From a virus (lineage: Duplodnaviria > Caudoviricetes): DNA of 64,000 nucleotides. A model generated the notes under the pieces. That model had not been told where the DNA came from, did not search any database, and saw only the letters and a list, made by a program, of their open reading frames with translations. Position 1 is the first letter of the stretch, and the number at the start of each line of letters is the position of its first letter. Of this stretch, positions 1 to 64,000 are shown piece by piece. The position numbers and the translations under genes are program-made. The stretch lies in the IMG/VR virus record IMGVR_UViG_3300045596_000094, positions 32,001 through 96,000 of that record; one strand, written 5' to 3'.

Positions 1-469
1 GCATTCCAGTGAAAGGGTTCTCAATTACAATCCCTTGATCTACTAACTGGAACATATCCTTATCGCCCGTAGAGACAATAACAAAATATCCTTCTGATGC
101 TGCCTGTAAAGCAATTGTGCCAATCAGATCATCTCCCTCATAGCCATCACGAACAACCACCTGCATGCCGAGTGCTGAGAAAGCTGCTAGCATGTAAGGT
201 ATTTGTGCGGTGAGTTCTTCTGGCGGAGGGCTTCGATGTGCTTTATAGCGGCTAGATAATTGATGTCGGAACGTAGGTGTACCTGAGTCAAATACGATAG
301 CTACTCGGGTTGGTTCGATCTGTTCTAGGACTCTACGAAATGTCGCCATACTGGTTTTTACAGCATTAACAGGAATACCACCAAAGGAGTATTCCAGATC
401 GCTTCCTCGAAACGTACGATGGAGATAATAAGAACCATCGACTACAAGAAATGGTTGTTTCAAAGACAT
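1..469 (-). CDS. 5'-3' exonuclease / flap endonuclease (DNA Pol I N-terminal domain-like), runs off the window edge; not in ORF track
   Basis: Manual translation from ATG 469 (AGGA RBS): MSLKQPFLVVDGSYYLHRTF...AIVFDSGTPTFRHQLSSRYKAHRSPPPEEL...GYEGDDLIGT...VSTGDKDMFQLV, carrying the acidic motifs of the Pol I 5' nuclease family. Confidence 0.9.
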   Translation of the reverse strand, partial: MSLKQPFLVVDGSYYLHRTFRGSDLEYSFGGIPVNAVKTSMATFRRVLEQIEPTRVAIVFDSGTPTFRHQLSSRYKAHRSPPPEELTAQIPYMLAAFSALGMQVVVRDGYEGDDLIGTIALQAASEGYFVIVSTGDKDMFQLVDQGIVIENPFTGM

Positions 470-556
470 AATGAATCCTGTTAAAAATATTCTACTATAT
501 AAATAAAGAAACACTTTATTTAAAACTCAATGATATGAATTGAAATATAAAGAAGC

Positions 557-1783
557 GTGACTATTATGGCTGTTTTACTAAAAGAGATTTTTAATGAAGC
601 GTCCAAACACATTAAGTTCGATCAAAAGCTAGCAAAGAAAATCCACACTTATGTTGCTGGATTAATGAATCGTAATGAAGACCACGTCATGTTCTTCGGT
701 TCTAACTTAACTGGACTATACCCATTGCGTTTTAAGACTGGGGATCGTAATGAATGGTTTGTGGATATTAAAGACATTGATGGATTCGCAATCAAGAAAC
801 GAGTACGTGAGGAATCTATTATTGATGAATCTTGGGAACGCGCTACTGACGTCTTCAACTTAGATACCCTATATACGGTTCATCGTTTTTTAAACGCACC
901 TCTCTCTGAACGTGAGAAACAAAAAGCAATCCACGATACGTTAATGGCGTTGAACATTAAATTAATGGGTTCAATCATGGCGCGTTATTTCCCTTATCCA
1001 TGTGACGAAGCTGTAGCCTTAGAAGTCTATAGTCGTCTCTCTAAGAAATTCCATATCAAGAAATATGGTAATTGGAGAGGGGTGTTAGAGAACCGTGCTG
1101 ATGATATCGTTTCGGTGGGTTCTAAATGGTTACCTGTACTAAAAGACTTCAATGATGATGCTGAACTTGCCCAATGTATTTCAGACATCCAAGGTCGTTT
1201 AAGATCGATGATCAAATATATCTGGGATGTGTTGGAAAAAGTGAAGCTGGATCAAGCTAAATTCAATAGAACCTCTATGTCTATCGATGCTGGCGGAGAG
1301 AAGGTACTCCAAGAACTGAAACGTGATTCAGATAGTTATAAAGACTATGCCCATAAAGTGGTGTTAGATGAACATACCTTTATTAAGCCCGAGTTAGTGA
1401 CGATTATTGATGCTGAAATGAAGACCATGCCAGTTAAACTCATGGTAGATTGTTTAAAGCATATGTGTTTACTGGCAAATAATGATGATAAACTTCTGGA
1501 TCAGTTGTTGGACGATATCATCGAGCATGCAATCAACACTATTCGAGATGATCGCTCTGCAGGGCGTAACATGCATGACTTGTCTTGGATTCTCCGTAAA
1601 GAGAAGCTGTTAATCACAGCACCAAAAACCACATCCGAGTTGGTTTTCTCTATGCGAGACAAGACGGAAGTCATTGTTCGCAAAGCAGCTAAGACTAAAA
1701 ACGCTACAATCATCGCAGCAATTAAAACTGGGATCTGTTTGTACGTGATTGGTCGTACGTTTGCAATGAAACATTACGATTAG
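557..1783 (+). CDS. Conserved phiKZ-like phage protein near the terminase locus (function unknown; start may be ATG 566)
   Basis: 408-aa ORF with HVMFFGSNLTG motif recalled from phiKZ-like core proteins; TATGA upstream and hairpin downstream. Confidence 0.6.
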   Translation: MTIMAVLLKEIFNEASKHIKFDQKLAKKIHTYVAGLMNRNEDHVMFFGSNLTGLYPLRFKTGDRNEWFVDIKDIDGFAIKKRVREESIIDESWERATDVFNLDTLYTVHRFLNAPLSEREKQKAIHDTLMALNIKLMGSIMARYFPYPCDEAVALEVYSRLSKKFHIKKYGNWRGVLENRADDIVSVGSKWLPVLKDFNDDAELAQCISDIQGRLRSMIKYIWDVLEKVKLDQAKFNRTSMSIDAGGEKVLQELKRDSDSYKDYAHKVVLDEHTFIKPELVTIIDAEMKTMPVKLMVDCLKHMCLLANNDDKLLDQLLDDIIEHAINTIRDDRSAGRNMHDLSWILRKEKLLITAPKTTSELVFSMRDKTEVIVRKAAKTKNATIIAAIKTGICLYVIGRTFAMKHYD

Positions 1784-1787
1784 ACGG

Positions 1788-1831
1788 CATAAATCCTTTA
1801 CTCCCCGTAAAGGGAGTAAAGGGGGTTTATG
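1788..1831. terminator. Bidirectional intrinsic terminator
   Basis: Stem CCTTTACTCCC/GGGAGTAAAGG (1795-1822) between convergent genes, flanked by CATAAA...TTTATG. Confidence 0.85.
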
Positions 1832-2272
1832 TTATCGTACGTGTTCCGATAAATCTAGAACAACTTTATCCCCATTTAGAGGATCATGGACTTTATTGGT
1901 TTTTGCATCAAAGCGTAAACCAATTTTTTCCAGTGTGTCTGGTGTCGCATCCATGAATAAGACAATGTTGTCTTTATCAGCAACCATATACATTCGATAA
2001 AACTCAAATAAGTTTCGATAACTAATACCAACCAACCCTACACCCATACCTGTAGTCGGGGTGGTTAGGATTTGTAAGTCAGCTGGAAGCTGCTCACGAT
2101 ATTCATCGAAATCGTAACTAGGGAAGCTACCAGAAATGGTATTTTCTACTTCTTTAAGTTTAAGGTCCTTTGTCTTTTCGACGTGGCGTCCAAACTCGTC
2201 ACACGTCATGTCAAGTTTGAAATGTCCATAGATGAAATTCATCTGCATACTCCCAGAGATCGGCGTTTTCAC
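1832..2272 (-). CDS. Hypothetical protein
   Basis: 146-aa ORF, last gene of a minus-strand run ending at the terminator. Confidence 0.7.
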   Translation of the reverse strand: MKTPISGSMQMNFIYGHFKLDMTCDEFGRHVEKTKDLKLKEVENTISGSFPSYDFDEYREQLPADLQILTTPTTGMGVGLVGISYRNLFEFYRMYMVADKDNIVLFMDATPDTLEKIGLRFDAKTNKVHDPLNGDKVVLDLSEHVR

Positions 2273-2660
2273 ATAGGATATCTTTCTCCTCTGTGATCCA
2301 TTCTAATATATTCGCCAGTTCTCTTCGAGTCCTGATCTGATCACTATAACCCTTACGGATACGTTTACCATTATGCAACCCAGTTACATGGTATTCAACC
2401 CATAAAGCCCCTTTACTGGTTCTAATGGAAACCACCCGGGTAGTTCTTTCGTAAAAGTATATCGCAATATTTGTAAACCCTGCTACGCGTTTTCCCATCA
2501 TAGTCCAATTGTCATCTAGAGAAAGTTTATAGTCTTTCCCTTTTGGTTTATGGGAACCATAATGTTCACGAAGTAAAAGATTAAGTTGCTTATACAGCTT
2601 CATCACAGCGTCTGTTTCTGTATGTAAAAGTGTTTCTGGAGATTTAGGTTTAGTAATCAT
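2211..2660 (-). CDS. Hypothetical protein (possible paralog of 2748..3125)
   Basis: 149-aa basic ORF. Confidence 0.7.
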   Translation of the reverse strand: MITKPKSPETLLHTETDAVMKLYKQLNLLLREHYGSHKPKGKDYKLSLDDNWTMMGKRVAGFTNIAIYFYERTTRVVSIRTSKGALWVEYHVTGLHNGKRIRKGYSDQIRTRRELANILEWITEEKDILCENADLWEYADEFHLWTFQT

Positions 2661-2747
2661 TCTTACATTACCAATAAGTGCTTTCTATATTAATTTAAGA
2701 CATATATTAAAAAGTATTGGGACGAGGCGAACCCCATCCCATACCTT

Positions 2748-3125
2748 TTACGCTTCTGGATCGAAATACCGTTCTAAATGAATACCTGCAATGAAATTCA
2801 AAACAAGTTGAGGATCGATAGACCGCCCTTCAATCAGTTCGGGGTAAGAATTTTCCCAAGTTTCAACTACCTGGTCATTCTTAAAGTGGGTTAACCTCAC
2901 CCTATACAGTAGCTTCACCTTATCTGGAATATAGAAACGTTTGAAACGGACACGATGTGCAATTTCATCTACATGTACTGTATATGTGGTGTCTGGATCA
3001 TTGGTTGCTAGTTTGAGATAAAGACGATTATCCGTTAAGGAAATGTCGACATCCGATCCACCGCGGATCAACCAGAAAAGGCTAGTTCTAAAATGTCTCA
3101 GCTGTTTGGCTAATAACTTATACAT
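2748..3125 (-). CDS. Hypothetical protein
   Basis: 125-aa ORF directly downstream of terminase. Confidence 0.7.
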   Translation of the reverse strand: MYKLLAKQLRHFRTSLFWLIRGGSDVDISLTDNRLYLKLATNDPDTTYTVHVDEIAHRVRFKRFYIPDKVKLLYRVRLTHFKNDQVVETWENSYPELIEGRSIDPQLVLNFIAGIHLERYFDPEA

Positions 3126-3166
3126 AGCGACTTCTCACGGTATCCGTTTGCTACCTACATATTATC

Positions 3167-5377
3167 TTAAATGAAGCTGTAGCGTGCACCTGATGCGGTT
3201 ATAGGTTTATTGTAAGGGGAATCATCACCACCATACTTACGTTCTTGTAATCTAGCATCACGAGCATCACGAGCATTATTAATTAGGCTAGCCACAGTAG
3301 AACTACCAAGCTGTTCAGAATCTAAACGTCTAGAAAGTTGCATGATTAAAACTTCTAATCGTTCGGCATTGATATAGTCGTTCTCTACTTCCAAACGAGA
3401 AAGGTTCTCTTGGATTCTGCGTTGTAGATCGTCTTGTTCGGCGTTCTTAGCAACATCCCACCCAGTAACAACCTTAGTTGCCTTCTCACGCTCAGCAATA
3501 GAGCGAGCTCTACCAGCTGGGTTCATGATACCATAGAAATCAAGATTTCTAGAGTGTAGTAACATCCACACACCCAGCAACCAAGCAATTACCATATCGT
3601 CATGACCTTTAGATGGGTGATCAATACGGTCATTTTTGATGACTAATTGTGAGATCTCAGTACACAGGGCATTATCTTTCAATATGTGCCCCGCCAACTC
3701 TGCTGCTCGGGTGAGGGTCTTATACAGCCCATCACGGGAATGTTTACCAGCACCGCTGGTGCCAAAACCAAAACGATTCTTATAACGATCCACGACGTTA
3801 GGTTGCCAAGTCTGTGGTTCTCGATGAACGAATCTAAAGTCTTCATCAGATAAATGTAAACCGTCGTCAACAATAGTGTTATAGATACGTTTGAACGGGT
3901 TGATATTTAAAGCAACCAGTTTCAACAATAGACCATCGATCAAGGTTACACCCACTGACTTACGTTCAGGAATAGTAATAATGTTTGGATACTGAACCAT
4001 TAGATCTGCAAACCAGTCAATGAAGCGATATACGTTTGTCTCACTAATAGCGACGGTGAAGATCACCTCTAGGGTTTCTGCATCTTGTAACACCATGGTG
4101 ATACTATCCTTACCAACCGCTTCAGACGTATCATTACCTAAGATAAATTTGCCATTAGATAGTCTTTCAGGAATATCTTGTTTATCAACGTACCATTGGA
4201 TGGTATAATAAGCGTCTGTAAGCTCCATGTAATTGGATGTATCCTGCACGCCTGCACGGATAATATCTAATACTTTCTGATCTAGTGGAGAACTTAAAGA
4301 ACCAGTAGTCCAACGATTCATATAGTCACGATCAGCCTCCGCCCCTTTGGAGTTAGAGTCAGCCATTTTCTTATATAACCATTCATCTGTATAGCCCAAT
4401 TGACGATGGGATAAACAGATATAAACCATTGGTTTATCGCCCTTAGAGTTCTTCTGAACAATAAGGTGAGCGTCTGATTCATCTTTAGCATCATAGAGTG
4501 CGCGTTCATCAAATATCATACCCCCAGTAAACATGTCATACATGTATTTACCTTCCAAGGTATCCAACTTACCTGCGGTAGTTGTGAAGATGTTCCCGTA
4601 GAAAGAGTTGTTCTTTCTCGCATTCTCACGAGCGGCATTGGCAGATGATAGGAAAGCTGGGATAGTAACGTGGATGAATTTACAGAATGGACCCTCATCT
4701 ACTTGGTTTGATTCAGATGTTGATCCACGACCTAAGTTAAGTGCTTGGGCTTCTGAGTTCTGAGCCACACCAGTGGCAAATTTATTACCATGGGCTGTAA
4801 TTGAAATACCGTATTGGTTATTCGTATCTATATTCTTCTGATACGGGTTCAGATATAGCGGTAACGCGTCCCTCATGTCTTTCAGACGTTGTACGTTCTT
4901 CGTTCGAAGATCATGGTCTTTTGTAATTAACGAGAAAGTCGCGTTCCTTCCTGCTACCTGAGACACATAGGTGTTGATTCCGTCGGCACCCACCGACTTA
5001 CCTGTTTGTCGTGGTTGAATCAGTGCAGAATCGATATGGTTAAAATAACACCAATAGATACCGATGTTACCTCGGTTTGCTCGTAGTGGGTCAGGGACAT
5101 CAGAACCTGATGAAGGTAGGCGAAATACTTCTCTGAAGAAATACCATGGATTGTATTTACATTCTACAATAATCTTCGCCATGATTTCAGGGCTGAGGTT
5201 TGGATCATAGGGATCTACCCCCTGCAATTCTGGTTGCATTAAAGCCAGATGGAAGAAGTAGTTCTTGATACCAAGTTGACGGAACTTATCAGCTAACGCA
5301 ACAAAAGAGCGGTTTTTCGTTTTTGTGTCTGGAATTGCCCGAGGGTATCGCTTCCAGTCATCGGCGAATAAAATCAT
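3167..5377 (-). CDS. terL: Terminase large subunit (phiKZ gp25-like)
   Basis: NPWYFFREV adenine-binding region, Walker A PRQTGKS, Walker B QVDE, coupling motif TTTAG, nuclease motifs GNDTSEAVGKD and HDDMVIAWLL. Confidence 0.95.
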   Translation of the reverse strand: MILFADDWKRYPRAIPDTKTKNRSFVALADKFRQLGIKNYFFHLALMQPELQGVDPYDPNLSPEIMAKIIVECKYNPWYFFREVFRLPSSGSDVPDPLRANRGNIGIYWCYFNHIDSALIQPRQTGKSVGADGINTYVSQVAGRNATFSLITKDHDLRTKNVQRLKDMRDALPLYLNPYQKNIDTNNQYGISITAHGNKFATGVAQNSEAQALNLGRGSTSESNQVDEGPFCKFIHVTIPAFLSSANAARENARKNNSFYGNIFTTTAGKLDTLEGKYMYDMFTGGMIFDERALYDAKDESDAHLIVQKNSKGDKPMVYICLSHRQLGYTDEWLYKKMADSNSKGAEADRDYMNRWTTGSLSSPLDQKVLDIIRAGVQDTSNYMELTDAYYTIQWYVDKQDIPERLSNGKFILGNDTSEAVGKDSITMVLQDAETLEVIFTVAISETNVYRFIDWFADLMVQYPNIITIPERKSVGVTLIDGLLLKLVALNINPFKRIYNTIVDDGLHLSDEDFRFVHREPQTWQPNVVDRYKNRFGFGTSGAGKHSRDGLYKTLTRAAELAGHILKDNALCTEISQLVIKNDRIDHPSKGHDDMVIAWLLGVWMLLHSRNLDFYGIMNPAGRARSIAEREKATKVVTGWDVAKNAEQDDLQRRIQENLSRLEVENDYINAERLEVLIMQLSRRLDSEQLGSSTVASLINNARDARDARLQERKYGGDDSPYNKPITASGARYSFI

Positions 5378-5441
5378 TTTAATTAATCCTTTTCCAGTGC
5401 AGGTAACCCCGCAAAGACTTCATATTAATTAAGGCGACATA

Positions 5442-5471
5442 AATAGAGAGTCCCCTAGGGGACTCTCTATT
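5442..5471 (-). terminator. Perfect 30-bp palindrome / terminator between gp26-like gene and terL
   Basis: AATAGAGAGTCCCCTAGGGGACTCTCTATT, followed on the minus strand by TATGTC. Confidence 0.75.
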
Positions 5472-5474
5472 GAG

Positions 5475-7148
5475 TTATGCCATTGCAGTGATAACCATCG
5501 GAGCCATTGCCAATTGACTATCATCAGAACCTGAACGATAGAACAGCTGAACACGAACTGTACCGCCCTGCGTAACACCCGTATTAACATTACGGATGTC
5601 TTGCAAGATGTTGTTGATTGGTACTTCACGTTGGAAGTTACCCGCAACGATTTTCGCATGAGTAGGTGCTGGTGCATACGGTTCGCTGAACTCGTAGAAT
5701 AACGGATCTAGTTTACGATAAACGTTTGTGATCCAAGATTCAACGTCGGTATAACCGCACGCTAAGTTCAGTTTCATGTTTCCTACGTTCTGCTCATCCG
5801 TAGTATAATACGCGCGAATATTATTACCGTAGATAGCATCGTCATGATACTTAATGGTGTAATACGTTTGCTCAGCAACAGCAGAACCTGGTTTAATCAG
5901 GGTGATGCTGATGTCCTGTACGTGTCGGAAGTAAGCGTAAGCTGCGCCGAGTTTCTGCATGTTGATTGCAACATTTAGATTCTGAGCAGTGCCATACAGA
6001 CTACCATTAAATACAGGTTTACCTGGGGCATATTCCACTAACGTTGTTACATCACGAATGTCTTTACGTTCTAGGTCATATAACCAGAATTTCAAGGTGT
6101 ATTTATTACCACTTGCCCATTCAGGAACAGCAAACAGTTTAACACTATAGAACGTATCCACAGGTGATGTTTTAATCGTGTATTGTTTGGTATAACGACG
6201 ATCTGGTAAATTCGGTGTACCACCAATAACAAGCTCGTTATCAGACAAATGATAGATGAGCGTCACTGGGAACATCTGCCCAATCTGGGAAGCTACGTAA
6301 CTTGACATACCTGCCAAAGTAAACTTTGTTTTGTCTACAGGGTATGTTGCAGTTTTACCATTACTGTACGTTACCTTAGCGGTAAACATTAATGATTGCG
6401 TAATCAAGTTAATTGGGCAATCTACAACGAGCTTATCTGTCTTGGACATGAAGGGTGATAACAATTCAATATCACGGACATATGTTGCCGATTGATCAAT
6501 AGACCGCATGAAGTCGGTGGTTTTAATCACGAACTTATCTACAGACGTTACAGTGCCAGCAGCCGTCTCGGTTACAATCGTACAGATCTCACCATCGGTA
6601 ACGGCTTCAGCGCACCACGCAACTGTAGCTGTCTTCTGAGCGACATTTGTGCCGTTCGGAATGACGATGGCTTCTAGTGGAATACTAGAAGAGATGATCT
6701 GATTCGATTGATTTAAAACCGCAGAGATCGGTGCGCTATTCTTGTAATCTGTTTCCGTACCACGGTAAATCTTGATGTGATGGTTCGCTGAACCATTCCA
6801 GATTACGCGTGAATCGACTGCTAGTTTGTGGGGAACCACAGACATGTCAACATATACACGGAAAGAGTTAGAGTTTGCGCCTGGCCCTGTAACTACCGCA
6901 GTATCGCTTTCATCAATACCGCCGCCAATGGTTGCAAGGTTTACTCGATTGAGCATAGACAACAACGTACCATTAATGTCAACAGACATCACACGATACG
7001 TACCGCTACTCCAATCCAGTACGAAGTCACCAACGTTAGGAACGATGCGACCACTCATTCCTGGACCCTGATAGATTTGCTCCATCAGCCAGAATCGATT
7101 TTGTCGTTCTAAGTTTACCTCAGGAACGACTCTGATACTATCAGCCAT
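5475..7148 (-). CDS. Virion structural (baseplate-region) protein, phiKZ gp26-like
   Basis: 557 aa, beta-rich, VPNVGDFVLD and YSVKLFAVPEW motifs; position next to terL matches phiKZ-like synteny. Confidence 0.75.
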   Translation of the reverse strand: MADSIRVVPEVNLERQNRFWLMEQIYQGPGMSGRIVPNVGDFVLDWSSGTYRVMSVDINGTLLSMLNRVNLATIGGGIDESDTAVVTGPGANSNSFRVYVDMSVVPHKLAVDSRVIWNGSANHHIKIYRGTETDYKNSAPISAVLNQSNQIISSSIPLEAIVIPNGTNVAQKTATVAWCAEAVTDGEICTIVTETAAGTVTSVDKFVIKTTDFMRSIDQSATYVRDIELLSPFMSKTDKLVVDCPINLITQSLMFTAKVTYSNGKTATYPVDKTKFTLAGMSSYVASQIGQMFPVTLIYHLSDNELVIGGTPNLPDRRYTKQYTIKTSPVDTFYSVKLFAVPEWASGNKYTLKFWLYDLERKDIRDVTTLVEYAPGKPVFNGSLYGTAQNLNVAINMQKLGAAYAYFRHVQDISITLIKPGSAVAEQTYYTIKYHDDAIYGNNIRAYYTTDEQNVGNMKLNLACGYTDVESWITNVYRKLDPLFYEFSEPYAPAPTHAKIVAGNFQREVPINNILQDIRNVNTGVTQGGTVRVQLFYRSGSDDSQLAMAPMVITAMA

Positions 7149-7163
7149 TTTATTACCTATTAA

Positions 7164-9890
7164 TTACGTCGGTTTAACTTCGATTGAATGGGTAAGATCC
7201 AACACTGAATATAGATGTAAGCGATTGATCTTTTCTAATGCCCAATACTGTTTCTGAGTGACCTGAACAACACGATCTTTAAATGCTAAAGGATAAACCC
7301 CGACATAATCCTGATTATAACCAGCAATACATGGGTCAAAGTCTTTAAACACATCAACCATTTGTTTGGTGAAACTAAAGAATGTTTCTTCAGTATCTAA
7401 TAGGTCAATCATCGCATCTGTAAAATACCCTTTCACCATCATCTCAACATACGCTGCCATAATCGGTGAATGAAGATGCCAGTGCTGACCTTCAATAAAC
7501 TCATTACTCGGTTTAGGTTCAGGGAGTCTGGCAGTTAAGTAATCGGATACATCCTGATCAATCACCATTGATTGTATCTGATAGTCAACTGTCTTCTGAG
7601 CAGTGAATGGTTCTACTAACGCCTGATATTCATCGATAGTGTAAGGCGCACCATCTAGATAATCACCTACCACGTACCCGTCCTCAGCGAACTTCACTTC
7701 ATCCGGTGAATATTTTCGTCCACCGATATTAACGCTAACGTCACGGTCATGAAAAACGTTGAAGACATTGTTCATTGAAACAACACCGTTCTTCACGAAA
7801 CCTGTATCGCGAGGACCGAAAGGTTTCTTCGTTTTCGGGTTAGAATAACCATAATAGCGAATAAGGATGTTTGCTTCTTTATTCTTAGGAATTTGACGGA
7901 GTATAATTACAGCCCCACCAGTAACGTAGCGATAATCTAGGTTTTCCATTAATGGTGAGCCATCGATCCAAACATCCACATGACCAGGAGCAACACCTAT
8001 GTTTCCAATAGACCCCCCATCAACTACCGATAACGGGATTGAAATATATCCTTGTTCATCTGTTGGTTTTACTACCCGTTTAACGATATTAACTTCAGAA
8101 GCAAATCGTGTTAGGGGTACTAATCCTGCCGCATTCAATAAGGTATAGTTCCATTTGATCTGCGGAGCTTTGGTCGCTGTGCCCGGAACATAGGTATAAT
8201 AAATCCCACCCGTTACATCTGCCCAATTATTGGTTGTAGTGGCACCCGCAACATCGGCAACGTAACACCGATGACCAAAGAACCCATAGTAAGGATCACT
8301 TACAGTTTCTTTATCTCGAAATGTTCCGGCATAGTCAGTACCTTCACGTAAAGTACCAAGCATAACCTCTAGATACGCAGCGTTCCCTTGAAGTGCCGTT
8401 GGCACAGAAATGCTGGTGTAAATAGAGTTTGATGTTTCGTAAGAAAGTAGTTGTCCTTTTTTATCGTACCAGAACAATACCCTTGAATTTCGGGTCATAT
8501 CCCCGTTAGGAACAAATTGCTGGTTTGACAAAGAAAATAAAGGATCAATTTTCACTTTCTTTTGATCTGTTACTTTGTAGAAATAACGACCTACCGCTTT
8601 GGTTGCAGCGTTATACCCATAAGCTTCTTCGACCATGGCTTGGGTGATCTTATTGCTGTTGGAAGACATTACCGAGATATATGCCGAATTCTCTAACTCA
8701 GCAGCACGCCATATATCTAATGTCGAATTGACATCAGCCATTGCTGAGATTACACCATCGTAGGGAAGGTGGTATAAATCTTCAATTCGGTTCTTTTGGA
8801 AACCTAAACCATGACGCATTCCGCCATTACGAACGACCACCATTATTTCCAAAGTAGCTACATTACGTAAGAAACCATGCTGTTTAGATAATGCTAGAAC
8901 AACATCTTCACGAACTGACCATGCATTATGAGTTACTTGTCGAACTGTGTTGTTTTTAAAGCGGTCTAACATCACCCCTTTATAACCAGTCGCTGTCTTA
9001 AAGACCAAATAAAAATCCAGATCATCACAGAAATCAATTCTTTCGTAATTACGTGGGGATACCAAAAGATATTTATTGGCTTTAGGATCTTTAATCGATC
9101 TAAATCCGGGTATAGTTGAGATAGGGAAGAACATTCTTTCTCGAAAGGTTTCATCAAATCTGAAAGATAATGTCTTACCTTTATATTCAGGAGAGAATGC
9201 TTTTGGTTCATCGGTATAGAACCCATCAACGTAATAATTACCGAAGCCCGCATCTTTGTATTGATCTGTAATTGCTTTCACAGACGCTTTAAAGGAAACT
9301 AGATCGTTTGCGTTGTTAATCAGTTTGTAAACAGAACGGACAACGTGTATCGGATCTTCTTTTTCACCGCGCCACGATTCAGAATCCTGGATTGCATTGG
9401 TATAGAAACGGATCATCAGCGGACGATGATCTAAACTATACGCAACATCCATGACATCACCGTACACGGATTCACGGGAATCACGACCATAGTCGGTACT
9501 TGTACGTTCAACCGCCAAAATAAAGTTCTGATCAATATTCTCATAAAGGTAACAGAGATTATTGGGAACAATTGCACCATTTTCTAAAACAACATCAATG
9601 GTTGAGTTAGTGAGTTCGGTTAGTTGATCGGCGCGATACCATTTCTTTTTATCCATTTTCAAACGGAAGAAATGTGGGGGGATCTGCCCTAAAGGATAAA
9701 CGTGGAATGTGCGTTTATCTAGAGGATCCTCGTAACCCGGTAAAGGGAAACCTTCCCACATTACGGTTGCTACACCCTTGAACCCCAATTGCGGTGAAAC
9801 TCGTGAAGGGATGATCCGATATTGGCGGTCTTGTAACGGCTCTGCCCAAACGTTGGTGAGGGCATGCTGTCTTAAAATGTTATTTTCCAT
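7164..9890 (-). CDS. Virion structural (baseplate-region) protein, phiKZ gp27-like
   Basis: 908 aa; N-terminal HALTNVWAEPLQDRQY, WRAAELENSAY and AYGYNA motifs; synteny. Confidence 0.78.
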   Translation of the reverse strand: MENNILRQHALTNVWAEPLQDRQYRIIPSRVSPQLGFKGVATVMWEGFPLPGYEDPLDKRTFHVYPLGQIPPHFFRLKMDKKKWYRADQLTELTNSTIDVVLENGAIVPNNLCYLYENIDQNFILAVERTSTDYGRDSRESVYGDVMDVAYSLDHRPLMIRFYTNAIQDSESWRGEKEDPIHVVRSVYKLINNANDLVSFKASVKAITDQYKDAGFGNYYVDGFYTDEPKAFSPEYKGKTLSFRFDETFRERMFFPISTIPGFRSIKDPKANKYLLVSPRNYERIDFCDDLDFYLVFKTATGYKGVMLDRFKNNTVRQVTHNAWSVREDVVLALSKQHGFLRNVATLEIMVVVRNGGMRHGLGFQKNRIEDLYHLPYDGVISAMADVNSTLDIWRAAELENSAYISVMSSNSNKITQAMVEEAYGYNAATKAVGRYFYKVTDQKKVKIDPLFSLSNQQFVPNGDMTRNSRVLFWYDKKGQLLSYETSNSIYTSISVPTALQGNAAYLEVMLGTLREGTDYAGTFRDKETVSDPYYGFFGHRCYVADVAGATTTNNWADVTGGIYYTYVPGTATKAPQIKWNYTLLNAAGLVPLTRFASEVNIVKRVVKPTDEQGYISIPLSVVDGGSIGNIGVAPGHVDVWIDGSPLMENLDYRYVTGGAVIILRQIPKNKEANILIRYYGYSNPKTKKPFGPRDTGFVKNGVVSMNNVFNVFHDRDVSVNIGGRKYSPDEVKFAEDGYVVGDYLDGAPYTIDEYQALVEPFTAQKTVDYQIQSMVIDQDVSDYLTARLPEPKPSNEFIEGQHWHLHSPIMAAYVEMMVKGYFTDAMIDLLDTEETFFSFTKQMVDVFKDFDPCIAGYNQDYVGVYPLAFKDRVVQVTQKQYWALEKINRLHLYSVLDLTHSIEVKPT

Positions 9891-9907
9891 TACTAAACCC
9901 TCAACAG

Positions 9908-10834
9908 TTATTCTGCTGCTTCGGTTTTCAGCAGATCCGAAGTAATACGAATGAATTCCCGAGCACCAGCGTCGCGTTCTTTCTTGTGTGCAATTTGCCC
10001 AATGCCTGAACGGGTTACCGAACGATCTGTAAGTGCAATATAAAGGAAAGAAACAAAGATCGGTGGATACTCAATTGCAACGGATACCAAGATTTGGTTA
10101 TTAGGACCAAACCATGACCCCGCTAAAGAAGCATAGAAGTACTCTAGGTTTAAACCTGATAAGCGTTCTGTAGCTAAGCTTTCATTAATAACCCGCATGA
10201 ACTCAACTGCATCTGGGATAAACGGTAACGTATCCACTACATCCATAACGTAGCCAGTGCTTGCATTAATAGAACGGGCAATTAATGGAGCTGCGCGTGA
10301 TGGGTCGAACTTTCGCTCTTCACTAAATAGGCAAAGATAGTAATATGCTGAAATCACCTGAAGTTTTAGCTGCTGGGCAGGATCTAACCCATAGCGTCGA
10401 ACAATTGACCCTGTAATCCATGTAGCAAAAATACTAATCTGAATATTTCCTAAACGCTGAATTGCGTTTGGACCTTCCCCTTCCCAAACCGATTGAAGAA
10501 CCGTGAGGATTACATCACGACGATAAAGCGGTGAGTTATTTATCACAGGGATTGCTTGAGCGCGATCCCAACGAGTGGAGGAACGTGCATCCACTACCAT
10601 GAAGGTGTCGTCACCTATGTTAAATTGGATCGGGTGTATAAAAGGCTTAGGGTCGATATACGGACCAGTACCGAGAGCATAAATAAAGAAGTCGTCATGA
10701 ACGTCTTCTTGAATTGCAATCAACTGACTTCCCCGACCTTCTCTTGTATCTTTAACGTGACGTTTAAGGAGTTCGGCTTGATCCCCTTTTACCATACCTG
10801 CATGTATTGTAGTGTCCATTGGATTGACGAACAT
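9908..10834 (-). CDS. Virion protein, phiKZ gp28-like
   Basis: 308 aa; FIHPI, VVDAR and SWFG..N..LVSVAIEYPP motifs; divergent from the tail sheath gene. Confidence 0.72.
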   Translation of the reverse strand: MFVNPMDTTIHAGMVKGDQAELLKRHVKDTREGRGSQLIAIQEDVHDDFFIYALGTGPYIDPKPFIHPIQFNIGDDTFMVVDARSSTRWDRAQAIPVINNSPLYRRDVILTVLQSVWEGEGPNAIQRLGNIQISIFATWITGSIVRRYGLDPAQQLKLQVISAYYYLCLFSEERKFDPSRAAPLIARSINASTGYVMDVVDTLPFIPDAVEFMRVINESLATERLSGLNLEYFYASLAGSWFGPNNQILVSVAIEYPPIFVSFLYIALTDRSVTRSGIGQIAHKKERDAGAREFIRITSDLLKTEAAE

Positions 10835-10971
10835 TGCCAGCTCCTAATAAAAAATTATAGGTTACACCAATAGCCTGAGGCTTACTATTTAATAGTATGA
10901 TGTGTAGTGTATCCATTACATAAAATCTAAGTTAGATATCCATATTAAACGCGCGTTTATAGGAGACTATA

Positions 10972-13299
10972 ATGTCTACAATTTATACCAGCACACCTCG
11001 TGCCATGTTGCTGGGTGTGAAGGACGAATCTATTCGAGAAGTACCGCTCGAAGATATCGTTCTTCCAGCCCACTTACCATGGGTGATGACTTTTGCTGAA
11101 CAAGGTGATGGGTTTCCACACATGCTGATGAGTTCTGGCGCTGTACGTATGTATGGTTCAGATACTTTTGATATTTCTGGGAAGTATGCAACTCACCAAA
11201 CTGCTCTCATCAATGTGTTTATGGCGAATGCCAATCCAATGATGCTTCAGCGAATTATTCCTGAAGGTGCAAAAACCTCTATCCTACGATTATCTGTAGA
11301 AATTATTCCAACAATGATTCCAGATTACGAGCGTAGTGAAACTGATGGTTCAATCGTTTACGAATTCAACGAATATGATGAACGTGTTCCTAAAGTAAAA
11401 GAAATGATCGCAGGGAACCGTGTAGTTTATCACACAACTGTTGCTCCGTGGAAAACTGAAGATCCTGTTAAAACAGCAGCTGCCATCGCAGTGGGTGGTG
11501 GTACGATTGTACGTAATTATCGCAGTGGCGATACCCTCTCTTCTACTGGCGAAAAGCTCGGGGAATTAGAACCTACAATTTCTGCTAAAGTTCCTACTTC
11601 AACGCTTTATCCAGTAATGGATGTGTTGGTCTCTTCTGCAGGTTCTTTCGGTGACCGCAAAGGTATCCGTTTGATGTTACCTACAACTAAAGGTTCAAAT
11701 CCTTTAGACTACAACACCTTCCGTGAAAGTCGCGCTTATTTACCGCGTCTAGGTTTAGTCACTAAAGATCCTAAGGATGGTAACTATGTTAACATCCCTA
11801 CGACAGGTGGCGATACCTTTATTGATGTATCCTTCAAAGAAGGTGTACGTACTGAACGTGCTAAGGTTCCTTTGTACATCGCAGATCGCTTGATCGAAGA
11901 TTATGAAATTGCAACTGAATCACAACCGCATATCCCTGGACCGTACAGTAAAGTTCATGTCTACCATAATGAATTGGCTGAGGCTTTGGGCGTATTGATC
12001 AACGGTACTGACGGTAGTTCTACAGCTATCGCTGGTATTAAAGGTGAATCTGGGTTCAACGATATTGCAGCTGAATGGCAACGTCTCCCAATCAATGATG
12101 CTTCGGCTCAGCGTTTGAACTTCCTTGGTGGTTACGACGAAACTGGTGCGCCTTACTTTGCTTTTGAAACATCTAAGTCTGCTCTTTTTGGCGGTGTTGC
12201 TTTAGGTAATGAAACCTACATCTTCCCTGAAGGTGGTGAAGATGGGTTACCGTTAATGGCAACTGGAGAAATCAACGAATTGGCTAAGTACGAAATGTAC
12301 GACAATGCTGTTCGTAAAGAAGCTGAAAACTTCGGTAATGGTGAAGTTAAATTCCTGAATACTGCGAAATACCCTATTTCCGCACTTTGGGATACTGGCT
12401 TCTCTATGGATACCAAGAAGGCTATGCTTACACCAATCGGTCTTCGTAAAGACTTCGGGGTTGTACTTGCAACGCATTCAGTAGGTGACTTCTTCAATGA
12501 AACCACTGAAACCACCCCAGGCAAATACGTGACTAAGCGCGTTTATCAGTGGGTAGATGATAACGATATCGCTTCTGAAACATCTATCGCAGGTGTCTTG
12601 CGCACACATGCAAGTTTGTATCCTGAGTCTGAAGTTTATGGCACACCAGTTTGTCGTGCGATCATTGTTGGTCAATCTGGACGATTGATTAATAGTAGTT
12701 ATACCCGACGTTTACCTTTAACCATTGAATATGGTAATAAGGTTTCTCGTTTCATGGGTGCTGCTGATGGTTTCTGGAATCCAGCTCGTGCCTACGATCA
12801 GAAAGGTCAGAACATCATTGAGATCATGCGTGATGTCAATTTAACATGGCGTGAAGAGAACGTTGCGAATCAGCAATGGGCTAATGGTTTAGTGTACGCT
12901 GAAGATTACGACATGCGTCGTATGTTCTTCCCGGCTATCCGTACTGTTTACAATAATGAAACATCAGTATTGAACAGTTCTATCACCATGTGGGCAATTA
13001 TCACTATTGAGCGTGAAGCGCACAATAGCTGGCGTGATCTCGTAGGGAATGCGAAATTCAGTCCTGCTAAGTTCTTACAAGAATCTGACCGAATCTTGAC
13101 TGAACGTTTAGCTAAGCGTTTTGACGATCGTTTCATTATTGAAGTAGAAACCTACTATACTGAATCTGATACTGTGCGCGGCTATAGCTGGAGCTGTAAC
13201 ATCCATATCTACGCTCCGAACATGAAGACCGTTGGTCAGTACACGGTTGTTGCGCATCGCATCGAAGATTACCAAGCGGATCTTGCGACAGCGGCTTAA
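10972..13299 (+). CDS. Contractile tail sheath protein (phiKZ gp29-like)
   Basis: 775 aa; G.KDES, YGSDTFD...YATHQT, WDTGFSMDTK, YPESEVYGTPVCRA and FFPAIRTVY motifs; AGGAG RBS. Confidence 0.9.
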   Translation: MSTIYTSTPRAMLLGVKDESIREVPLEDIVLPAHLPWVMTFAEQGDGFPHMLMSSGAVRMYGSDTFDISGKYATHQTALINVFMANANPMMLQRIIPEGAKTSILRLSVEIIPTMIPDYERSETDGSIVYEFNEYDERVPKVKEMIAGNRVVYHTTVAPWKTEDPVKTAAAIAVGGGTIVRNYRSGDTLSSTGEKLGELEPTISAKVPTSTLYPVMDVLVSSAGSFGDRKGIRLMLPTTKGSNPLDYNTFRESRAYLPRLGLVTKDPKDGNYVNIPTTGGDTFIDVSFKEGVRTERAKVPLYIADRLIEDYEIATESQPHIPGPYSKVHVYHNELAEALGVLINGTDGSSTAIAGIKGESGFNDIAAEWQRLPINDASAQRLNFLGGYDETGAPYFAFETSKSALFGGVALGNETYIFPEGGEDGLPLMATGEINELAKYEMYDNAVRKEAENFGNGEVKFLNTAKYPISALWDTGFSMDTKKAMLTPIGLRKDFGVVLATHSVGDFFNETTETTPGKYVTKRVYQWVDDNDIASETSIAGVLRTHASLYPESEVYGTPVCRAIIVGQSGRLINSSYTRRLPLTIEYGNKVSRFMGAADGFWNPARAYDQKGQNIIEIMRDVNLTWREENVANQQWANGLVYAEDYDMRRMFFPAIRTVYNNETSVLNSSITMWAIITIEREAHNSWRDLVGNAKFSPAKFLQESDRILTERLAKRFDDRFIIEVETYYTESDTVRGYSWSCNIHIYAPNMKTVGQYTVVAHRIEDYQADLATAA

Positions 13300-13305
13300 T
13301 CAAAT

Positions 13306-13328
13306 ATGGGGTAGGGTTTCTACCCCAT
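13306..13328 (+). terminator. Hairpin between sheath and tube genes (partial terminator or mRNA processing element)
   Basis: ATGGGGTAG-GGTTT-CTACCCCAT. Confidence 0.55.
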
Positions 13329-13354
13329 CTTCTAATTAAATTTGGAGAATAAAA

Positions 13355-14248
13355 ATGGCTGCTCAACGCCGATATGCCGACACCTTGATTGTAGATGATA
13401 AATCTGCACGCGGGTACGGTCGTGGTCGTCAAGCCCCTATGCTCGATTTGAAGTATGGTGGTAATAACGGTCATATGCCAGATTATCCTGGCTACATTTC
13501 AAATACGCCTTACGTACGTCGTAACTTAATCATTCGTTTGATTCAAGCACCACGTGGTTTCGACTATTTGCCTGAACCAGAAAAATGGTACGAAGCACTG
13601 AAAGCGTTAATCGAATTACATCCTCTTTCTGTAACTGGCTTTAATAACCAGTTAGAAGTCACCATGAGCGAAACACCTTTCGGTGGTGCGGGTGAAATGC
13701 AGGAAGCAGTATCTAACGTTACGCGTTCTCGTGTAATGCCAGTATTCAACTACGTTGAGAAATATGGTCGTCCGATCACTACCTTCTTCGAACGTTGGGT
13801 TACTGAATTGATGATGGATCCTAACTCTAAATTCCCTAACGTTGTTACACGTACAAATGCGCGTAACCAAATCGTTGACTTGCTGCCTGACTTTACGTCT
13901 GCAACAATTCTTGCATTTGAACCAGACCCTACATTCACTAAGATTGATAAGGCTTGGTTAGTTGCGGATTTAAAACCGAAGAACTCTCTTGCTCCTGCAG
14001 AAGGTGAGCGTAACATCCATCAAGGTGGTGACATCATTGAGTTCCCAATCGAAATGACTGGTGTTGCTCAAACTGGTGCTGGTGTTAACTTGTTTGCTCA
14101 GAAGATCTTAGAATCAATGGTATTAACTGGTGCGAACCCGTTGAACCGTGAAGCCTTTACTACTGAAATTGACGGTAACATTGTTGACCTTCAATCTGGT
14201 TATAAAGAGCAATTGGATCTTGCTGCTCGCACATCTGTACGCGAATAA
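13355..14248 (+). CDS. Tail tube protein (phiKZ gp30-like)
   Basis: 297 aa after sheath; YISNTPYVRRNL, GGAGEMQE, EKYGRPI and FEPDPT motifs; GGAG RBS. Confidence 0.88.
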   Translation: MAAQRRYADTLIVDDKSARGYGRGRQAPMLDLKYGGNNGHMPDYPGYISNTPYVRRNLIIRLIQAPRGFDYLPEPEKWYEALKALIELHPLSVTGFNNQLEVTMSETPFGGAGEMQEAVSNVTRSRVMPVFNYVEKYGRPITTFFERWVTELMMDPNSKFPNVVTRTNARNQIVDLLPDFTSATILAFEPDPTFTKIDKAWLVADLKPKNSLAPAEGERNIHQGGDIIEFPIEMTGVAQTGAGVNLFAQKILESMVLTGANPLNREAFTTEIDGNIVDLQSGYKEQLDLAARTSVRE

Positions 14249-14296
14249 GCATAAACCATTCCATACTCCCCGTTATGGGGAGTATGGAACTTATGC
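14249..14296. terminator. Bidirectional intrinsic terminator
   Basis: 13-bp stem TTCCATACTCCCC/GGGGAGTATGGAA flanked by GCATAAA...CTTATGC between convergent genes. Confidence 0.88.
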
Positions 14297-14298
14297 TG

Positions 14299-14646
14299 TC
14301 AAATAAAATCCTGGGTGATCCAATTCAATGAACCCATTTCCGCTGCTGTAAGTTTATAGTCGTCTATTAGGTGAGGTCCAACGATTTCATCTGAGCAGAT
14401 TGTTTTCTCATCGGAAGGACTATAGACTAACTGATACCGTTCAGCCACCTCAAAACCAACGTCATGACCATCCATCCGTTCAATATAGCTTTTTAACAAT
14501 GGATGTTCCACCGTACCGCGGTAAAGTTTCTTTGCAGGTACTAATATTAAAGCTTTATCAGACCACCCTTTTAAACGAACCGCTTTCCCACTTTTCATCT
14601 GAAGATATGCTTCCGGGAAAGAAATTGTTCTAGTTCTCATATCCAT
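14299..14646 (-). CDS. DUF2829 / Tad2-like protein (candidate immune-signal sponge)
   Basis: N-terminal SFPEAYLQMKSGKAVRLKGW resembles the DUF2829 consensus F.EAL..LK.G..V.R.GW; C-terminal YKLTAAEMGSLNW resembles W.PSQ.D.LA.DW. Confidence 0.6.
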   Translation of the reverse strand: MDMRTRTISFPEAYLQMKSGKAVRLKGWSDKALILVPAKKLYRGTVEHPLLKSYIERMDGHDVGFEVAERYQLVYSPSDEKTICSDEIVGPHLIDDYKLTAAEMGSLNWITQDFI

Positions 14647-14703
14647 TACCCCATGAGTTATTCAAATCATACTAGCCGTCAGTAAAAATAAAAAGAATCC
14701 ATA

Positions 14704-14740
14704 GACTTAGACCCCCTACCGAAGTAGAGGGTTTAGTTTT
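14704..14740 (-). terminator. Terminator hairpin with cUUCGg loop
   Basis: Minus strand ...CCCTCTAC-TTCG-GTAGGGGG... Confidence 0.65.
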
Positions 14741-15173
14741 AGATATCAGCAGTATCCATGTATATCAAATGTTCGGATAGATTGTTATACGTGAGTACAT
14801 TACGCAATACGACCATCTTAATTAGATTATCATCGAATTTCTGATAGCCGCGCACCACAAGTTTAGATGCGTAGATTAGATCCAAAGGGTCAGCATTAGG
14901 GTCTTGTTGTTCAGCGAAGAAAGCTAATTTAAAACACTCATGTTCACCAATCAATTCAAAAGGATCGATGGTCTTGTGATTTTTAGCAGCTTCCTGACGG
15001 TGTTCACACCATTGGACTTTACCACCTAACTTGAAGTCTTCAGCCGGATGGATATCGCCATCACAACCGGTAATAAGGGCAATGTACGGAGCATTGATGT
15101 TAATGAGTTCTTTCTGTGAACCGAACACACCATTGGGAACGAGTTGTATTAAACGGCTCAAACTATTCTTCAT
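14739..15173 (-). CDS. Hypothetical protein (start reassigned to MKNSLSRL)
   Basis: GAGG RBS before ATG 15173, which overlaps the end of the upstream ORF. Confidence 0.65.
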   Translation of the reverse strand: MKNSLSRLIQLVPNGVFGSQKELININAPYIALITGCDGDIHPAEDFKLGGKVQWCEHRQEAAKNHKTIDPFELIGEHECFKLAFFAEQQDPNADPLDLIYASKLVVRGYQKFDDNLIKMVVLRNVLTYNNLSEHLIYMDTADI

Positions 15174-15762
15174 TGTCAAATCCTCGTTTATCAACATAAA
15201 CATTAATCGGAGAGAAATGGTAACGACTCTTCCCCCTTATCCCTTCATGTTTAGGATAACGGGGCTTATCTGTAATCATAACATTCGACAGATCAACCCC
15301 ATTAAACAGTACTGCGCCTTCAGTAGAGAAAGCTTTACCGTGTAATAATTTAACTTTCAGTGTTTTCACAACAGACAGCCTATAGTTCACCTTGTCGAAT
15401 AAATCAAAACGATAATAGTCGAACGGGCTGGTTTCCCGGTCAACCAAACCTTTAACGAACAGTTCAACATGACTTTCATGTTTTATAACAATGAGATCTA
15501 AAGCCTCTTGTATAAAATCGAAATCATCCAAAAGCTCAACTGTTGTAGTGTGTACTGCAGTTTGATTGGTTATGGTTTCCATGAAATTAAAAGGTTCATT
15601 GAATTGGATATCTTCAGTGAAGCTTCTCAAAACAGAAACTAGATTCGCATATATTCGATGGATGTTTATGTTTTCGAAATGAGGGATTCCTTTCAATGTA
15701 AGTATGGTTTGTTTTGCCCCCATTTCAGAAATGATGATGTTCTTTAAGTCATCATTTGTCAA
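15163..15762 (-). CDS. Hypothetical protein
   Basis: 199 aa; TTG start overlaps the stop of the upstream acidic ORF (TTGA). Confidence 0.65.
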   Translation of the reverse strand: MTNDDLKNIIISEMGAKQTILTLKGIPHFENINIHRIYANLVSVLRSFTEDIQFNEPFNFMETITNQTAVHTTTVELLDDFDFIQEALDLIVIKHESHVELFVKGLVDRETSPFDYYRFDLFDKVNYRLSVVKTLKVKLLHGKAFSTEGAVLFNGVDLSNVMITDKPRYPKHEGIRGKSRYHFSPINVYVDKRGFDNEE

Positions 15763-15926
15763 TCTTCATTCTCCCACCAGTTATCGAGTGGCGCAGTTCC
15801 GAAATGTGCGTTGATTGCATCGAAGGAAGCCATCTCCGCTTCCACGCTTGTTGCGGGTTCTTGGTCATCTAAGAATAATGACTCATCATCTTGGTCTTTT
15901 GGGTTTGGATCAAAAGCATTAAACAT
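15759..15926 (-). CDS. Small highly acidic protein (55 aa); not in ORF track
   Basis: MFNAFDPNPKDQDDESLFLDDQEPATSVEAEMASFDAINAHFGTAPLDNWWENED; GGAG RBS; stop coupled to the next start. Confidence 0.8.
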   Translation of the reverse strand: MFNAFDPNPKDQDDESLFLDDQEPATSVEAEMASFDAINAHFGTAPLDNWWENED

Positions 15927-15948
15927 AAATAAACTCCAGTTATTAATA

Positions 15949-15974
15949 GGGATTCAAATTAATAGTGTATATCT
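15949..15974 (-). promoter_or_regulatory. Candidate phage early promoter, copy 1
   Basis: 21/26 identity with 31853-31878; minus strand AGATATACACTATTAATTTGAATCCC. Confidence 0.6.
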
Positions 15975-15991
15975 ATAATTAATTATGATAG

Positions 15992-16028
15992 CATAAACCG
16001 AGTGCCCTGAGGCACTCAGTGGTTTATG
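15992..16028 (-). terminator. Terminator after gp147-like gene
   Basis: CATAAACC-GAGTGCC-CTGA-GGCACTC-AGT-GGTTTATG. Confidence 0.7.
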
Positions 16029-17303
16029 TCAGTCTTCTTGGATCAGGTATTGTGATTTGATAGATAGTAACTGACCTGGTTCATAGGTCACTCTTTCTAT
16101 CGCATCAATATTGTTCACCCATTCTTCACCCGTTGCCAAGCCATTGGTACGATATAGTGGGGAACGATAAAACGTGTCCTTTAAATGTAATCGACGGAGA
16201 GTATGGTAAGTTGCTTTGTGTGTAATCTTCCAGTAAGGGTAGAGAATACCGCTTGCTGTTACGTATGGTAGTGTCACAGGGAGCTCTGATTCAAAAATCC
16301 CTGGTAACTTAGGTTGATCAATACTAATACGCTCATAGAGCAAACGAGGAGCATCCACCACGACAAAGAATGACTGCATCAATAGAAGCATTTCGGTGAT
16401 GACATCATTATCGATGACGTCGGCTAACTTCACACCGCCCCGCATATATTCTCGCTCATCTAAGTCAAGCGATGACAGATCGATCTTAGTACGGCTTTCT
16501 AAAATAATTTGCAGAACATCAAGTAAATGTAGATTGATTCTCACCACGCCACTATCGTTGACTTTTTCCACAATATCGTTAGTAGAATATAATCTTCCGC
16601 AGAACACAAAAAGGATAGTTTTATTCTCAGTGTCTTCATTTAGATTTATATAAAAACCTTCACGATATGTCGCATCAACATTATCAGGAATAGGCGCGAT
16701 CATTTCTTTGAGGATTTTGATCTGTTTAATGTCACCTATGTTTTCGAAACTAATAATTCCAATATGATTATCTTGCTCAATATATAATGAACGACCAGCT
16801 TCCTTAACAATTAATCCTTTTGAGCCGGGGATATTTAAATGCAGTAAACCGTTTACCGTGGTCAGCACACGTTTCTGAATAACGTCAACCTGCGGTATTG
16901 GCTTATAGATGTACGCATCCCGCAGATCTTCTTTTGGATATGTGTTTTCAGAATACGGATTCAGCGGGTGCGCTAATCGAACATTAAAACCAGCCTGGAT
17001 AGCGTCTGAGGCGCGAATACTTTGTTCGATTAGTTTGGGTTTAATTGTGGACCCAAAGATTGTTTTATTTCCAATGGTTGCTAACCATGAAGGGAAGACA
17101 ACATTAGAAATGGGTAATTCTTGTTGTCTTAGTTCAACTAAATTAACCCATACATGTTTTGACAAGGATGGTTCAGAAAGCTCAATGAAACCGTCCTGAT
17201 AATTGTCATAAAGCTCTTGCATTTTGACATTAGTGAGATCAACGGACACATATGGGCTATTCGAACCACGCACTCGCAAAATGGCGCTTTCGTAGCGATA
17301 CAT
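16029..17303 (-). CDS. phiKZ gp147-like conserved protein (start reassigned to MYRYESAILR)
   Basis: LTTVNGLLH motif; divergent from gp145/146-like genes as in phiKZ-like genomes; AGAGG RBS before ATG 17303. Confidence 0.6.
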   Translation of the reverse strand: MYRYESAILRVRGSNSPYVSVDLTNVKMQELYDNYQDGFIELSEPSLSKHVWVNLVELRQQELPISNVVFPSWLATIGNKTIFGSTIKPKLIEQSIRASDAIQAGFNVRLAHPLNPYSENTYPKEDLRDAYIYKPIPQVDVIQKRVLTTVNGLLHLNIPGSKGLIVKEAGRSLYIEQDNHIGIISFENIGDIKQIKILKEMIAPIPDNVDATYREGFYINLNEDTENKTILFVFCGRLYSTNDIVEKVNDSGVVRINLHLLDVLQIILESRTKIDLSSLDLDEREYMRGGVKLADVIDNDVITEMLLLMQSFFVVVDAPRLLYERISIDQPKLPGIFESELPVTLPYVTASGILYPYWKITHKATYHTLRRLHLKDTFYRSPLYRTNGLATGEEWVNNIDAIERVTYEPGQLLSIKSQYLIQED

Positions 17304-17370
17304 AGCGAACCCTCTATCTGGTATGATATGAACATCTTTCTTAACATACAATTAGTGGAAGGTATAAGAT

Positions 17371-19113
17371 ATGGCCGTTAGTTATCCATACGACCCATCG
17401 GGGGTTGCTAGTACCAACCTTATCGTCGATGAACTTCATTCGGTTCAACCTCCCTCAGACATTACTCATGCCTCTTTTATCGTCCTCCACGCTGCTCCGT
17501 TTTTCATGGAAGGTGTTGAAGTTTATACAGGTAAGAATAAATCTGGGACACGTTTGATCCCGAACGTCGATTACATTTATACACATAAATTCGTAGCAGG
17601 CACGCAGTACCTTGGTCGCATCATTTACGGTGGGATCATGTTTACAAACCAGAACTATACTGGTAACGTGTATGTCACCTATCAAACCCTAGGTGGTGAT
17701 TTCACCGTAAACGACGTTGCTATTATTGAACGTATTACTAATGAAGTCTATTCGGATGTCCGTTTTGTAACTTGGGATCAAATCCAAGGTGTACCTTCGG
17801 CATTTCCACCAGATGCACATCAGCATACTGTAAATGATATTAAAACATTAGATGACGTACATCTAGCATTAGAAAATATTGCTGCGGCTATTTTAGCCGG
17901 TGGTCAGTCAGGCGGTGGTGATAGTGGTGCATTGGCTTTAATCACTCAGCATTTATCGAATCAATCAACTGCACACACCCCATCTGCCGTGGGTTTAGGT
18001 TTAGTTGCTAACTATAAAGTTGCAACGGAAGCAGAAGCTCTAGCTCTGCGTACCGATCGATATATGACCCCTCAAGTGACCGGCTATCTCATTGCTCGAT
18101 ATATCGCAAACCAGAACATCGGTGATATCCGCGTTAAAGTTCAGGTATTAGAAGAAAGCGTTGACCGTATTAAATTGCAGATCAATGACATCCTACAGTC
18201 GATCAATGATCAGAGTGATAGTTTGGCTGATATGGCTACTTCTATATCTGCGTTCCGACGCGAACTCGATATCATGAATGAAAATATCGGTGATATGCAG
18301 CAACAGGTCATGAATGCAACAGCAACCGCAAATACAGCTATGGCTGTAGCGAATGCTGCTGACGGAAATATGCAAGACATGATTAGTCGTGTCCATGACA
18401 TTCTTTACGTGAACAACTCAATACTTCCAGTTGGTAGTCATTTCCTTACTATTCCAGCGGGTTCTAAACTACAAGTAACTCTAGTAGGTGCTGGTGGTGG
18501 TTCAGGTAAACATCATGTATTGAGTTCTGATGGAATACGTTTTGGCGGTAATTTAATGCCTGGTGAAGAATCTACCTTATTCTTCTTAGGTACTCGTAAA
18601 CTACCGTTAGAACCAACTCCTCTCGCTATTGCCGGTGGTGGTCAGTCTGGTATGAACAACTGGGGTGATGCTGGCGCTGTGGCTGGTGGTGCTGGTGGTA
18701 AAAGTTGGACCTTCCGTGGGAACCGTGTGAAAGTAAGCGAGATTAAAAATATTAATCTCGTGAATGACCTCATTGAATCTGCTGCTGAAAACCATGGCAC
18801 CGCAGGTACCAGTGGTGACAGTGCAAACACTGAAAGAAATGTAGCTGGTGTTGGTGGGTTCTACATTAACGCAACTGGTGATGCGTATCGGCAACTATAT
18901 GGTAAAGGTTGTCCTGGTTCTACCCGAGCTTCATTGGGTGGTTCTGGTGGTAAGTGTGTTTACATTATTGATAATGATGGCACTGAAGATATACGCATCG
19001 GTATTGTTGTTGGTCGCCACGGTACATCTTCGCGCAATGCGTTATCAACGCCGGTTACTTACTTATCAGCAATTGAATCGAATGGTGTAGCCATCGTTCA
19101 ATTAGTCAACTAA
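17371..19113 (+). CDS. Tail fibre / tail-tip protein, phiKZ gp145/146 family
   Basis: N-terminal YPYDPSG..STNLI.DE.H...YQTLGG...W..I.G.P.AFPP..H.H module, central coiled coil, C-terminal glycine-rich domain. Confidence 0.75.
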   Translation: MAVSYPYDPSGVASTNLIVDELHSVQPPSDITHASFIVLHAAPFFMEGVEVYTGKNKSGTRLIPNVDYIYTHKFVAGTQYLGRIIYGGIMFTNQNYTGNVYVTYQTLGGDFTVNDVAIIERITNEVYSDVRFVTWDQIQGVPSAFPPDAHQHTVNDIKTLDDVHLALENIAAAILAGGQSGGGDSGALALITQHLSNQSTAHTPSAVGLGLVANYKVATEAEALALRTDRYMTPQVTGYLIARYIANQNIGDIRVKVQVLEESVDRIKLQINDILQSINDQSDSLADMATSISAFRRELDIMNENIGDMQQQVMNATATANTAMAVANAADGNMQDMISRVHDILYVNNSILPVGSHFLTIPAGSKLQVTLVGAGGGSGKHHVLSSDGIRFGGNLMPGEESTLFFLGTRKLPLEPTPLAIAGGGQSGMNNWGDAGAVAGGAGGKSWTFRGNRVKVSEIKNINLVNDLIESAAENHGTAGTSGDSANTERNVAGVGGFYINATGDAYRQLYGKGCPGSTRASLGGSGGKCVYIIDNDGTEDIRIGIVVGRHGTSSRNALSTPVTYLSAIESNGVAIVQLVN

Positions 19114-19132
19114 CAATGAAAAGAGGTAGGTT

Positions 19133-21097
19133 ATGAACTTTCGTGAACCTTCAAGACCGTATGACCCTACCGCATCGTCATTGCAGAATTTGGTAATCGC
19201 TGAAAAACGACCATTGGGAACGAATGAATACTATATTTTCGTTCCTTCCCATGGTCCGTATTATTCTGATTCTCTTAAAGTGTATAGTGGTGGTAAACTA
19301 CTAGAAAGAGAAAAGGATTATCGTACGTTAGTGCACCATCCTCGAGCATCTGGAGTGACAGCGAAAGAGGTTAGCGTTTGTGTTCAGATCATTAACACAT
19401 CTTTAACTGAAGTTGACATTACATATCAGGTTGTTGGTGGCGGTTTCCAATGTCTTTTTGAGATTATAAAACTCATCAAGGACAGTTATGGCGATAAGGT
19501 ACTGCGCCCGATTCTCTGGCATGAAATTATTGGTAAGCCTGATAGTTTCAATCCAGCAGCGCATTGGCATGTGGTTTGGGATATTTCAGGTTGGGAGAAG
19601 ATTATTACCCCAATTGACCAGATTCGCCAAGCTATCACATTTAAGAAGCAGCAAGCTTACCGTGATATTTACGACTATTATTACGCCAAACAAATTGCCC
19701 ATCAAAATGATGTGGATTCGCGAATCGCGACACTGTGGCAGAAAGCCGAAGCTGTCTGGTCTAAAATCCGACCGCCTGTTGGTATTGTGACAATTACCAC
19801 TAAACCAAATCTCACATTTCCTGATGGGGACTACGTTGAGATGAAGAACACTCTTCTCTGGGGTGTGAGTGCCGATGGTGATTTAGGTAAAACTTGGAAT
19901 GTGAGTAAAGACTTAGTTTTCCCATATCCCGATAACCTGTTATTGAACGAGAAAGAATATCCTATCCTTCAAGAGAAAGATGAATTCATTTTCTTAGATA
20001 ACGAACACCCTGTAAGTCCAAAGGTTACCCATACCGAGGAATATTGGGAAGAAATTGATGAGTTGTTTGATGCACTCACTGTGAAGATCTGGAAGAAGAC
20101 CACCCAGGGTGGGGAATTCAGAGCTACACTTACAGCGGCGCCTACGACCATCAATGAAAATGAGGTTACCTTATTCACCCTAAATACTGTCGGGTTTGCA
20201 CAGGGTACCCAAGTACCATATCGTTTAACAGGAATTGGTCCTAACAACGTGAATGTACCTCTGGATGGTGTGGTAACAATTAACTCAGTAGGGGTAGGTA
20301 CTCTCGCGGTTAAATTGGTTGCGGGTAGTCCTCGAACTGATACCGATACCATGCGTTGCGATATGTTGGTTGCTGGTGGATTAAACGCTTCGGTCAAGTA
20401 TAATCTATTATCCAACGTAATTCAATCCACAGACACCACATTACATCAGTATGCGAATGGCCCTTTACTCACTTCACCAATTGTGCGTGGTGATTGGTAT
20501 GTCATGAAAATTGTACATCGCGGAATGAATGGTAAAAACTTGAAAATTAATTTCGGTTTGACTGTGAATGATCGTGTTACGATTAATGACGTACTTATAG
20601 CCGGGAATGCCGATTATACATACGCTGTTCCAGCTACTGGTAAATACGTAACGTTGAAATTCTGCGTTACATCTAGAGCGAATATTGTAAGCAATTCAGC
20701 TACGCTGAAACTTACAACGGCTTCAGGGGTGGTGGAATCTTTACCCTATTCCTTAGATATTTTCGAGTTCATCGCTCTGGAAGCCTATAGTCCTGCAACG
20801 GGTGAAGTTCTTCCTTCTATCCATTACCATCAGTCTTTTAGACTTCGTGTAAAGCAGAACTCTAGAGACAATCCGGTAGTTGATTTAAGATTAACTGGCA
20901 ATACCACTACAGGCGTTATTTCCCCTAGTTTTATCCCACCACTTTATTGTGATCGTAACGGTGTTGGTGAGTCTGGGACATACAGTCTGGATGAAATCAG
21001 CGGTACAGCGATGACCGCAGGAAAGCTGACGTTCGTAGCGGTAGAACAACAGCTCAAAAAGATCCAGATTACTTTGGATCTCCCCGTAATAGTCTAG
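19133..21097 (+). CDS. Tail fibre / tail-tip protein, phiKZ gp145/146 family, with an Ig/Calx-beta-like segment
   Basis: PYDPTA...YQVVGG...W.EIIGKP.SFNP..H.H module; TTINENEVTLFTL...VPYRLTGI Ig-like segment. Confidence 0.72.
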   Translation: MNFREPSRPYDPTASSLQNLVIAEKRPLGTNEYYIFVPSHGPYYSDSLKVYSGGKLLEREKDYRTLVHHPRASGVTAKEVSVCVQIINTSLTEVDITYQVVGGGFQCLFEIIKLIKDSYGDKVLRPILWHEIIGKPDSFNPAAHWHVVWDISGWEKIITPIDQIRQAITFKKQQAYRDIYDYYYAKQIAHQNDVDSRIATLWQKAEAVWSKIRPPVGIVTITTKPNLTFPDGDYVEMKNTLLWGVSADGDLGKTWNVSKDLVFPYPDNLLLNEKEYPILQEKDEFIFLDNEHPVSPKVTHTEEYWEEIDELFDALTVKIWKKTTQGGEFRATLTAAPTTINENEVTLFTLNTVGFAQGTQVPYRLTGIGPNNVNVPLDGVVTINSVGVGTLAVKLVAGSPRTDTDTMRCDMLVAGGLNASVKYNLLSNVIQSTDTTLHQYANGPLLTSPIVRGDWYVMKIVHRGMNGKNLKINFGLTVNDRVTINDVLIAGNADYTYAVPATGKYVTLKFCVTSRANIVSNSATLKLTTASGVVESLPYSLDIFEFIALEAYSPATGEVLPSIHYHQSFRLRVKQNSRDNPVVDLRLTGNTTTGVISPSFIPPLYCDRNGVGESGTYSLDEISGTAMTAGKLTFVAVEQQLKKIQITLDLPVIV

Positions 21098-21109
21098 GAG
21101 TAAAATCAC

Positions 21110-21937
21110 ATGGCTGACTATAGCCTCGATTTGGCTGCAACAAATCCAGCCAACTATATTACCGATACGTATAGACGAGGTACTGGCGCGTGGATATTTG
21201 TTCCTGTGGCTGGTGCTTTCTTTACTCGTGATCTGGTCTTAACAAATACCGTCAATGGTAGACAACTCGAACCTCAAACACAATATCGGGCTTTACATAC
21301 TCAAAAAGAAGCCACTTGGGATTCTGCTAAAGAAGTATGTACTGTGTTAGTGATACTTGATGCTGCCGTCAATGAGGTCGCAGTAACGCGACGGGTAGTG
21401 GGTGGTAAGTTTCAGATTGTCGGCAGTGATGTAGAGAAGATCATCACTGAAGAAGATATTAACAATATCAACTCCTCTACGTGGGGCCAGGTAATCGGGC
21501 AACCTTATCAATTTCCTTTTGATCCGCACAAACACTATACCGAAGATGTCTACGGTTTAGAGCATGTGGTCTATCTATTAGATGAAATTCGTGGATCTAT
21601 CGGCACTGGTGATAAAAATGCTTTTGGTATGGTTTATCAGTTTATCGATAAACAGTTTACTGTGTTAAGTGAAGAAACCGATACTAAACTCAAGCAAATT
21701 GAATCAATCATTGACAATATTGAAGGTAACCGTAAATGGAAACCCGGGGTAATTGTTGCAATGACTAACAACACAAATCCAGCAACCGCGATTGGGTACG
21801 GAACATGGCGTAAACTGACTAACACGCTTCTTTATGGTGTAAACCTCGACAGCGAGTTGGGGCAACGTAAGAAGGTAGGTGAGGGTCCGGATTATCTCAT
21901 GACTGGTGTCTATTACTGGGAACTGGTTAGCGTATAG
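21110..21937 (+). CDS. Short tail protein, gp145/146 family, with baseplate gp10-like C-terminus
   Basis: YSLDLAATNPANYI...VVGG...WGQVIGQPYQFP...H.H module; C-terminal NPATAIGYGTWRKL motif. Confidence 0.7.
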   Translation: MADYSLDLAATNPANYITDTYRRGTGAWIFVPVAGAFFTRDLVLTNTVNGRQLEPQTQYRALHTQKEATWDSAKEVCTVLVILDAAVNEVAVTRRVVGGKFQIVGSDVEKIITEEDINNINSSTWGQVIGQPYQFPFDPHKHYTEDVYGLEHVVYLLDEIRGSIGTGDKNAFGMVYQFIDKQFTVLSEETDTKLKQIESIIDNIEGNRKWKPGVIVAMTNNTNPATAIGYGTWRKLTNTLLYGVNLDSELGQRKKVGEGPDYLMTGVYYWELVSV

Positions 21938-21946
21938 GAATGAGTT

Positions 21947-22810
21947 ATGTTTGACAGTCTTTTAAATCTTTGGAATAAATGGTTTGGTGGATCCACTACA
22001 CCAACACCTTCGGAACCAGAAGTCGTTTCACACGGCAGTCACGTACATCTCAAATATAACCTACAATTAGGTGTAATTGATACCCCAATTCCTGGAGAGA
22101 TTAACGGTGACCAATGGGATAGTTTTAATCCCAACCCATTAGCTTCTTCAGTACAGGCTTTGGTTGCTTCTGATGAATTCAAAGCGAGTGCTGCGCTGGC
22201 TAAGCGCCTAACAAAACAAACGATCATTGCTGCAGTGATCGATGTCGAAGCTGGTTACGTGAATCATCCTAACGATAAAGGTGGTGAAACTAACTTTGGT
22301 ATTACCAAAGCGGTGGCTGCTGAAAATAAAACCATGTTGGTGAAGAAATTCAACTGGGATGGTACGATGAAAGGGTTGTCGTACGATATGGCTTTCGCTT
22401 TATACGAACTACAATACTGGACACCGTTACGTTTAGATGACATCGTGAACATCGAACCTTTATTGGCCGATAAGTTATTTGATATTGGTGTGAACTGCGG
22501 CGTATCTCGTTCAGGACTTTGGTTAAAACAAATTCTGAACGTTTTAAACCGTGAAGGTAAGGACTATGCCGATATCAGCACAACCACAGGGTTTGTTGGT
22601 GATCAGACAGTGCAAACGATCAAATCTTTAGTTCGTGTGCGCGGACATAAGCCCGCAATGAAAGCTTTGTTGACTGCGCTTCTTTGTCGGCAAGGTTATC
22701 ACTACATCGATATCAGTATCAGTCGTCCGGCAAACGAAGCGTTTACTTTTGGTTGGTTGACTAATCGAATGCAACATCATCTAGATCTCTATTCTGAGCT
22801 ATTTGGTTGA
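21947..22810 (+). CDS. Endolysin, glycoside hydrolase family 108 with PG_binding_3-type C-terminus
   Basis: EAGYVNHPNDKGGETNFGIT, LFDIGVNCG and NEAFTFGWLTNR motifs. Confidence 0.92.
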   Translation: MFDSLLNLWNKWFGGSTTPTPSEPEVVSHGSHVHLKYNLQLGVIDTPIPGEINGDQWDSFNPNPLASSVQALVASDEFKASAALAKRLTKQTIIAAVIDVEAGYVNHPNDKGGETNFGITKAVAAENKTMLVKKFNWDGTMKGLSYDMAFALYELQYWTPLRLDDIVNIEPLLADKLFDIGVNCGVSRSGLWLKQILNVLNREGKDYADISTTTGFVGDQTVQTIKSLVRVRGHKPAMKALLTALLCRQGYHYIDISISRPANEAFTFGWLTNRMQHHLDLYSELFG

Positions 22811-22825
22811 TGTTAAATAAAAAAA

Positions 22826-22875
22826 GCATAAGCTTGATAGAGTAGAGTCCGAAAGGACTCTACTCTATTTATGCC
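22826..22875. terminator. Bidirectional intrinsic terminator
   Basis: 14-bp stem ATAGAGTAGAGTCC-GAAA-GGACTCTACTCTAT flanked by GCATAA...TTATGC. Confidence 0.88.
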
Positions 22876-23080
22876 ATTTCGAATGGGCAATCTTGTTGTG
22901 GTGAATTCGTTTAATTAAATAACCAGACCCCATGAGGAATAAACCAAAGAAGACAGTGGCTAAACCAAGTAAGATCAGACCCGCAACAGAACGACTGATG
23001 GTGTAAACAAATATAGTTAAGCATGTCATTCCGATAAAACAGAACTTGTAAAAATTGTGAAGGATTGTTAATAAAAGCAT
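22865..23080 (-). CDS. Small membrane protein (2 predicted TM helices, basic C-tail)
   Basis: 71 aa with two hydrophobic stretches and KRIHHNKIAHSKWHK tail; AAGGA RBS. Confidence 0.65.
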   Translation of the reverse strand: MLLLTILHNFYKFCFIGMTCLTIFVYTISRSVAGLILLGLATVFFGLFLMGSGYLIKRIHHNKIAHSKWHK

Positions 23081-23110
23081 GAGGTTGATTCCTTAATGAT
23101 AGACATAGAT

Positions 23111-23136
23111 ATACTGCACTCCGAAGAGCACAGTAT
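23111..23136 (-). terminator. Hairpin with cUUCGg loop ending the ligA-led operon
   Basis: Minus strand ATACTGTGCTC-TTCG-GAGTGCAGTAT. Confidence 0.7.
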
Positions 23137-23144
23137 TGAAACGA

Positions 23145-23663
23145 TTACGATTCTTTTGAAAAGACTTCAATGATCTTAGGGTGTTTTAAACGTTTAATAT
23201 CCACGGAGCGTAGTTGACGGTTCTTCTTATACGTTCCGTCAAGGATATCCTTCATTCCACGGGTTGTGTGCTCAATACCTCTGACAATAGAACGCCATCG
23301 CATCACCACCAAGGCATTTTGATCTGAATCATTGAGTTTGTCTTCGCCGAGACTTGCGCGAAATTCTTGATGTTTTGATTTATCTGAAAGAAGTTCTTGG
23401 GCTGATTTAAGAAGTAAGATAGTGAGTTTATTGAAGACTGAACTATCTTTTTCATCTAAACGTTGTAAGCGATGAATGATGGCTTCTAATAAAAGTTCAT
23501 TACTGACCCCATTAACATCAGAAGCTAACGTTCCTTGCTGGAAAGGGAGTTCTTCAACATGAATAATCCCTTCTGCATTAGCTCGATATTCAACCACATA
23601 CACACCGTCTTCAAAACACAATTTGTTCCCTAAAGGGTCGGTATAGATATGTTGATTATTCAC
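23145..23663 (-). CDS. Tad1-like protein (candidate immune-signal sponge) with C-terminal extension
   Basis: LPFQQG......NGVSNELLLEAIIHRLQ.....SS..N matches the Tad1-family pattern FQ.G...GV...DLL.I..DRL..FQ...SREN. Confidence 0.65.
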   Translation of the reverse strand: MNNQHIYTDPLGNKLCFEDGVYVVEYRANAEGIIHVEELPFQQGTLASDVNGVSNELLLEAIIHRLQRLDEKDSSVFNKLTILLLKSAQELLSDKSKHQEFRASLGEDKLNDSDQNALVVMRWRSIVRGIEHTTRGMKDILDGTYKKNRQLRSVDIKRLKHPKIIEVFSKES

Positions 23664-24000
23664 GAGTTGGTTTCATCCCACGAGTTTCTGCAACCATCTG
23701 TTCGAAAGTTTTGAAATAGGGGATTTCGCTACTATCGTCTAAATCATCATCCAGTTCAGCTGCCAAGGTAGCTTCTGTTTTCTTCTTACGCATTTCTTCG
23801 ATCGCCTGAACCGTGCGGTCTCGATCAAACTGTTTCAAAATAGGGATTAGTCGGTCTATGAGATTAGCCCAAGGATACCCCGAGCACGTTGGGCTGCGGG
23901 TAAGATTAGAGATTCGTCTTAAAACATCCCGCATCTTCTCTTCATTGTTTTCAGCAATGAAGAGATTAGTTTCTTGTTCAAGAACTTGATAAGAATTCAC
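23656..24000 (-). CDS. Hypothetical protein
   Basis: 114 aa; GTG start with GGAG RBS, coupled to neighbours. Confidence 0.7.
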   Translation of the reverse strand: MNSYQVLEQETNLFIAENNEEKMRDVLRRISNLTRSPTCSGYPWANLIDRLIPILKQFDRDRTVQAIEEMRKKKTEATLAAELDDDLDDSSEIPYFKTFEQMVAETRGMKPTRE

Positions 24001-25004
24001 TATTTACTCCCGTTAATTTCATTGGTCAAAGTTTTAGAAGTTGTCCCATAACGTACTAATTGGGGTTCAATGGTTTCTTTAATGAACGTACGTAGTAGGG
24101 CTTCGTTTGGATGTGGTGGGGTGATTAAGTAATCCGCTAAATCTTTGTAGGCGTTTGGGTGACTTAGGATACTTAGCAAGATTTCATTTGTAACAGTACC
24201 GAACGCGAGTTTATACGCGTGGATTGCACGATGGTAGACCTGGTAGTCTTCCTCTTCTTGCAAAGAAGGGTTGAGTTTCCAGATGTTTTCCATAATAGCA
24301 CTAATGGTCGGGTTCGCCTTATCTAATAAAGGATTGCTTGATGAAGCAATAGCTTCTGCAATTGAATCACCAGAAACCCAGAAACCTTTTTCATGCATTG
24401 CAAATGCAAATAGAATAGACTTAGATGGGCGGAAGGTTGAACTCACTCGATTAATATTGGCATCGAAGTTTTGTTGCACAAACCAATCTTTTCCAGAGTA
24501 AGCACGTAAGGTCAAAACGCCTTCATTTACTTTCGGAATGATTTCGTTCACACCAGTATAGGTGAAGCTGTAGGATTCATCAAATGGAATCAATGAAAGA
24601 TTACCGATCTCTTTACGGAAGTACGCCGGTGTTGGTTCGTCGTCTAAACGAATAATCTCGATCAATGCAATGGGCGCATGCGTGCCTAGAACGGCTTGGG
24701 TCAACAGAGCCGGAAGGTTTCCTAATGTATCATATTCACGAATTAAATCGGTATTAGGTACATAGATCTCATAATCGATCCATTGAAATTCAGCAGCAAC
24801 GCCATCTGGCGGAGTGATTATCGTTTTAACTTTACGAAGTACCTTACCTTGTTTCAGTAAGGTTTCTAGAAAAACGTCTAAGGTATTTACATAGTCTTCA
24901 GAAATTGAGATTCGTGCTAAGGTGACTTCTTTTAACGGGAGATTACTGTTTTCCAAATTTATTTTGTACGAGTTTTCGTAAGATAACATTTCTATTTTCC
25001 TCAA
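24000..25004 (-). CDS. Hypothetical protein
   Basis: 334-aa ORF in a tightly packed operon. Confidence 0.7.
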   Translation of the reverse strand: MRKIEMLSYENSYKINLENSNLPLKEVTLARISISEDYVNTLDVFLETLLKQGKVLRKVKTIITPPDGVAAEFQWIDYEIYVPNTDLIREYDTLGNLPALLTQAVLGTHAPIALIEIIRLDDEPTPAYFRKEIGNLSLIPFDESYSFTYTGVNEIIPKVNEGVLTLRAYSGKDWFVQQNFDANINRVSSTFRPSKSILFAFAMHEKGFWVSGDSIAEAIASSSNPLLDKANPTISAIMENIWKLNPSLQEEEDYQVYHRAIHAYKLAFGTVTNEILLSILSHPNAYKDLADYLITPPHPNEALLRTFIKETIEPQLVRYGTTSKTLTNEINGSK

Positions 25005-25641
25005 ATTTCTTAAAAGACCAACCGTTCATTTTATCACAGGTTCTTGGTCGGTGTCTGAACTCAGTGTTATGCGGATCTAAAGGATCGTATTCGTAGTTAA
25101 TGGTAGCTACATTTTCGATTTCAAATCGCTCATTGTCTAGACCATCATCGTAAGGTAGAACTGGGTAACTATCAATACGGATCATAAAGGCATCAGTACC
25201 GCTATCCATAAAATCCATCGCGATTTCAGCTAAGAGGCGTCTAATCTCCGGCAAGGTGTTACGTTGACGATGTTTATAGGTAAGTTCGTAATGATCCAAT
25301 TCTTCATTACTTAAACCTTCAGATTCCACCCCTCGAGGAAGAGAATATATGGTGATCTTAACATCCCAATAGATTCGCATTAACATGTAAAGATCTATAT
25401 TTGGGCCGACCTTTTCATATGTCTTGGTCAAAAGATTAATTCGGAAATACGCCTTTCCGTAATCATGAACCAAAGCTTCCATAAGTTCACGGGTCTGCCC
25501 TTTATCCATTGATTCTAATCGCCCTAGGGCAACGGCAGTTTCATTTCGTCTATTAAATAAACCTGTGGTTGCTAGGTTGTTTGAGTGGGTTATGGTTTTA
25601 GGGCGATACGCTTTCTTACGATTCTTTGGTTTAAGTGCCAT
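24943..25641 (-). CDS. Hypothetical protein with basic N-terminus
   Basis: 232 aa, KPKNRKKAYRPK N-terminus, AAGGA RBS. Confidence 0.72.
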   Translation of the reverse strand: MALKPKNRKKAYRPKTITHSNNLATTGLFNRRNETAVALGRLESMDKGQTRELMEALVHDYGKAYFRINLLTKTYEKVGPNIDLYMLMRIYWDVKITIYSLPRGVESEGLSNEELDHYELTYKHRQRNTLPEIRRLLAEIAMDFMDSGTDAFMIRIDSYPVLPYDDGLDNERFEIENVATINYEYDPLDPHNTEFRHRPRTCDKMNGWSFKKFEENRNVILRKLVQNKFGKQ

Positions 25642-25689
25642 GATAATTCTATTCCTTGATAAGGTGATTTTTACGTTGGGTGCAGCTAA

Positions 25690-26232
25690 TTAAAATATTT
25701 CAAGATAATGATCAAACGTCAATTCAGTGTCTTTATGTTTTTCCAAATATGATTGAATTACATTACTATCATCCACAGAGGGTTCAGCATTAAACATTGT
25801 GAAATGAGCGCCCGCGTCTTCACCTAAAAGGATAACTTGACCATCTTCCTCAACGAAGAACGCACCAAATGAGAACGCATGGATGGTAAGGCCTTTACGT
25901 CGTGGATGCGCGATAGAAGTTTTCATTAACTGAAAAATAATTCCCGTATCTTGAGAAACGTAGGATACGCCACCATGAGAAATACCTGCAGGGATTTGGT
26001 GTTCTAAACAGAAAGTAACCCAAATGTTTAGAATCTCTGCGCGTGCCGCATTGATTTTATCGTGATGTTCTTCGTTGCCAGAAAATGTAAGTTTTGCGAG
26101 TTGGTCCAGCGTATCTTGGAGCTGTCGCATGAATGTTCCGTCAAGAGGAATCGGTTGACATAACGGTGGCAACATCGCTTTAAACTCTGGTGAGCGATGA
26201 ATCATTAATTCTGGACTATCTAAAAAGTTCAT
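25690..26232 (-). CDS. Hypothetical protein (possible paralog of 29156..29731)
   Basis: 180 aa, AAGGA RBS. Confidence 0.72.
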   Translation of the reverse strand: MNFLDSPELMIHRSPEFKAMLPPLCQPIPLDGTFMRQLQDTLDQLAKLTFSGNEEHHDKINAARAEILNIWVTFCLEHQIPAGISHGGVSYVSQDTGIIFQLMKTSIAHPRRKGLTIHAFSFGAFFVEEDGQVILLGEDAGAHFTMFNAEPSVDDSNVIQSYLEKHKDTELTFDHYLEIF

Positions 26233-26276
26233 GGTAATTCCTTGAAGGCGGGTCAGAGAAACTGACCCAGATTTAT

Positions 26277-26759
26277 TTAAATTCTGCGTTTGCTGTTTTC
26301 ACGAGCTTCGGCTGTAATACGTTCTAGAATACGCACATTTGCTTCTTCGATTGCATCAGTAATCTGTTTGAATACAGCAGAGATCCATACCGCGATATTG
26401 CCCTGGATGTATGTTTTCATACCCACTACCATAGAGGTACTGAAATTACTTTTAGATTCTAATCCATCACCTGTGGTTTCCATGTAGATTTTGTAAGAAC
26501 CTTCTTCCAGTTTGATCTCAATACGGAAACAGCTTTCTACCGAATCAGTTCCAATTAAACCTTTAAGTCTTAGCTGATATACCCCCTCGGGTTGATCTGG
26601 AACTCGATCCATTTCTTTAAAGAGGGTATCAGCGAAATCGATTGAGGCTTGTCGTGAATTAGAAAAGCTTTTTAAATCGTAAAATTGGCCATCTTTGGCG
26701 ATCGTGGCAATGCGTCGTTCACCGTACTGGTATCGAATATTTTCTTTTTGGTCTGTCAT
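26277..26759 (-). CDS. Hypothetical protein
   Basis: 160 aa, GGAG RBS; followed by hairpin 26250-26268. Confidence 0.72.
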   Translation of the reverse strand: MTDQKENIRYQYGERRIATIAKDGQFYDLKSFSNSRQASIDFADTLFKEMDRVPDQPEGVYQLRLKGLIGTDSVESCFRIEIKLEEGSYKIYMETTGDGLESKSNFSTSMVVGMKTYIQGNIAVWISAVFKQITDAIEEANVRILERITAEARENSKRRI

Positions 26760-26762
26760 GCT

Positions 26763-27095
26763 TTACTCCGGAACAATGATATCATCGTGGTGGGCATCCA
26801 CTACGATAAAGTTTACAACAGGCTCGTCTTTATTGATTTCAGCTAACTTAGTTGAGCGATTAGAAAGTTGTAATTTAAGATACCCACAATACCCTTCTTC
26901 TGCAAATGAGGCACCAAGACTTAAACCCATATCCCCGAACTTCTTACGAACACTGATGATAACGGTTTTTCCTTTTGGAACCGAAATCTTTTCTTTGATA
27001 TCAATTGTGCCAAATGAGCCCGGCTCAATCTCAACCCGTTTACTTGCTGAGAGTTCGCGTTTTACAGGTAATGGGGTAGGTGGAATAAATGTCAT
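26763..27095 (-). CDS. Degenerate trimeric dUTPase / dCTP deaminase-fold protein
   Basis: VEIEPG...EKISVPKG....I..R..FG..GL......EEGYCG.LKLQL.N......I.KDE.VVNF aligns by eye to the dUTPase beta-clip; catalytic motifs altered, motif V absent. Confidence 0.7.
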   Translation of the reverse strand: MTFIPPTPLPVKRELSASKRVEIEPGSFGTIDIKEKISVPKGKTVIISVRKKFGDMGLSLGASFAEEGYCGYLKLQLSNRSTKLAEINKDEPVVNFIVVDAHHDDIIVPE

Positions 27096-27541
27096 GCGGC
27101 TTCTCCGAACATTTTGGTCATTTGTAAAATCTTACGCCAACGAATGTTGTCTAGAACAGTGGTTGGTTTTGTTTCATAGTTACTGCGGATCGATTTAAAA
27201 TCTACTGTCACCGCTTTTTGAACAACTGTATTGCGCCCAAGTATCTCTACCCAGGTATGGTTTGTTGGTTGTTCGAGACTATCAACAATGAAAGCGCCAC
27301 CAAGCGGTCGCCCTGAGATAGGTACGTTTTTAAACTTCAATGCAGTAGGCATTTTAAAATTGGTCTTACATAAGTCACGCCCATTAATGTATTCTTCGAT
27401 CAACCCATGTAAATCAAAACCGAACAAGTCCACATGCCCTTTAATATCACGTGTTACATCGATATCCCCGCTGATGATAAAGAGGAAGCGGTTACAGAAT
27501 AACGTAACATAAACCGTATCTGTAAGTGATAAGATTCGCAT
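27092..27541 (-). CDS. Hypothetical protein
   Basis: 149 aa, translationally coupled. Confidence 0.65.
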   Translation of the reverse strand: MRILSLTDTVYVTLFCNRFLFIISGDIDVTRDIKGHVDLFGFDLHGLIEEYINGRDLCKTNFKMPTALKFKNVPISGRPLGGAFIVDSLEQPTNHTWVEILGRNTVVQKAVTVDFKSIRSNYETKPTTVLDNIRWRKILQMTKMFGEAA

Positions 27542-27972
27542 TAAAGGGGGAAGCTTAGGGAACTCTGCGTAAAACTGTTCCCAATTTCACGCATGAAATG
27601 GAAACGATTTCTTTTGATCGGATATGACTTAGTCATTGATACTAGATTGATAATATCAATCAAAGGTTGGTGATAACCCTTACCTAGACCTGGCGGATCT
27701 TGTTGGAGAACCGTTTCGTAAAAGTTTTCTGGGAAAGTAAATTCACCATCCACCACTACAGGTGCACAACCCAGTATCCCTTCATCGGAAAGCGTACCTA
27801 CGTTTAAACCAGAAGTAGTCAGGGTGTTGTAAATCGTAGTTGCGGCATTGATCCCACCAATAAAGGTTTGAGTGTCTTTTGGTAGGATTTGTTTATTTGG
27901 ACCAATGGTGCCTGACATGCCGGCTTTGTTGTTTAGGTACGAATGGTATTTCGGAAAGTTAATTAAAGACAT
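27541..27972 (-). CDS. Hypothetical protein
   Basis: 143 aa, AGGAG RBS. Confidence 0.7.
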   Translation of the reverse strand: MSLINFPKYHSYLNNKAGMSGTIGPNKQILPKDTQTFIGGINAATTIYNTLTTSGLNVGTLSDEGILGCAPVVVDGEFTFPENFYETVLQQDPPGLGKGYHQPLIDIINLVSMTKSYPIKRNRFHFMREIGNSFTQSSLSFPL

Positions 27973-27987
27973 TGTGATCTCCTAGGA

Positions 27988-28566
27988 TCATTTTACGTTA
28001 AAGTATTTTCGGATAAAATCGTAATGCTCTACCAGTAACCCTGCATTAGATTCTCCGTTTTCGATACGGAGAACATTAGATGTCGGGATTGGGTAGAGGT
28101 CGAAAGAATCATCTAATACGAGATAATCAAAATTGTGTTCGCCGTGGTCTAATAGCCATTGACGAATTTCATGACCCCGCCAGTAGCGAGTGTCTTCTTT
28201 TACCTGAACAGAATTATACCAAACCGAATCGATGTATTCTTTCAAAATCGATTCATGGTTGTCTGGTAATTGAGAGAAAGGTTCTTTTACATGAGAGACT
28301 GTTCGCCAGTCATCATGAATATTCAAACGGATGTTTGTAGCGTAGTAAATACTGTCAGAGAATGCTTCTTTAGACTTATGTAGTTTTCTTCTTGCTGAAG
28401 AAACAACAATTTTAAAGTTACACTCTGTCTGGAGTGACCTGAGCATAAGTACCGCTACGGGATCGTAATTCATATTTAGAATACTGTTCCGTAGCGATGA
28501 AATTACCCCGTCGATATCTAAGAATATAATTCTTTGTTTATCCATAAACTTTACTGTCAACACCAC
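27988..28566 (-). CDS. HAD-superfamily phosphatase (Swiss-army-knife RNA-repair-like HAD domain)
   Basis: IIFLDIDGVI, IVVSSARR, RGHEIRQWL and YLVLDD motifs. Confidence 0.85.
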   Translation of the reverse strand: MVLTVKFMDKQRIIFLDIDGVISSLRNSILNMNYDPVAVLMLRSLQTECNFKIVVSSARRKLHKSKEAFSDSIYYATNIRLNIHDDWRTVSHVKEPFSQLPDNHESILKEYIDSVWYNSVQVKEDTRYWRGHEIRQWLLDHGEHNFDYLVLDDSFDLYPIPTSNVLRIENGESNAGLLVEHYDFIRKYFNVK

Positions 28567-29078
28567 CGCGTAATGTTTAAATCATCGATATCGCGGATCA
28601 TTGCACTAAGCCCTGCCAAGAGATCACTTGTCTGGTCATCGACATTAAACTCAACAGTCAGGTTCGATGTGGTCCAGTTATCTCGATTGGAATCCGCTTG
28701 ATTCTCAGGGGTAAACGTAACACCACAAATTTCTTTCAATGTGCTGTTTTCAAACATACTTTTCACTAATGGAAACATATTAGCTGCCGCACCATCAATT
28801 GTGAATTCCCAATTACCTAGAATGTCACCATAAGCAAGATCAGTAATGCGATCCAACAAGTATAATAGTGACATAGGTGGGATGTTTAATAACTTGGAAA
28901 CTTCGATAAGATATAACCACGATTCGCCATTTAAATCGGGCAGTTCCTCTTCTTCAAGTAGTATTTCGATACGCTCGTCCGAAATACCGCAAGCTTTATA
29001 TAAATCGTTATCGTAACCGAAATGCGCAGCTATGCGCTCACGAACAGAAACGGGTAGGTCTGATGATAATTCTAACAT
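28557..29078 (-). CDS. Acidic protein with XRE/Cro-like HTH pattern
   Basis: DLYKACGISDERIEILL...LIEVSKLLNIPPMSLL; GGAG RBS. Confidence 0.5.
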   Translation of the reverse strand: MLELSSDLPVSVRERIAAHFGYDNDLYKACGISDERIEILLEEEELPDLNGESWLYLIEVSKLLNIPPMSLLYLLDRITDLAYGDILGNWEFTIDGAAANMFPLVKSMFENSTLKEICGVTFTPENQADSNRDNWTTSNLTVEFNVDDQTSDLLAGLSAMIRDIDDLNITRWC

Positions 29079-29155
29079 TGGTGTTCTCCATTACGAGGTT
29101 TAGGCGCAACACATTAATGCGCCCTTTTGTTAATTAACTTAGGTATAAAAAGTAC

Positions 29156-29731
29156 TTAGGATTTCAGTTGGATGTCCGATTCTATTATTTCTAGGATATC
29201 TGTAACGGTCATGTCGCCTTTAGCTGCTTTCTCCATGATGCCGGGGTGGCGATCTTCCAAGGATTGAGAAACGCCAACCAAAACCACTTGACCCATTTCC
29301 TGCAATTGATCTGAGTTTGGCTGCTCGATGTATTGTAAAACCCATTTAGCATTAATAGATTCTTCAGAGCCTTCAATAGTAAAATTACCTTGACCGAAGA
29401 TGAACACAAAAGGACTATGCGGAACAGCTAACTGGAACAACGCTAGGGGTTGTTTATTGTCAGCAAACATAACGTCAGCTAATTTCAGTAAGTCGTCATA
29501 CATTCGCTCAGCGGCTTGCTGCATTTCTTCTGTTTGAGAGCCATCGTCCGGAATATCTGTACTTTGAATAAACGAAATAAAACGATAAGTGATTTTACCG
29601 ATTTGATGGACGATTTCTTCAGGGAGTTCAAAGAACTTTTCTGGTAAGTTACCCAACACACTAAGTACGCGTGGTTGAGTCATAAATGAAACTGGCACAA
29701 AGTTGTGTAGTGGATGTAAAGCGTTTGACAT
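29156..29731 (-). CDS. Hypothetical protein
   Basis: 191 aa, AAGGA RBS. Confidence 0.72.
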   Translation of the reverse strand: MSNALHPLHNFVPVSFMTQPRVLSVLGNLPEKFFELPEEIVHQIGKITYRFISFIQSTDIPDDGSQTEEMQQAAERMYDDLLKLADVMFADNKQPLALFQLAVPHSPFVFIFGQGNFTIEGSEESINAKWVLQYIEQPNSDQLQEMGQVVLVGVSQSLEDRHPGIMEKAAKGDMTVTDILEIIESDIQLKS

Positions 29732-29776
29732 GAGAGAGTCCTTTTTTGTTTAAGAGATAGTTAAAACCCTACCCCA

Positions 29777-31846
<2,070 letters not shown>

Positions 31847-31852
31847 TTACTG

Positions 31853-31878
31853 GGGATTCAAAAGGATAATGTATATTT
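31853..31878 (-). promoter_or_regulatory. Candidate phage early promoter, copy 2 (upstream of ligA)
   Basis: Minus strand AAATATACATTATCCTTTTGAATCCC; 21/26 identity with 15949-15974. Confidence 0.6.
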
Positions 31879-31891
31879 GAAAAAGGTTTAA

Positions 31892-32353
31892 TTAGTGACA
31901 GTATTGACGCATCAAGGATTTTGCCTCTTGTTCCAACATGAGGTCTTGATCAGTGATATTCACAATTAACGCCAACTTCTGATCTGCAATTTTCAATAAG
32001 TGCGTGAGATTCATAAGCTCTAATTCAATTTTGTCGAGACAATCGGAACGTGGGATGAATGGTCGGTAAACTAAACGATCCGTTTCTTCTTCGAACCCGA
32101 TAATGGTGAGTGGTGTGAGTTTACCCGCCACAAGTACTAATCCGTATTTGGTGTCTTTGTTTGGAGCTTCTTGTGGGTTAGCGAACTTATCAAAGAAATG
32201 GAAAACATTGGATTGAGCGTCAACAAGCTGTTGGGCAGATGTGCGATAAATATCTACCTCTTCTTTAAAGCTTACCGCACTTGCCCCTAACCCCACTAAA
32301 TTTGAAAGCACGCGATGGCGATTGTTTGTTATTTGATGAACGATACGGATCAT
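31892..32353 (-). CDS. Hypothetical protein
   Basis: 153 aa, AAGGA RBS; preceded by cUUCGg hairpin 32375-32390. Confidence 0.7.
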   Translation of the reverse strand: MIRIVHQITNNRHRVLSNLVGLGASAVSFKEEVDIYRTSAQQLVDAQSNVFHFFDKFANPQEAPNKDTKYGLVLVAGKLTPLTIIGFEEETDRLVYRPFIPRSDCLDKIELELMNLTHLLKIADQKLALIVNITDQDLMLEQEAKSLMRQYCH

Positions 32354-32398
32354 AATGTCTTTCCTTGAAAGAGTGGCGCCCGAAGACGCCGAATAGTG

Positions 32399-33136
32399 TT
32401 AGATAAATTTAAATAGATGGTTATTTGCTGAAGTGTATATGGTTTCATTCAACTCACTCTGATGGGTTTTCATACCCTCAAAGATACCAGCATACTCTTG
32501 GTGATCCAAGATTACAGCGGGGAGTGCGATAACAAAATCATTACCTACCACTATTTGCTTTTTCAGTGATTTAATCACGAACTTCATTAAACCAGGAATG
32601 GTTTCTTCCATAGCTGGATAAAAGAAACCTTTCTTTACATGCAATGGAAAATCTGTCAAGCGAAAATAGTCAACATCATTTTGAATGAATGCTAATTTGA
32701 TCTGCTTGAGTTTGGTTAATGTTTGGAAAACATATTTAGGCTGGGGTCGATGTTCGACCGGTGTAACATTACCAAAAGGTTTCCCTGCAGATTGTGCGCG
32801 TAGACGTGCTTCGCATTGGAATACAATTTTTTGGTATTCTTTATTGCGTTGAGCGAATCGTCTAAATGCTTCTGCCATCCATCCTTGCATCATCTGCACC
32901 ATTATAGGTTGCTTATCAAAAGTACCATCTAGAATGGAATCGAACGCTGCCTGATAGGGGACAAAGAGATCAACATCCAGAACCCCTTGGGTCATTTTAG
33001 ACGGTGTGTCTTGATCGGACGGAGCCCCGTTACCTTGGCTCATAATCTCACGATAAGCCTTCTCACGTTCCTCAAACATTGCATTGAGGGCAGAAACATC
33101 AAAGTTTGTTTCTAAAGGTGTTTTATCTAAAATCAT
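32399..33136 (-). CDS. Hypothetical protein
   Basis: 245 aa, GAGG RBS, overlaps upstream stop. Confidence 0.72.
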   Translation of the reverse strand: MILDKTPLETNFDVSALNAMFEEREKAYREIMSQGNGAPSDQDTPSKMTQGVLDVDLFVPYQAAFDSILDGTFDKQPIMVQMMQGWMAEAFRRFAQRNKEYQKIVFQCEARLRAQSAGKPFGNVTPVEHRPQPKYVFQTLTKLKQIKLAFIQNDVDYFRLTDFPLHVKKGFFYPAMEETIPGLMKFVIKSLKKQIVVGNDFVIALPAVILDHQEYAGIFEGMKTHQSELNETIYTSANNHLFKFI

Positions 33137-34086
33137 TTATTCACCTCAATAGATCCGCAAACTCGGATATACGAACGACCATCATTAGCTGTCATGTAGA
33201 TCGTTACAAACACAACGCTGTAAGCTTCTTCCACATTGTCATGTTGGAATTCAACCGCGTGTAATTTATACCCTTCGATCGGTACAATTACCAAAGCATT
33301 TTTCAAAGCTCGCAACATCACGGTGTCGTAGAAGCTTGCGTACTCCGCATGTTTATCATCACGGAGACTCTTCAATTGGGCAGAGATCTTAGCGGTAGAC
33401 CCCAAGTGTTCTTCTACTGGCGGTTTCCCTTTCACTTCAGTAAAGTTTATGCGAATCGTTGAGTTTTCTAGATCTGATTGTAGAGTGATCCCTTCAGGAG
33501 TGACTTTTGATTCAAAACGAGCCACACTCATTGAAGCGCGAACATAATTTGCAATATCCGATGAGCGGGTCATTGCATCCATGGTCTGAATTACAAATTT
33601 ACCGAGAGCACCTTGTTGCATTAATGGACTAAAACGTGTGATGATGTCAAACATACGCGGTAGGGTGTCTATTTTTGGAGGCTTCAACTTAGTGATATTT
33701 GTAGCCAGCACCGCATTGATCCAAGCTTCTTGTTTAGGAAGAGCTTTTGCACCAGAGATCAGGTATTGTTTTTCAAAATCTGCACGGTGTCGTGTAATGT
33801 GCGCAAACTTATCCCAATGTGTGCCGCGATTAATCATAATAGTCACTTGGAGTTTATGATAAAAAGGACGGATTAAAAAGAAGGTATATTTCTTCAAGGC
33901 TTCTTCGTTTACGTGCTGAACGCGTTCTAGCTTCACACCATCAAATCCCATAACGTGATGCATTGCTGTAATTAGATTAACTTTACCAAATGCAAAAGTA
34001 AGTGTATGTGATTTAGGGGTTATCTTCAAACCATCCAAAACTGGTTTACAAAGACTTTGGCTAAGAGTTTTGAGCGTGTTATTCAT
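33133..34086 (-). CDS. Hypothetical protein
   Basis: 317 aa, GGAG RBS, TATGA motif upstream at 34136-34140. Confidence 0.72.
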   Translation of the reverse strand: MNNTLKTLSQSLCKPVLDGLKITPKSHTLTFAFGKVNLITAMHHVMGFDGVKLERVQHVNEEALKKYTFFLIRPFYHKLQVTIMINRGTHWDKFAHITRHRADFEKQYLISGAKALPKQEAWINAVLATNITKLKPPKIDTLPRMFDIITRFSPLMQQGALGKFVIQTMDAMTRSSDIANYVRASMSVARFESKVTPEGITLQSDLENSTIRINFTEVKGKPPVEEHLGSTAKISAQLKSLRDDKHAEYASFYDTVMLRALKNALVIVPIEGYKLHAVEFQHDNVEEAYSVVFVTIYMTANDGRSYIRVCGSIEVNK

Positions 34087-34172
34087 GTCTAAAAAGACTC
34101 CGTTTTACGTTAGAATGCTAAGTAGCAGTTTTGTTTCATACTACCTAGTTTTGCATTAAAAATTAAATAGAT

Positions 34173-34203
34173 GGCATAAAACGAGAGTGGGTTTTCCCAC
34201 TCT
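34173..34203 (-). terminator. Terminator after the RuvC operon
   Basis: AGAGTGGG/CCCACTCT stem followed on the minus strand by CGTTTTATGCC. Confidence 0.7.
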
Positions 34204-34210
34204 ATTTGTT

Positions 34211-34687
34211 TTATTCGCCGGAAGTAGAAAAGAACACCTTTTCAATTGTGGAGAAAAGATCCCCTACAAACGAGATCATATTCGACTTATAGGACTCGCC
34301 CATCATTTCCATTGCCTGTAAATGATAGTTATAAACCAGCCAGTAAGAATAGATCAGTACAATTGCTAGAGCCATAAGAACGTATAGCGTTTTAGATGAC
34401 TGCATATGTGCTTGTAGCGATACACGTTGAGTCTCAAGATGGTTGATGGCATTTAAAATACCCACCATTGTTTTAGGGTCATCCTCTAAGCGGATAGCTC
34501 TATCGAGTTGGTTCTTTTGATCAGTAGTGAGACTGGTGTAAAGGGTTTTCAATTCATTACCGGTGGTTAAGCTGGTAATTTGTTGTTCTCCTTCTAGGTG
34601 ACTATTGATAAGGGTAACGATGACACCACTTTCGATATCGCCTAAACGGATATCCCCTAATTTGTCCCCCAATTGAGTAATGTCCAT
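34211..34687 (-). CDS. Membrane protein with one TM helix (start reassigned to MDITQLGD)
   Basis: GAGG RBS; LYVLMALAIVLIYSYWLVY hydrophobic segment. Confidence 0.65.
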   Translation of the reverse strand: MDITQLGDKLGDIRLGDIESGVIVTLINSHLEGEQQITSLTTGNELKTLYTSLTTDQKNQLDRAIRLEDDPKTMVGILNAINHLETQRVSLQAHMQSSKTLYVLMALAIVLIYSYWLVYNYHLQAMEMMGESYKSNMISFVGDLFSTIEKVFFSTSGE

Positions 34688-34701
34688 GAAGACCTCACGA
34701 A

Positions 34702-35250
34702 TTAGATACGGGTTAAGATACTTGCCATATAAAAAGCGTGCCCCACACACATCGAGTCAATTGCATGTTCGTCGTAATCATCGATATTAAAATCGGCTGG
34801 AAGGATTTTAGCGACAGCGGTACGCATGGCATTCTTATCACCATTGTTCCCCTTTACCCCCATTGCTTTCTTTACAGTAGCGGGATCAACCATGTTAAAT
34901 GGTAATAATGGGTTATAAGCGGTAATAGCTTGTTGCATCGCTTGGATACATTCAACTAATGCACTAAAGGCTTGAGGGAAACGCCCCATATACGGGGATT
35001 CAGACACTACTGCCTGAACCTCCCAAGATGCAGCCATTTTAAAAACAGCATCTTTACAAACTTGCATCTTAGCATATCTTAACCCATGAGTCAAGACTAA
35101 ACTATCCCCATAATAGAGATTGGCAAGTTTGTCGATATGGACGGTGGTACTGTGAATAATCCGTTTTTCTCTCGTCGCAAAATCCACGGCATTAATCGTA
35201 AGACCTAATGAGTTAGATCCCGGATCAATGGAAAGATAATAAAACAACAT
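34702..35250 (-). CDS. ruvC: RuvC-like Holliday junction resolvase
   Basis: SIDPGSNSLG, VVSESPY, PATVKKAMG...DKNAMR and EHAIDS motifs. Confidence 0.88.
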   Translation of the reverse strand: MLFYYLSIDPGSNSLGLTINAVDFATREKRIIHSTTVHIDKLANLYYGDSLVLTHGLRYAKMQVCKDAVFKMAASWEVQAVVSESPYMGRFPQAFSALVECIQAMQQAITAYNPLLPFNMVDPATVKKAMGVKGNNGDKNAMRTAVAKILPADFNIDDYDEHAIDSMCVGHAFYMASILTRI

Positions 35251-35267
35251 CAGCAGTACCTTAAATA

Positions 35268-36212
35268 TTAACGTTGACTTTCAACACCGAATAACGGTTC
35301 TGTTGCCCCAAGGTTGAGACTTAAAGTATATTCTTGGTCAGCGTAAGACAAAGGGATATAAGTTGTAATGTGCACATTGACTTGGCAAGCTACAGCTTCA
35401 AAGAAAGTATTAGCCGGAACATTGATTGGCGTCTGTGCTGAACCAGCTTCAGAAGGGTAACGTTGTTTGATTGGTTTTTCTACCGCAGAACAGATAGCTA
35501 ATTCCGAAATGATCGCCATGCGTTCATTACCAAACATGATACGGCAAGCATCCTTAGCGTCCTGAATATCGTTTTCATCCCACACCAATTGAACAAAAGA
35601 AGATACGGTTGCATACGCACCCTTATATTCAGTTTCCTGCGCATACTTCACAGGACGAAGGTTGTTAATTGTAGGAACAAAAGTTTCTACCACTGACTCG
35701 CCATCAACAATTTTAGTAATTGTGATTTCAGGTGTGGTGCGCGGGAATTCAATTTTGCGTGCGTAGTAAGCTGCGTAAAGAACACCATCTACTTCTACTG
35801 TACGACGCAACGCGTATTTTCGGCGTTCAGCTACGGTTAGGTCATCGTCCGCTTTACGTAGAATAAACGGCATTAAATTGAACAAGCCAGAATCCGTTGC
35901 TTTGTGCGGTACAGGGATCGAATAGGGAACAGCATCGTTTGGATTGTTGATGTTCTCATGACCGCCATTACCGACCACCAAGTATTGAGTAAAAATATTG
36001 TTACTATCTTTATCAAAGTCGTAAGGATCGTAAATCTCCATACCGCGTGTTAAAGGGGTAGGGAGTTTGTTGATGATAGTTGGCTCATTTATCGCTTGGT
36101 TGATGGTTGTATATTCAACTACTACGTGCTTCATACCTAAAGCACGAACAGTCTGAATTGTAGCGCCATAAACCGTACGTGTAATAATACGGGCAGCCAT
36201 TTGTTTCTCCAA
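35268..36212 (-). CDS. Conserved virion structural protein (phiKZ gp139-like by synteny)
   Basis: YLVVGNGGH, HKATDSGLF..MPFILR...DDLT..ER.KY and AIISELAICS motifs. Confidence 0.72.
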   Translation of the reverse strand: MEKQMAARIITRTVYGATIQTVRALGMKHVVVEYTTINQAINEPTIINKLPTPLTRGMEIYDPYDFDKDSNNIFTQYLVVGNGGHENINNPNDAVPYSIPVPHKATDSGLFNLMPFILRKADDDLTVAERRKYALRRTVEVDGVLYAAYYARKIEFPRTTPEITITKIVDGESVVETFVPTINNLRPVKYAQETEYKGAYATVSSFVQLVWDENDIQDAKDACRIMFGNERMAIISELAICSAVEKPIKQRYPSEAGSAQTPINVPANTFFEAVACQVNVHITTYIPLSYADQEYTLSLNLGATEPLFGVESQR

Positions 36213-36260
36213 GATAATTGCTATATAATCCGAATCGAAAGTATTTATTTACAAAACGGT

Positions 36261-36788
36261 TTAAGGAAATGCTTTTGTTAGAAGATCGACTAACATCTCT
36301 CCACGGAAATGTGGGGACTTGCGACTGAAGCGAATTAATACGGTTGGTCGATGTGTCTGGATATCTTCTTCAACAATATCGGTTACATCCACCTGAATAT
36401 TAAAAAGTTCAGTAAAGATAGGAGCAAGCTCTGTGGTTTTTGCAGGTGGTTGGTCTAACTGTAAATACAGTCGATCAACTACTCCAAAAAGTCTGACTAA
36501 CTCATCCCCTCGAATTTTACGAACATAGAACCCGCGATTGATAAACTGATTGCGCGGAGCAATCCAGTTAAATGGCGCATTGTTAGCTAGACGGTCAACT
36601 GAAAATACAGCTCGACCAAAGTAAAGTGGGTTCCCACTCACTTCCCTTAACCCTACAGCCACGGCATTCTTGGTTAGACCAAACTGATCTTCTTCAAGAA
36701 TCATAATCCATGAGTTCTTATAATTCGCTTGTTCAAGGAGACGATCGAAGCTGGGCTTGAGCAAATCCAAGCCATCTGAGTATGCCAT
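36261..36788 (-). CDS. Tail anchor-module protein (gp130/131-like domain), paralog of 49012..49548 (start reassigned to MAYSDGLD)
   Basis: Colinear similarity: GLDL....DQANYK.SW...L.ED....GL.KNA...RA.F..DR.ANN.PFN...PRN..I.RG. Confidence 0.7.
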   Translation of the reverse strand: MAYSDGLDLLKPSFDRLLEQANYKNSWIMILEEDQFGLTKNAVAVGLREVSGNPLYFGRAVFSVDRLANNAPFNWIAPRNQFINRGFYVRKIRGDELVRLFGVVDRLYLQLDQPPAKTTELAPIFTELFNIQVDVTDIVEEDIQTHRPTVLIRFSRKSPHFRGEMLVDLLTKAFP

Positions 36789-36877
36789 TTCGTTTACCTT
36801 TAATTTTAAAGACTCAGCGCAAACTGCACTAATAGAGGTGTTGCTATTCACATAAATAGTGCAGTCCGCTTTGTTTC

Positions 36878-39800
36878 TTACGGTTCTACTGGTTCTGGAT
36901 CTGGCTCTACTGGTTTAGGAATACAATTCACGTAAACCAGAGGAGACCATAAACCTTTATAAAGCATACGTATCCGTACTTGACGATTCACGGTCGTTGG
37001 GGCGAATGTTAACGTGTTGCCGTTAAACGTCGCTCCGCCACCACTATAGATATCCCATGTAGGTGTGCCGTTATCTAGGGATTCTGGCGGTGTGAGCGTA
37101 TACGATAGATTAATTGGTTCTTCCGGATAGAACGGGTCACCCGGTGGGATAACAATCGCAACAGCTGTAGTTTTAGGGAATGTTGTAAACCATTTCTCCA
37201 CCCATAAACCTCGCATGTACAATCTAATCTTGAACGGCGTTTTTACATCCGCAGTAACAATCAATTGATTTTTATTACGAATCGTTACGCCATTAGGATT
37301 ACCAACAACTGACCAAACAGGATCTTCAGGAAGTTCAGACTTATCAAACGTCAAGGCTCGATACTGTAAAGTTTCGGTTTCCCCTTGGGTTACTTTCTCA
37401 TTCACAATCTCGATGTCATTGGTTGTAAGATTACGCCACACATCGCTGAAATTCACCTGTTTAGCACCGCCTCGCTTATACCCATTTGCAACATCAGTAT
37501 AACTCACCATCACTGCTGTGTGGGTTAATGGATCAGTCACATCAACAACTAATGAACTACTACCATCGTCATTCGGTAAAGAAACTACTTCAGATTGTTT
37601 CTTACCGATAACCACATCGAGGTTATGGTCCGTGTATGTTCTTGATGTTGGATAGATTGTGTACTTAGGTGTAATACGGTATTTATTTCCACCCAGGCTG
37701 GTACGCTTCATCTCATCAATGACCAATATTGAAGCAGCATCAGGAATATCGATATCTGGATGAATTAAGATACGATAATTACGATGTCTTTGTTGACGAC
37801 CATCTTTAGAAACAATTACCATTGAAAAAGAGAAGTCTTCTACACCAGTAATACGATTTCCAATTGTTGGCGTGAACGTAACCAATCCAGCTTTACTCAG
37901 CACCAAACGACCACCACGTAAATTCCAAATCCTACCTGCTGTCCAAGAGAAAGCTAGTAGGGCGTTGTAGTTACGATGGTAAACATCCCAGTCCTGTTGA
38001 TTTTCATCATCTTTGAAAATAGTGAAAACCGGTTTAGAGATATCGCCAGTGATGGAAAGTAAGTTATACTGACGCTGGATATTAGTGGCGTAGATGTATG
38101 GGCGTTTGTCGGTTTCTAGTTCCATACCGATCGATGTATACACAACAGTATACTTCTTCGGTTGTAGTTCTTCGAAAGTATGTGTACTTGTAGGTAGTAC
38201 AGACGCCCCTAAAATTACGGAATCCACTAACTCATCGTTAGCAGTATCATACAACTCCACACGACAAGCATAAGCCAACATATTCTTTACGCGAAAATCG
38301 TGAACAAAGTTAGCAGGTACGGTAAACGACCATGTACCTTCTTTCTGATCAGTTCGATCGGGACGAAGATAACGGGCGCTGGTTGTAGTGTAATACGCAG
38401 TACTTACATTCGCATGATAGACAAACTCTTCTTCCACAATTGTCGGCTTGATTGCCTCTAAAGGGATTTCGATCTTAGAGACCTCATTTCCATTAGCTAC
38501 GTAAATTGAATCAGTTTTACCACTATATGCGCCTGTCGATAGATCTGGATGATACATTATCCCTGAATCGGTGAGCTCGACCTGACTTCCAAACAAAGTG
38601 GTAAACTTTGTATTTTTATCGAATGGTACGTAAACCCCGTTCTTATTGATACGTAAGGTATCAAGATTCAAACCAGAAAGATCGGCGTTCAAAAGAGTGG
38701 GTTCATTTGGTGTGATTGCGTCACGCTCTAACAATGTCGGAGAAATACCCGATAAACCAGCTTGACCATTCTCGTAGTATTGTTTCTTCAACGCCATTTC
38801 ATACTTACCACCCACAATGTTCGCCATCTTCCCTTGAGAGGCATAACTTGGATAGTCCGTATCATGAACATAAACACCAGTTTCTGTATGTTTAATGCGT
38901 TGACGCCATGTTAGGTTATTTTCGCCACCGTACCACGTAATCTCAGGTGAGATTAGTGTTTTACTAATATCCCATTTAAGATTATACTCATAACCCGTTC
39001 CTGGATATCCTTGGAACGCATTGTCCGCAGCATTACGAACAAACGTAAGTAACGAAGGCTTGCGGAACATGGTGATATATTTAGCAGCTCTACCGGAACG
39101 TAACGGGTTTGGTAGATAAACGAAATCTTCGTCTGGGTTTCCTAAAGTAAATACAAACTCTAGATTCTCACGAGATTTGGTTTCCAACTGCCAACGCTCA
39201 GCAAACCCGGCTTGGTCTGGGTAGTCACCAGCAGTGGTTGTCCAATACGTCGCAGGTAACATGACATCGATTCGGAGAGAACCGACTGTGATATAGAAAC
39301 GCCCAACCCCTGCATTTGCAGTTGCTGAATTGACATCTAGAGGCATCTTCACTGTAAAGGTTACTGTACCGTTAGAGTTCATTCGATACTGACCAACATC
39401 CTGATTTGATGCCCAGTAGTCAGCGCTACCGAAACCATTTAATTGGGTAGCTGTCCCCTGATGCCAATAAACGATACTTAATGCGTACGACTTATCTCCT
39501 AAATATTTAGGGAAAGAAGCTGCAGTATTTGCTACAGTCGCATTAACGGCATGGACACAAACCTTCGCATCCACGTAGTTTGTTGTACCCATTCCAGTAG
39601 TTGATGAGATACCTAATCGAACGATACGTTCATGCTCTTCTGGTGACTGGAAACGTACGAAGTTATTAATCGCATACGTCACAGAAGTCGCGAAGTCTTT
39701 TAATGTTGGTGCTGGAACACCTTCCTCAAATGCTTCGTAATAAAGCAAAATAGACTGCTCACCCATCGAGTCATCGCCGGTTTGAACATAACCATGATAG

Positions 39801-40084
39801 AACACCGCCATCTCTTTTGCGACAATATCTCCAGGAGATATTGTTGTAGTTCGCATAGCAGGAACAGTGAACGCAAATGTTCCAGAGCTATTATCGTTAT
39901 ATTGATAAGACCCCTGTAAAGCACCGCCGGTGGCGTAAGGTGTATTCCCTGTGGCAATGATATCATCAATTGCTTGAGTTTCGTGGTTGACATTAGGCGT
40001 TACAGAACGCCCAAAGTCTACACGGATATGCCCAGGGTACGCTGCCAGTAATAACATCTTCAGATAGTTACTGTTGTACCACAT
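36878..40084 (-). CDS. Large beta-rich putative tail-appendage protein with C-terminal Ig-like domains
   Basis: 1068 aa, T/Y/N-rich; two C-terminal PVWSVV/PTWDIY Ig-like repeats; PEPVEP tail. Confidence 0.6.
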   Translation of the reverse strand: MWYNSNYLKMLLLAAYPGHIRVDFGRSVTPNVNHETQAIDDIIATGNTPYATGGALQGSYQYNDNSSGTFAFTVPAMRTTTISPGDIVAKEMAVFYHGYVQTGDDSMGEQSILLYYEAFEEGVPAPTLKDFATSVTYAINNFVRFQSPEEHERIVRLGISSTTGMGTTNYVDAKVCVHAVNATVANTAASFPKYLGDKSYALSIVYWHQGTATQLNGFGSADYWASNQDVGQYRMNSNGTVTFTVKMPLDVNSATANAGVGRFYITVGSLRIDVMLPATYWTTTAGDYPDQAGFAERWQLETKSRENLEFVFTLGNPDEDFVYLPNPLRSGRAAKYITMFRKPSLLTFVRNAADNAFQGYPGTGYEYNLKWDISKTLISPEITWYGGENNLTWRQRIKHTETGVYVHDTDYPSYASQGKMANIVGGKYEMALKKQYYENGQAGLSGISPTLLERDAITPNEPTLLNADLSGLNLDTLRINKNGVYVPFDKNTKFTTLFGSQVELTDSGIMYHPDLSTGAYSGKTDSIYVANGNEVSKIEIPLEAIKPTIVEEEFVYHANVSTAYYTTTSARYLRPDRTDQKEGTWSFTVPANFVHDFRVKNMLAYACRVELYDTANDELVDSVILGASVLPTSTHTFEELQPKKYTVVYTSIGMELETDKRPYIYATNIQRQYNLLSITGDISKPVFTIFKDDENQQDWDVYHRNYNALLAFSWTAGRIWNLRGGRLVLSKAGLVTFTPTIGNRITGVEDFSFSMVIVSKDGRQQRHRNYRILIHPDIDIPDAASILVIDEMKRTSLGGNKYRITPKYTIYPTSRTYTDHNLDVVIGKKQSEVVSLPNDDGSSSLVVDVTDPLTHTAVMVSYTDVANGYKRGGAKQVNFSDVWRNLTTNDIEIVNEKVTQGETETLQYRALTFDKSELPEDPVWSVVGNPNGVTIRNKNQLIVTADVKTPFKIRLYMRGLWVEKWFTTFPKTTAVAIVIPPGDPFYPEEPINLSYTLTPPESLDNGTPTWDIYSGGGATFNGNTLTFAPTTVNRQVRIRMLYKGLWSPLVYVNCIPKPVEPDPEPVEP

Positions 40085-40089
40085 GTGTA

Positions 40090-41769
40090 TTAACCTCGTT
40101 TATAAGTTTTCATGGTATTCACACGAATAGGGATACGCATTTGTTTCTCAATTTCAGTGATGGTGGCTTGGATTTTATCCGCAGGCTTATTCGCAACAGG
40201 GAACGTAGTTTCAGTCGGATAGATCATGTTAATCATTCGAATGGTAGTACTCTTATAAAGCACTTCTACGATATACTGTTTACCTTCAATAATTGGAGAT
40301 CCTTCAGCAGCCCAGCTTGCGATAGGCGCAGCCGTGTTATATCGAGGGTTCTCCGATGCAGTAATCAGAGGTTTAGGTAAAGGACCTGTGCCTGCCATGA
40401 ATGCTAGGGTTTCATCCAGATCGTAAACCGAGATGATAAAAGGATAATAGTCGTATGTTCGGAGTGTGTAGTTCTTCGATACGATTGTCATCCCGAAACA
40501 AATACCTTTATAACCTTGTGCTTTCAAAGCAGGATCTAAAGGAGCAAATGTTTGTGAATGTCCGGCAGTGCCTGTCCAATCCATCCATGAGGCTTGCTTG
40601 CGCGTAAGTAGTGGTTGGTCGGTATACTTATCCACATCCACGAAAGTATATTTCGATAATGTGGTTGCAGCATTCACATTGTATTCATCACTCCAACCCC
40701 CTCGGGTGATTGTAAGTTCGTACGTATGATCTTTGAATAACTGATAATAAACACGACCAGCCAAGGTACGAAACTCAATTGGATCACCAGTGGTAAGATC
40801 TAGAAATCGGTTAATTGTTGATGAAAGCCAACCCGATCCAGTAACCGTTGATAACTCATTCTTAGTACAGGTAAAACGGAAGGTGTACGTATTTGTACTG
40901 ACAAAGTTCCCTACGGCCGATCTAGAGAACATCAGATCAGACATGTCGTAAACATACGGTAGTCCCGCGGTAGAACCTCTTTGCGACCAATCTTCAATTT
41001 CCCAATACATTCGATGCGTTGCTGTGACCGACATCATGAACGGCCAGAAGTAAGCTGTGTCGTGCGTTACACGGTCATCTGCGGCAGGAGATGCACTTCG
41101 AATTACAAAGTAGTAATCCTTATCAAACTCTAAGAACCAACGATCACGATAACCTGCTGCTCCAGGAACAATTTGTTTATTTTCGTCCATGATGTCGCAG
41201 CTTGTTGTCAGCGCATACGGTGATCTAAAATGCCACCCTTTCTCAAATACAATCTCTTCGCCTTCAGCGGGGAGTTTGTATAGTTTGACTTTCGGGGTAC
41301 GGAATTTAAATACACCCACACGTACCATTGGATCATCGTCGAGATAAACAATGTCTTCTGGAATCTTTGGTGCTAGTAGATAATTCTTCTGACTGTTTTT
41401 CCAGATCTTAGCGTTGAAACTTTCATCCCAAGGGGATTTTGTTTTAACAGTAGGATCTAGTCCGAATGACCCTTCCTTAACTACACCGTTTACAATACTC
41501 TGTGCCGCGATCATCTTAGCAGGCATCCAACGTGGGGTCGTTGAAACAGTATAGATACGGGAAACGTAATTCACCAATCCAAAGTTCTGCACAATGGCTG
41601 GATTAAAACTCTTAATCCCTAAAACCATGCTACCATCTGGCGCTCGCCCAATACGAAGAGTGATCCCGTTGGGGATCACCTCCGCGATAGCAAGGTTTAG
41701 TTCTTTCGCTGTCTCGTATCTGAAAGGATAAGTCCGATCATTGATACGAAGCACTAAACCATATCTCAT
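40090..41769 (-). CDS. Putative virion / tail-appendage protein
   Basis: 559 aa beta-rich ORF inside the tail cluster. Confidence 0.55.
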   Translation of the reverse strand: MRYGLVLRINDRTYPFRYETAKELNLAIAEVIPNGITLRIGRAPDGSMVLGIKSFNPAIVQNFGLVNYVSRIYTVSTTPRWMPAKMIAAQSIVNGVVKEGSFGLDPTVKTKSPWDESFNAKIWKNSQKNYLLAPKIPEDIVYLDDDPMVRVGVFKFRTPKVKLYKLPAEGEEIVFEKGWHFRSPYALTTSCDIMDENKQIVPGAAGYRDRWFLEFDKDYYFVIRSASPAADDRVTHDTAYFWPFMMSVTATHRMYWEIEDWSQRGSTAGLPYVYDMSDLMFSRSAVGNFVSTNTYTFRFTCTKNELSTVTGSGWLSSTINRFLDLTTGDPIEFRTLAGRVYYQLFKDHTYELTITRGGWSDEYNVNAATTLSKYTFVDVDKYTDQPLLTRKQASWMDWTGTAGHSQTFAPLDPALKAQGYKGICFGMTIVSKNYTLRTYDYYPFIISVYDLDETLAFMAGTGPLPKPLITASENPRYNTAAPIASWAAEGSPIIEGKQYIVEVLYKSTTIRMINMIYPTETTFPVANKPADKIQATITEIEKQMRIPIRVNTMKTYKRG

Positions 41770-41786
41770 TTTCTTTTCCTGATGAG

Positions 41787-44700
41787 TTAAGTGTTGTAGT
41801 TAATCAACATGTCGTAATTAACCATGCGACGATTATCAACTTCAATACGATGTGTACTTGTTTCGTAACTGAAACCAGCGATATCAAAGTCAAAGGTTAG
41901 CAACCAATAGTAGTTACTGTCCTCGCCACCGAGGTTTACAACATGATTCAAATGGAAGCGTCGATAGTAGGTATCATTGACAGTAAATGTCTCAACAAAT
42001 TGTTGTAACGTGAACTGACGGGTGATTGTAGTACGACTATCGAAATAAGAACCAATAACCATTTGCTTATTGGCAGCAACATTATAAAGTGCCATGATGA
42101 CATTATACGTCGCAGTGTCAAGCTGTAACGGGATAGGGGCATACCAACGATTAGCTGGAGCAATCGCATTCGCTACGAACGTAGTTAAACGACTGGTTCT
42201 ATTCAAATCGATAGTTTCCATTTCCACAGCTTCAGTAAACTCGAAATATGGCACCATGTTTGCCGCACCATACGGTGTTTGAACTAAGGAGACAATTCGA
42301 GCATACTGGGTTGCATCGTTATGCACGTCCTGCCAGTAAGATGCTGTAGGTGGCACGGTGATTGTAGAGTTATGGGTCAGAACTAAGGTATTTGGTCTGA
42401 AGTCATTTTTGACACCATCCCAATCCAAGTCAAATTCCACATTCTCTAGCTTCTCGCCATGGGTAAACTCTAGGAAGCGATATGCAACATCCCCATCCAC
42501 TACCGTATTCTTATCCGCTAAGAACATCGGAGCATTAAACTCAATGAGTACCGGTCGTTCACCGGTTTCCGTCATGATGGTGCGTCGTTCTCGGTAGACA
42601 ATACCATCCTGTTCCGTTAGGGTCTTTATGGCATTCATCGATTGCTTGTTCACGAAGAGCGAAATCGCGTAACGAATACCTGTAGGATCTTCACGGTATG
42701 GGACGGTTGTTTTTACTGTCACAGCCGAATCATTTGTCCAAGTCGTTTCCACCTTAGCCAATATGGTTGTATCGTCCTTAAGTGCGCCCTGGGCTTTACC
42801 CACCGCCATGATATTCGCTGTCAATTGTGTTGGTGTCACTTTCGACATGATACGTGGATCTTCCGGTTTAGCAGCCATGGTGTACTGTAGATAAACCGCT
42901 GTGGTGCCGGTCTCAGTATCCATTAAGTTACCGTCCCAGTCGTAACGATAATTGTATTGGGCATTGTTTGTCAAAGCGTATGCCTCGTCAACAAAGTAAT
43001 ACTCATCACCACTGACTAGGATGTTCGCTAATAACTCATCGCGCATCATTGTTTTTGCAACACCACCAGACAATGCACGCATCACTGGAGTAGTTGCATC
43101 TAATGCGAGAATTTTGTTATAGGTCTTCTCCGTAATAGAGAAGGCTAGCAAAGTACCTTGTGCTTTGGTGCTGTACGGGAACGCTGCTTTATACGTTAAT
43201 CCTGTTAAATACGGAATAACCTCTGAGTTGAAGTATTCTGATTTGTGAGTGCTCTTATCCCATTCCTGCATCACCCACTCAGGGGTGGTTACCGGTGTCA
43301 TTCGAGCAATTTCTGCCATTTCAAATCGCACCATCGCTTTCGCCGTGTACGATTCGTAATAGTATTCAGAATCACCATCAAAGTCCAGAACTAAGTTAAA
43401 CGATTCTGGGATGGTTTGGTAATTTGTCTGCGTAACAAAGAACGGGTTGTTCTCGTAGATTGTTAATGCATCCAAAAACTCTTTTGCTGTATATGACTTC
43501 GACAGGGCATCGTTCTTCCAGATTTGGATTCCCTTGAAGTTATCTTCTTCTGCAACCAATCTCTCTAATTCTTCAATCGTGTCATCTGGGATAACATAGC
43601 TGATAGCTACTGTACGGCTGGCTTCGTTAGTCGGATAGAAAGCATCAATAATCCAAAGGTCATCTTCATCTTGGGATTCAGTCACACGTGCGGTGCGGAC
43701 AACGTTGTTTGCAATTTGTTTCTGAGCAATTGCAGCTTTGACCAGCACATCTGTAGACGGTACAACGTATACTTTAAATGTACGTCCATCGCCAGGTTTC
43801 CAACCCTCACGACGACGAACTACGGTGATAATGGTATTACCGATACCGAACTCTAAAGTTCGAATGTCGTAAGTACCATATACGTTCACTACTTCTAAGT
43901 CAGGGGTATAGCGGTAAACACGTACAGGGTAAATCCAACCACCACGGTCTAAGTCTTGAATTGATCCATTGATCAACTTTTCAGCTGTCACTTTCACATT
44001 CTGTAACTTTATAACCACTTGATTTGATTTGCGTTCATAAGTACGTTTAATCGCTTCCCAAGAAACATCGTCGATGAACAAACCGTAAACAGCATAGTCA
44101 TCTGTCCCTTTACGTGGAACTTGTAACTCGACCTGATAGCTCCCACCAGTACCTACGATGTCATCAATAGGCATGCCCGTCATCTTACCATCAATGAACC
44201 CTTTCTCTGTGAGTGTGTTTAATTGAGTAGCGGTGAAATGAACAGGGGTAACGATCGAAGGTTTTAATTCCTTTACGTTAACTGTGATAGAATAGTTATC
44301 GGTATGCGTTGGAGAAACCAAAGCCGATGCAGTGACATTAATCACACCCGTTTGAGTTGGGTAGTGTTTATTGTCTACGTAGAAATAGAAATCCTGACCA
44401 AGTTGAATAAAGCTATTCATGATGTCGTTACAACCGTAGTTATAAGTCTGTCCATTTACAGCAATAGTCAATGCAAGGGCATTGGATGCTACGTTCGCGG
44501 GATCGGAGATGATGTCCCAAACGTCTACAGGAATGCGGAAAGTATAGCCGTAAGTATTTGTTCTTGGCATCTCGTAAATGATGTCCGCAACATACTCCAC
44601 TTTACCATCCACCGTACGGAAACCGTAAACGATTGGGTTTTCAATTTGATAGTTTTCAATAATCTCTTTGTCCAATAAAGACCGGAAGATTGTTTTCTCT

Positions 44701-47700
44701 ACCAAACTTACAGGCGTGAACGCATGATGGTAATCGTTAACTGGAACGATCTTCGCATATTCGTAAGTCGACGAAGGACCAACAAATACGGTAAACAGGG
44801 CACGCCCATCAGTAGCATCATCAATGACTTCAACAAACCCAGTAGGGCTAATTGAAACAGAAGCCAGCGGGTCTGCTTTCCAATAGATCACTGGATCAGA
44901 TACACGATCCGGCTCGTAGGTCACGGTTAACTGGAACTTATCACCGCGAGTGATTGTTTCAGGTACGCCATGAATTTCGATCTTCGTTGGAAGTTGCGGT
45001 ACGATATTGGCAACTTTACTGAACACTTCACCGTTCACATATACAGTTACTCGGACCTCACCAACATCCACCCCATCAAGGGTAAATGTTCCATCCCCAT
45101 TATCCACCATTTGATCAGGACCTTTAACTTCCATCACTGGACCTTCTGTGATGTACGCATTTTCAGGTACAATCTTGAAGCTTGGTGTGAAAGTTGAAAA
45201 GTCAGGTAACTCATCAGGAAGATTAATTTCCACATCGGTTACTGGGATATCAATTGGGATTTTACCTGAAACCGTCATACCTGTACGCGTATGTGTGAAC
45301 TTAACAGTGACTTCACGCTGAGTTGTGTTCGGAGTGAACAGATTCCCATCAGTAATCTCACCTGCTGTTGCAGGGATGATTTCCCAAGTACCCGTTGGAT
45401 CAGTTGCATCTGCAGGGGTAAATTGCACATCTAAACGACGTACCTTGTTTGCAGGCGCTAATTGTAATACCCAAGGCGGAATAGTGATTGCAGTAGGTTC
45501 AACTGCCTGAATTGCAACATCGCGAGTAGCAGTTACCCCATTGGCAACAACGGTTACAGCAACGGTCTTTCCACCTTCATTAAAGAGCCGTACCATGTTG
45601 CCGTCATAGAGTTCCGTTTCCGGATTGTTTGGAACAATTGACCAAGTAACTGGATCAATATCCGCACCCGCTGGGTCAGGCACAACAGATAGACTCATGG
45701 TTTTATTATCGATCGGTACGACGGGATTAGTGACGATCGTTAAACTACGTGCAGGTTGGTCTACCGGGAAAGCGAATTCAGCAGTTATTCCGTCAACAGT
45801 ATAGCTTCCAGACAAAATCTTGATGTCATCAGCCAGTACTGTGATTGTTGGACCTTCACCGATAATAACTTTCGACTTATCTACGTTATAAACCCATTCA
45901 CCCTCACCAAGGATTGTTGCATTGGTTGGAGTGTGTGTGAGAATCAATGGTTCTGTACGATCACGAACTAATTTAGATCCGGCAATTGTAACAGTCATCG
46001 CTTCCAATGGAACAGGGAGGATCTCATATTCACGTTCGTCAACTTTACCACCAACAGTGTAACGTACTTTAACCAGTTTTCCAATCTGATTACTGGCAGT
46101 TATAGTTGTCCCAGAGATAGTAGCGAATTCCCCACCTTCTACAATTTCCCAAACACCGTCTTTTGGATCAACAGCTGCTGGTGGGTACAGGGCATATCTT
46201 AAAGCTGATGATTCTTCTGAGCGGAGGTAGTCTGGTGCTAAAGCGATACTGACGGAGATAAGCGGTTGGTTCACCTTAACCTCTACAGACCCTACAATCG
46301 CATTAGGTGAGGTGTACTGCACCGTAACCGAGGTAACTAACGGGGAAGTAACTGTTACCTTACCATCCGCGGTGACTGTACCGGCTACTTCTGGAATTAA
46401 AGCCCATGTACCACCAAGATAATCAGCATTAACTGGGCGCTCTGTAATTACGAAAGGTGCCGATTCAACATCGCGGGTCAATTCCTGACTAGCTATTGTC
46501 ATACTGACCAAGACACGTTCACGTATATGAACTGTTTTAGTTACAGTAAACACCTTGTTGCCCAGGTTAGGGTCAGCAGCAAAGGTTGCCTTAACTAAGA
46601 TATCTGTACCGAAGAACTCTTTGGTTGTATGGATAACCTTATTATCGACATCCAGTGTAACACCTTCAGGAATAGGTTCAACTAATTCCCAAGTGAGTTC
46701 GGTTGTAGGGAGGAGTGCATCTTTAGGTACCGCAACAACAGCAAGAGGATAGTCATCTTGAGCAATAACGAAATCTTCACCTGCGATAGCAATACCTGTT
46801 AAATCAGGATATTTAACATAGGTGCTGTCTGATGCGGTCATGGTGTCGATCGTACCTACTACGGTAATGATTGACTCATAAGGAGCCCCATTCAATAGTA
46901 GGCGACCATCCACAACAGAGGCGTTTGCCACAGGAGGGACAATCTTAAAGTCCATTTCTGCAACTGTGATGTATTCAGGAACGATGGTGATCTTAACCGG
47001 GTTATCTGAGTTAGCCTCAACTTGGTCAGGGAGTTCAATGGTAAACTCTTTCGGTTTAGAGGATGCAAACATCTGATACTGTAATAAATGTTCGGTCGGA
47101 TCATTTGGCAGCATGTAACGAAGCTCAACAACGAAGTCTTTCTGTTTCAACGTATATACGTCTATTGAAAGCTTTCCATCTGCGGTGATATTCACACCCT
47201 CAATTGAAGACCAGCGAACATTCTCTAATTCATCTAAAGCCTCATCAGGTTTAATGATGTAAGTCAATTGACGAATTTCACCGTCCTCTACAGCGATTCC
47301 TTCTTTTGCATCGTAAATCGCAACCGTTTTGATGTACGGTCGAGCCAAGGTAATCTTCTTACTTACAGTAACCTGATCCACACGGAGGAATAATTCTACT
47401 TCCCCTTCAAATTTCCGCGCCTCTAATCGACCCCATCCAGAATGATAAACTAAACTACCTTCCTGAACAACCCACCAACTAGAATATCGCGGAGTGTATT
47501 CTGGAGGCATGTGTGTCCACTTATACTGATGCGATTCGTACATCGGTAATACGTCAGGACCTACGATTTGTAAATCATCGATTTTGACTTTCGGCTCAGT
47601 AACCGCGATTACATGATAGACAGTTAAACCATCAACAACACATGTAATCAAATGAGTTCCAGGATCGATCGCTGTAAGTAGACCACCCTCAGTGATGATT

Positions 47701-48893
47701 GATTTATTTGTAGACCATACCGGTGTTTCTACCGGTACATAGTTGGAATCTACGAAACGTAAGCCTAGCTGTTCAGTATCACCGTATTCCAGCTCTGTAC
47801 GCCCCGTAATGACAGCGCGAACTAATACTGGGGGTTCACCAGGGATTCGCACTACCTGAACCTCTAAACGCGCTACAAGCGCATCTACGATAGCAATCAC
47901 CGTAAAGGTGGTCTCAACTGCATCTTCTGCAACTGTAATGCGTCCAGTTTCGGAATCAATACTGATGCCGTCTAGGGTAATATTGGAGCTGATAGACCAG
48001 ATCGGGTAACGAGGTTTGACATACGCCCCGTCGGGTTTAACAATTAATGTAGGGGTTTGTTCTTCCCCTGGGTGCATTAGTGTAGAACCTTGGATTGTGA
48101 TGCTTGTTGGATCAATAACATCGCCTTGGTTTGGATCGAGTGTCACAACGTATGTTGCTTCTTTCCCGTCAATCGTTACCACCACTGTAAATTCTTCAAC
48201 AGTAGCTAAACGGTCAGTATAAACTAATCCAGTATCAGAATTGATATAAATACCCGTAGGGTCATCCGCACGAATAGACCAAACCATAGAGATCGGTACG
48301 TAGTCGGGTTCAACCCAAGTGGCTGAGAACTGCACAGGTTTACCATAACGAATTACGCGATCCCCGGCAATGAAAATAGTTTTTAATACTGGGAACGGAT
48401 GGTCGATATCAAACACACCTAAAGTAACATGCCCTGTATATCCTACAGATGTTGACTTGGCAGTTAGTACGCCTACCTCTTTCTCAGTAGCTCGCCACGT
48501 TACTTCATCTGGATCGATATGTAGTAGTGGTGCTAGCGCTTTGATCGCATCTTCTTTATTGTTTGCAGCATCAACAATATGTCTACGAATACTGTTGAAT
48601 TTACCACCTGCCATACGGACAGCTTGCTCTAAGTCTAAACGTTTAACAAAAACGTGACGTAATTCATAGCGATCATTATCAGGAATTTCAAACAACAACC
48701 CAGGGTATTTATCTACCTTTACATGAAGGATTGTATTGAACTGCCCTGTCTGATCTAAAAAGAAACGAACGTTAACGACTTCAAAATTATCTTCCGTTAA
48801 GAAGTTACGATATTCTTTCTGATTACGCAAAGAGACAAGTGATTGCACTAAAGGCTTGAGTGTTCCGAAATCGAACATTTTTAGCTCCATCAA
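41787..48893 (-). CDS. Giant tail fibre-like protein: anchor module, ~14 Ig-like (Big_2-type) repeats, 6 C-terminal ~155-aa repeats
   Basis: 2368 aa; repeated ..SITI.G......G....L.....P.......WS.......I...G...T...V pattern. Confidence 0.78.
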   Translation of the reverse strand: MMELKMFDFGTLKPLVQSLVSLRNQKEYRNFLTEDNFEVVNVRFFLDQTGQFNTILHVKVDKYPGLLFEIPDNDRYELRHVFVKRLDLEQAVRMAGGKFNSIRRHIVDAANNKEDAIKALAPLLHIDPDEVTWRATEKEVGVLTAKSTSVGYTGHVTLGVFDIDHPFPVLKTIFIAGDRVIRYGKPVQFSATWVEPDYVPISMVWSIRADDPTGIYINSDTGLVYTDRLATVEEFTVVVTIDGKEATYVVTLDPNQGDVIDPTSITIQGSTLMHPGEEQTPTLIVKPDGAYVKPRYPIWSISSNITLDGISIDSETGRITVAEDAVETTFTVIAIVDALVARLEVQVVRIPGEPPVLVRAVITGRTELEYGDTEQLGLRFVDSNYVPVETPVWSTNKSIITEGGLLTAIDPGTHLITCVVDGLTVYHVIAVTEPKVKIDDLQIVGPDVLPMYESHQYKWTHMPPEYTPRYSSWWVVQEGSLVYHSGWGRLEARKFEGEVELFLRVDQVTVSKKITLARPYIKTVAIYDAKEGIAVEDGEIRQLTYIIKPDEALDELENVRWSSIEGVNITADGKLSIDVYTLKQKDFVVELRYMLPNDPTEHLLQYQMFASSKPKEFTIELPDQVEANSDNPVKITIVPEYITVAEMDFKIVPPVANASVVDGRLLLNGAPYESIITVVGTIDTMTASDSTYVKYPDLTGIAIAGEDFVIAQDDYPLAVVAVPKDALLPTTELTWELVEPIPEGVTLDVDNKVIHTTKEFFGTDILVKATFAADPNLGNKVFTVTKTVHIRERVLVSMTIASQELTRDVESAPFVITERPVNADYLGGTWALIPEVAGTVTADGKVTVTSPLVTSVTVQYTSPNAIVGSVEVKVNQPLISVSIALAPDYLRSEESSALRYALYPPAAVDPKDGVWEIVEGGEFATISGTTITASNQIGKLVKVRYTVGGKVDEREYEILPVPLEAMTVTIAGSKLVRDRTEPLILTHTPTNATILGEGEWVYNVDKSKVIIGEGPTITVLADDIKILSGSYTVDGITAEFAFPVDQPARSLTIVTNPVVPIDNKTMSLSVVPDPAGADIDPVTWSIVPNNPETELYDGNMVRLFNEGGKTVAVTVVANGVTATRDVAIQAVEPTAITIPPWVLQLAPANKVRRLDVQFTPADATDPTGTWEIIPATAGEITDGNLFTPNTTQREVTVKFTHTRTGMTVSGKIPIDIPVTDVEINLPDELPDFSTFTPSFKIVPENAYITEGPVMEVKGPDQMVDNGDGTFTLDGVDVGEVRVTVYVNGEVFSKVANIVPQLPTKIEIHGVPETITRGDKFQLTVTYEPDRVSDPVIYWKADPLASVSISPTGFVEVIDDATDGRALFTVFVGPSSTYEYAKIVPVNDYHHAFTPVSLVEKTIFRSLLDKEIIENYQIENPIVYGFRTVDGKVEYVADIIYEMPRTNTYGYTFRIPVDVWDIISDPANVASNALALTIAVNGQTYNYGCNDIMNSFIQLGQDFYFYVDNKHYPTQTGVINVTASALVSPTHTDNYSITVNVKELKPSIVTPVHFTATQLNTLTEKGFIDGKMTGMPIDDIVGTGGSYQVELQVPRKGTDDYAVYGLFIDDVSWEAIKRTYERKSNQVVIKLQNVKVTAEKLINGSIQDLDRGGWIYPVRVYRYTPDLEVVNVYGTYDIRTLEFGIGNTIITVVRRREGWKPGDGRTFKVYVVPSTDVLVKAAIAQKQIANNVVRTARVTESQDEDDLWIIDAFYPTNEASRTVAISYVIPDDTIEELERLVAEEDNFKGIQIWKNDALSKSYTAKEFLDALTIYENNPFFVTQTNYQTIPESFNLVLDFDGDSEYYYESYTAKAMVRFEMAEIARMTPVTTPEWVMQEWDKSTHKSEYFNSEVIPYLTGLTYKAAFPYSTKAQGTLLAFSITEKTYNKILALDATTPVMRALSGGVAKTMMRDELLANILVSGDEYYFVDEAYALTNNAQYNYRYDWDGNLMDTETGTTAVYLQYTMAAKPEDPRIMSKVTPTQLTANIMAVGKAQGALKDDTTILAKVETTWTNDSAVTVKTTVPYREDPTGIRYAISLFVNKQSMNAIKTLTEQDGIVYRERRTIMTETGERPVLIEFNAPMFLADKNTVVDGDVAYRFLEFTHGEKLENVEFDLDWDGVKNDFRPNTLVLTHNSTITVPPTASYWQDVHNDATQYARIVSLVQTPYGAANMVPYFEFTEAVEMETIDLNRTSRLTTFVANAIAPANRWYAPIPLQLDTATYNVIMALYNVAANKQMVIGSYFDSRTTITRQFTLQQFVETFTVNDTYYRRFHLNHVVNLGGEDSNYYWLLTFDFDIAGFSYETSTHRIEVDNRRMVNYDMLINYNT

Positions 48894-48919
48894 TTCACTT
48901 TTATTATTTCGACGAATAA

Positions 48920-48960
48920 TTTAACCCCCTCCCGAAAGGGAAGGGGTTAAACGCTTTATG
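48920..48960. terminator. Hairpin upstream of the giant Ig gene
   Basis: TTTAACCCCCTCCC-GAAA-GGGAAGGGGTTAAA. Confidence 0.7.
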
Positions 48961-49011
48961 GGGGGTTAATTTGGTTTGCGTTTACATAACCGAATTAACA
49001 AATTACTTTGG

Positions 49012-49548
49012 TTAAGACGCATATACTGGTGTGGTGATATCAACACGCAATGAGCCTGTATAGCCTACAGACATCTTAGAGAATGTAACCATCACACAAA
49101 CCACACCTTGACCGATTGGTTGCGCTACGATGTCTTCAGGAGTGATCTTCAAGCCAAAACGTGTAGCAAAACCTTCAGCTAAACCCTGAGTGTTATCTGG
49201 CGCTGCTTCCATCGCGAGATAAACCACACCGCCAATACCGTAGGTCTTGATAATCTCATCAGCTGTGATTTGCTGAATAGCGACACCACGTTCAATATAA
49301 CGGTTACGCGGTTCAACGAAGTTAAACGGTACGTTGTTAGCTTCGCGGTCGATACGAAAGATTGCTCGCGCAGTACGTCGTGCGTTACCAGTGATTGGTC
49401 GAACGTCAATAAGTTCTGCGTTCTTTTTCAAACCCGTTTTCTCATCATCTTCAGCTAGGACTAAAAACCAAGAATGTTTATAGTTCGCTTGATCGATGAA
49501 GCGTTGTTTACTTGATAGGGTCAAGTCTAGCCCATTAGCAAATGCCAT
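49012..49548 (-). CDS. Tail anchor-module protein (gp130/131-like domain)
   Basis: 178 aa; ends FGLKITPEDI...SVGYTGSLRV; paralog of 36261..36788. Confidence 0.7.
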   Translation of the reverse strand: MAFANGLDLTLSSKQRFIDQANYKHSWFLVLAEDDEKTGLKKNAELIDVRPITGNARRTARAIFRIDREANNVPFNFVEPRNRYIERGVAIQQITADEIIKTYGIGGVVYLAMEAAPDNTQGLAEGFATRFGLKITPEDIVAQPIGQGVVCVMVTFSKMSVGYTGSLRVDITTPVYAS

Positions 49549-49726
49549 TGGTTCTTTCCTTTTATTCGAATAGGAAGCAACGTGAAAGTTAAACGCCCCG
49601 ACAGTTCTTCATATCAAACTACCGCAATGTGAAAAATAAAAAAATAGCTACGTATTTGTTGGTAGGGTCAAAGAAATACAGACAAGTAACCTTCATGTGC
49701 TCAGTTTGAACGTTCATATAATCCCA

Positions 49727-49752
49727 TCGCTAGAGCCCTAGGGCTCTAGCGA
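49727..49752. terminator. Perfect 26-bp palindrome after the 49765..50874 gene
   Basis: TCGCTAGAGCCCTAGGGCTCTAGCGA. Confidence 0.65.
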
Positions 49753-49764
49753 CAGTGGGTAGGG

Positions 49765-50874
49765 TTATTCGGTTTTTGCGAGTAGCGTAATTGGGCGTTC
49801 TGCTGTGACACCGTCCGCAACTGTCTTCAGATTGATGATTGTATTTTCAGTCACTTCTTTGAAGGTGATACGCATTTGCGGTGCATCTGGGTTGAATGGT
49901 TCGATAGATTCCACTAATTCTGGATGGTCGGTACTATCTACACGGCTACGTAATTTGAATGGTTGCAATTCTTCATTACGTACAGTTATACCCCAAGCGT
50001 ATGTGCCTGGGGATTGCACTGAAGGTGCTCCTGCAATGACAACGTCTTTAGCAGGGCCGGCGTATGTATTGAACTGACCAATCGTAACAAATGCTTTACG
50101 ATCTTTACTCCATGCCTGAGCCATTAAACTATCAAACTTAGTTGACTCACCTGGATCAAATGGAATAACAGTTAATTCATTTGGTTTAGCGATGAAGGTC
50201 AGCTCATCGTAAATATTAGAACCGTAATACATAGCAGCTAAGAAACGAACTTCTTCAGTAAGCTTTTCACCGGTAACCACCAAATAGTTCATTTGCCCTA
50301 ACGTAATATCTGGGAGTCGCGTAGCCCCTGTTGGGTCTGTTGTAACATACGCACCAGAGAAATCATCACCTTCTTTAACCCAGCGCGGACCGCTGGCTTC
50401 ATCCTCTTCCGTGGTAATTGTGATTTTACCAGTGAAACCCAATGAAGTTACCTTGGCGCGAATTGCTGCTGATGTTTCAGTAGATGGAAGTAGCTCCAAT
50501 TCGTCCGCATCGAAATTAATTAGTTTCCCGATAGACGTAATAAAAGCGTCCACTGAACTAATATCGGAAACTTTCACACGGTTCATGCTATCGAGACCAA
50601 CACCGGCCTGTTTCATTGCATCCAGCAATGAGATACGTGTGAATGGTACACGTCGTTTAGTGTAGCGTTCACTATGGGGGATTTCTAAAGTTGTTCCAGG
50701 GAACAGATCAATTTCGACTTCCGCAATAGCGTTATATACTTGGCGGGCTTCTGAATAAGGACGGATGCTCAGAACCTTATAATTTTCCTCGCTTAATAAT
50801 TTCGCCAGCATCGGAGCATTGACAGTTTTGACAATGTCCTCGATTTGAGTTGGGCGTTCTAACAGGTTTGACAT
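49765..50874 (-). CDS. Tail protein: anchor module (paralog of the giant Ig protein N-terminus) plus Ig-like C-terminus
   Basis: L.EENY.V....N.I..V.ID.FPG..LEIP.SERY..R.V...R..L..A...AG...AK.TS.G.TG shared with the start of 41787..48893. Confidence 0.72.
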   Translation of the reverse strand: MSNLLERPTQIEDIVKTVNAPMLAKLLSEENYKVLSIRPYSEARQVYNAIAEVEIDLFPGTTLEIPHSERYTKRRVPFTRISLLDAMKQAGVGLDSMNRVKVSDISSVDAFITSIGKLINFDADELELLPSTETSAAIRAKVTSLGFTGKITITTEEDEASGPRWVKEGDDFSGAYVTTDPTGATRLPDITLGQMNYLVVTGEKLTEEVRFLAAMYYGSNIYDELTFIAKPNELTVIPFDPGESTKFDSLMAQAWSKDRKAFVTIGQFNTYAGPAKDVVIAGAPSVQSPGTYAWGITVRNEELQPFKLRSRVDSTDHPELVESIEPFNPDAPQMRITFKEVTENTIINLKTVADGVTAERPITLLAKTE

Positions 50875-50889
50875 TTTGTTGCTCCGTGT

Positions 50890-52944
50890 TTAAGATGTGC
50901 TTTCAGTATAAAGAACATCTGCTTTCAATACTTTGTTGTCCAATTTACGAGTGAACGTAAATGTTTGTCTATGTGTTTTATTTGTGTTAACCGCAGGTTC
51001 CTGAACCCGCATGCGGCAAACAATATACGCGCCTTCGACCCGATGTGGGAAAGAAATCGGGAAACCATCTGGGGTTGTTACTAACTCATTCTTTATGGTC
51101 TGAGTGCCCAATATTTCAACATTTGTTACTTTAAACATATCGGGGGTATTCGGGTTTGCTGTCAACGCTTGACTAAAGAAGAAAGACTTCGGTAAATAAA
51201 TATCCACAGACATTTCACGCTGAGTGCCCGAATTAGCAGTTGACTTAAACTGATAACTATATTCAACATCAGACAGCCTTTCCACCACATTTGCCTCTGG
51301 CCGTAATACATTAGCACTAGGGTTAATTTTAGATGGACGCACGAACGTGAGTTTGGTTTCACTTAAAGAAAGATCTACTTCGTGACTCACATTAAAATAA
51401 ACAGCATCGCTATCTGGGAGTGCAGGGGTGCTAATGATGTAACCCTTACTCACACTCTTTTCAGGCTTCGACCAACCACTACTGATCATTAGCCAATAAT
51501 ACCCTTTATCTAAATAAACCCCACCCGGCTGACCGATAGATGGTTTTAGCTGGGCTTTCGTCATACCTACGCTTTCCTGAGGTCTGTTTCGATCAGGGGT
51601 GTATGATAATACTACAGTGGTATCGCTAACACTATCGAACCAACGTTTTGAGATACCCATACCTTCAGGGATGTATGCGGGTTGGAGATTACCAACAAAG
51701 ACAGGCTCATCACCCACCCAACTACGCGGATCAACTTCCGTGACTTTGTAATTTAGATCACCCATAGCTCGTGCTGCTAAACTATAACCCGTCAGTGGGT
51801 AAATGCCGTTTTGTTTAAAATCATTTACCATCTTATCCGGAAATTTACCCCAGATAGCCCGTTCATTCAAACTCGTACCTGCGATACTTTCGTTGATCAC
51901 TAAGTATGTTGTTTCACCAACAACAAGATCCCTATATTTGATAACAACGATTCTCTCATTTGGACCTTCGGTGAAATAGTCCATCGGGAAAGTATACAGT
52001 TGTAAATCTGGATCGTAGAAACTTCCAACTATAGCATCCAATTCCTGTAAACTATATTGTTTCGAACCGCCATGACCTTTTGTTGTGGTCTTGGTCATTT
52101 CAATAATAGGCTTACTGTAGTCAGCGGATGAGCGTAACGGCTCCACCCATTCGGGACGTAAAGCTAAACGTAACCCTACCCCTCGGACATCCGGTGAATC
52201 TAAATCATTATCCTCGATCTTGAGTTGGTATTTTAAACCAACGGAAGAAAAAGTAACTAGATTAGAATCGATTGGGGGTACTGAACCGCTAAAAGTTCGT
52301 CGATAAAGAAAACAGCTATATTTACTCTGTGGTATTGCTTCAGCATCCGGGAGGCTGTCAGGATTATGAAGTTGGTACATGATAAATCGCAAACGACTAT
52401 TCGCCGCAAAAGATATCTGATCAAGATATAAATCTTGAAGATAACTAGCGGCGAGGCGCGGATTTTTAAAATCTTTACTACTCTGTAACACGTAGAGATC
52501 CTTACCCAACATGTAACCGACAACGACCTCACCCACACCCGATAATGCACCCGCTTTCAAATCGAACACACAACGCGGACTATATGCCCCATCCGGTAAT
52601 GGAATGGTTGTGAAGTTACCGTTTGGGATTGGGTAACGGAGATACGACTTCCCATCGGTTTCAGTGTACGCGATTACAGGATAATTTTCTCTATCAAAAC
52701 ATATTCCGAATTCATTTATTTTTGCATTCGTATAAATGACTATCGAGGTAATTGAACCTTTCGGTGTGCCAACAATTTGCCCATTGCGCATAAGGAATGT
52801 CCAAAGCGTTGATCTCGGCTCGGTTATTGCTGTACCGATAGCCTTACCTGCTAATGCATAATCTTGACGAAGTGCACCTTTACGAAGTGGTACTTCTATC
52901 GTATCTGACACTGGCGGCCAGTCAAAACCGTATTTGGGTAACAT
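50890..52944 (-). CDS. Putative tail-tip protein
   Basis: 684 aa; N-terminal DY.LAG.AI...W...FD...YP.IAY...YLRY module resembling phage tail-tip proteins; C-terminal repeats resembling those of the giant Ig protein. Confidence 0.55.
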   Translation of the reverse strand: MLPKYGFDWPPVSDTIEVPLRKGALRQDYALAGKAIGTAITEPRSTLWTFLMRNGQIVGTPKGSITSIVIYTNAKINEFGICFDRENYPVIAYTETDGKSYLRYPIPNGNFTTIPLPDGAYSPRCVFDLKAGALSGVGEVVVGYMLGKDLYVLQSSKDFKNPRLAASYLQDLYLDQISFAANSRLRFIMYQLHNPDSLPDAEAIPQSKYSCFLYRRTFSGSVPPIDSNLVTFSSVGLKYQLKIEDNDLDSPDVRGVGLRLALRPEWVEPLRSSADYSKPIIEMTKTTTKGHGGSKQYSLQELDAIVGSFYDPDLQLYTFPMDYFTEGPNERIVVIKYRDLVVGETTYLVINESIAGTSLNERAIWGKFPDKMVNDFKQNGIYPLTGYSLAARAMGDLNYKVTEVDPRSWVGDEPVFVGNLQPAYIPEGMGISKRWFDSVSDTTVVLSYTPDRNRPQESVGMTKAQLKPSIGQPGGVYLDKGYYWLMISSGWSKPEKSVSKGYIISTPALPDSDAVYFNVSHEVDLSLSETKLTFVRPSKINPSANVLRPEANVVERLSDVEYSYQFKSTANSGTQREMSVDIYLPKSFFFSQALTANPNTPDMFKVTNVEILGTQTIKNELVTTPDGFPISFPHRVEGAYIVCRMRVQEPAVNTNKTHRQTFTFTRKLDNKVLKADVLYTESTS

Positions 52945-52973
52945 GGGTTATCCTCTAGTTCTATTTCATAGTT

Positions 52974-53003
52974 TATTGGTAGGGGTCGAAACCCCTACCA
53001 ATA
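52974..53003 (-). terminator. Terminator hairpin (UUCG loop) after the DUF285 gene
   Basis: TATTGGTAGGGGT-CGAA-ACCCCTACCAATA. Confidence 0.8.
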
Positions 53004-53015
53004 GATTGTGATTAA

Positions 53016-56000
53016 TTAACCCATTCCACTTGGGCATGTGCCCCAAACAGGGTACTGCGCTGTAGTCATACCACTCCCCGTAGAGAAGTTTGTGGTGATG
53101 CCGGCAACAGGCACACACCACTGACTAAGGTCCTGATTGAATGCTTCGGCGTTCAGTAACGTAGAGTTAAAGTCAGTGCATGTTTGTGGCTTCCACTTAG
53201 CGATCGGTTGATTGAAAAGTTTAGCGCCATTGAACATATTTGACATCGTTATTACTTTACGAACATCCCAATTGCTAATGTCTCTATTGAAGGCAATAGC
53301 CTGATAGAACATCGCAGTTGTCCTCGTTACCTTAGAGGTATCCCAACCGGTAATATCGCCATTAAAGGCATATGCCGCATTGAACACACTCTGCATGCGT
53401 GTACACTTCGATGTATTCCAAGGAAGATCCTGATTGAAAACACTAGCGTTACTGAACATCTGAGAAATGTCAGTGATGTTAGACATATCCCAATCGCCAA
53501 GCGGCTGATTGAATGCTTTCGCACCGTAGAACATCATCGCTGTCGTAGTGACTAATGGGAAACGCCAATGATTGAGAGGCTGGTTAAATACCGTAGCGCC
53601 ATTGAACATTCCACTCAAGTACAATGCTTTACTCACATCCCAATTTGTCAGTGGGTGATTGTAAAGAACCGCACCACTGAATGTGTCGCGGAAATCATTC
53701 ACATTGCTGGTATCCCACATACCTACGGGGTAGGTAAAAGCTGTTGCGTTCTTGAATGTGGCATTCAGTGATTTGTTCAGCGGAAACTTCCATTTATCCA
53801 ATGGTTGGTTAAATGCTGATGCTCCACTAAAAATACTACCTAAGGTAATGGCTTGACTAACGTCCCAGTTGTTCAATGGTTGATTAAACGAAATGGCGTT
53901 TTCAAACACACCACCGAAGTCTTTGACCCCACTCACGTTCCAGTGTTCAACAGGATGGTTAAAGTTTTTCGCAAGAGAGAACATTCTCGAAATGTTCGTC
54001 GCCTTACTAAGATTCCAACTTGGCAGTGGGTGTGAGAAAGCAGTTGAACTAAACACGGAAGCGAAGTTAACCACATTGGACACATCCCACATATCCAGAT
54101 CTTGGTCGAAGTTCGTACAGCCGCTGAAGATCGCTGAAATATTTGTACATTTTGACATATTCCATTTATCAAGTGGTTGATTGAATTTCGATGCACCGTC
54201 AAACATACTCACCATACGTGTGGCGTTAGCTACGTTCCAGTCATTTAATGGTTGGTTGAACTCACGAGCATTTTGGAACATGGTTGAGAACTCATATCCC
54301 GATGAAACGTCCCAATTACCAATTGGTTGGTTGAATGCACCCGCCGTGGAGAACATGCTGAAGAATGAGGTAACCTTAGATACATCCCATTCCAAAATAC
54401 CTGGATCATTAAAGGCTGAGTTAATGAAGAACATGTAATTCATGGACGTGATGTGTGATGTATCCCAACCAGCCACTGACCCAGAGAAGTTTGATCTGGA
54501 GAAACAGTACTCCATATCAGTTACTTTTGAGGTATTCCACTTAGAAAGATTTGGCATCTTAGATATGTCTGTGAAATAGGCGTAAGTGAACGCGTTGCGA
54601 AGACTGGTAATGTTTTTCGTTTCCCAGTTTTCGATCACCTTGATATCATTGAAATAAATGCCTTGGAACATACCATTCATACTGGTAGCTTTCTTAGCGT
54701 ACCGATCCGAAGTAATTGAAAACCCTTTGATTTTCACGCCAGTAGAGATACCTAGTCGTAAAAACTCTAGATTGTCCGGGATAGATATTAGGTTACCCTC
54801 AGCAATTGTGCAGTCACCAAAACTGGTGGTGTACGGTGCACTACCTAGGATTGCTTTAATATTATCCCCGCATCGAATAATCAGCTTTTTAGTAGCGGTT
54901 TGCGGTGGAACCCTAAGTCGATAATACGTTCCTTGCAATGTTAGGTTGGTGTCGTTTAAAATATTAACACCATCTAACGTAGCTGAAAGAATATCTGGGG
55001 TGCTCGACGCCCTTAAATCGAAATAGAACATTGCGTCTGTAAATATACCGTCAATCTCTAATTTGTCCGTCCACACCCAAGGGTTATTATACGGTGTCAT
55101 CTTAGAGTAATCAAACATATTACGTGGTTCTATCGGTAGTATTGGAATGACCGTATCACGCCATGCGTTTAGATCCTGACTAAATGCAGCAGCTGATTGG
55201 AACATTGCCTCCATTGGGTTATAATACGCTGGATCAGATTCCGCTGAAGGTGGGAGTAGGTTTCCGAATTTCCACATACCCAGTGGTTGATTGAATTTCT
55301 GAGTATATGCGAACATGGACTGACAGCTACGGACAGTTCGCATATCCCACAGATCCATTGGTTGGTTATACTCGTACGCCCCATTAAACATGTTGTGGCA
55401 ATTCTGCAATTGCGTGGTTATAAAGTGGTTCACAGATTGATTAAATACCGCTGCATGCATGAACATCCAGTTAAAGTATTGTGCCGATGTTGTCACCCAC
55501 CCGGTCAACGGTTGGTTGAATGAAGTGGCGGATTGGAACGTACTAGAGAATTGCGTAACCTTGGAAACATCCCAGTCTTTGATTACGGAGTTAAATGCCC
55601 ACGCATTTTCAAACATTGAACTCATGTCTTTAGCTGACCCTGTCAACCACCCATTCATGCCAGTGTCGAATACTGTCGATGGATAACCACAATTGAACAC
55701 CTCCGCATGTGAGAACATGCTACCGTAAGTGGTGCAGAGAGGGCTTCGCCATAAACTAATATTGCGGTTGAATGCTTTCGCATTCTGGAACATCCCATAC
55801 ATCGTTTTAGCAGATTCTGGTCGCCAATCAGACACATTACCGTTAAAGATAGTCGCTGAAAGGAAAGTCTGTTCGAAGGTGGTAACCTTCGATACATCCC
55901 AAGTAGTTAAGTCCTGGTTGAACGATACAGCACTTGCAAAAGTTAACTGCATGTTTAATAACTTATTACTAATCGGCCAAACACCAATTGGTTGGTTAAA

Positions 56001-58052
56001 GTTAGAGGCCTGATAGAATGTAGACGCCAAGCTGGTAATCGTAGCAGCATTCCATGTTAGAATATTGCCATTAAACGCGGTTGCTGATTGGAACATAGAA
56101 CGTAGTGAGCGCATGTCCCCTGTTTGCCACGTATCGAGATCCTGGTTGAACGCTCTTGCTGCATAGAACATCTCTTCAAAACCGGTACAGTTTCTAAGAT
56201 CCCACCCAGTTAAGCGCCCGTTAAATACGGTAGCGCTCTTGAACATCTGCGTTGCGTCCTGAAGAGCTACAGGTTTCCAGTTATCTAGGTTCTTGTTGAA
56301 TGAAATAGCACTACAGAACATTTTCGCCATCGATGTGACTTTACTCACATTCCATGTTGTTACATCACCATTAAACTTATCAGTGATATAGAACATTGAA
56401 GCCATTACCGTAGCTGATGATGTATTCCATGTACTGAGGTTCTGGTTAAAGGCTTTGCAGCTAGAAAACATCCCGTAGAAATTCGTTACCTTCGATACAT
56501 CCCATTTGTCAAGCGGTTGATCAAAAACAGTTGCGCCTAAGAAAGTCGCCGGCATCAATGTGACTTTCGAGGTATTCCATGTATTCAACGGCTGGTTAAA
56601 TGCTTTCGCATTCTGGAACATATACGAAATGTCTTCCGCATTCGTCATATTCCAATTACCAATTGGTTGGTTGAATACCGTAGCGTTCCGGAAAGTGGAG
56701 GTAAAGTTTGTACCCTTAGATACATCCCACCCGATCACATTCGGATCGTTAAAAATAGGACAACCGTAGAACATACTACTATAGTCCGTTACGTTCGGTG
56801 GGGCATTGGCAGGTACTTTCTCAAATACTGGTGAATAACATACGAATGAGGTGAGTTTTATCGTTCCCCAATCGGCAACCTCATACAGACCTTGATTGAG
56901 ATATTTATTAGTGATCGAATCCATGAAGATGCGTATATTTCCGGTTCCAAACACCGTGAATTTCGTTAATTTATCTATACCTTCAGTACCCTGAGCTTGC
57001 ACTGGCAAACTATATACCGACCCATCCACGGTCAACGGTAGATCGCCTTCAGCTTTTACCATAACAGGGTCTTCTGATTTCACCGTAAATGAAACACCAC
57101 CCTTAGCGTAAAATATTAAAGGTTTAGGGTCATCAACGAAAACAAAAGGATCTCGATCAAACGGAACATTAATTCCAACTTCAACAGTTTGCCCCGCTTT
57201 TATCGACATAGGTTCGTTTAGAACCAAACGACTATACACGTTATGGTTTTTCACAAGCACCATGTAACCGTATAGGGTTTGATTAGTAGTTGGGATGAAA
57301 GTTGTAGCTAATTTAACTAACCTTGTGGATTTAGTCTGGGTAAAACTAAATCCAGGGATAGTATTGATTACCAACGGAAACTTACCATCAACCATTCCCG
57401 CGTTTGAAACGATTGGACATACCTGAACGCTATCCCCAATCCCTTTGAAAGGCATGGTCGGCAACTGAGCCGAATTGACGGCATGTTCAATTGTGAATGT
57501 TGTAGGTGTGAGTGTATTTTCAGTTACATTGATCGCATTACGGTAGATCGGTGTGAGTTGATTACGATAACTTTGATAGAACCTAACCGTTATTCGTGCG
57601 CGAGTACCGTATGGAATCGCGTATGTGATAGGTACCCCTAACTCGTTTGTAAGAAATGCGCGTGAAACACCTTCGAGTCCAATCTCACGGATTTGGTCAC
57701 GGTTGCTAGTTATTTCACTACCATTTACGGTCACTGAGAACTCATGTTCAACCACGAAGAAATCGCCATTAAGGTAATGTCGACTAATATACCCTAATTC
57801 ATTTAAGGTCATGGTACTGAGTTGCTTTTCGTAAGTTTTGTTAATTACCCCGGTTGCCCCAGGGCTTAGCGCAGTACCGCTAGCACCCAACTGAAGGTAA
57901 TCAATAAATGACTCAGTGTTATATTTGATTAAACCGACATTTAAAAGTAAATTCTCATGCCATAACCCATCATTAGTTTCATTCCCATTCTCATCAATGA
58001 ATGTAAAATTATACTTCGTGTGGATTGAGTGCAAAGATCTGTTAGGTAACAT
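53016..58052 (-). CDS. Tail-associated protein with two arrays of DUF285 / BspA-like ~25-aa repeats
   Basis: ~42 repeats of MF..A..FNQPL..WDVS.VT; C-cap WCV...P.WGTCP; N-terminal module paralogous to the two upstream genes. Confidence 0.88.
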   Translation of the reverse strand: MLPNRSLHSIHTKYNFTFIDENGNETNDGLWHENLLLNVGLIKYNTESFIDYLQLGASGTALSPGATGVINKTYEKQLSTMTLNELGYISRHYLNGDFFVVEHEFSVTVNGSEITSNRDQIREIGLEGVSRAFLTNELGVPITYAIPYGTRARITVRFYQSYRNQLTPIYRNAINVTENTLTPTTFTIEHAVNSAQLPTMPFKGIGDSVQVCPIVSNAGMVDGKFPLVINTIPGFSFTQTKSTRLVKLATTFIPTTNQTLYGYMVLVKNHNVYSRLVLNEPMSIKAGQTVEVGINVPFDRDPFVFVDDPKPLIFYAKGGVSFTVKSEDPVMVKAEGDLPLTVDGSVYSLPVQAQGTEGIDKLTKFTVFGTGNIRIFMDSITNKYLNQGLYEVADWGTIKLTSFVCYSPVFEKVPANAPPNVTDYSSMFYGCPIFNDPNVIGWDVSKGTNFTSTFRNATVFNQPIGNWNMTNAEDISYMFQNAKAFNQPLNTWNTSKVTLMPATFLGATVFDQPLDKWDVSKVTNFYGMFSSCKAFNQNLSTWNTSSATVMASMFYITDKFNGDVTTWNVSKVTSMAKMFCSAISFNKNLDNWKPVALQDATQMFKSATVFNGRLTGWDLRNCTGFEEMFYAARAFNQDLDTWQTGDMRSLRSMFQSATAFNGNILTWNAATITSLASTFYQASNFNQPIGVWPISNKLLNMQLTFASAVSFNQDLTTWDVSKVTTFEQTFLSATIFNGNVSDWRPESAKTMYGMFQNAKAFNRNISLWRSPLCTTYGSMFSHAEVFNCGYPSTVFDTGMNGWLTGSAKDMSSMFENAWAFNSVIKDWDVSKVTQFSSTFQSATSFNQPLTGWVTTSAQYFNWMFMHAAVFNQSVNHFITTQLQNCHNMFNGAYEYNQPMDLWDMRTVRSCQSMFAYTQKFNQPLGMWKFGNLLPPSAESDPAYYNPMEAMFQSAAAFSQDLNAWRDTVIPILPIEPRNMFDYSKMTPYNNPWVWTDKLEIDGIFTDAMFYFDLRASSTPDILSATLDGVNILNDTNLTLQGTYYRLRVPPQTATKKLIIRCGDNIKAILGSAPYTTSFGDCTIAEGNLISIPDNLEFLRLGISTGVKIKGFSITSDRYAKKATSMNGMFQGIYFNDIKVIENWETKNITSLRNAFTYAYFTDISKMPNLSKWNTSKVTDMEYCFSRSNFSGSVAGWDTSHITSMNYMFFINSAFNDPGILEWDVSKVTSFFSMFSTAGAFNQPIGNWDVSSGYEFSTMFQNAREFNQPLNDWNVANATRMVSMFDGASKFNQPLDKWNMSKCTNISAIFSGCTNFDQDLDMWDVSNVVNFASVFSSTAFSHPLPSWNLSKATNISRMFSLAKNFNHPVEHWNVSGVKDFGGVFENAISFNQPLNNWDVSQAITLGSIFSGASAFNQPLDKWKFPLNKSLNATFKNATAFTYPVGMWDTSNVNDFRDTFSGAVLYNHPLTNWDVSKALYLSGMFNGATVFNQPLNHWRFPLVTTTAMMFYGAKAFNQPLGDWDMSNITDISQMFSNASVFNQDLPWNTSKCTRMQSVFNAAYAFNGDITGWDTSKVTRTTAMFYQAIAFNRDISNWDVRKVITMSNMFNGAKLFNQPIAKWKPQTCTDFNSTLLNAEAFNQDLSQWCVPVAGITTNFSTGSGMTTAQYPVWGTCPSGMG

Positions 58053-58060
58053 CTAATACC

Positions 58061-58909
58061 TCACCATTGTGCATTAATAAAAAGTTCGATTTTCTGGATA
58101 GCAGGTACGGACATAACTTTATTGAATTTACCCTCAATAATCGGAATTCCGCATTTGTACGTATAGCGTATTGAATTTAAACCAACCTCGTCTTCGTTTG
58201 TGATCTTGTAATGATACTCGATCTTACGATTTGATGAGTTAACAGCTACAGATAACTCATTCAAAGTAACAACCCCAGTAGCGGTGACCAACTCAATTGA
58301 CGGCACCCCTAATAGTTTCCACCAATTAGCTAACGCAATATCCGTAGGTGCTTTGTGGTTGTACGTTACGGTAAACGTATCCTGCACAACACCTTGCTCA
58401 TCTACAATCGAAAGGGTATGTGATGGTGTTTTTGTCAGTAAAACGAAGCGTGCCGAAACCAGCACAGTATCTGAAGGTGTTACTGTAATGGTGGTGATAT
58501 CACCATATGCCGAGTATAGTAGTGCGCGATTGAATCCTGGTATGCCGATTTCCTTAAGGATAACGGTTAACGAGGATGTGTTCAAAAACTCATACGTGTA
58601 AAACCAAACTACGAGACTGCCGTCAGAAATAGTCGTAAATTGAGTGTCGGCAGGGTTATGAATGGTATCAATCAAGACCATGTCTGGAGATGGGCTGATC
58701 GGCCCGTCCTGATTGGCTACCACCGCCCGACCATCAGTCCCAAGAAGTGGGGTAGGTGCCTCGCTAAACCCAGACATAAATATTTGGGCTGTATCGTCCA
58801 TGATGAGGTTATGACCCCAACCTGTTTGTTCTTTTATCTCCTTGGTCTCGCTATCGATAACTTTAACGCTGTATTCCATACCGAGATTAAAACTACTATT
58901 TGCTAACAT
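58061..58909 (-). CDS. Putative tail protein (module shared with 58911..59855 and the DUF285 N-terminus)
   Basis: KVIDSETKEIKEQTGWGHNLI...LKEIGI..FNRAL. Confidence 0.6.
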   Translation of the reverse strand: MLANSSFNLGMEYSVKVIDSETKEIKEQTGWGHNLIMDDTAQIFMSGFSEAPTPLLGTDGRAVVANQDGPISPSPDMVLIDTIHNPADTQFTTISDGSLVVWFYTYEFLNTSSLTVILKEIGIPGFNRALLYSAYGDITTITVTPSDTVLVSARFVLLTKTPSHTLSIVDEQGVVQDTFTVTYNHKAPTDIALANWWKLLGVPSIELVTATGVVTLNELSVAVNSSNRKIEYHYKITNEDEVGLNSIRYTYKCGIPIIEGKFNKVMSVPAIQKIELFINAQW

Positions 58910-58910
58910 G

Positions 58911-59855
58911 TTAGGCCCCTGACGTAGTATACATTGACGTCACATCAACGTCGGTTAATGACCGTTTTAGGAAAGTGACTGGTGTTGAAAAAAGAACAGA
59001 TGTGTATACACCTGGGACACCTGTGGGAATGCCGAAACGAATATACTGCCTATCAATGTTGGGATCGTAAATATAACCTCTACGATTATGGTTACCCAAC
59101 GGCAAACCGGTCGTGGTTGTTATAACCTCTTTCCAGCGACTGGCGGTTGGTGTGATGCTACCTAGAACATTGTTATCATTAGGATCACCTTGGACAGTAG
59201 GGTTGGCTGTCAACCCATTACCCTGACCTATCCCTAATAGAAAATGCCACTGATATCCGCTAGCTAATAATACTGCGGTATTGACCGCGATATTTACTTT
59301 ACAGGGTATGTTGCGTAAGAGCGTACCCTTATTATCGTAAACCGGTAATTGCGTTATTGGGGATGGTAACAATAACATGGTTAGTTTGAAATCAATTTCG
59401 ATCAAAACGTTGGGGGATATCGGGTAAATAAAAGCAGCACCAACTTCATTCTTGATCTGAGCAATGGAAAAATTAGCAATACCTACTTGGTTTGCTTTCA
59501 GCCCCTTTACTGTTGTGTTCGGGGTAAATTTATACTTACCCCCACCCACTACCCGCCAACCTTTCTTGACATCGTTATCATCCACCCACGAATATTCCAT
59601 TGGGTTTATTTCTTTACTTACATGAGTTAACCCAACTACGTTTTCAAAACTACTATAGTTGTTAGTGTCTGTTCGCCCCAATTGGAATGGGGGGTTTGCG
59701 ACTAAACCTGTTTCAAAAATCAATTTCGCAGTTGCCTCACTGCGGATGATCTGGTTTTTAGACCATCCGCTTTCAGAAATAAGTTCTCCGGTTTCTCTAT
59801 CAAAAGACTTGAGCTTATACTGCCCCTGTATAGACACCTGTTGTTCAAAATTCAT
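58911..59855 (-). CDS. Putative tail protein (same module family)
   Basis: KSFDRETGELISESGWSKNQI...QVGI..FSIAQIKNEVG. Confidence 0.6.
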   Translation of the reverse strand: MNFEQQVSIQGQYKLKSFDRETGELISESGWSKNQIIRSEATAKLIFETGLVANPPFQLGRTDTNNYSSFENVVGLTHVSKEINPMEYSWVDDNDVKKGWRVVGGGKYKFTPNTTVKGLKANQVGIANFSIAQIKNEVGAAFIYPISPNVLIEIDFKLTMLLLPSPITQLPVYDNKGTLLRNIPCKVNIAVNTAVLLASGYQWHFLLGIGQGNGLTANPTVQGDPNDNNVLGSITPTASRWKEVITTTTGLPLGNHNRRGYIYDPNIDRQYIRFGIPTGVPGVYTSVLFSTPVTFLKRSLTDVDVTSMYTTSGA

Positions 59856-59865
59856 TGTAAATGCC

Positions 59866-62412
59866 CTATTTGATTGTAAAGGTAGTGATACCTACGTTAG
59901 AGAAAATAGTTTCATCGGTTATATTCGCACCAGCCTCAATAAGCTTGATTGCGGTTACCCCTATGGTAGAAGACTCGTCTTCAACAATTTTCGGTGGCGG
60001 TAAGAATATAAGTTTACTACCTAGTTGGGTATTAAGGTTAATTGATTCATCTGTGGAGACTGGGTAGATTTGTGTGGTCGCATCACCTTCCACGTGTTCA
60101 GGATAAACAACTGTTGAATCACCGAATACCTTCACTCGCTCGTCAATAACAATGTCGGGGATAATTGCATCAATGATTGTCCACAGTGGTAATTTAACAT
60201 GATGAGTCATTGACTCTTTCCCTGTTTGCACAGAAATCGATGTATCAATGGTATCTTTCATCTTCACGTATTCTTTTACCATCACATCCCCTAAAGGATG
60301 CATGGTGTTCAACCAGATAACACCATCTCGAACTTTCCAACTCGCATCTACCGCTGTCACTATCGGGAGCATAACGTTCATTGACGATTTCAGTTTTGCT
60401 TTAAGATTTGTCAAACGTAATGTTGACAGACCTAACATAAATGAATCGACAGCAGCAACATCTTGAATAATCTGAACGGTATAGCTGCAGAAATGTTTCA
60501 GTATGGAAAGTACTGCGTTCTGCTTATCTCTAAGTTTCTGGGAAGCTAAGAGATCCATACCGGTTGCTGCCTCAACCAACGCTAAACCTAACGTAACGTA
60601 GTCTTGGCGGGAGAACCCATCGAGATCCAAACCATGTAGAATGAGCCAGTCTTTGTAATAAGTTTTCTTTTCAGATAACTTACAAGGTACCCAATTCCAG
60701 TACTGATGGTACGAAACCCATTCCCCCATTGCTCGACCATCCATATCCTCAATAGCCGCGTAGGTCATGTACCTTCGCATAGCCTCAGCATGCTGGCGCT
60801 GAATCTCATTACCTAATGAGAGCGCTGAGGTATGTGTGAATGTAGGAATATAGTTACCCATAATGTCCAGAATCTCAGCTTCTGTGATCTTCTTCGCATT
60901 AGTACCATATTTCATATCCGCCAGAGTAGCCTTATCGAGTAAACTTGGATCTGGTTTCCAGCCATCCACTCGAGGAATCCACATAGCGTGAATATCTGGA
61001 ATAGTTTCTAGATCGTATTGTGCCCATCCCATATTTAAACAGTATAAAGAAAGAATATACGCATTTAAAGGAGTGAGTTGTAAACGATCTGATGTGATGG
61101 GGTGTGTGACAATCACAGAGCCTTTGAAAAACCCATGACTCGCTGTAAATGCCCAAAGAGAAAGACCGATATCTTCCATTGTCACTGCGATATTGTTGGC
61201 ATCATCAATAACAGAAGACTCTAGTACTTTGGTATTAACATTATCATACATCGAGTACCTAGAACTATTTGCGATCCGGGTTACTTGTCCCTCTTGATCA
61301 TAGTAGTTTTCAGTAGCGAGCGGTATTTCTTTCTTTACGATTTCAGCGATAGTGCGATAATCAACCCCAGCCCCACGCTGTGTTGGGTTAAGAGCTTCCC
61401 TAAGCATAAATGGGTTTGCTGATACTAACTCACCATCATCCATCTCGGAAATATCGTGCCTTAATCGATGTCCTGAAATAGGGATGTTCGATGGTGTGAG
61501 TATGTTCTCAATAATCGCTTGAAAAGTCATGTCTTTTCCGCGGTTAGCGTCTAACCAGCGCAAATTACGATAAAGCCACAGTTGTTCTTTCTTTTTCAGA
61601 TGCTCGACAACCCAGCCAAGTTGCCCCAATGAATCTAAGAACTCACGAATATGGAATGAATGCGTAAACCCACGGAAGTCATGAGCATTCTCTAAACGGA
61701 TCGCAGATAGCGTTCCGGGAATTGACATATATAGTAGGCTTAATAGTGTTGCGTAGAAAAGATTATGCGTTGTTTGGTAGTTTACGTTAGTGTAGCGACC
61801 GATAAATGCATTTATATGTTCCTGCAGTACATGAATCAAGTTTTCTTCATTTGTTTCGATTAAGAAATTTTCAGAAATCGGACCATAATCCTGTCGGATC
61901 ATATGGTGGATTCCTTGCGGTAATAAGGTCTTTAAATAACCACCGCAATATAAAATCTCACCATCGTAAGCAGGGCATGCAACTGCTGGTGGAATGGGGT
62001 TAAGAACCCCTTTAATAAGATCTTCAAATTCAGGATATCTGGAAACTAGACCGTTGTAATATTGGGTATTAAAACGATACTCGTTTGCAATGGCTAAATC
62101 TGAATTGATCCCCTGCATGATGGTTTTGTTGAAATCGACTTCAACCGGCTGATTATCACCAGCAACTTTAATACGGATATGGTCAAATTCACCATTAGAT
62201 AATTCTAATAACTTATCGTGGTCAGCTTGATGATATTCGCCATTTAAATTTAAATAGTATTTCCAAGTCTCTGGACGGTTTTCATCTACCATGTAACCGC
62301 GAGATATTAGGTCGGCATTGATAGCCTGTGCAACCAACTGAAGTTTAATCACCATCGTTTTTGTAAGTACGAGGGATTTACTTTGGTAAATGCGATGTAA
62401 TGTTGCGGACAT
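59866..62412 (-). CDS. Virion structural / baseplate protein, phiKZ gp128-like
   Basis: TMVIK...INA...PETWKYYLNLNGEYH..D, HSFHIREFLDS.G, QLWLYRN.RW...N.GK and NTKVLES motifs. Confidence 0.8.
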   Translation of the reverse strand: MSATLHRIYQSKSLVLTKTMVIKLQLVAQAINADLISRGYMVDENRPETWKYYLNLNGEYHQADHDKLLELSNGEFDHIRIKVAGDNQPVEVDFNKTIMQGINSDLAIANEYRFNTQYYNGLVSRYPEFEDLIKGVLNPIPPAVACPAYDGEILYCGGYLKTLLPQGIHHMIRQDYGPISENFLIETNEENLIHVLQEHINAFIGRYTNVNYQTTHNLFYATLLSLLYMSIPGTLSAIRLENAHDFRGFTHSFHIREFLDSLGQLGWVVEHLKKKEQLWLYRNLRWLDANRGKDMTFQAIIENILTPSNIPISGHRLRHDISEMDDGELVSANPFMLREALNPTQRGAGVDYRTIAEIVKKEIPLATENYYDQEGQVTRIANSSRYSMYDNVNTKVLESSVIDDANNIAVTMEDIGLSLWAFTASHGFFKGSVIVTHPITSDRLQLTPLNAYILSLYCLNMGWAQYDLETIPDIHAMWIPRVDGWKPDPSLLDKATLADMKYGTNAKKITEAEILDIMGNYIPTFTHTSALSLGNEIQRQHAEAMRRYMTYAAIEDMDGRAMGEWVSYHQYWNWVPCKLSEKKTYYKDWLILHGLDLDGFSRQDYVTLGLALVEAATGMDLLASQKLRDKQNAVLSILKHFCSYTVQIIQDVAAVDSFMLGLSTLRLTNLKAKLKSSMNVMLPIVTAVDASWKVRDGVIWLNTMHPLGDVMVKEYVKMKDTIDTSISVQTGKESMTHHVKLPLWTIIDAIIPDIVIDERVKVFGDSTVVYPEHVEGDATTQIYPVSTDESINLNTQLGSKLIFLPPPKIVEDESSTIGVTAIKLIEAGANITDETIFSNVGITTFTIK

Positions 62413-62455
62413 ACCAGTACCTCAAAATAGTTTTAAAATATACGGAGTAGTTTCA

Positions 62456-64000
62456 ATGAGTAGTTCTCGGAACAGTATTAATCCACAGCTGCGTAAGGCT
62501 TTTACTACTAGCACAGCAGCTAGTGTTTACCGTAAACAAAACTACGCCGCTTATGATAACGTCGCTTCTAAAATGGTTCGTGGAGAAGTTACTCCCCTAG
62601 CCATTGAAGATAACGATATTCAATTAAATAGTGCGCAAGATCCTTTCTTGAAAGGTGCATTGTCTCGTTCATTAGAACGCATACGCGATAACAATAATAT
62701 TCTTCAATTATTACCCGATATCAGTCTTGCGATCGAAATCATTATTGGGGGTGTTTTATCCCCTAAAGATCTCATGACCACGACCCTCACCTTTAAATGT
62801 AACGATGGGGCTTTTAATGATAAATTAGCTGTTCGACTATTAAGTGTTGTGGACAACTACTTTGTCTCGTCATATAAATTGATCGATGAGCTCCCTAAAA
62901 TGCTGCGTGACATCATTGCAAAAACGGGTTCTTATCCGATTGCGGTGTTGCCTGAAACATCGGTTGACTATATCATTAATAGTAACTCTCGCGTCACCTT
63001 AGAATCCATTAAAATGGGGGTGGGTGACAATGGTAAACTTAAACCATTGGGTTTTATTGCAAATGCTAGAAAAGCCAACACCGCTATGGAAGAAGTTTCT
63101 TTATTTGATTTGTTAGAAAATCGTCCAGGCAATGGGGCAAACATTCCATTTGATTCCGACTTGACGCAGTTAAAGATGGAAGATGGCACAAAGATATCTG
63201 CTGGCGTAAGTATTACAGATAATTTCGATGCCCTCAAATTACCTACCTTGCAGCGTCGTGTCTCTTCACAATACCAACAGGCTGAAATCGAAAGACGTCG
63301 AGAAACGATTAAGAAGTATGCCCCTGGTCAAACGCTTCGGTATTCGAACGAATCCATGACCGCGGTTGATGCTTCGGAATCAAATGAAGCTGTTTCGCTT
63401 AATTCCTCAGATGTTCAACGTAGTCAAAAAGAAAAAGATGTTCTGAATAAGCTGTACCCTGATCGCCAGTTTAGTAGTCTACCGATCATGCGTGTAAAAC
63501 CAAAGTCGGCGTTATCTAAGCCTACCTTTGGTCATCCGCTTGCAATGAAGATTCCTACGGAAGCAGTAGTGCCTGTTTATTCACCGACAGACCCGTCTGA
63601 TCATCTAGGGTATCTTGTAGCGCTAGATGCGACCGGAAACCCATTGCGTTTATCTGACTACGAAAGTATTTATCGCTCTTTGTCTGCTTCATCTAATACT
63701 TCCTCATCAAGTGTAACTTCATGGATGATTCAACAATCGGCGAACAACACTTCACCATCATTCCAGCAAGGGAATTTAGGTTATACTTCTTCGGCTCTAG
63801 CTCAAGCAGTACCAATCTACCAACAGTTCCTAGAAAGTGATATTCTTGATCGTTTAACCCGTGGTGTGTTGGGTTCTGGCATTTCTATTGGGAAGAATGA
63901 TGAGTTGTATCGTTTGATGTTAGCACGTGCGTGTGCTGGACGTAACACTCAAATGCTTTACTTACCAGCATCATTGATGGCGTATATGGCAATTGATTGG
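62456..64000 (+). CDS. Portal protein (phiKZ gp129-like), runs off the window edge; not in ORF track
   Basis: Manual translation from ATG 62456 (GGAG RBS): ...NILQLLPDISLAIEIIIGGVLSPKD...GSYPIAVLPETSVD.II...ITDN...GHPLAMKIPTEAVVPV..P..P..HLGY...LD..GNP; divergent from the gp128-like gene. Confidence 0.82.
   Translation, partial: MSSSRNSINPQLRKAFTTSTAASVYRKQNYAAYDNVASKMVRGEVTPLAIEDNDIQLNSAQDPFLKGALSRSLERIRDNNNILQLLPDISLAIEIIIGGVLSPKDLMTTTLTFKCNDGAFNDKLAVRLLSVVDNYFVSSYKLIDELPKMLRDIIAKTGSYPIAVLPETSVDYIINSNSRVTLESIKMGVGDNGKLKPLGFIANARKANTAMEEVSLFDLLENRPGNGANIPFDSDLTQLKMEDGTKISAGVSITDNFDALKLPTLQRRVSSQYQQAEIERRRETIKKYAPGQTLRYSNESMTAVDASESNEAVSLNSSDVQRSQKEKDVLNKLYPDRQFSSLPIMRVKPKSALSKPTFGHPLAMKIPTEAVVPVYSPTDPSDHLGYLVALDATGNPLRLSDYESIYRSLSASSNTSSSSVTSWMIQQSANNTSPSFQQGNLGYTSSALAQAVPIYQQFLESDILDRLTRGVLGSGISIGKNDELYRLMLARACAGRNTQMLYLPASLMAYMAIDW

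Follow-up and report, generated by a model that had tools for sequence, protein, structure and literature searches.

A Tad1-family protein with a basic C-terminal arm and replacement of two family-wide pocket arginines in a probable nucleus-forming jumbo phage

We analyzed a 64,000-nucleotide stretch of viral DNA (the window), which is part of a virus record of 269 kb that is complete and has direct terminal repeats. The large terminase of this 269-kb genome shares 40-44% identity with the terminases of phiKZ-like jumbo phages, and the genome encodes a chimallin homolog that matches the phiKZ nuclear shell protein gp54 at E 9e-22 (25% identity, residues 95-588). Judged from these genes, the phage is probably phiKZ-like and nucleus-forming, which makes the initial annotation's assignment of the window to such a phage a reasonable one. 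The nucleus of nucleus-forming phages shields their DNA from nucleases, while cytoplasmic signaling defenses still reach them. The genome contains exactly one Tad1-family gene, the product of which is referred to here as P0001. The features of the locus are collected in Table 1.

Table 1. Genes, protein parts and RNA feature at the P0001 locus (positions in the window)
Feature	Position	Strand	Details
Tad1-family CDS (P0001)	23145..23663	-	172 aa; GTG start, TAA stop
Tad1-fold domain of P0001, residues 1-106	23346..23663	-	four-stranded beta-sheet 4-39, a1 55-72, a2 76-104
Basic C-terminal arm of P0001, residues 107-172	23148..23345	-	a3 112-147, loop, a4 162-171
Hairpin, 11-bp stem with UUCG tetraloop	23111..23136	-	begins 9 nt past the P0001 stop codon
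71-aa hydrophobic ORF, last gene of the block	22865..23080	-	apparent membrane segments, basic C-terminus
Upstream 114-aa protein, 'MNSY' N-terminus	23656..24000	-	helical, acidic disordered C-terminus
DCD-like protein	26763..27095	-	same minus-strand block
HAD_SAK_2 phosphatase	27988..28566	-	same minus-strand block
NAD-dependent DNA ligase	29777..31834	-	head of the minus-strand block

The P0001 gene is the next-to-last gene of a tightly packed minus-strand block. Its GTG start shares 8 nt with the end of the upstream gene for the 114-aa protein, an overlap that marks the two genes, on sequence grounds, as translationally coupled. The AF2 model of the 114-aa protein (pLDDT 77) consists of three helices; the protein belongs to no informative Pfam or PHROG family, and its Foldseek rows all had E > 1. 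On the other side, the 71-aa hydrophobic ORF is convergent with a gene for a GH108 endolysin and had no PHROG match; L010 and L002 carry small ORFs of 63-79 aa at the same position, and inspection of the sequence suggests that the 71-aa product may be holin-like. The hairpin between this ORF and the P0001 gene has a folding energy of -15.8 kcal/mol (z -3.1), which was equaled by 1 of 200 shuffles, and is not followed by a U-run; it would be a transcript end or a stability element. A sigma-70 promoter/terminator scan of the P0001 strand, based on a model that is ill-suited to a phage that has RNA polymerases of its own, gave nothing above shuffles.

Three orthologs of P0001 were available for comparison. 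P0003 (175 aa) and P0004 (173 aa), encoded on separate short metagenome contigs, are each 49% identical to P0001 and 68% identical to each other, while P0005 (189 aa, 31% identity to P0001) is a distant ortholog on 41-85 kb contigs with matching gene order. The clade thus occurs in one complete genome and on two short contigs, and its distant ortholog on two contigs. Because the P0003 and P0004 genes begin with ATG at the equivalent residue and show the identical 8-nt overlap with their upstream gene, the GTG start of the P0001 gene is supported. Homologs of the 'MNSY' protein lie directly upstream of the Tad1-family gene at all four syntenic loci. At the P0005 locus, the 'MNSY' homolog is itself preceded by ORFs of ~105 and ~315 aa, and the other side holds one or two small ORFs, followed on the opposite strand by a GH108/PG_binding_3 endolysin gene and genes for three phrog_2163-type virion proteins. 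DCD-like and HAD_SAK_2 genes are found farther up the same strand in both the P0001 and P0005 genomes, and the position of the Tad1-family gene is kept across four phage lineages.

Codon comparison of P0001 with its orthologs gave proportions of synonymous differences (pS) of 0.67-0.8, which are saturated, and of nonsynonymous differences (pN) of 0.2-0.38; these proportions are given in place of dN/dS, a proper estimate of which was precluded by the synonymous saturation. In the N-terminal domain and in the tail alike, pN was far under the saturated pS. Because orthologs exist and pN is far below saturated pS, P0001 is a conserved gene under selection and a chance ORF is excluded. Close relatives are few. 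A word-index protein search with P0001 retrieved its own cluster, P0003 and P0004, and nothing else; a pattern scan of IMG/VR using the clade alignment added zero relatives; and blastn with the 8 kb surrounding the gene gave no match. A tblastn search of 50,697 phage records yielded one partial match, in Acinetobacter phage ABMM1 (40% identity, residues 41-106).

Sequence profiles place P0001 in the Tad1 family. Searched against the PDB, the profile of the three-member clade (P0001, P0003, and P0004) had CmTad1 (8KBB) as its only significant match (E 3.7e-4), and in a HMMER search of 1.84 billion representatives it retrieved 88 proteins, mostly of 100-135 aa. A profile of 85 aligned relatives in turn matched the Tad1 structures at E 5e-29 to 1e-21 and phiKZ gp184 at E 2e-17. 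As a single sequence, P0001 reached CmTad1 at E 0.19 only (phmmer) and matched phrog_2428 at E 1e-9. The Pfam family of the Acb2/Tad1 hairpin, PF24729, was matched by 11 of the 85 aligned relatives (best 6.5e-9) and not by P0001 itself, even at E 10; a direct Pfam scan of P0001 returned Herpes_UL7 only, below threshold. The Tad1-like motif string that the initial annotation had read from the sequence is present in residues 41-106. P0001 is a Tad1-family protein, and the resemblance is beyond chance.

The AF2 model of P0001 (mean pLDDT 93.6, pTM 0.82) contains strands at residues 4-8, 14-18, 21-27, and 34-39 and helices at 55-72, 76-104, 112-147, and 162-171. The structure search against Tad1 that had been proposed as a check was carried out with this model, and the 20 top-ranked Foldseek rows from the PDB were all Tad1 chains (probability 1.00, E 6e-3 to 1e-1), with TM scores normalized to the target of 0.55-0.68. 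Superposition of residues 1-104 onto Tad1 by VIA-align gave Z values of 7.0-7.5 and an rmsd of 2.5-3.0 Å over 101-104 residues, at 19-24% identity. The VIA rows with higher Z covered residues 43-154 only and were generic helical bundles or hairpins fitting the a2/a3 pair.

We further modeled two copies of P0001 with ESMFold2. The run scored 0.79 (best of three controls, 0.00). Among proteins of known structure, this mark was attained by 20 of 30 one-chain pairs and 1 of 23 single chains; as solved Tad1 dimers are in the PDB, the score of P0001 may be recall and is to be read as likeness and not as proof. Three runs shared at least 96% of contacts, with a partner pLDDT of at least 83. The modeled interface comprises beta4 (residues 37 and 39-42), self-contacts of a1 and a2 (58-58, 84-84, 85, and 88-88), and the tail (109-168); residue 84, for example, contacts residue 133 of the partner. 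The published Tad1 dimer is built from a beta4-beta4 seam and a four-helix bundle (bioRxiv 10.1101/2022.05.03.490397), and since both are there in the model, the modeled interface matches the published one. P0001 is thus modeled as an interlocked Tad1-type homodimer in which each arm lies against the partner. The earlier proposal that the Tad1 scaffold has been kept is upheld by the sequence profiles, the AF2 fold, and this predicted dimer.

The C-terminal arm distinguishes P0001 from most of its relatives, which stop ~4 residues past the position of G106. P0001 continues for 66 residues beyond this Gly, with a net charge of +5 and a pI of 9.9, in line with the basic extension of ~60 aa described previously, and the tails of the orthologs have pI values of 9.2-10.0. 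The Tad1 domain is acidic, with a pI of 5.1 in P0001 and a range of 4.6-5.1 when the orthologs are included. Known sponge pockets carry positive charge, and the acidity of this domain runs counter to a sponge function of P0001. The extension had been taken for an extra C-terminal domain; in the models it is not an independent domain and instead forms a two-helix arm, nearly all of which is in the interface between the subunits. Its sequence is conserved in P0003 and P0004 and more weakly in P0005. Residues invariant among the three closest proteins include D114, N116, R122, W123, E131, T144, Y145, R152, D155, R158, and K160, and the invariant R152, D155, R158, and K160 lie in the loop of the arm. 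Among the 1.84 billion representatives searched with the clade profile, homologs of the arm were limited to P0003, P0004, and P0005, and a Pfam search with the tails of the four orthologs matched no family, even at E 10. C-terminal tails longer than 25 aa occur in 14 of the 85 relatives, and outside P0001, P0003, P0004, and P0005 their sequences are unrelated.

In CmTad1, the hexamer relies on R88, T95, K96, Q98, E99, M102, W103, and K106, and the site for cA3 is formed by R90 and T97 (CbTad1 numbering) at the interface of the trimer of dimers (Li et al., bioRxiv 10.1101/2023.11.15.567273). We mapped CbTad1 and CmTad1 residues onto P0001 by two independent HMM alignments, which were in agreement. 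None of the eight hexamer contacts is identical in P0001, which has V76, L83, L84, K86, S87, E90, L91, and D94 at these positions, and the cA3 residues R90 and T97 correspond to V76 and L83. Five of the eight hexamer-contact-equivalent positions (76, 84, 87, 91, and 94) are buried in the modeled P0001 interface. The model thus suggests an arm that starts where the lid of Tad1 closes the pocket, clasps the partner, and covers the canonical hexamer surface. Such an arrangement would make P0001 a dimeric Tad1 without cyclic-trinucleotide sites. The hexamer-contact columns vary likewise among the 85 aligned relatives, so that the differences there do not decide family membership, and the dimeric, non-hexameric state is argued from a model and from differences in columns that are variable among true Tad1 proteins.

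Eleven residues of CbTad1 contact 1''-2' gcADPR: H29, G55, R57, R78, F82, F87, N92, R109, R113, G120, and N122 (Leavitt et al., bioRxiv 10.1101/2022.05.03.490397). R78 contacts a ribose, and R109 and R113 clamp the ligand phosphates (bioRxiv 10.1101/2022.05.03.490397; 10.1101/2023.11.15.567273). The double substitutions F82A/N92A and R109A/R113A in CbTad1 each abolished binding of both gcADPR and 2'3'-cGAMP (Li et al., bioRxiv 10.1101/2023.11.15.567273). In P0001, the gcADPR contacts G55 and R78 and the gcADPR/CDN pocket residue N92 are kept as G44, R65, and N78, and F82, also of this pocket, is replaced with L69, which is typical of the family (Leu, the commonest residue, in 55 of the 85 relatives). 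The two clamp residues R109 and R113 are replaced with K95 and Q99, respectively, and P0003 and P0004 have Glu in place of the latter. The gcADPR contact R57 corresponds to L46, and further mapped changes are E91 to F77, W105 to L91, R108 to D94, and D112 to H98. H29 and F87 align with G20 and D73, in strand and loop regions where the alignment is less reliable.

Conservation of these columns among the 85 relatives separates unusual from ordinary changes. G55 is conserved in 84, R78 in 82, and N92 in 79 of the relatives; Arg occupies the R109 column in 80 and the R113 column in 72. The columns of R57, R90, T97, W105, R108, and D112 are variable. Lys in the R109 column was found only in P0001, P0003, and P0004, the pair of Lys with Gln or Glu is confined to this clade, and no other relative among the 85 lacks both arginines while retaining the equivalents of N92 and R78. 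The initial annotation had pointed to VFN in place of REN and to L..DK..HQ in place of W..RR..DR as signs of a remodeled pocket. These replacements are literally right, but only those of R109 and R113 are unusual, the other columns being variable across the family; the statement that pocket residues differ is therefore true at the two family-wide phosphate-binding arginines. Similarly, the 'LG' at the end of the reported motif is present in P0001 but is not conserved, G106 being Lys in P0003 and P0004. The loop motifs of the pocket wall (FQxG, NGxxNE, and SxFN) are retained in P0001 and invariant across the 49%-identical orthologs, and N78, R65, and G44 are likewise invariant in P0003 and P0004 despite the 49% overall identity.

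We also examined the order of the two changes. In a rapidly computed maximum-likelihood tree of the 108-column domain, which is poorly resolved with 3 starred branches of 82, the three proteins with the Lys and Gln/Glu pair grouped together (SH-aLRT 80) inside an eight-row group (SH-aLRT 93), the other members of which are tailed and, with one exception, have both arginines. The tree carries no more than this nesting of the clade among tailed, arginine-keeping proteins, by which the loss of the arginines appears to be derived. In P0005, a homologous arm occurs together with Arg at both positions, R109 and R113, which means that the tail and the pocket change came about separately. The arm thus predates the pocket change and can coexist with a canonical-looking pocket.

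The suggestion in the initial annotation that P0001 binds another immune signal or serves a new purpose is a hypothesis. On balance, we consider P0001 to be a Tad1-family sponge in which the phosphate-binding site has been altered and the tails clasp two subunits into a dimer, both its ligand and its activity being predictions. In the cytoplasm, P0001 would sequester a host immune signal of nucleotide origin; both its architecture and its specificity would have changed. It would be a dimer and not a trimer of dimers, and the trinucleotide sites would be absent. The two pockets at the dimer interface would hold an adenine-containing ligand with altered recognition of its phosphates; since N78, R65, G44, and the pocket loops have stayed invariant amid 50% divergence, an adenine-containing nucleotide signal is probably still recognized. 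The specificity would be weaker than, or different from, that for 1''-3' gcADPR and cGAMP, and residues of the tail might line the pocket. Expression would come from the ligase-led minus-strand block, and the protein would not be packaged in the manner of phiKZ gp184. The loss of CbTad1 binding upon R109A/R113A substitution counts against this proposal, as the P0001 clade carries Lys and Gln or Glu at these positions. A bolder version, which we hold only tentatively and consider rather unlikely, is that P0001 is an obligate dimer whose pocket, rebuilt with Lys and Gln and walled by the basic arm of the partner, captures a signal new to Tad1 proteins and possibly undescribed.

The replacement of both family-wide phosphate-binding arginines (R113 by Glu in P0003 and P0004) would also fit a repurposed scaffold, in which small-molecule binding has been lost, the fold serves as a dimerization platform, and the basic arms bind other proteins, for example the acidic upstream 114-aa protein or a host defense protein. 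An acidic N-terminal domain set against a basic tail agrees with such a role, as does the coupled upstream gene, found at 4/4 loci, whose product has an acidic and disordered C-terminus. Approximately one-fourth of the tested sponge homologs inhibited none of seven systems (PMC12393519). We nevertheless find this repurposing doubtful, because the pocket loops and N78, R65, and G44 are invariant at 49% identity, which would be needless for pure dimerization, and because K95 is a conservative replacement.

At the opposite end, P0001 might be an ordinary Tad1, with 1''-3' gcADPR (perhaps also cGAMP) as its ligand and type I Thoeris as the system that it inhibits, the tail just stabilizing the dimer. 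The equivalents of N92, R78, and G55 are present, a Lys at the R109 position can contact phosphate, and P0005, with its tail and both arginines, indicates that the tail can coexist with a canonical pocket; furthermore, 10 of 10 diverse Tad1 homologs inhibited Thoeris (Leavitt et al., bioRxiv 10.1101/2022.05.03.490397). However, outside this clade none of the 85 relatives has the Lys and Gln/Glu pair, which has been maintained over saturating divergence, CbTad1 loses binding when R109 and R113 are substituted, and the lid glycine is not conserved within the clade. We regard this explanation as improbable.

A third alternative is that P0001, like gp184 of phiKZ, travels inside the capsid and enters the host along with the DNA, its extension serving for packaging. 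The gp184 protein contains a Tad1 domain, is part of the inner vertex complex, and has been described as injected, the present genome likewise has one Tad1-family gene only, and among the BFVD matches of P0001 is a Klebsiella jumbo phage 'structural protein' that resembles Tad1. However, gp184 has an N-terminal region of ~100 aa and a short C-terminus, whereas P0001 lacks an N-terminal extension and is encoded among non-structural genes (ligase, HAD phosphatase, and DCD-like protein). As both architecture and gene context differ, a gp184-like capsid role is very unlikely. Packaging of this kind would be compatible with sponge activity.

We rejected a ligand-sensing regulator with a DNA-binding helix-turn-helix resembling sigma-70 region 4, hardly credible in spite of the basic tail and a phmmer match of residues 113-165 to the sigma-factor region 4 chain 3n97_A that shares the ending 'RKLRHP / KRLKHP', because that match is not significant (E 0.11), the four ortholog tails had no Sigma70_r4 or other HTH match in Pfam at E 10, residues 112-147 form one continuous 36-residue helix in the AF2 model (pLDDT ~96), residues 72-154 resemble generic antiparallel helical hairpins in structure, and the tail is buried in the modeled dimer interface.

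The Tad1 family, its functional plasticity, and the presence of a Tad1 in phiKZ, a chimallivirus, are already known; what is new is a rare clade in which both family-wide arginines have been replaced and the C-terminus is extended by a conserved arm. Sponges have served as tools for signal discovery, as Tad1 revealed gcADPR and MoTad2 helped to reveal His-ADPR (PMC12393519). P0001 is a concrete candidate for altered specificity, and P0005, which has the arginines, provides a built-in comparator. The Tad1 scaffold may also shift its oligomeric state through growth of an arm. If P0001 does capture a new signal, it could be used as bait to identify that signal in the hosts of the clade's phages; if it is instead a relic without activity, or a Tad1 like any other, the result would be routine annotation.

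Among known systems, P0001 is closest to Tad1 itself (CbTad1, 7UAV/7UAW/8SMD; CmTad1, 8KBB-8KBD). The two have in common an N-terminal antiparallel beta-sheet followed by the a1/a2 hairpin, the FQxG and NGxxNE motifs, the equivalents of R78, N92, and G55, a phage origin, and a homodimeric state, which is predicted in P0001. P0001 differs from CbTad1 in having Lys for R109, Gln for R113, Leu for R57, Val for R90, Leu for T97, and, by the family-profile alignment in a loop where it is less reliable, Asp for F87; from CmTad1 in its hexamer contacts (0/8 identical); and from both in the 66-aa basic helical arm that takes the place of the 4-residue C-terminal lid. The family is functionally plastic, with 1,587 non-redundant homologs, of which 20 were tested (PMC12393519).

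A second point of comparison is gp184 of phiKZ (PHIKZ184), which has been described as a non-essential, injected Tad1 and was the sole anti-defense gene of phiKZ known before (bioRxiv 10.1101/2025.11.23.690004); it has also been described as a minor capsid protein and, within the capsid, belongs to the inner vertex complex (PMC11297242; PDB 8Y6V chain I). Like P0001, it is the product of the single Tad1-family gene of a phiKZ-like jumbo phage genome. It has the ~100-aa region before its Tad1 domain, both arginines, and a canonical short C-terminus, whereas P0001 has no such region, the Lys and Gln pair, the C-terminal arm, and non-structural gene neighbors. P0005 is a positional ortholog of P0001 with the same neighbors and a homologous arm, and differs from it in having Arg at both positions. 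Other tail-bearing relatives (P0006-P0008, P0010, P0013, P0014, and P0018) come from uncultured phage contigs; most tailed relatives keep R109 and R113, and their tails, outside P0001, P0003, P0004, and P0005, are not detectably homologous. Finally, Acb2 (anti-CBASS 2), of the hairpin family PF24729 that P0001 itself does not reach, has a helical hairpin with the same conserved motifs; P0001 differs from Acb2 in its Tad1-type N-terminal beta-sheet, and its best matches in both structure and sequence are to Tad1.

In this phage a 114-aa protein is encoded directly 5' of the Tad1-family gene; the four syntenic loci all have this arrangement, with the two genes overlapping by 1 or 8 nt. The N-terminus of the protein, 'MNSY', is invariant and its C-terminus is acidic and disordered; family and fold searches with it returned no match. 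This protein may act as a partner for the basic arms of the Tad1-family protein. The genes for a DCD-like protein, a HAD_SAK_2 phosphatase and a DNA ligase all lie within the same minus-strand block as the Tad1-family gene, and the related contig L002 preserves the order of the DCD and HAD genes.

On the downstream side, a cUUCGg hairpin begins 9 nt past the stop codon of the Tad1-family gene and is not accompanied by a U-run; it may serve as a transcript-end or stability element. The 71-aa hydrophobic ORF that follows looks holin-like when its sequence is inspected, and small ORFs occupy the equivalent position in the contigs L010 and L002. Beyond the endolysin gene, the products of three consecutive genes share an N-terminal phrog_2163 domain of virion/tail-fibre type (E-values from 1e-33 to 2e-51), and the corresponding trio in L002 (578, 657, and 274 aa) likewise adjoins the endolysin gene.

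Features of the window and of the records compared (window positions unless stated otherwise)
Feature	Position	Strand	Remark
115-aa ORF	14299-14646	-	weak PF11195 Tad2-like match
Three consecutive genes (580, 654, 275 aa)	17371-21937	+	N-terminal phrog_2163 domain
GH108/PG_binding_3 endolysin	21947-22810	+	convergent with 71-aa ORF
71-aa hydrophobic ORF	22865-23080	-	basic C-terminus
Hairpin	23111-23136	-	11-bp stem, cUUCGg tetraloop; z -3.1
114-aa helical protein	23656-24000	-	directly upstream of Tad1-family gene
Short DCD/dUTPase-like protein	26763-27095	-	PF22769, 1.5e-6
HAD_SAK_2 phosphatase	27988-28566	-	1.1e-13
NAD-dependent DNA ligase	29777-31834	-	phrog_3869, 6e-184
phiKZ gp54/chimallin homolog	G000:C1:173091-174590, outside window (L009)	-	sequence match
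phiKZ gp184 (PHIKZ184)	L007:4470-5162 = NC_004629 198469..199161		Tad1 family profile match

The 115-aa ORF is a possible second sponge-family gene of this phage, as judged from a sub-threshold match to PF11195 (Tad2-like; E 0.003; score 18.5 bits, cutoff 25) that spans only profile positions 2-41 of 73. Elsewhere in the genome, a 721-aa open frame matches gp54/chimallin, which forms the nuclear shell of phiKZ (E 9e-22, 25% identity).

Five Tad1 relatives of 190-256 aa (P0008, P0010, P0013, P0014, and P0018), encoded on L004 and related short contigs, form a well-supported subgroup (SH-aLRT 97). They carry approximately 30 extra N-terminal residues and a C-terminal tail of 54-120 aa, and possess both pocket arginines (R109 and R113); their tails are unrelated to the C-terminal arm of the Tad1-family protein in the window. 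The gene of one member adjoins thymidylate synthase.

The Tad1 family profile also matched the C-terminal domain of phiKZ gp184 (E 2e-17 for 8Y6V chain I and 9e-20 in the phiKZ genome), in which N92, R109, R113, and the canonical C-terminus are all retained. The phiKZ capsid paper did not give gp184 the name Tad1 (PMC11297242); a 2025 preprint did so and described the protein as injected (10.1101/2025.11.23.690004).
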